Counted from the first letter of the stretch, positions 1 through 24,478 are shown. The stretch is 24,478 nt of DNA from Candidatus Krumholzibacteriota bacterium (GCA_039714075.1 JBDLKA010000050.1:1-24478), one strand, 5' to 3'. Program-made: numbers and translations. Notes: generated by a model not told the origin, from the sequence alone.

Positions 1-1
1 G

Positions 2-1501
2 GAGATCTATGTGTGTGGAGCCGCCGCCGGCGGCGGTCAGGCGTTATTTGCGGCCTACCTGGGTGACGAATGGCTCAGGGCGACCCATTCCTTTCCGGGT
101 AATTTCACCGGTTGTGATTACACATATGTCTGCACCGATGCGGGCGCGATTCTGCAATATACCCATGGAGTGAACGCCATGGAGATCGTGTTCCAGGCGC
201 CGGAGGGAGTGTTTTTCCGCGCCCTGGTCGGGAGCCTCTACGGCGAGGAACTCGTCGCCCTGGGTGACGGTGGAGCCATTTTTCATCGCCGGGACGGCGG
301 GGGTTTCGTGGACGAATCCATTCCTGACGGTCCGGACTTCGTGGCGGGAAGTTTCGCCAACCAGGCCGGCGGCGAGGGGGTCCACATCCTGGGCGTGGGT
401 GAGGATGAAATCTGGTCCCATGACGCCGGGGTCTGGACCAAGGTCTATGATTTCGCCGACCAGCCCCTGAAGGCGGTGCACGTCAAATCTGACGGGTACG
501 GCATCGCGGCGGGTGACGGCGGTCTGGTCCTCAGGGAAGACGAAGGCGGCTGGTGGGACTGGTCCGTGGACGAAGGGGGCGACCTGTCGGCGGTAGTATT
601 GAACCACATCGACCAGGAGCTGGGTGTCTGCGGAACCAGCGGCCAGATTTACCTGGAGAACAACCTCGAGTGGACCGACATGAAACATCACGCCCAGGGT
701 CCCTGGCCCGCCTTCCATCATTCCGAGCCGGGGAAAGTCTATGCCGCCAACGGGAACAAGCTGTTCCGATTGAGCGGCGACTGGGACCAGTTGGCCGAGT
801 GGGACTGGGGGGATGAAATCGTTGATCTTCATGTATTGGCCGAAAACGACATCTGGGCCATCGGCGTCACGGGAGACGGCGTGGACCATTTCGTTCTTCA
901 TTTCGACGGAGCATCCTGGGCGGTAAAATTCCAGACCTCCCTGGACGGGCTGAACGCCCTCTGGTGCGACACCTCGGGGGACAACGTTTACGTCGCATCG
1001 GATTACGGCGCGATCTGGTGGCTCCACGATGATATTCGGGAAATGGCCGTGGGTCTGGGAACACCCACCAACTTTTACGATCTTTCGGGCACCACCGAAC
1101 TCAGCCTGAGGGCCGTGGGCGACGGCGGGTTGATCATGCGCTGGGGAGCCGAATCCTGGACGGCGGAGGAATCGGGTACTGCACAATCGTTGCGGGCCAT
1201 TTCGGGTCCGGTCGCCGTTGGGGACGGCGGAACCGTCCTGGTCCATGACGGGGACACCTGGAACGCCGCGGATCTATCGTGGGATGTACGCCTCAACGGG
1301 GTCTGGAGCGATCATCCGGACAATATCTGGGCGGTGGGAGAGGGGGCTTTCGTGCTTCACCACGACGGCACCGATTGGACGCGCCTGGTAACGGATTTGC
1401 CGGGGATCGACTTCCTTTCCGTGCAAGGTATCGGTCCCGATGATGTCTGGATCGGCGGGACCGAAGGCTATCTCCTGAAAAACCCAACCGTCGCCAACTG
1501 A
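2..1501 (+). CDS. Beta-propeller repeat protein (WD40/YVTN/BNR-like Trp-rich repeats), probably extracellular; likely 5'-truncated
   Basis: Frame is open from base 2 to TGA 1499-1501. Recurring ~40-aa repeats such as LNGVWSDHPDNIWAVGEGAFVLHHDGTDW, LHVLAENDIWAIG...LHFDGASW and LRAVGDGGLIMRWGAESW. Acidic and Gly/Trp-rich. Confidence 0.75.
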   Translation, partial: EIYVCGAAAGGGQALFAAYLGDEWLRATHSFPGNFTGCDYTYVCTDAGAILQYTHGVNAMEIVFQAPEGVFFRALVGSLYGEELVALGDGGAIFHRRDGGGFVDESIPDGPDFVAGSFANQAGGEGVHILGVGEDEIWSHDAGVWTKVYDFADQPLKAVHVKSDGYGIAAGDGGLVLREDEGGWWDWSVDEGGDLSAVVLNHIDQELGVCGTSGQIYLENNLEWTDMKHHAQGPWPAFHHSEPGKVYAANGNKLFRLSGDWDQLAEWDWGDEIVDLHVLAENDIWAIGVTGDGVDHFVLHFDGASWAVKFQTSLDGLNALWCDTSGDNVYVASDYGAIWWLHDDIREMAVGLGTPTNFYDLSGTTELSLRAVGDGGLIMRWGAESWTAEESGTAQSLRAISGPVAVGDGGTVLVHDGDTWNAADLSWDVRLNGVWSDHPDNIWAVGEGAFVLHHDGTDWTRLVTDLPGIDFLSVQGIGPDDVWIGGTEGYLLKNPTVAN

Positions 1502-1561
1502 GGCGGACAGCCCGGTGTGGAGCGGGGAAAACCCGTACAGGATGGAACTTTGGCGGCGATA

Positions 1562-1570
1562 TGTTATATT
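1562..1570 (+). promoter_or_regulatory. Putative extended -10 promoter (TGtTATATT) for ssrA
   Basis: TG-n-TATATT in an AT-rich patch ~45 nt upstream of the tmRNA 5' end. A hairpin GAGTTCGG/CCGAACTC (1578-1595) lies in the predicted leader. Confidence 0.5.
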
Positions 1571-1613
1571 GTTGTTTGAGTTCGGTCCCGAACTCCCCGT
1601 TGGATATCCTGAT

Positions 1614-1967
1614 GGGGGCGACCTGGCTTCGACGTGGTCGGGGGACCGTGGACTGCATGCCGAGATTCCATGTGCTCGTTAAACGGTGGAAAAACCATTA
1701 AGTGACGAAAACAATTTCGCACTGGCTGCCTAAATAGGTAGCCCGTCCCGGGATCGGGGGGTCACCGAACTGATCTCAAGGGGCGCCGTTTTCGGTGTCT
1801 AGTTTCAAGGCAGGTCTCTGGCCTTGGGGCGAAATTTAAGTGAGTACTAGCCTGGCGGGCGGCACGTGACCTGGCCTCCCAACAGGTTAAATAACAGGTC
1901 ACTATGCATGTAGACGTCTGCGGGGTACCGGTTACGGACGCGGGTTCGATTCCCGCCGCCTCCACCA
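1614..1967 (+). ncRNA. ssrA: tmRNA (transfer-messenger RNA), tag peptide (A)DENNFALAA
   Basis: 5' GGGGGCG...GGCTTCGAC and 3' GCGGGTTCGATTCCCGC-CGCCTCC-ACCA form an Ala acceptor stem with a G3.U70 pair and a T-arm. Tag frame GAC GAA AAC AAT TTC GCA CTG GCT GCC TAA at 1704-1733. Length 354 nt. Confidence 0.97.
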
Positions 1968-2131
1968 ATCATTCCGCAAGCACCCTTGTGTTCCAGGGAC
2001 GCCGCCCTTCGCCATCCATGGCTACGGCCGGCTCGCACTCCGGCCTGTTCGCCCTCCATGGCGAACAGACCTCCGTGACGCCCTGTAACACAAGGGTGCT
2101 TGCGGAATGATTGGTGGAGGCGGTGGGAGTC
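1948..2131. repeat. Long inverted repeat (arms 1948-1998 and 2081-2131) including the tmRNA 3' end
   Basis: The arms are reverse complements with a 37-bp perfect core (1956-1992 / 2087-2123), two G.T pairs and one C/T mismatch. The 82-nt spacer contains smaller hairpins. Confidence 0.93.
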
Positions 2132-2293
2132 TCTGCTATGGGGGAGGCGGGTCATGACCCCGCGCGGATAATTCCTGGCGTTGACGCCTTGGGGATGGAA
2201 GGAAAATAATGGGAGTCCGGGAGCATGGATTTGCCGGCGGTATCGCCGGCTTGTTACCTTGAATCAAAATCCTTATCGGAAACGGAGATGGAA

Positions 2294-3112
2294 ATGTCAT
2301 CGGTCACATCCCTTACCGTACTCGGTGCCGGCAACATCGGCACCGCCATTGCCCGCGGCCTCGTGAAAGCGGGTCTTCTGGACGCCGGTCACATCACCCT
2401 GACCCGTCGCCACGCCGACAGGTTGACAGAATTGGCTTCCGAGGGTTTTGCCACGACAGTGGACAACAAGGTTGCCGTCGCGGCTTCGGATCTGGTAGTC
2501 GTGGCGGTGGAGCCCGGCCAACTCGATGAGTTGCTGGTTGCGGCCGGACAGGCTTTTGAACCCGGGCGTCACACTCTTGTCTCAGTGGTTTCAGGCGCCT
2601 CGGTTGCCGACATTCAGCGGCATCTGAAACAGGGTGTTGCGGTGGTCCGTGCCATGCCCAATACCGCCATCGCGGTGGGGGAGTCCATGACCTGTCTGGC
2701 CGCCACACCGGACGGCGCGAACGGGTTGGCTCTGGCGGAAAGTGTTTTCCAGGCCGTGGGCACCACCCTGGTCATCGACGAGGAACAGATGAGTTCGGCG
2801 ACCGCCCTGTGCGCCTGCGGCACGGCGTTTTTCCTGCGGGCCATCCGCGCCGCCAGTCAGGGAGGTATCGAAATCGGCTTCCACTCGAACGACGCGCTAG
2901 CCATGGCCGCGCAGACGGCCAAGGGGGCGGCGGCCCTGCTGCTGGCCAGGCGGCTTCACCCGGAACGGGAAATCGACCGGGTCACCACGCCGCGGGGAGC
3001 GACCATCTCAGGATTGAACGAGATGGAGCACCAGGGTTTCAGTTCGGCGATGATCAAGGGCATTACCACTTCGGCGGAAAAGGTGGATCGGCTATACAAG
3101 AAGAAAGACTGA
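2294..3112 (+). CDS. proC: Pyrroline-5-carboxylate reductase
   Basis: GAGNIG Rossmann motif, VVRAMPN, and the ProC signature IDRVTTPRGATISGL. Start placed at ATG 2294 after GGAG; ATG 2288 is an alternative. Confidence 0.95.
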   Translation: MSSVTSLTVLGAGNIGTAIARGLVKAGLLDAGHITLTRRHADRLTELASEGFATTVDNKVAVAASDLVVVAVEPGQLDELLVAAGQAFEPGRHTLVSVVSGASVADIQRHLKQGVAVVRAMPNTAIAVGESMTCLAATPDGANGLALAESVFQAVGTTLVIDEEQMSSATALCACGTAFFLRAIRAASQGGIEIGFHSNDALAMAAQTAKGAAALLLARRLHPEREIDRVTTPRGATISGLNEMEHQGFSSAMIKGITTSAEKVDRLYKKKD

Positions 3113-3152
3113 TTGTCGTGCAACCAGCCTTTCCTATTGAGCAGGTTTTCGA

Positions 3153-5384
3153 TTACCGGGCCAGCACGATTTTCAGGGATACCGACATCTGGCCGGCAAC
3201 AACCCGCGCCAAATAGACGCCCGAAGGGAGGTTCTTTCCCTCGCGGTCCGTCCCGTCCCAATCCACACTCTGAACACCGGCATCGCGGCGCTTGGTTCCA
3301 AGGGTCGCTACCCGACGTCCCCGAACATCGAATACCTCGATTCGCGTGGCGACAGGCGTCTGCAATTCGAATTGAATCGTCACCCGGGGATTGAAGGGAT
3401 TGGGCGTGGCCCGCAGGTTGAGGAATCCGAGTGCCTCAGGAGTTTCGTCAGGCACCGCGGAGACTTCACCCGTTCCACCTTGGGTGTGGAGGTAGTGGAC
3501 GGGAGGGCGGTAGGGATCTCCCACGAGAATGTACTGGTCACCCGGCATCATGTAGTCCATCCGGCTCAGGCTTCTGTTTGCCAGGGAAAGATTACCCGCC
3601 GGCACCGGGTGGGCTGGGTCGGCAAGATCCAGGATCAACCCGGTTTCCTCCTGATAGGCGAAACCACCGGTGGGAACAAAGCCTGCCAGACGCGGCAGGT
3701 GCATTTCTCCGGCCACCACGGGGGAAGCGGGGTTGGAAAGATCCCAGGACTTCAACACCGCCCCGCCAGATGCGGTGTGAACGGAGTACAACCAGTCCCC
3801 ACTGGTGAAGATGAACGAGCCGCCAACAGTCAGGGTTCCCGCGTGGACCAGGGCGGTTGGATCCCGGGCATCGATCAATTCGAGAGAATAATTGTGGCCA
3901 ACCAGGACCAGTGATCCCGCAGTCCACAGGGTGGCGGAATTTGTGGATATAATGCCAATGGAATCCTGGGGCTGGGGGTCATCGGGATCCGTGATGTCGA
4001 GGACCGAAAGGCTGCCCGGGTCGGACCCGGACTGATGGTCCAGTATCACCAGGTGTTCGTCGTCGAGAAAGTCGATCGAGCCCCGCCAGTTGGCCGAGTG
4101 GTTCAGGTCGGGGAGGGCATACGATCCCCTCTCGATCGCCCCGTACCGGGAAACCGTGACCAGCTTCAATTGAGACGGGTTGCCGCCGTAAATGGAAAGC
4201 AGGGTTCCGCGGTGATCAAATTCGTTCATGAAATCACCGAAACCCAATTCAAGATCCCACAAATGCGCCGCACCGTTATTCAGGTCCGCGGCCCTCAGGG
4301 TGAGGTCCTGGGTCTCTGAATAGCCGTAGATGATATGGCCCAACATGATCCCCCGGGGACTCATAAAGCCCGAAGGGTCAAACTCTCCCGCGGGTTCGGG
4401 ATGGGAATGGGGATGGTCATGGAAGACATGGAGCCCGTCCGGGGCCGTCGTCACCAGGAGCCCCGCGTGGATGTCCGCATCCCGGGCGGTCCCAGCCTGC
4501 CTGGTTTCCCGCAACAGGGTGCCCGTCGCAAAATCGAAAAAGCCGAGATAGAGGTTGCCGATGACCTGAAGTTCAGACCCCTGGATTCTCAGCGGCCCTC
4601 CGGCGGCGGAGGAAAGACGGAGAAAGGCAGGCGACGGGGCCATGACGGGGGCGCCCGGGTCGGTAAAGTCCCAACGATCCACCTGGGCACCGGTCATGGT
4701 GTAGACAACCGGCCCGTGGACGACCGCGGAGTAATAATCGAACTCGGTGGTGGATTCGGCGAACCCAATAAGCGAGGGGGCTGCAGGGGTTGAAACATCC
4801 AGCAGTTCGAACCGGCCGTTGTTGGTCACGCCAAGGTGGTTGCCGTCCAGGCTGACCGACTCCACATCGCCGCCATACCAGGCCATAACGTACATGGTGC
4901 TCGTGGAGGTGATGTCCACGACCGCAAGCCCCGCGGTCCCGCAGGCGATGTACGCGTAGGGCGGGGAAACCTCCAACTGGTGGATATCTGAACCAGGCAG
5001 GAATAGGAAACCCAGGGACAGAGGAGCCTGGGGGTCCCCCAGGGAGAGGGCTGTCAGGCCGCCGCTGCTCACCATGTATCCGAACCAGTCCACGACCGCG
5101 ATGTCTATTTCCAGGCCGATGCCGTCGAAGGCGCCCACCTGGCTCAGGACATCACCGGAAACTTCGTGAATGGTCAGTCCGGATCCCGTGTTGCACACGG
5201 CGAAATAATCCGTCCCCCACAGGTTGAATCCCTCGATCGCCTGATTGTCACCGGACAAGGTGGCGGTACCTGCCAGGTGGGGATAGATCGAGTAGTCCGC
5301 CGGGGTTGCGAAAACGGTTCCGAAGCTGAAAGAAACAAGCAATAAAATGGAGGAACGGGCGAAGGTTTTAGCGAGGGAATTCAT
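3153..5384 (-). CDS. Secreted LVIVD-repeat (beta-propeller) protein with C-terminal FlgD-Ig-like / T9SS-sorting-like domain
   Basis: N-terminal signal peptide (MNSLAKTFARSSILLLVSFSFGTVFA). LVIVD-like repeats (AYIACGTAGLAVVDIT, LSVLDITDPDDP, LELIDARDPT, WDLSNPASP). C-terminus TPNPFNPRVTIQFEL...VFDVRGRRV...WDGTD..G..LPSGVYLARV. Confidence 0.85.
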   Translation of the reverse strand: MNSLAKTFARSSILLLVSFSFGTVFATPADYSIYPHLAGTATLSGDNQAIEGFNLWGTDYFAVCNTGSGLTIHEVSGDVLSQVGAFDGIGLEIDIAVVDWFGYMVSSGGLTALSLGDPQAPLSLGFLFLPGSDIHQLEVSPPYAYIACGTAGLAVVDITSTSTMYVMAWYGGDVESVSLDGNHLGVTNNGRFELLDVSTPAAPSLIGFAESTTEFDYYSAVVHGPVVYTMTGAQVDRWDFTDPGAPVMAPSPAFLRLSSAAGGPLRIQGSELQVIGNLYLGFFDFATGTLLRETRQAGTARDADIHAGLLVTTAPDGLHVFHDHPHSHPEPAGEFDPSGFMSPRGIMLGHIIYGYSETQDLTLRAADLNNGAAHLWDLELGFGDFMNEFDHRGTLLSIYGGNPSQLKLVTVSRYGAIERGSYALPDLNHSANWRGSIDFLDDEHLVILDHQSGSDPGSLSVLDITDPDDPQPQDSIGIISTNSATLWTAGSLVLVGHNYSLELIDARDPTALVHAGTLTVGGSFIFTSGDWLYSVHTASGGAVLKSWDLSNPASPVVAGEMHLPRLAGFVPTGGFAYQEETGLILDLADPAHPVPAGNLSLANRSLSRMDYMMPGDQYILVGDPYRPPVHYLHTQGGTGEVSAVPDETPEALGFLNLRATPNPFNPRVTIQFELQTPVATRIEVFDVRGRRVATLGTKRRDAGVQSVDWDGTDREGKNLPSGVYLARVVAGQMSVSLKIVLAR

Positions 5385-5423
5385 GGTGGACCCCTTTCAT
5401 GTAAATTTTGATATTCATAAATC

Positions 5424-5452
5424 ATAGTAATGTAGTCCGGTTTAAGTGTCAA
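5424..5452 (-). promoter_or_regulatory. Near-consensus sigma70 promoter for the LVIVD/FlgD gene
   Basis: On the minus strand: TTGACA (5452-5447), 17-bp spacer, TACTAT (5429-5424), 40 nt upstream of ATG 5384 in an AT-rich intergenic region. Confidence 0.75.
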
Positions 5453-5520
5453 CGTAACCAATTTTGCCCGGAATATGACCCATTTCGCATAGATATCGAT
5501 AATTCAAGCAGCCAAGGGAA

Positions 5521-6348
5521 TCAACGGCGCCGGAAAAGGGCAGTCAGGAAATAGGCAGTCCCGGTCAACAGGATTGTCACGGCACCGGCCGGCAGGTCGG
5601 GAGCATAGCTGACGGCCAGACCGCCAGTGGTTAAAATGGCGCAGGCGGCCGTTGCCCAAAGCATCATCTGCCACAGCCGCCGCGCGAAGAGGTTGGCCAT
5701 GGCCGCGGGCAATGTCAGCAGGGCGATGACCAGGATGATTCCCACCACCGACACCAGCAGGACCACCGTCAGGGCCGTCAGCGCCAGCAGCAGGAAATAG
5801 AATCGCTGCACATGGACTCCGCGCAGCCCGGCGAACTCACCGTCGAAACAAACCGCGAGCAGTTGCTTGTTGAAAAGAGCGACCGTCACCAGGACCACCA
5901 CGTCCAGCGCCGCGATCAGCCACAGGTCGCGGCTGGTGACCATCAGGATGTTGCCGAACAGGTAGCTCATCAGGTCGGTCGTATAACCGGGCGTCATGCT
6001 GATGAACAGGATGCCGGTGGCCATGCCCATGGCCCATACCGCACCGATGACCGTGTCTTCCCGCTGCTTCAGATGAAGGCTGACCCAACCGATGACGACT
6101 GCCGCCAACAGGGCGGCGATGACGGCCCCGGCGATGGGGGATAGCCCCTCGAATCCGTGGACAACCCGGAAGTAATGAACGATGCCGAGTCCCGCCAGAA
6201 CCGAATGCGCAATGCCTCCGGCGATGTAGCTGATGCGGCGAATGACCACGAAACTGCCGACCACCCCGCAGGGAATGCTCACCAGCAGGCCGGCCAGCAG
6301 GGCGTACTGGAGAAAGGCGTGCGTCTGCAGAGCATCGAAGAATGTCAT
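5521..6348 (-). CDS. znuB: Zn/Mn ABC transporter permease (ZnuB family)
   Basis: Polytopic membrane protein with GSFVVIRRISYIAGGIAHSVLAG, DLMSYLFGNIL and VVGIILVIALLTLPA motifs. ATGA overlap with the ATPase gene. Confidence 0.9.
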   Translation of the reverse strand: MTFFDALQTHAFLQYALLAGLLVSIPCGVVGSFVVIRRISYIAGGIAHSVLAGLGIVHYFRVVHGFEGLSPIAGAVIAALLAAVVIGWVSLHLKQREDTVIGAVWAMGMATGILFISMTPGYTTDLMSYLFGNILMVTSRDLWLIAALDVVVLVTVALFNKQLLAVCFDGEFAGLRGVHVQRFYFLLLALTALTVVLLVSVVGIILVIALLTLPAAMANLFARRLWQMMLWATAACAILTTGGLAVSYAPDLPAGAVTILLTGTAYFLTALFRRR

Positions 6349-7097
6349 GACTTGTGACCGTCCTCGCTGCAGCGGTGGTCGTGCCGGACCAGACGCATGT
6401 CGCTGCCGTAGAGGTCGGCTATGACCTGGCCCGTGATCTCGCTGGTGGGGTGAACGACCACGTCCTGGCCAACGCAGACCACGCTGCGCACGAACCCCGA
6501 GACGAAGCCCAGGTCGTGGGAGACAAGCACGATGGTCAAACGTTCGTTGAGTTCCTGGAGCAGCCGGTAGAATCCTTCTTCGATGTGGGCGTCCAGGCCG
6601 GCGGTGGGTTCGTCGAGCAGGAGCAGTTCGGGATCGCCGGCCAAGGCGCGGGCGATCAAAACCCGCTGCTTTTGGCCACCGCTCAACGATGCGAAATGGT
6701 GCCCCGCCCGGTCGACCAATCCAACTTCGTCGAGGGCTCGCCGCGCCTGGCCACGGTCAGCGGATCTCCAGGCACCGAAGGAGCGGGTGCGTCCCAGCCG
6801 TCCCATCAAAACCACGTCCATGGCGCTGACCGGGAACAATGGATCCAGCCGGGGATGCTGGGGAACGTAGCCGATCTTTCCCCGGGAACGGTCGGGCCGT
6901 TGGCCGAGAACCTCTATCGAACCCGCGGTGGGTTTCAAAAGCCCCAGGGCGATCTTCAAGAGGGTGGTCTTGCCGCTGCCGTTGGGCCCGACCACGCAGA
7001 CGAAATCCCCGACGGGAATCGTAATGTTGACGTTCCTGAGAACCGGCTTGCCGTCGTAACCGAATTCCAGGCCACGGCAGGTGATGGCGTCACTCAT
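6345..7097 (-). CDS. znuC: Zn/Mn ABC transporter ATP-binding protein (ZnuC family)
   Basis: Walker A GPNGSGKTT, IGYVPQ, LSGGQKQR, LLLLDEP, VSHD, His-rich C-terminus. Start ATG 7097 follows AAGGAGG. Confidence 0.9.
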   Translation of the reverse strand: MSDAITCRGLEFGYDGKPVLRNVNITIPVGDFVCVVGPNGSGKTTLLKIALGLLKPTAGSIEVLGQRPDRSRGKIGYVPQHPRLDPLFPVSAMDVVLMGRLGRTRSFGAWRSADRGQARRALDEVGLVDRAGHHFASLSGGQKQRVLIARALAGDPELLLLDEPTAGLDAHIEEGFYRLLQELNERLTIVLVSHDLGFVSGFVRSVVCVGQDVVVHPTSEITGQVIADLYGSDMRLVRHDHRCSEDGHKS

Positions 7098-8007
7098 AAA
7101 CCGCCTCCTTCGATTCGCCGAAATCTTCAACGGCAAACCGTTCGGCGAGTGTCCCGGCCATCTTCAGGAGATTGGCCGGGTAGTCGGCGGCCAGGGGATC
7201 CAGGACCACGATCTCGGCGTCAATGGCGGCGGCCACCGTCTCGGCCGACTTGCGGGAGAACTGGGGCTGGACGATGACCGACCGGGCGCCGGCCTCCCGG
7301 GCGCGATTGATGACCTCGGCCAGGTGGCGCGGCCCGGGCTCGTGGCCGCCCGCTTCCACCGGAACCTGGATCAGGCCGTAGGCGTCGGCAAAATGTCCGA
7401 AAGCCGGATGAAAAACGATGAATCCGCGACCTTCGAAAGCGGCCAGAATGCTTCGGACCCGATCGTCCAGATCCGTGAGTTGCTCCACAAGAACTTCGTA
7501 ACGTTCCAGGATGGCTGCGGCACGATCAGGTACGAGGACCTGCAGTTGCCGGCTGATGGTATCGGCCATGGCCATCGCCTGGGCGGGATCCAGCCAGACG
7601 TGGGGATCGGTATCGTGATGATGCGTATGATCCCCGGGTTCGGGTCCGGCCATCGCCGGCGCCTGGGGCAAAGCCCTGATCCGGGGCACAAGGCCCTTTT
7701 CGAAGGGAACCCCCGCAGACCAAAAGAGGTCGGCCTGTTCCAGGACGGCCATCTGCTTGGGGGTGGGTTCGTAGGTGGCGGGCGAGTGCCCGGGACCGAC
7801 CAGCACGGAAACTTCCACCAGGTCGCCGCCGATATTTTCGACGAACCACACCTGGGGCAGGATGCTGACGGTGACGCGCACCGGGTCGGCCCAGGAGGCT
7901 CCGGGGACCAGACAGACCGATACCAGCAACAGTATCGCAATCCATGGGAAGGAAGTCACAGCCAAGGGAAGCCGCCGCAAGTTCCGGATTTTTTGGGCCT
8001 CATTCAC
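7090..8007 (-). CDS. znuA: Zn/Mn ABC transporter substrate-binding protein (ZnuA/TroA family)
   Basis: Signal peptide, GHSPATYEPTP, His-rich loop DHTHHHDTDPHVWLDP, FHPAFGHFADAYGL, LDPLA. The exact start is uncertain. Confidence 0.88.
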   Translation of the reverse strand: MNEAQKIRNLRRLPLAVTSFPWIAILLLVSVCLVPGASWADPVRVTVSILPQVWFVENIGGDLVEVSVLVGPGHSPATYEPTPKQMAVLEQADLFWSAGVPFEKGLVPRIRALPQAPAMAGPEPGDHTHHHDTDPHVWLDPAQAMAMADTISRQLQVLVPDRAAAILERYEVLVEQLTDLDDRVRSILAAFEGRGFIVFHPAFGHFADAYGLIQVPVEAGGHEPGPRHLAEVINRAREAGARSVIVQPQFSRKSAETVAAAIDAEIVVLDPLAADYPANLLKMAGTLAERFAVEDFGESKEAVYE

Positions 8008-8237
8008 TTGTTCTCACTGTCATTTTTGTACCGGTCAACATGATAGTGGTTAGGTCGTCCTTTTGGAAACAAAAGAGTTACAGAGCAAAAAGTGGCCCCG
8101 GGGACACTTTCCCGACGAACCGGAGAGTTCGGGTCATTGATTAAGCGCCGTTGATTCCCCGTCTCAATTGGATTAGGTTGGCACCATACTATCATGTGAT
8201 CATTCCCAGCTACCGGGGTTCCCCCAAGGAGATCGCC

Positions 8238-9254
8238 ATGCCTTTGATTCCCATGCGCGTCATGCTCGACCACGCCGCCGAGAACGGTTACGGCGTCGGC
8301 GCCTTCAACGTCAACAACATGGAACAGATCCAGTCCATCATGATGGCGGCCACCGAAACCAACAGCCCGGTGATCGTGCAGGCCAGCCGCGGGGCCCGCT
8401 CATACTCCAACGACAACTACCTGCGCCACCTGATGCTGGCCGCGGCGGAACTGAATCCCGCCGTGCCCATCGCCATGCATCAGGACCACGGCAACAGCCC
8501 GGCGACCTGCTTCAGCGCCATCGACCAGGGTTTTACCAGCGTGATGATGGACGGCTCGCTGCAGGAGGACGGCAAGTCGCCCTCTTCATACGAATACAAC
8601 GTGGACGTGACGAAGCAGGTCGTGGCCAAGGCCCACGCCCTGGGCGTGACGGTCGAGGCGGAGATCGGCTGCCTGGGCGGGATCGAGGACGGACACGGCG
8701 CCGGTCTGACCGGCGAAGAGGCGCTGGAACATCTGACCGACCCCGAAGAGGCCGAGCGCTTCGTGGCCGACACCGGCTGCGATGCCCTGGCCGTCGCCAT
8801 CGGCACCAGCCACGGGGCCTACAAGTTCACCCGCAAGCCCACCGGCGACGTGTTGAAGATGGACCTCATCGCCGAGATCCACCGCCGCCTGCCCGACACC
8901 CACCTGGTCATGCACGGTTCGAGTTCGGTGCCGAAAGAATTGATCGACATCATCAACCAGTACGGGGGCGAGATGCCCGAGACCTACGGCGTGCCTGTCG
9001 AGGCCATCCAGGAAGGCATCAAGCACGGTGTGCGCAAGATCAACGTCGACACGGACAACCGGCTGGCCATCACCGGCGCCATCCGCAAGGTGTTTTCCGA
9101 AACACCGGGAAAATTCGACCCTCGCGATTACCTGAAACCCGCCCGTGTGGCCATGGCCGAAGTGGTCAAGGCCCGCATGATCGCCTTCGGCCAGGCCGGG
9201 TGGGGGGACAAGGTGCCCGTCGTCAGCCTGGATGAGATGGCCAAACGCTACTAG
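8238..9254 (+). CDS. fba: Class II fructose-bisphosphate aldolase (CbbA-like subtype)
   Basis: [69 protein letters not shown] before ATG 8238. Confidence 0.96.
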
Positions 9255-9280
9255 CCGGCAAGGTGAAAGGACCGATATAG

Positions 9281-10477
9281 ATGTACGGGAAATTCGGAGA
9301 GGTCCTGCGGGCGGAGCTGGACTCCATCAGGGAGCAGGGCCTGTACAAGGACGAGCGCATCCTCGAGGGGCCCCAGGGCGCCGAGATCACCGTGGGCGGC
9401 AAGACCGTCCTGAACTTCTGCGCCAACAACTACCTCGGGTTGGCGGCCGATCCGCGGGTCGTCGAGGCGGCCCGCAAGACCCTTGACAAGTGGGGGTACG
9501 GGCTCAGTTCGGTGCGCTTCATCTGCGGCACGACGTCCCTGCACAAGCAGCTCGAATCCGAAATGAGCGACTTCCTCGGCACTGAGGACACCATCCTCTA
9601 CGCCGCCTGTTTCGACGCAAACGGCGGGGTGTTCGAACCCCTGCTGGACAAGGACAGCGCCATCATCACCGACCAGTTGAACCACGCCTCGATCATCGAC
9701 GGCGTGCGGCTGGCCAAGGCGCAGCGGTTCATCTACAACCACGCGGACATGGACCATCTGGAGACCCAGCTGAAGGACGCCCAGGGGGCCGATTTCCGCC
9801 TGATCGTGACCGACGGCGTATTCTCCATGGATGGCCACCTGGCGCCCCTGCCCGAGATCTGCGACCTGGCGGAAAAGTACCGGTCCATGGTCCTGGTCGA
9901 CGACAGCCACGCCACCGGGTTTACCGGGCCGACCGGCCGGGGCACCCACGAAAAGTTCGACGTCATGGACCGGGTGGACCTGATCACGACCACCCTGGGC
10001 AAGGCCCTGGGCGGCGCCCTGGGTGGTTGCACCAGCGGCAAACGCGAGGTCATCGAATGGCTTCGGCAGAAAAGCCGGCCCTACCTGTTCAGCAATTCGC
10101 TGCCCATGATGATCTGCGGGGCCGCCCTTGAAGTGCTGCGCATCCTGCGCGAGGATCCCGGGCCGCTCAAGACCCTGGAAAAGAACCAGATGCGCCTGCG
10201 GAACGGCCTGCGTGAGCTGGGCTTCGACGTGGACCAGGGCGACCATGCCATCATCCCGGTGCATTTCCGCAAGCATGACAACGACGCCATCGTGGCCCAG
10301 GGGATGGCCGCCGATCTGCTGGACGAGGGCATCTACTGCATCGGGTTCAGTTTTCCCGTCGTGCCGCGGGGGCAGGCGCGGATCAGGCTGCAGGCCTCGG
10401 CCGCCCACACCGACGCCCACGTGGACCGCTGCCTGGAGGCTTTCGCCGCCGTGGGCCGGAAACACGGAGCGATCTAG
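9281..10477 (+). CDS. kbl: Glycine C-acetyltransferase (2-amino-3-ketobutyrate CoA ligase)
   Basis: LNFCANNYLGL, SSVRFICGT, LNHASIIDGVRL, DGVFSMDG, TLGKALGG (PLP lysine), SRPYLFSNSL, FPVVPRGQARIR. Confidence 0.95.
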   Translation: MYGKFGEVLRAELDSIREQGLYKDERILEGPQGAEITVGGKTVLNFCANNYLGLAADPRVVEAARKTLDKWGYGLSSVRFICGTTSLHKQLESEMSDFLGTEDTILYAACFDANGGVFEPLLDKDSAIITDQLNHASIIDGVRLAKAQRFIYNHADMDHLETQLKDAQGADFRLIVTDGVFSMDGHLAPLPEICDLAEKYRSMVLVDDSHATGFTGPTGRGTHEKFDVMDRVDLITTTLGKALGGALGGCTSGKREVIEWLRQKSRPYLFSNSLPMMICGAALEVLRILREDPGPLKTLEKNQMRLRNGLRELGFDVDQGDHAIIPVHFRKHDNDAIVAQGMAADLLDEGIYCIGFSFPVVPRGQARIRLQASAAHTDAHVDRCLEAFAAVGRKHGAI

Positions 10478-10525
10478 CAGTTTTTTTGGTTTACGATAAT
10501 TTAAAATAGATAAATGAAGTCAGGT

Positions 10526-10554
10526 TTGCTTTTTAGGGGGGTAAAGCCTATCTT
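10526..10554 (+). promoter_or_regulatory. Putative sigma70 promoter for fusA with AT-rich upstream (UP-like) tract
   Basis: TTGCTT (10526-10531), 17-bp spacer, TATCTT (10549-10554), preceded by the very AT-rich 10480-10520. Confidence 0.6.
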
Positions 10555-10671
10555 GCCCCGCGCAACGTCTGCGGCCTGCAACTCGGGTAGGGGCAGACGT
10601 GTGTTTTTGTACCTGAAATGGGGTATATTCTGTCGGTGGGAATCAGCCCGCCGCGAACCGGGACAAGGGAA

Positions 10672-12759
10672 ATGACTACAGATCTGGAAATGATCAGGAA
10701 TATCGGGATCAGCGCTCACATCGACTCGGGCAAGACGACCCTGACCGAGCGCATCCTCTACTATACCGGACGTATCCGCGATATCCACGAGGTGCGTGGC
10801 AAGGACGGCGTGGGCGCCACCATGGATTCCATGGAACTGGAACGCGAGCGCGGCATCACCATCCAGAGCGCAGCCACCTACACCACATGGGACGGGCATC
10901 ACGTCAACATCATCGATACCCCCGGCCACGTCGACTTCACCATCGAGGTCGAAAGGGCGTTGAAGGTCCTGGACGGCGCCATCCTGGTGCTGTGTTCGGT
11001 AGCCGGCGTGCAGAGCCAGTCCATCACCGTGGACCGGCAGATGAAGCGCTACAGCGTGCCCCGCATCGCCTTTGTCAACAAGTGCGACCGTTCCGGCGCC
11101 AATCCCGCCCGGGTCACCGAGCAGCTGTGCGAAAAGCTGAAGCACAACGCGGTGATGATGCAGATCCCCATCGGCCTGGAGGACAAGCACGAAGGCGTGG
11201 TCGACCTGATCACCATGAAGGCCTACACCTTCGAGGGCGACAACGGGGAAAAGATCGTCGAAGGCGAAATCCCGGCCGCCCTGCAGGTGGAAGCCGACGC
11301 GCGGCGTGAAGCCATGCTCGACGCGGTGAGCATGTTCAGCGACGACCTGATGGAGGCCATCCTCGAAGAGGCCGTCACCGAGGAGATGATTCACGACGCG
11401 GTGCGCAAGGGTGTCCTGGCCAACGAACTGACCCCGGTGTACATGGGCAGCGCCTACAAGAACAAGGGCGTCCAGCTGATGCTCAACGCCGTCATGCGCT
11501 ACCTGCCGTCGCCCACGGACATTGATAATACTGCTATCAAGATTGTTAAGGGCGGCGAGGAAGAGGAGTTCATCCTTTCCAACAGCGTCGAGGACGACCT
11601 GGTCTGCAACGCCTTCAAACTGGAAGAGGGGCCGTACGGTCAGCTGACCTACGTGCGCATCTACCAGGGCGTGCTCAAAAAGGGCGCGGACATCTACAAC
11701 AGCCGGACGGGCAAGAAGGTCAAGGTCGGTCGGCTGGGGCGGATGCACGCCGACCAGATGGAGGAGATCGAAGTAGCCTCCGCGGGCGACATCATCGCCC
11801 TGTTCGGGGTGGATTGCGCCAGTGGCGACACCTTCACCGCCGGCGAGCGTATTTCCCTTTCGAGCATGCACGTGCCCGAACCGGTGGTCAGCCTGGCCGT
11901 CGTGCCCGAGGACAACAAGGCCGCCACGAATATGTCCAAGGCGCTGCACCGCTTCACCCGCGAGGATCCGACCTTCCGGACCTCCCAGGACCCCGAAACC
12001 GGGGACACGATCATCAGCGGGATGGGTGAGCTGCACCTCGAGGTCTACATCGAGCGGATCAAGCGCGAGTTCAATGCCGTGGTCACCACGGGTGCGCCGC
12101 AGGTCAAGTATCGCGAGACCATCACCCAGACGATCGAGTTCGACTACACCCACAAGAAGCAGACCGGCGGCTCCGGCCAGTACGCCAAGGTCCAGGGCCT
12201 GATGGAGCCCAGCGAGGACGGCGAATTCAGCTTCGAGAGCAAGGTGGTCGGCGGGCGCATTCCCACCGAATACATCGGCGCCTGCAAGAAGGGCTTTCAG
12301 CTTTCCATCGTCGAGGGCCAGTACATCGGCGCCCCGGTCCAGGGCATGAAGGTGACGATGTTGGACGGAAACTCCCACGCGGTGGACTCGTCGGACATGG
12401 CCTTCCAGACGGCTTGCCGCGCGGCCTTCCGCGAGTTCTACAAGAAGGGCAAGCCCGTGGCCCTGGAACCCCTGATGCTGGTGTCCATCGAAGGTCCCAG
12501 CGAGTACCAGGGCGACATCATCAAGACCCTGATGCAGCGGCGGGGCGTGATCGTCGGTACGACCGAGGACGAGGGTTTCGTCCGGGTGGACGCCAACGTG
12601 CCGCTGGCCGAGATGTTCGGCTACGCCACGGTCCTGAGGTCGTCCACCCAGGGCAAGGCGGAGTTCACCATGGAATTCGCCCGGTACGCGCCGGCTCCCG
12701 GCGAGGTGGCCGAGGAACTGGTCAAGGAATACGTCGAGAAAAAAGCCCAGGGCAAATAG
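10672..12759 (+). CDS. fusA: Elongation factor G (spdEFG1 / mitochondrial EF-G1-like type)
   Basis: [81 protein letters not shown]. The [12 protein letters not shown] segment is typical of the EFG1 type. Confidence 0.97.
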
Positions 12760-12826
12760 CCTGGAGTTAACCGGAAATCGAATTGTCATCCTGAGTGTGG
12801 GATCCAATAAGCGAGTGAGGAAGACG

Positions 12827-13534
12827 ATGGTTGAAAAAAGCATGATCGAACGCAGCCCCGTCCGGATTTTCGACCGGGCCATCGGCGGCGGTCTTGGTGA
12901 GGGAGAACTGGGTGTGGTCCTGTCGCGTCACGGGGTGGGCAAGACCGGATTTTTGATCGGCCTGGCCGTCGACAAGCTGCTGCAGGGAAACAAGGTGCTC
13001 TATATCTCGACCAAGGAGAGCGTCGAGCACATCAACAACTTCTTCGATCAGATCTTCCATGCCATGGCCGGGTCCCTGGACATGGACCAGATTCCCCAGA
13101 AGCAGCTGCGCATGGAACGCAACCGTTACATCCATGTCTACAACCGCAAGACGTTTTCGGTGGAGAAGCTCCAGCAGTCGGTCGAATTCCTGAAGGACGC
13201 CGCCGGCTTCGAGCCGGACATGGTCATCATGGACGGCACCCCTCGTTTCGAGAATACCGAGGAGTGGGAAATCCAGGGTGTCATGAAGCTGGCCGCCGAG
13301 TGGGGCGCCGAGCTGTGGACCAGCAGCAACACGCACCGCGAGGGCCAGGAGATGGACGCCCGGGGCGTACCCGCCGATGTCGCCCGGTTCGATGATTACC
13401 TGAGCGTCATCATCAACCTCGAGCCGGACAGTGACCACGTGAAGGTCAAAATCCTCAAGGAACACGGCAGCACCGAGCTTCCGCAGGTCCAGATGGAACT
13501 GGATCCGAAGACCCTGCTGCTGCGCTGGCGATAG
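12827..13534 (+). CDS. Single-domain RecA/KaiC-superfamily P-loop ATPase, function unknown
   Basis: GGGLGEGELGVVLSRHGVGKT (Walker A in KaiC/RadA context), KVLYISTKE, MVIMDG (Walker B). GAGG RBS-like sequence before ATG 12827. Codon bias matches the neighbouring genes. Confidence 0.8.
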   Translation: MVEKSMIERSPVRIFDRAIGGGLGEGELGVVLSRHGVGKTGFLIGLAVDKLLQGNKVLYISTKESVEHINNFFDQIFHAMAGSLDMDQIPQKQLRMERNRYIHVYNRKTFSVEKLQQSVEFLKDAAGFEPDMVIMDGTPRFENTEEWEIQGVMKLAAEWGAELWTSSNTHREGQEMDARGVPADVARFDDYLSVIINLEPDSDHVKVKILKEHGSTELPQVQMELDPKTLLLRWR

Positions 13535-13542
13535 GCGCGATC

Positions 13543-14265
13543 ATGGCCGACCCGCAGGTGGCCGCAAATCTGGACGGGGTCCGTGAAAGGATCGCCGGGG
13601 CCTGCGCCCGGGCGGGCCGTCCCGGGAATTCGGTCCGCCTGGTGGCGGTCAGCAAGAAGATTCCCCTGCCGCTGATGGTCGCGGCCTGCCGGGCCGGACA
13701 GTGGGACCTGGGGGAGAACAGGATCCCCGAGGCGGTGGAACGGCAGCCCGAACTGGCTCGTCTTCTGACGGAGGCCGGGTTGCCCGCGGACAAGGTGCGC
13801 TGGCATTTCATCGGGCACCTGCAAAGCAACAAGGCCGGCAAGGCAGCCGGCCGTTTTCATATGTTGCACAGCGTGGATTCCCTCAAGCTGGCCGAAAAGC
13901 TGTCCCGGCTGGCCGGGGAGGCCGGCCGCACCGAGACGATCCTGCTGGAAGTCAACATTTCCGCCGAACCCCAGAAAAGCGGCTTTTCCGCGGACGAAAC
14001 CGGCGAAGCGGTGGCCCGGATCGCCGAACTTCCCGGCCTGGATCTCCAGGGTCTGATGGGGATGGGACGGTATGGAGCCGCTGAGGACGAGTTGCGGAGC
14101 GGTTTTTCTTCGCTTCGGCGTCTGGCCGAAACCGCCCGCTCGGCCACCGGTCTGCCCCTGCCGGAATTGAGCATGGGCATGAGCGGCGATTTCGAAGCCG
14201 CCATCGCCGAAGGCAGCACCCTGATTCGTGTCGGTGGGGCCATTTTCGGACCCCGCCAGGCCTGA
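13543..14265 (+). CDS. yggS: Pyridoxal phosphate homeostasis protein (YggS/PLPBP)
   Basis: LVAVSKK (PLP lysine), LGENR, WHFIGHLQSNK, HSVDS, LSMGMSGDFEAAIAEGSTLIRVG.AIFG. Confidence 0.95.
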   Translation: MADPQVAANLDGVRERIAGACARAGRPGNSVRLVAVSKKIPLPLMVAACRAGQWDLGENRIPEAVERQPELARLLTEAGLPADKVRWHFIGHLQSNKAGKAAGRFHMLHSVDSLKLAEKLSRLAGEAGRTETILLEVNISAEPQKSGFSADETGEAVARIAELPGLDLQGLMGMGRYGAAEDELRSGFSSLRRLAETARSATGLPLPELSMGMSGDFEAAIAEGSTLIRVGGAIFGPRQA

Positions 14266-14306
14266 TGGTTTTCCACCGGTCAAAAACAAGCCGGAAGGGT
14301 TGAGAT

Positions 14307-14555
14307 ATGGCCATTACGAAACTGGCAGTGGCCATTCTGGAGGTCTATTCCTGGCTTATCGTCGTGCGGGTGATCATGAGCTGGGTGAATCCCCGGCCCC
14401 GTAACGAGCTTCTATTGATGGTCATCCGCGTGACCGAACCCCTTCTGGGCTTCCTGCGTTCGCTGGTGCCTTTGCGCGGCCTCGACCTTTCGCCCATCCT
14501 GGCATGGCTCTTGTTAAAACTCCTCATGAGATTGATCGTTCAAGCAGGCTCCTGA
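14307..14555 (+). CDS. yggT: YggT/YlmG family membrane protein
   Basis: YSWLIVVRVIMSWVNP...RVTEPLL..LRSLVP.GLDLSPILA signature, located between yggS and divIVA. Confidence 0.92.
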   Translation: MAITKLAVAILEVYSWLIVVRVIMSWVNPRPRNELLLMVIRVTEPLLGFLRSLVPLRGLDLSPILAWLLLKLLMRLIVQAGS

Positions 14556-14620
14556 TACGGATTGTTGATCTATTGTGATCGGGAATTCGGGGCCGGCACC
14601 CGCAGTTGGAGGAGATTGAC

Positions 14621-15607
14621 ATGAGGATCACGCCACTCGACGTTCGCAAACAGGAATTCCGCAAAGCTGTCCGAGGCTTCGATTGTGACGAAGTCCGGGC
14701 CTTTCTTTCGACTCTCGCCGACGAGTACGAAACCGTGCTGGTCGACAACAAGCAGATCCGCGAGATGCTCATGGAGCAGGAAGACAAGATCCAGGAATAT
14801 GTGGGCATGGAGCGCAATCTCCGGGACACCCTCATGACCGCCGAACGCGTCATGCAGGAAACCCGGGACAACGCCAGCAAAAAGGGCGACCTGATCATCA
14901 AGGACGCCGAAATCAAGGCCCGCCAGGTGCTCGAGGAGTGCCGCCTGCGCACCGAGGAACTGCGCCGCGAGATCATGTCCCTGCGCAAGGAAAAGGAATC
15001 GTATCTGGGGCGCTTCAAATCCCTGGCCGAGGCTCAGATCAAGTTCGTGGAGACCCATGCCAGCGACTTCGAGGACCTGGACAACCGCCTGACCGATATC
15101 GTCGATTCGGTGGTGGCCACCGCCGGCCAGAAACGCCGCAAGACCGACAAGGTCGCCGCCCGGAAGCCGGGCCCGGGCCACAAGCAGGTGCCCGGACCGG
15201 CCGCTGCCACGGCCACGGCCGCCCCTGTTGTGCTGGATCCTTTCGCCGCCGAAAACCGGATCGAAGGCGACCCTTCGGCTCCCAGGGACAAGGCTCCGGA
15301 CACGAATGAAACCGCCCAGACCGGGCAGGATATCCTCGAGGTGGCCCCTCCGGCCACTCCGGTGGAAAACGACATCTGGCGTGACTACAATCCGGGCGAG
15401 AGCGGCAAGGAAGCCGAAAATCCCGGCTCCATCTCCGATATGGTGTCGGAGTCCCTGGCCGAAAACAAAAACGAAAAAACCACGGCCGGCGTTGATAAAC
15501 CGGAGGGCGAAAAATCCCGGGATGCCGACAAGGCCATGACTGACGGACCGGTCCTGACCAAGAATGCCGAACCCGTGGTAGCAGGCTCTTCCACGGACAC
15601 CATCTGA
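14621..15607 (+). CDS. divIVA: DivIVA-domain protein with long disordered C-terminal tail
   Basis: N-terminus MRITPLDVRKQEFRKAVRGFDCDEVRAFL, then coiled coil (LRDTLMTAERV...IIKDAEIKARQVL). GGAG RBS before ATG 14621. Confidence 0.9.
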   Translation: MRITPLDVRKQEFRKAVRGFDCDEVRAFLSTLADEYETVLVDNKQIREMLMEQEDKIQEYVGMERNLRDTLMTAERVMQETRDNASKKGDLIIKDAEIKARQVLEECRLRTEELRREIMSLRKEKESYLGRFKSLAEAQIKFVETHASDFEDLDNRLTDIVDSVVATAGQKRRKTDKVAARKPGPGHKQVPGPAAATATAAPVVLDPFAAENRIEGDPSAPRDKAPDTNETAQTGQDILEVAPPATPVENDIWRDYNPGESGKEAENPGSISDMVSESLAENKNEKTTAGVDKPEGEKSRDADKAMTDGPVLTKNAEPVVAGSSTDTI

Positions 15608-15679
15608 CGGGCCGATAAGCCGCATTCCCGGGCCCGCGGGCCCGGTGCGGAAGAACCCTCAATCTCACTGCGGGAACTG

Positions 15680-15710
15680 GCGGGAATCCACGGATTCCCG
15701 CTTTTTTCTT
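15680..15710 (+). terminator. Intrinsic (rho-independent) terminator after divIVA
   Basis: GCGGGAATC-CACG-GATTCCCGC stem-loop followed by TTTTTTCTT. Confidence 0.85.
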
Positions 15711-15737
15711 GGTGGCTCGCGGGGGTCATGTTAATTT
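15709..15737 (+). promoter_or_regulatory. Putative promoter for pnp-ileS
   Basis: TTGGTG, 17-bp spacer, TAATTT with an extended-10 TG, immediately after the terminator. Confidence 0.4.
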
Positions 15738-15780
15738 GTCTCGTCCCGGAAACCCCCTTTTTTCCACCTGGAGGGCCGTC

Positions 15781-16608
15781 TTGAAGGACATGTGGCAGCA
15801 GATCGAGGAAGCCGCCGGCTTCATCCGGACCAAAACCGAATTCGAGCCCGAAATAGGGCTGATCCTGGGGACAGGCCTGGGTGAACTCGGGCACCGCATC
15901 GAAACCGACTGCGCGATTCCCTACGGCGATGTGCCGCATTTCGTGGAATCCACGGCTACCAGCCACGACGGCAAGCTGGTTTTCGGCAAGCTGGGCGGGC
16001 GCCGGGTCGTCGCCATGCAGGGCCGGGTCCACTATTACGAGGGCTACAGCATGCAGCAGATCACCCTGCCGGTCCGGGTGATGAAGGCGCTCGGCTGCCA
16101 GGCCCTGCTGATGAGCAATGCCGTCGGCGGCATGAATCCCCAGCTGGGACCGGGTGATATCACGGTCATGACCGATCATATCAACCTGATGGGGGACAAC
16201 CCCTTGATCGGCTGGAACGACGACCGCCTGGGCCCGCGTTTTCCGGACATGTCCGAACCCTACGACCGGGAATTCCTGGCCACCATGGAAGAGGTGGCCC
16301 TGGATTTGAGGATTCCCCTGAAAAAGGTCGTCTACGCCGCGGTGGCGGGCCCCAACCTGGAAACAGGGGCCGAATACAGGTTCCTGCGGACCATCGGGGC
16401 CGATACCGTGGGGATGTCCAGTGTGCCGGAGTGCCTGTCCGCCATCCACGGCGGCATGAAGGTCATCGGCATGTCCGTGGTCACGGACGCCTGCTTCCCC
16501 GACGCCCTGAAGCCGGCCAACGTGGAAGAGATCATCAAGGTGGCCAATGCGGCGCAGCCCGATCTCGAGGCCCTGGTGACCGGTTTTCTCGACAAGGTGA
16601 CCCTGTAA
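15781..16608 (+). CDS. punA: Purine nucleoside phosphorylase, trimeric (PunA/XapA) family
   Basis: IGLILGTGLG, MQGRVHYYEGY, NAVGGMNP, DHINL, GPRFPDMSEPYD, GPNLETGAEY, VGMSSVPE. TTG start at 15781 follows GGAGG; ATG 15790 is an alternative. Confidence 0.93.
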   Translation: MKDMWQQIEEAAGFIRTKTEFEPEIGLILGTGLGELGHRIETDCAIPYGDVPHFVESTATSHDGKLVFGKLGGRRVVAMQGRVHYYEGYSMQQITLPVRVMKALGCQALLMSNAVGGMNPQLGPGDITVMTDHINLMGDNPLIGWNDDRLGPRFPDMSEPYDREFLATMEEVALDLRIPLKKVVYAAVAGPNLETGAEYRFLRTIGADTVGMSSVPECLSAIHGGMKVIGMSVVTDACFPDALKPANVEEIIKVANAAQPDLEALVTGFLDKVTL

Positions 16609-16640
16609 AGGATCCAACCGCCAAAGGATGCAACGGAACG

Positions 16641-19600
16641 ATGTCCAACTCATCACCCCGGGAACGTGATCCCCTTTATCCGGACCTGGCGAGCAAATTC
16701 CACGATGCCCATTCCGAGGAGCTGATCAGCAGCTTCTGGAAAAAGGACGACACCTTCCGGCGCAGCATCGCCCAGCGTGAAGGGGCGCCAGAGTGGGTCT
16801 TCTACGAGGGCCCCCCGACGGCCAACGGCCTGCCCGGGGTGCACCATGTCATGGCCCGGTTGAGCAAGGACGTCATGTGCCGGTTCAAGACCATGACCGG
16901 GCACAAGGTCATCCGCAAGGCGGGCTGGGACACCCACGGACTGCCGGTCGAACGCTCGGTGGAAAAACAGCTGGGCATCCAGGGGGCGCAGGCCATCCAG
17001 GAGCTGGGGTTGGTGCCCTTCAACGAGAAGTGCCGGGAAAGCGTCTGGTCCTGCAAGAACGACTGGGACGAATTCACCGAACGGCTGGGCTACTGGGTCG
17101 ATCTGGACGATCCCTACATCACCTACGACAACAAGTACATCGAGACCGTCTGGTGGATCCTGAGCCGGTTCCACGCCGAGGACATGCTCTACAAGGGACA
17201 CAAGGTGGTGCCCTACTGTCCGGTTTGCGCCACCCCGATTTCCAGCCACGAAATGGCCAACAGCTACCGCACGGTCAACGACCCGAGCATCTTCGTCAAA
17301 CTGAAGGCCGTTGGTGCGGACGGAGACGCGGATGAATTCTTCCTGACCTGGACCACGACCCCCTGGACCCTGCCTTCGAACGTGGCTTTGGCCGTCGGCA
17401 CCGACTTCGACTATGTGCGGGTGCGCCACGGCGATGAGGTGCTGATCCTGGCCGAAGCCCGGCTGGGCGTGCTGGACCCCGAAGTGCCGACCGAGGTGCT
17501 GGAAAAATTCAAGGGCGCCGACCTTCTCGGCCGTTCCTACGAACAGCTGTTGCCCTTCGTGTCCCCCGGGGAAGAGCGGGCTTTCGTGGTGGTCGAAGCC
17601 GATTTCGTGACCCTGGATTCGGGTACCGGCATCGTCCACATGGCGCCGGCTTTCGGCGAGGACGACTACCAGATCGGCAGGATGGAGAAACTGGCCTTTT
17701 TCAAGCCGGTGGACGCCAACGGCCAGTTCACCGACGAGGTCGAACCCTGGGCGGGTCTGAACGTCAAGAAGGCCGACCGGCAGATCATCAAGCACCTTCA
17801 GGCCGAGGGCAAGCTGCTGCGCGAGGAAACCTACAGCCACGACTATCCCTACCATGACCGCTGCGACAACCCGCTGATCTATTTCGCCACGCCCAGCTGG
17901 TTCATCAAGACCAGCAGCATGCGCGACCAGCTGGTCGAGGCCAACAAGCAGATCACCTGGGCGCCGCCCGAGGTCGGCAGCGGCCGGTTCGGCAACTGGC
18001 TGGCCGGCAACATCGACTGGAGCCTGAGCCGCAACCGTTTCTGGGGCACGCCCCTGAACATCTGGATCTGCGACGACTGCGGACACCAGCATCTGCCCGC
18101 TTGCCGGGCCGACCTGAGCGAACTGACGGGCACCGACCATTCCGAACTGGACCTGCACCGGCCGCACGTCGACGAAATCAATTTCTCCTGTACCTCCGGG
18201 GACTGCTCCGGAGTTATGCGCCGCACCCCCGAGGTCATCGACGCCTGGTTCGATTCCGGCAGCATGCCCTTCGCCCAGTACCACTATCCCTTCGAGAACG
18301 AAGAGATTTTCGAGCGCCAGTTCCCGGCCGACTTCATCAGCGAGGGCATCGACCAGACGCGAGGCTGGTTCTACACCATGCTGGTGATCGGCACCTTCCT
18401 GAAGGGGAAGAGCAGTTACAAGAGCTGTCTGGTGAACGAGCTGATCCTGGACAATAAGGGCAAGAAGATGTCCAAGAGCCGGGGGAACACGGTGGATCCC
18501 ATGGACATCATGCGGACCGAAGGCGCCGATCCGCTGCGCTGGTACATGGTCACCTGCAGCCCGGTGTGGACGCCGACCCGCTTCGACCGCGATGGGGTGA
18601 AGGAGGCCCAGCGGAAACTGCTGGCCACCCTGGAAAACACCTACAACTTCTTCACCCTCTACGCCAACCTCGACGGGTTCACGCCCGCGGACGGCGGCGA
18701 GGTGGCGCTGGACCATCTGGACCGCTGGATCCTCAGCCGCCTGCAAAGCGTGACCCGGTCGGTGACCGCCGACCTCGAGGCCCTGCACCTGACCCGGGCC
18801 GCCAAGACCATCGGCACGTTTTTCCTGGACGACGTCAGCAACTGGTACCTGAGGCTCAGCCGCCGGCGCTTCTGGAAGGGCGACATGACGCCGGACAAGC
18901 GGGCCGGTTTCACCACCCTGCACACCGTTCTGGAGTCCAGCCTGCGTTTGCTGGCGCCCTTCATACCTTTCGTGGCCGAGGAAATCCACCAGGGATTGAC
19001 CGCCCACGTTGATCCCGGTGGTTCGGTCCATCTCCAGGATTTCCCGACCGCCGACGCCGCCATGATCGACGAGGGACTGGAAAAATCCATGGCGGCCGCC
19101 CAGGCCGTGGTCGGTCTGGGACGCAGTCTGCGCCAGGAAGCGGGTCTGAAAACCCGCCAGCCCCTGGGCCGGCTGGTCATGCACGCCAACGACGATCGCG
19201 TCGCCCTGCTCAAGGCCGATGAACTTCTGACCGGCTACATCGCCGGGGAACTGAACGTCAAGGAAGTCGGGACGGTGGCCGATCCCCGCGAAGTGGCCAC
19301 GCTTTCGGCCAAGGCCAATTTCCGCGCCCTGGGGCCGCGTTTCGGCAAGCGGTCGCCCCTGGCGGCCAAGCGGATCACGGCCATGACCCCGGACGAGATC
19401 ATGGAACTGCGGGCCGCCGGCCGGGTTACGCTTGATTTCGAGGGGGAGGACGTCGAATTCACCTTCGACGAGATCATGATCGCCGAAGAGGGTGTGGGGG
19501 CCTTCGTGGCCACGGGGGACCAGGGCCTGACCGTGGCTCTGGACACGACCCTGACCGGGGATCTGCTCCAGGAAGGGCTGGCGCGGGAGATCATCAACAA

Positions 19601-19820
19601 GGTCCAGAATCTGCGCAAGAAAAGCGGTCTGGAAGTTTCCGATCGCATCGAATTGGCCGTTACGGGGTCTGAGAGCGTTTTGGCGGCCATTTCGCGGTTT
19701 GCCGACAGGATTACCACCGAGACGCTCGCAGTGGACGTTGCTTCTGACCGGGATTTGGCTTATAAAGACACATTCAAGATAGACGACAATGAAATCGGTA
19801 TCGCCCTGGATCGGGTCTGA
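16641..19820 (+). CDS. ileS: Isoleucyl-tRNA synthetase, type 2 (IleRS2)
   Basis: FYEGPPTANGLPGVHH, GWDTHGLPVE, WTTTPWTLPSN, GTGIVHMAPAFGEDD, DWSLSRNRFWGTP, EGIDQTRGWFY, KMSKS (18465-18479). IleRS2-type C-terminus (EGLAREIINKVQNLRK..GLEVSDRI) with no terminal zinc finger. Confidence 0.97.
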   Translation: MSNSSPRERDPLYPDLASKFHDAHSEELISSFWKKDDTFRRSIAQREGAPEWVFYEGPPTANGLPGVHHVMARLSKDVMCRFKTMTGHKVIRKAGWDTHGLPVERSVEKQLGIQGAQAIQELGLVPFNEKCRESVWSCKNDWDEFTERLGYWVDLDDPYITYDNKYIETVWWILSRFHAEDMLYKGHKVVPYCPVCATPISSHEMANSYRTVNDPSIFVKLKAVGADGDADEFFLTWTTTPWTLPSNVALAVGTDFDYVRVRHGDEVLILAEARLGVLDPEVPTEVLEKFKGADLLGRSYEQLLPFVSPGEERAFVVVEADFVTLDSGTGIVHMAPAFGEDDYQIGRMEKLAFFKPVDANGQFTDEVEPWAGLNVKKADRQIIKHLQAEGKLLREETYSHDYPYHDRCDNPLIYFATPSWFIKTSSMRDQLVEANKQITWAPPEVGSGRFGNWLAGNIDWSLSRNRFWGTPLNIWICDDCGHQHLPACRADLSELTGTDHSELDLHRPHVDEINFSCTSGDCSGVMRRTPEVIDAWFDSGSMPFAQYHYPFENEEIFERQFPADFISEGIDQTRGWFYTMLVIGTFLKGKSSYKSCLVNELILDNKGKKMSKSRGNTVDPMDIMRTEGADPLRWYMVTCSPVWTPTRFDRDGVKEAQRKLLATLENTYNFFTLYANLDGFTPADGGEVALDHLDRWILSRLQSVTRSVTADLEALHLTRAAKTIGTFFLDDVSNWYLRLSRRRFWKGDMTPDKRAGFTTLHTVLESSLRLLAPFIPFVAEEIHQGLTAHVDPGGSVHLQDFPTADAAMIDEGLEKSMAAAQAVVGLGRSLRQEAGLKTRQPLGRLVMHANDDRVALLKADELLTGYIAGELNVKEVGTVADPREVATLSAKANFRALGPRFGKRSPLAAKRITAMTPDEIMELRAAGRVTLDFEGEDVEFTFDEIMIAEEGVGAFVATGDQGLTVALDTTLTGDLLQEGLAREIINKVQNLRKKSGLEVSDRIELAVTGSESVLAAISRFADRITTETLAVDVASDRDLAYKDTFKIDDNEIGIALDRV

Positions 19821-19841
19821 TACCATGCGGGGAGGGATCCC

Positions 19842-20219
19842 ATGCGGAAAACGGAGCTGCAGAGATTCAGAAAAATGCTTACCGAGGAAAAAAACCGGGT
19901 AATGCAGTCTCTGGCCCAGCACGAAAAAATCATTAAACATACCGATGACCAGTCCGGTCTCGAGATGGGCAAGGCCCACTCGAATCACATGGCCGATCAG
20001 GGGTCGGATGAGTTCCAATACGAGACGACCATCAAGTTCGCCAACACCGAGGGCCGTTACCTCTACAACATCGAAGAGGCCCTCGGGCGGATCGAAGACG
20101 GCTCCTACGGGAAATGCCAGGAATGCAACAAGGCTATCGGTGTGGCCCGCCTCAAGCGTTTGCCCTACACCCGCATGTGTATCGACTGCAAGGAGAAGGA
20201 GGAGGCGGGAAACCTCTGA
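19842..20219 (+). CDS. DksA/TraR family C4 zinc-finger protein
   Basis: Coiled coil with HMADQGSD tip, then ALGRIEDGSYGKCQEC...RLKRLPYTRMCIDCKE. GGAGG RBS. Confidence 0.92.
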   Translation: MRKTELQRFRKMLTEEKNRVMQSLAQHEKIIKHTDDQSGLEMGKAHSNHMADQGSDEFQYETTIKFANTEGRYLYNIEEALGRIEDGSYGKCQECNKAIGVARLKRLPYTRMCIDCKEKEEAGNL

Positions 20220-20698
20220 TGCTCAGCCGAATCTGCAAGCCTTGGGTGTGGGCTCCTCTCGTTCTCGTTCTCGATTTCACCTCCAAGAGGGCCGTCTTGG
20301 CCAACGAAACCGCCCTGCGGGCCAAAATATCCGTCATCGGCGATTTCCTCCGCTTCATCTACGTCCGTAATCCCGGATCGGCCATGGGGTTGTTCCCGGT
20401 GGGCCGATTTGTCCTGGTGGGCATCAGTGTCATGGCATCCCTGTTTCTCGTTTACCTGTACCGCACCACCGATGCCCGGCTGAAGGTGCGCCGCGGGGCC
20501 ATGGCGGCCATTCTGGGCGGGGCGGTCGGAAACCTGATCGACCGGGTCTTTTACGGCGGCCATGTGGTGGATTTCATCGATGTGGGCATCGGCACCCACC
20601 GGTTCTACACCTTCAACGTCGCGGACATGGGTGTGACCGTGGGGGGCACCCTGCTTTTTCTCTGCATCCTTCTGGACGGGCGACGTTCCCATGACTGA
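20219..20698 (+). CDS. lspA: Lipoprotein signal peptidase II
   Basis: VRNPGSAMG, GGAVGNLIDR, VVDFID, FNVAD catalytic motifs. TGATG overlap with the upstream gene. Confidence 0.95.
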   Translation: MLSRICKPWVWAPLVLVLDFTSKRAVLANETALRAKISVIGDFLRFIYVRNPGSAMGLFPVGRFVLVGISVMASLFLVYLYRTTDARLKVRRGAMAAILGGAVGNLIDRVFYGGHVVDFIDVGIGTHRFYTFNVADMGVTVGGTLLFLCILLDGRRSHD

Positions 20699-21668
20699 CA
20701 AGGAAAAGGCCGAGCGGACATTCACCGTGGAGCCTGACGACGCCGGGCAGCGCCTGGACAGTTTCCTGGTGGACCGCTGCCCCGATATTTCCCGCAACCG
20801 CATCCACGCCGACATGAAGGAAGAGCGGGTCCGGGTGGACGGCCGTTCGCGCCCCAAGGGCTACCGCCTGCGGGACGGCAACAAGGTCGTTTTCCAGCCG
20901 GGAACCAAACCGGAAATGGAAGCGGTGCCCCAGGATATCCCCCTGGACATTATTCATGAAGACGACCACCTCCTGGTGGTCGACAAATCCGTCGGCATGG
21001 TGGTCCATCCGGCCGTGGGCCACGCGGACGGCACCCTGGTCAACGCCCTGCTGCACCACTGCAAAAACCTGTCCGCGGGAGGCGATCCCCTGCGCCCGGG
21101 AATCGTCCACCGTCTGGACCGGGACACTTCGGGGCTGATGGCGGTCGCCCTGACCGACACGGCCCACCGCCATCTGGCCGCTCAATTGATGGACCGGCGC
21201 ATGGGGCGGACCTATCTGGCGCTGTCCTGGGGACGTTGGAAAGAGGACGAGGGCACCCTGACCGGTGATATCGGACGGCATCCCCGTTTTCGCCAGAAAA
21301 TGGCCGTGGTGGCCAGCGGCGGCAAATCCGCGGTAACCAGGTACCGGGTGCTGGAGGATTTCGGCTTTGTCCAGCTATGCGAAGTGCAGCTGGAAACAGG
21401 CCGCACCCATCAAATCAGGGTTCATTTCGCCCATAACGGCCATCCCGTCGTGGGCGACCGGATGTACGGGGACGACCAGCGCGCCCGCGGCATCCACACG
21501 CTGGACCGTCGCCTGGCCGACCGCATGGTGAAGGCCGCCCGGCGGCAGCTGCTCCATGCGATGGAATTGAAGCTGGTCCATCCGGCCACTTCCGAACCTC
21601 TTGAATTCCGGGCCGATGTTCCACCGGACATGACCGATGTCCTGGCCATGCTCCGGGAGAAACCCTGA
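20691..21668 (+). CDS. rluD: RluA/RluD family 23S rRNA pseudouridine synthase with S4 domain
   Basis: QRLDSFL S4 start, VVDKSVGMVVHP, RPGIVHRLDRDTSGL, LETGRTHQIRVH, GHPVVGD..YG, QLLHA. Confidence 0.93.
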   Translation: MTDKEKAERTFTVEPDDAGQRLDSFLVDRCPDISRNRIHADMKEERVRVDGRSRPKGYRLRDGNKVVFQPGTKPEMEAVPQDIPLDIIHEDDHLLVVDKSVGMVVHPAVGHADGTLVNALLHHCKNLSAGGDPLRPGIVHRLDRDTSGLMAVALTDTAHRHLAAQLMDRRMGRTYLALSWGRWKEDEGTLTGDIGRHPRFRQKMAVVASGGKSAVTRYRVLEDFGFVQLCEVQLETGRTHQIRVHFAHNGHPVVGDRMYGDDQRARGIHTLDRRLADRMVKAARRQLLHAMELKLVHPATSEPLEFRADVPPDMTDVLAMLREKP

Positions 21669-21696
21669 TCATGGTAATTGCGGCGTATTCCAATTG

Positions 21697-21725
21697 TGGA
21701 CAGAAAGGACCCTGTGTTCTATGCT
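21697..21725 (+). promoter_or_regulatory. Putative sigma70 promoter for the STAS/anti-sigma/ruvX/mltG genes
   Basis: TGGACA (21697-21702), 17-bp spacer, TATGCT (21720-21725) in the rluD-STAS intergenic region. Confidence 0.55.
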
Positions 21726-21806
21726 GGTGCGGTTGAATAATCCTAACGACCGGCCGGGTCGGGGTTCCCGGCGGTTTGGTCCCACTCCTTCAAAGGGTGA
21801 AAGTGC

Positions 21807-22145
21807 GTGAAACTCAAGGAACGCAAGCGGGATGGCGTGGCCATCCTGGAGATGAGCGGCAAGCTCATGGGAGGCCCTGATTCCGAGACCTTCGATGAGA
21901 CCCTCAAGACCCTCATTCACGAGGGTTGCCATAACGTCATCGTCAGTATGGAACGCGTTAAATGGGTCAACAGTACGGGACTGGGAATCCTCATCTCCGG
22001 GTATACGACTCTCAAGAAAAGCGGGGGAGAGCTGAAACTCCTCAAGGTATCGGATCGTATCGAAAATATCTTTATCGTCTCGAAGCTTTACACTGTTTTC
22101 GAATCATTTCAGGACGAAGACGAAGCCGTTCAGAGTTTTTCCTGA
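21807..22145 (+). CDS. STAS-domain anti-sigma factor antagonist (RsbV/SpoIIAA family)
   Basis: 112 aa, GTG start. VIVSMERVKWVNSTGLGILI carries the conserved phosphorylatable Ser; also GGELKLL and FESFQDEDEAV. Confidence 0.92.
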   Translation: MKLKERKRDGVAILEMSGKLMGGPDSETFDETLKTLIHEGCHNVIVSMERVKWVNSTGLGILISGYTTLKKSGGELKLLKVSDRIENIFIVSKLYTVFESFQDEDEAVQSFS

Positions 22146-22182
22146 TGGATCATGAAAGCCAGTGCAGGCAGGTGAATTGACC

Positions 22183-22602
22183 GTGTCGTCCAAAATCGAG
22201 TTACATCTGCCCAGCAATATGGAATATCTCGGCGTGCCCGATGCGGTTCTCATGGAAATCGGCAGCGATATGGATTGTTCCAAGAACGATCTGGAGGAAC
22301 TCGGCACTTCGGTGATCGAGGCCTGCACCAACGCCATGGAGCACGGCAACCAGCTGGACGACGTGCTGTCCATCCAGGTGATCTTCGAGGTAGAGGGCAA
22401 CGAAATCACCATCACGGTCCTGGACAAGGGACCGGGGTTCGATTTCGAACACTGGACACCGTCGGACGAACTGATGCGCCAGCGCGGGCGAGGCATCCTC
22501 ATCATGCGCGAATTCACCGATTCCCTCGAGTTCGCCCGCCACGACGACGGCCGTTTCATGATCCGCATGGTCAAGAAACTAAAACCTTCCGAAGACGACT
22601 GA
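22183..22602 (+). CDS. Anti-sigma factor / Ser kinase (RsbW/SpoIIAB, HATPase_c family)
   Basis: N box EACTNAMEHGN, G1 box VLDKGPGFD, G2 box RGRGILIMREFTD. Adjacent to the STAS gene; start approximate. Confidence 0.9.
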   Translation: MSSKIELHLPSNMEYLGVPDAVLMEIGSDMDCSKNDLEELGTSVIEACTNAMEHGNQLDDVLSIQVIFEVEGNEITITVLDKGPGFDFEHWTPSDELMRQRGRGILIMREFTDSLEFARHDDGRFMIRMVKKLKPSEDD

Positions 22603-22606
22603 TCCG

Positions 22607-23041
22607 ATGCCCTGTTATCTGGGACTCGATTACGGCCAGCGCAGGACCGGGATAGCCGCCAGTGATCCGGACGGCACCCTGGCCTTCGCCGTGGGAACCC
22701 ATGTCGAGGGGCGCGATGCCTCCATCCTCTCGTATCTGAAATCACTGATTTCCGACCGGGAAGTGACCGTATTGGTGCTGGGACTTCCCCTGACGGCCGA
22801 CGGCAGGGAAGAAGCCATGGCCCGCCGGGTGCGAAAATTCGCCCAGCGTCTGTTACAGGAATTCGAGGTCGAGGTGGTTCTCTGGGATGAAAGGTATTCC
22901 AGCGCCGAAGCGGATCGCTGGCTCGATCTGCGGCGCCGCCCCGGCAAGGAAGACAGGGACGCCCTGGCGGCGCAGATCATTCTCCAGTCCTTCCTGGACA
23001 GTCCGGTGAAGGACGAGGTCCCGCGGGAGGAGCCGTCGTGA
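22607..23041 (+). CDS. ruvX: RuvX/YqgF pre-16S rRNA nuclease
   Basis: YLGLDYGQRRTGIAASD, LVLGLP, WDERYSS, DALAAQIILQSFLD. Confidence 0.94.
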   Translation: MPCYLGLDYGQRRTGIAASDPDGTLAFAVGTHVEGRDASILSYLKSLISDREVTVLVLGLPLTADGREEAMARRVRKFAQRLLQEFEVEVVLWDERYSSAEADRWLDLRRRPGKEDRDALAAQIILQSFLDSPVKDEVPREEPS

Positions 23042-24159
23042 TAAAACGCTTCGTCGTGGTGGCCGCCATCGCTGTTCTGCTCGGAGTGCTTGCCGTGTCG
23101 TGGGCCTGGCGTCTGTGGACGGGACCGGGGCCGGCCGCCACTTCGGACGGGCAGGCCACCACGCTGGTCCGCATAACCAACGGGATGACCCTGACCACGG
23201 CGGCCGATACCCTGGTTTCCCACGGCGTGTTGAAACAGGCCAAGGTCCTGCTCGCGGGGGCCCGGTTGACGGGGAAGGGAAGATCCCTGCGGGCCGGCCT
23301 CTACAAACTGACCTACGGGGTCTCGCCCCGGGACCTGTTGCAGATCCTGACCACGGGTTCGGCCGTCCAGATCAGGGTTACACTTCCCGAAGGCCTGGCC
23401 GCCGAAGAGATGGCCGTGATCCTTGCCGCGGCCCTGGGATTCGGCTCGGACGATTTCCTGGCCGCCGCCGATTCGGTTGTGATGGCCGCGGCCGGGGAGG
23501 GTGGCCTGCTGCCGGGAGATGCCCGGGCTGTCGCGGGCCATGATTCCCTGCTATCCGCGGAATCGAACCGCCATCCCCGCCTGTTCCGGTGGTGCGAGGG
23601 ACATCTGGCACCGGACACTTTTCATTTTTCCGAGGGAACGTCCGCCGCGGTGGCCGCGGGCTTTTTGGTGAAGGCCCAGTGGGCCCGCCTCGATTCGGTC
23701 CTGGACGCCTCGGCGGGGACGGACGGCCCCGATTTTTCCAGGCAGGAACTCCTGACCCTGGCCTCCATCGTCGAGGCCGAGGCCCGGCGTGAAGACGAGC
23801 GCCGCCTGATTGCCGCCGTCTATGTGAACCGGCTGCGTCGGGGCCGAAGGTTGGAGGCCGATCCGACCGTGGCCTATATCCTGCGCAAAAAAGGCAAGCG
23901 TCTGTTCTACCGCGATCTTGAAGTGGAATCCCCCTTCAATACCTACCGCAACGGGGGGCTGCCTCCGGGGCCCATCGGCAATCCGGGACTGGCCGCACTG
24001 GAGGCGGCGGCCCGTCCGGATCCCACCTGCAGCGCCATGTATTTCGTGTCCGACGGCGAGGGCGGGCACGTTTTTTCCCGCACGGCCGCCGAGCATCAGG
24101 CCGCCGTGCGGGAATTCCGGCGGATCAGAGCCGAAAACCGTAACAACCGGAATAATTGA
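23038..24159 (+). CDS. mltG: Endolytic peptidoglycan transglycosylase MltG (YceG)
   Basis: N-terminal TM anchor, LRAGLY, VTLPEG, LTLASIVEAE, LEADPTVAY, SPFNTY..GLPPGPIGNPG, MYFVS, HVFSRT. Confidence 0.95.
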   Translation: MIKRFVVVAAIAVLLGVLAVSWAWRLWTGPGPAATSDGQATTLVRITNGMTLTTAADTLVSHGVLKQAKVLLAGARLTGKGRSLRAGLYKLTYGVSPRDLLQILTTGSAVQIRVTLPEGLAAEEMAVILAAALGFGSDDFLAAADSVVMAAAGEGGLLPGDARAVAGHDSLLSAESNRHPRLFRWCEGHLAPDTFHFSEGTSAAVAAGFLVKAQWARLDSVLDASAGTDGPDFSRQELLTLASIVEAEARREDERRLIAAVYVNRLRRGRRLEADPTVAYILRKKGKRLFYRDLEVESPFNTYRNGGLPPGPIGNPGLAALEAAARPDPTCSAMYFVSDGEGGHVFSRTAAEHQAAVREFRRIRAENRNNRNN

Positions 24160-24184
24160 CGGAACCGGTCACCCGCTATATTGT
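24156..24184 (+). promoter_or_regulatory. Putative sigma70 promoter for the small ORF and tRNA-Val, overlapping the mltG stop codon
   Basis: TTGACG (24156-24161), 17-bp spacer, TATTGT (24179-24184). Confidence 0.6.
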
Positions 24185-24234
24185 TCCGTACGAGGCGATC
24201 AAGCGGGACCTGGGCATTCAGTGAGGACGACATC

Positions 24235-24411
24235 ATGGATCTGATGAAAAAATTCTGGTTGCTGTGGGCCGCCCTGGGGGCCGTTGTCCTGGGATTTGTC
24301 ACTCTGTCGGCCGGAATGTTGACCATCGGCCCGGTTCTGCTGGTTCTCGGTTATTGTATTTTGCTGCCGTTTTTCCTGTGGCGATCGTTTCAGGAAAGTG
24401 TGGGCGAATAG
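24235..24411 (+). CDS. Small two-TM membrane protein (58 aa), possibly DUF3098-like
   Basis: GAGGA RBS then ATG. Sequence MDLMKKFWLLWAALGAVVLGFVTLSAGMLTIGPVLLVLGYCILLPFFLWRSFQESVGE has two hydrophobic helices. The 'P.LLVLGY' motif resembles DUF3098 from memory (unverified). Confidence 0.7.
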   Translation: MDLMKKFWLLWAALGAVVLGFVTLSAGMLTIGPVLLVLGYCILLPFFLWRSFQESVGE

Positions 24412-24478
24412 TTCAGTTGGCTAGAGCGCCTGCTTTACACGCAGGAAGTCACAGGTTCGAGTCCTGTTTCGCCCACCA
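24402..24478 (+). tRNA. tRNA-Val (anticodon UAC), CCA encoded
   Basis: Cloverleaf: GGGCGAA/TTCGCCC acceptor, GTTC/GAGC D-stem, CCTGC-TT TAC AC-GCAGG anticodon arm, ACAGG-TTCGAGT-CCTGT T-arm, ACCA end; 77 nt. Confidence 0.98.

Follow-up and report, generated by a model that had tools for sequence, protein, structure and literature searches.

A mobile TwoAYGGAY-class hairpin behind ssrA in a Krumholzibacteriota genome and the probable spread of its stem into the tmRNA gene

The ssrA Locus and Its Long Inverted Repeat

The window considered here, i.e., the whole 24,478-nt stretch of Candidatus Krumholzibacteriota bacterium DNA that was analyzed (GCA_039714075.1 JBDLKA010000050.1:1-24478), carries a full-length ssrA gene with encoded CCA at 1614-1967 on the plus strand. 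This tmRNA gene was identified by ARAGORN, which reads its tag peptide as DENNFALAA*, and by Rfam model RF00023 (173 bits, E 4.1e-69, model positions 1-374 of 374). Its 3′ end belongs to a long inverted repeat. According to a repeat search and an alignment of the arms of four species, the left arm (1948-1998) comprises the last 20 nt of ssrA (1948-1967) and 31 nt of species-specific flank (1968-1998). The right arm (2081-2131) comprises a mirror of the 31-nt flank (2081-2111) and an inverted copy of the ssrA 3′ end (2112-2131). The arms are 51 nt long, 94% complementary and 82 nt apart, and their three mismatches, at arm positions 3, 8 and 46, leave 37 consecutive perfect pairs. In plus-strand RNA, the deviating positions read U.G, G.U and C.U, respectively. 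The sequence-only reading had described exactly such a repeat, with two of the three deviations pairing as G.U in RNA and with an outer part consisting of the ssrA 3′ end next to 31 nt of flank, and the repeat search and the arm coordinates bear out both statements. The region 1940-2140 is predicted to fold at -145.7 kcal/mol, as against a mean of -74.1 (sd 4.7) for shuffled sequences (z -15.2), and none of 200 shuffles folded as well.

Downstream of the right arm, ordinary unique sequence is followed by proC. Eighteen open reading frames (ORFs) of the window were scanned with Pfam, 16 of them (10 with a family match) in one set and two, proC and an ORF without a match, in addition. Integrase, recombinase and transposase families were not found among these 18 ORFs, in agreement with the earlier remark that no integrase is present.

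An assembly fold-back had been named beforehand as a possible artefact. The assembly is indeed fragmented, with 260 contigs, and the element is frequently found close to the end of a contig. Nevertheless, the structure recurs behind ssrA in the assemblies of three other species (G005, G003, and G007), so that four separately assembled species show it, each with its own arm sequence; one covarying structure fits 93 copies from many genomes, and unique sequence and proC continue beyond the right arm. The probability that the repeat is such an artefact is thus practically negligible. Public runs were available as Logan contigs (24 runs listed), and four of these runs were compared with the window. 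Run X1, which probably represents the source sample, yielded a contig that spans 1963-2116 and shows 0 differences from it. The contigs of runs X3 and X10 give no cover of 1978-2112, and those of run X2 next to none (mean depth 0.72 in one bin and 0 in the next three).

Identity of the Conserved Core

Between the arms lies a core of 82 nt (1999-2080, minus strand), delimited by core length, alignment, covariation and our own covariance model R1, in which two hairpins stand on a common stem. The hairpin with the terminal loop AUGGAU (2001-2032, minus strand; loop 2014-2019) is supported by sequence, fold and Rfam alignment, and that with the terminal loop AUGGAG (2042-2071, minus strand; loop 2054-2059) by fold and by a repeat search, which placed its arms at 2042-2053 and 2060-2071. 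Read on the minus strand, the former loop fits the consensus AYGGAY and the latter agrees with it at 5 of 6 positions. In most sister copies as well, only the first loop fits AYGGAY, while the second reads ACACGAUGU or ACAGGAUGU.

A permissive Rfam scan matched 1954-2125 on the minus strand to the whole of model RF01731, the TwoAYGGAY RNA (model positions 1-168; 37.4 bits, E 1.3e-4), which is below the gathering score of 43. Nine matches to this model were obtained in the genome itself, two of which pass the cut-off, namely G000:C131:3454-3620 with 47.2 bits and G000:C12:13029-13190 with 43.3 bits. All sister copies that match RF01731 align with the ssrA copy in one model, and R1 scores the ssrA copy at 82.1 bits (1987-2092, minus strand). 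Judged by sequence and predicted structure, the ssrA hairpin is a sub-threshold member of the TwoAYGGAY class, sister copies of which pass the cut-off. The sequence-only reading had overlooked that the 82-nt spacer is the conserved part, and that it matches a described RNA family on the opposite strand.

When 1948-2131 was used as a query against its own genome, other contigs were matched through the middle of the query and not through the arms. Every copy has the same layout, with a constant center between inverted repeats of copy-specific sequence. Among 11 copies in this genome, the core measures 82-83 nt in nine; the arms measure 46-51 bp in seven, and in the other four they measure 27-35 bp with a decayed outward continuation. 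Old copies have a stem of their own each, of 25-56 bp. For R1, the cores of these 11 copies were used together with 12 bp of their stems. A scan with a 14-mer motif allowing 2 mismatches was too noisy as a copy finder, since it gave 107 matches that lay mostly in coding DNA, and covariance models were used instead.

Distribution and Genomic Neighbors of the Element

R1 matches number 12 in this genome (11 clear and one weak) and 4-12 per genome within the genus, where 8 of 8 genomes carry the element. Across the family, R1 has matches in 41 of 61 genomes, which represent 19 of 28 genera; copy numbers range from 0 to 57, the maximum being that of genome G077. The exact 20-nt motif of the first hairpin occurs at least in Marinobacter, Planctomycetota, Desulfatiglandales, Gemmatimonadota and a Krumholzibacteriia record, and the outer stems of the Marinobacter copies are copy-specific too.

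The 11 copies in this genome adjoin unrelated genes, and five of the sites lie between convergent genes. Neighbors of the copies other than that at ssrA include infB, metG, trpE and TonB-like genes; one copy lies within an open trpE frame, and one divergent doublet is present (G000:C131). ARAGORN, applied to 60 element loci, found no tRNA or tmRNA overlapping the arms; a tRNA-SeC lies about 0.5 kb away in three of these loci and a tmRNA in one.

A Y1/RAYT transposase was considered as the mobilizer and rejected, as its presence does not track copy number: the Y1_Tnp domain (PF01797) was found in 7 of 61 family genomes, and two high-copy genera, among them the one with 33-57 copies, yielded it in 0 of 4 genomes each. 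GGA motifs are found in both core loops and beside the first hairpin (P1), and the minus-strand RNA of the element might bind CsrA, for which this genome has a gene (84.2 bits). Since 57 of 61 family genomes carry CsrA regardless of whether the element is present or absent, the co-occurrence of the two is uninformative.

Mobility of the Whole Hairpin

Filled and empty sites were obtained for two insertions specific to G077; they do not concern the ssrA copy itself. At locus L109, G077 is filled with about 232-251 bp, whereas its three congeners G066, G053 and G014 hold 9-28 bp (9 bp in two of them and 28 bp in one) between convergent stop codons. At locus L096, G077 is filled with 247 bp and G014 and G053 hold 25-30 bp; G066, with 79 bp vs 301 bp, was not classed as empty. 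Each insert carries the left as well as the right arm (of roughly 70 nt apiece), and the empty sites lack the two of them, so that the whole hairpin is mobile, arms included. No direct repeat of at least 4 bp that would indicate a target duplication is evident at L109 and L096, where the junctions are not placed to the base. Among 19 G077 copies that were read, the core of 81 nt is found in 19 of 19 and an arm sequence common to the copies in 10 of 19, indicating that the arms travel with the core in a young subfamily. Two other G077 loci, L095 and L101, are filled in the relatives that span them, with an IS-like insertion instead at L095 in G014. A candidate empty site in Marinobacter proved to be a 5′-truncated copy.

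The first working idea had been that the arms are made from the target, i.e., that insertion produces an inverted duplication of the target flank, in which the left arm is native and the right arm its new mirror. The unique stem of each old copy would fit this idea, and so would the gene ends inside the arms at ssrA and at glmS (see below). It is contradicted at the two recent insertions, which are empty in two (L096) or three (L109) other species where the arms are missing, and was rejected for both loci; the common arms of the young G077 subfamily speak against it as well. As a general account of the arms it is very improbable. Of the three options raised from sequence alone, that of a MITE-like element with termini derived from the tmRNA end comes closest. 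The ssrA hairpin is indeed a copy of a mobile multi-copy hairpin element, but tmRNA-derived ends are confined to the outer 20 bp of the ssrA copy, which they would have reached through spread of the stem.

Concerted Evolution of the Arms Behind ssrA

Within the genus, the ssrA locus was recovered in four of seven other genomes, and three of these (G005, G003, and G007) have the element in the same place and orientation. The fourth, G002, shows a plain GC hairpin with a T run behind ssrA and different downstream genes. A mirror of the ssrA end was absent from six of six ssrA loci of other genera, as read by eye. The outer boundary of the repeat falls on the same T-arm base in all four element-bearing species, and hence the mirror predates their split.

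The 30-31 nt of the inner arms at ssrA are 42-71% identical between species, whereas the left and right inner arms within a copy show 1, 1, 3 and 4 differences in the four species. In the outer 20 nt, where the left side is the fixed tmRNA end, left and right differ at 2, 1, 2 and 3 positions. A G-to-A mismatch in this outer part is common to three of the four species, implying that the outer 20 bp were not re-copied after the species split; its 1-3 differences are barely fewer than rough neutral decay predicts. Four further orthologous groups behave similarly to the inner arms, with a within-copy arm match of 88-100% (22/25 to 50/52) and 62-92% identity of the same arm between species. The arms of orthologous copies thus diverge between species to a much greater degree than left and right arm within a copy. 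Third-codon positions of orthologous genes flanking the other loci have an identity of 0.57-0.74, and by this neutral yardstick, which is drawn from other loci as the gene upstream of ssrA is not syntenic in the other species, the inner arms at ssrA are as diverged as third-codon positions.

The orientation of the core relative to the flanking genes is conserved in 4/4, 3/3 and 3/3 members of the groups that were checkable, which argues against frequent inversion through crossing-over between the arms. The same observation bears on the view that an integrative element, invertible or remnant, has its att-like sites in the two arms, in inverted orientation. The 3′ ends of ssrA genes are classic integration sites, and the arm does include the ssrA end. 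Yet the repeat is inverted and not direct, no integrase or recombinase family was detected among the 18 window ORFs scanned, the core has one orientation in four of four species, and this core is a multi-copy match to an RNA family. With the repeat recognized as the stem of the element itself, the invertible or att-like remnant proposed from sequence alone finds no support and is extremely improbable.

A Mirrored Gene End at glmS

One copy of the element lies directly behind glmS, and a mirrored GlmS tail (...NLAKAVTVE*) is found there in G004, G000, G065 and G012, representing three genera. In G004, one arm contains the last nine GlmS codons and the stop codon, and the inverted copy in the other arm reads NLAKVVTVQ*, which occurs in no real gene. 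The G004 arms are 54 bp long with 6 mismatches, all of them within the glmS part. The mirror matches at 24 of 29 positions in the coding part in G065, which belongs to another genus, is more decayed in G012 from the third genus, and is largely decayed in G000 (13/25 pairs). It holds the stop codon of its own genome in three of the four cases (TGA in G004, TGA in G000, and TAA in G065); in G012, the glmS stop is TAG and the mirror reads CAG. In G000, the reading of the glmS region is made harder by a duplication.

The end of tmRNA and the tail of GlmS are both old sequences under constraint. Therefore, at ssrA as well as at glmS, the gene was the donor and the opposite flank of the element received the copy.

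Covariation and Strand of the Fold

In the consensus fold of the 11 copies, 26 of 34 pairs are compensated. With 93 copies aligned to R1, 95.6% of the cells form standard pairs vs 67.0% in column shuffles, none of 500 reaching the observed value, and controls with slid partners gave 37-47% pairing. Changes on both sides were observed for 30 of the 34 pairs in this alignment.

The strand on which the fold is selected can be addressed by wobble pairs, as an A.C combination on the Rfam strand corresponds to G.U on the opposite strand. In the inner basal stem and the outer part of P1, G.U combinations on the Rfam strand outnumber A.C by 46 to 13, in counts from an alignment that was fitted to the model and therefore slightly favors G.U. 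This bias points to selection on an RNA with the sense of the Rfam model. At ssrA, such an RNA would come from the minus strand and be antisense to tmRNA. The long outer arms of the 11 copies contain 440 Watson-Crick pairs, 8 G.U, 13 A.C and 3 transversion mismatches, and are without strand bias, in numbers too small to exclude RNA-level selection there. Two layers may accordingly be distinguished from these sequence comparisons, with an RNA-selected inner fold probably lying beneath a DNA-level outer palindrome.

A Model of Palindrome Spreading

The reading that we favor, with a rough probability of 0.6, is that the ssrA hairpin is a mobile TwoAYGGAY-class element whose stem spread into ssrA by arm-to-arm copying. 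The element consists of a core of about 82 nt with two GGA-loop hairpins atop a long closing stem. As the filled and empty sites show, the hairpin moves as a whole; its targets are short gaps downstream of genes, in many cases where two genes converge. Once inserted, it has arms that evolve in concert. As the second arm is copied, the nascent strand could occasionally fold back on the first arm and extend on itself, i.e., undergo intramolecular template switching or snap-back. A switch within the arm would erase mismatches between the arms, while synthesis continuing beyond the foot of the stem would write the flank in reverse complement across the element. In an ancestor shared by the four species, one such tract would have carried the last 20 nt of ssrA to the opposite side and thereby produced the 51-bp repeat, and the glmS 3′ end would have undergone a like event. 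In addition, core and inner stem bear a signature of selection as minus-strand RNA, antisense to ssrA.

Two features of the copies resemble hallmarks of template switching: the mirrors at ssrA and glmS are continuous with the stems, and species-specific segments of the arms are mirrored. Intramolecular template switching is the simplest single process that would give mobility, concerted arms and mirrored gene ends, and we infer it as the process behind these patterns. Because no empty site was found for the ssrA copy, the spread of its stem after insertion is argued from other loci. Homogenization of the arms by non-crossover gene conversion is one alternative to template switching, and strong selection for pairing together with one copying event is another; strong selection for pairing could also yield the patterns that are read here as template switching. 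The G.U bias described above, which shows RNA-level selection, weakens the case that copying alone keeps the stems. The link to tmRNA is most likely a by-product of palindrome spreading and not a tmRNA-specific device.

Possible Consequences for tmRNA

A scan of 1450-2450 found no intrinsic terminator on the plus strand after ssrA and no U-tract terminator between the CCA and the element, so that transcription of ssrA probably enters the element. The 51-bp stem is followed by UCUCUGCU and does not have the form of a short GC hairpin with a U tract. Folding with and without the right arm, as proposed by the sequence-only reading, predicts that the long duplex wins thermodynamically over the acceptor stem. 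For 1614-2140, the minimum free energy (MFE) is -281.9 kcal/mol with the right arm and -200.9 kcal/mol without it. In the former structure, the 3′ strand of the ssrA acceptor and T-stem is paired with the right arm, the 5′ acceptor strand is placed in a local hairpin, and no acceptor stem appears. The option, raised from sequence alone, of a read-through ssrA precursor whose acceptor stem is lost to the duplex thus holds in thermodynamic terms. Under the palindrome-spreading model, any effect on tmRNA maturation would be a by-product that the cell must tolerate.

Alternatively, the long stem and the ssrA mirror may be kept by selection for an RNA function, with the arms changing through ordinary compensatory mutation. 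The 51-bp duplex of a precursor might end transcription or serve as an RNase III substrate from which the tmRNA 3′ end arises, or minus-strand RNA of the element might use its 3′ arm as an antisense to tmRNA. The genome does encode an RNase III domain protein (124.8 bits). The stretch from the CCA to the element is without a U-tract terminator, whereas in G002 and in other genera, as read by eye, ssrA is followed directly by a GC hairpin and a run of T. The predicted pairing of the ssrA 3′ strand with the right arm fits such a function, the arrangement has been retained in four species, the mismatch held in common at arm position 8 pairs as G.U on the plus strand, and the 46:13 bias in the inner stems also fits, though it concerns the minus strand. 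Against this stand the like long, copy-specific stems of all other copies, which lie beside unrelated genes such as infB, metG, trpE and TonB-like genes, indicating that the long stem is a property of the element and not of ssrA. In the outer arms, wobble counts of 8 vs 13 give no strand bias; the inner arms, when set against the third-codon identity at other loci, have changed faster than stepwise compensation predicts; and the 20-nt mirror requires a copying event anyway. Selection for RNA function as the keeper of the long stem and mirror is therefore rather unlikely.

Still less likely, and put forward as a speculation, is a combination in which spread of the stem plugs the element into the 3′ end of an essential gene (ssrA, and glmS in three genera). 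Formation of the host 3′ end might then proceed through cutting of the duplex, or element and gene might form an antisense-plus-decoy pair, with the mirror being re-copied continually. If true, a selfish RNA-like element would have found a novel route by which to tie itself to the maturation of host RNA. The ssrA case may serve as a natural experiment on tmRNA maturation when the acceptor strand can be locked in a 51-bp duplex.

Comparison With Known Systems and Significance

Hairpin-forming bacterial MITEs and REP/REPIN elements, such as Correia, ERIC, RPE and REPIN-RAYT, are small, non-coding, palindromic and intergenic, often lie behind stop codons and show insertion polymorphism between relatives, and RPEs occur within open reading frames. 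The element described here is likewise small, palindromic and non-coding with insertion polymorphism, and the copy in the trpE frame recalls RPEs. Classical MITEs conserve their terminal repeats, whereas here the center is conserved and the ends drift. The att duplications of genomic islands at ssrA are integrase-made direct repeats that bracket kilobases of cargo. A second copy of the ssrA 3′ end closely downstream is shared with these, but the copy here is inverted and 113 nt away, and no integrase was found nearby among the 18 window ORFs. Placing the repeat among mobile hairpins gives a striking structure at an essential RNA gene an ordinary origin, and averts its mis-annotation as a regulatory device of tmRNA or as an att site.

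The TwoAYGGAY RNA motif RF01731 was catalogued by Weinberg et al., 2010 (PMC2864571). The likeness to this motif comprises two successive GGA-hexaloop hairpins on a common long basal stem, several copies per genome and no tie to 5′ UTRs. The element in this genome is unlike the motif in that one loop is AUGGAG and in that stems of about 50 bp reach into neighboring genes, and its lineage is not among the taxa listed for the motif in 2010 (PMC2864571). Recently, an extended TwoAYGGAY element of Pseudomonas has been described, with copy-number swings and frequent divergent doublets, and a mobile-element-like spread was suggested for it; the GGA loops were proposed as Csr/Rsm sites, and extra hairpins, a pseudoknot and flanking short repeats were reported, the sequence being mostly conserved between copies (main text of Li et al., 2026, bioRxiv 10.64898/2026.09.22.753630). 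Copy-number differences, a divergent doublet (one here) and GGA loops are common to both lineages. No such extensions are found here, and the copy-specific long stems, filled and empty sites, and capture of gene ends set the present elements apart from those of Pseudomonas. The main text of Li et al. has 0 mentions of tmRNA, ssrA, glmS, "template switch" and "empty site". Likewise, among the papers listed on TwoAYGGAY and on inverted repeats of ssrA or tmRNA, the latter covered by titles and abstract openings, none described an inverted ssrA 3′ end in a long hairpin.

With respect to the mechanism, template switching can create a perfect stem in one event and repair stems through multi-base "compensatory" changes, as described for the short stems (2-10 bp) of rRNA genes, where it makes reverse-complement copies beside their donor (Monttinen and Loytynoja, 2022, PMC8794818). 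Unlike those stems, the tracts considered here would measure 20-30 nt and adjoin the base of a mobile element's 30-bp stem, and they would have overwritten or added DNA beside essential genes. If arm-to-arm copying is the cause, much of the basal-stem "covariation" in covariance models may be mutational and not selected, which would affect how motifs are judged.

Overall, TwoAYGGAY, a still function-less RNA family, gains direct evidence that the whole hairpin moves, a closing stem that evolves in concert and two copies of gene ends. To what was known of the family in other bacteria, the present comparison adds filled and empty sites in this lineage, the captures of ssrA and glmS, and the picture of an RNA-level fold that probably lies beneath a DNA-level palindrome.

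Genomic context of the element copies

Around ssrA, the window holds a single sigma-70-like promoter match within 1450-2450, located at 2181-2210 on the + strand (TTGACG, 18 nt, AATAAT) and preceding proC (2225-3112), and no minus-strand sigma-70-like promoter for the element RNA was found in that interval. At the far end of the contig, a tRNA-Val(TAC) gene was identified at 24402-24478 by ARAGORN, thus reaching the last base, and at 24402-24475 by Rfam.

In another genus of the family, represented by the 57-copy genome G077 and its congener G014, the element lies ~80-120 nt upstream of ssrA and not downstream (L097 1001-1105 and 1224-1582 in G077:C1; G014:C4:8952-9531). Therefore, the ssrA neighbourhood was colonised independently. 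The ssrA-adjacent copy of G003, a genome of the same genus as the source genome G000, carries ~130 nt of G/C homopolymer-rich sequence instead of one core hairpin (L011 about 1970-2100; G003:C78), which may stem from an insertion or from noise in the assembly.

In the glmS region of the source genome (G000:C2:31506-36617; L147-L150, L053), full-length glmS is followed first by a weak copy of the element and an RCC1-repeat/FlgD-Ig gene, then by a duplicate of the 3' part of glmS (144 aa; 90% identity over 279 nt), and finally by a good copy of the element and ridA. This layout looks like a 2.7-kb insertion between direct duplicates of the glmS end plus element; the arrangement in genome G004 is simpler, namely glmS, element and ridA. 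A tRNA-SeC gene is located ~0.5 kb from the glmS-adjacent copy in three genera (L032 828-925; L074 2158-2255; L090 888-985), and because this placement is common to them, the glmS, element, ridA and tRNA-SeC neighbourhood is old.

Between two convergent genes, where G077 and another congener, G066, have an element copy, G014 contains a 1.25-kb IS-like insertion (L116 2185-3433; G014:C39) with terminal inverted repeats of ~29 bp and an ORF of 366 aa. Without it, the stop codons of both genes would overlap.

Comparison with known palindromic elements

One copy in the source genome (G000:C153:5559-5719; L027/L151) resides within an unbroken anthranilate synthase (TrpE) frame of 525 aa, after the N-terminal domain (aa 27-170) and before the chorismate-binding domain (aa 253-507). 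Rickettsia palindromic elements are known to make in-frame intragenic insertions, and the TrpE copy looks like an insertion of this type. Furthermore, a divergent, back-to-back element doublet is placed between convergent genes at G000:C131:3276-3629 (L020), and the same doublet is present in genomes G006, G004 and G001. It matches the divergent doublets of Pseudomonas TwoAYGGAY elements (Li et al. 2026, bioRxiv 10.64898/2026.09.22.753630).
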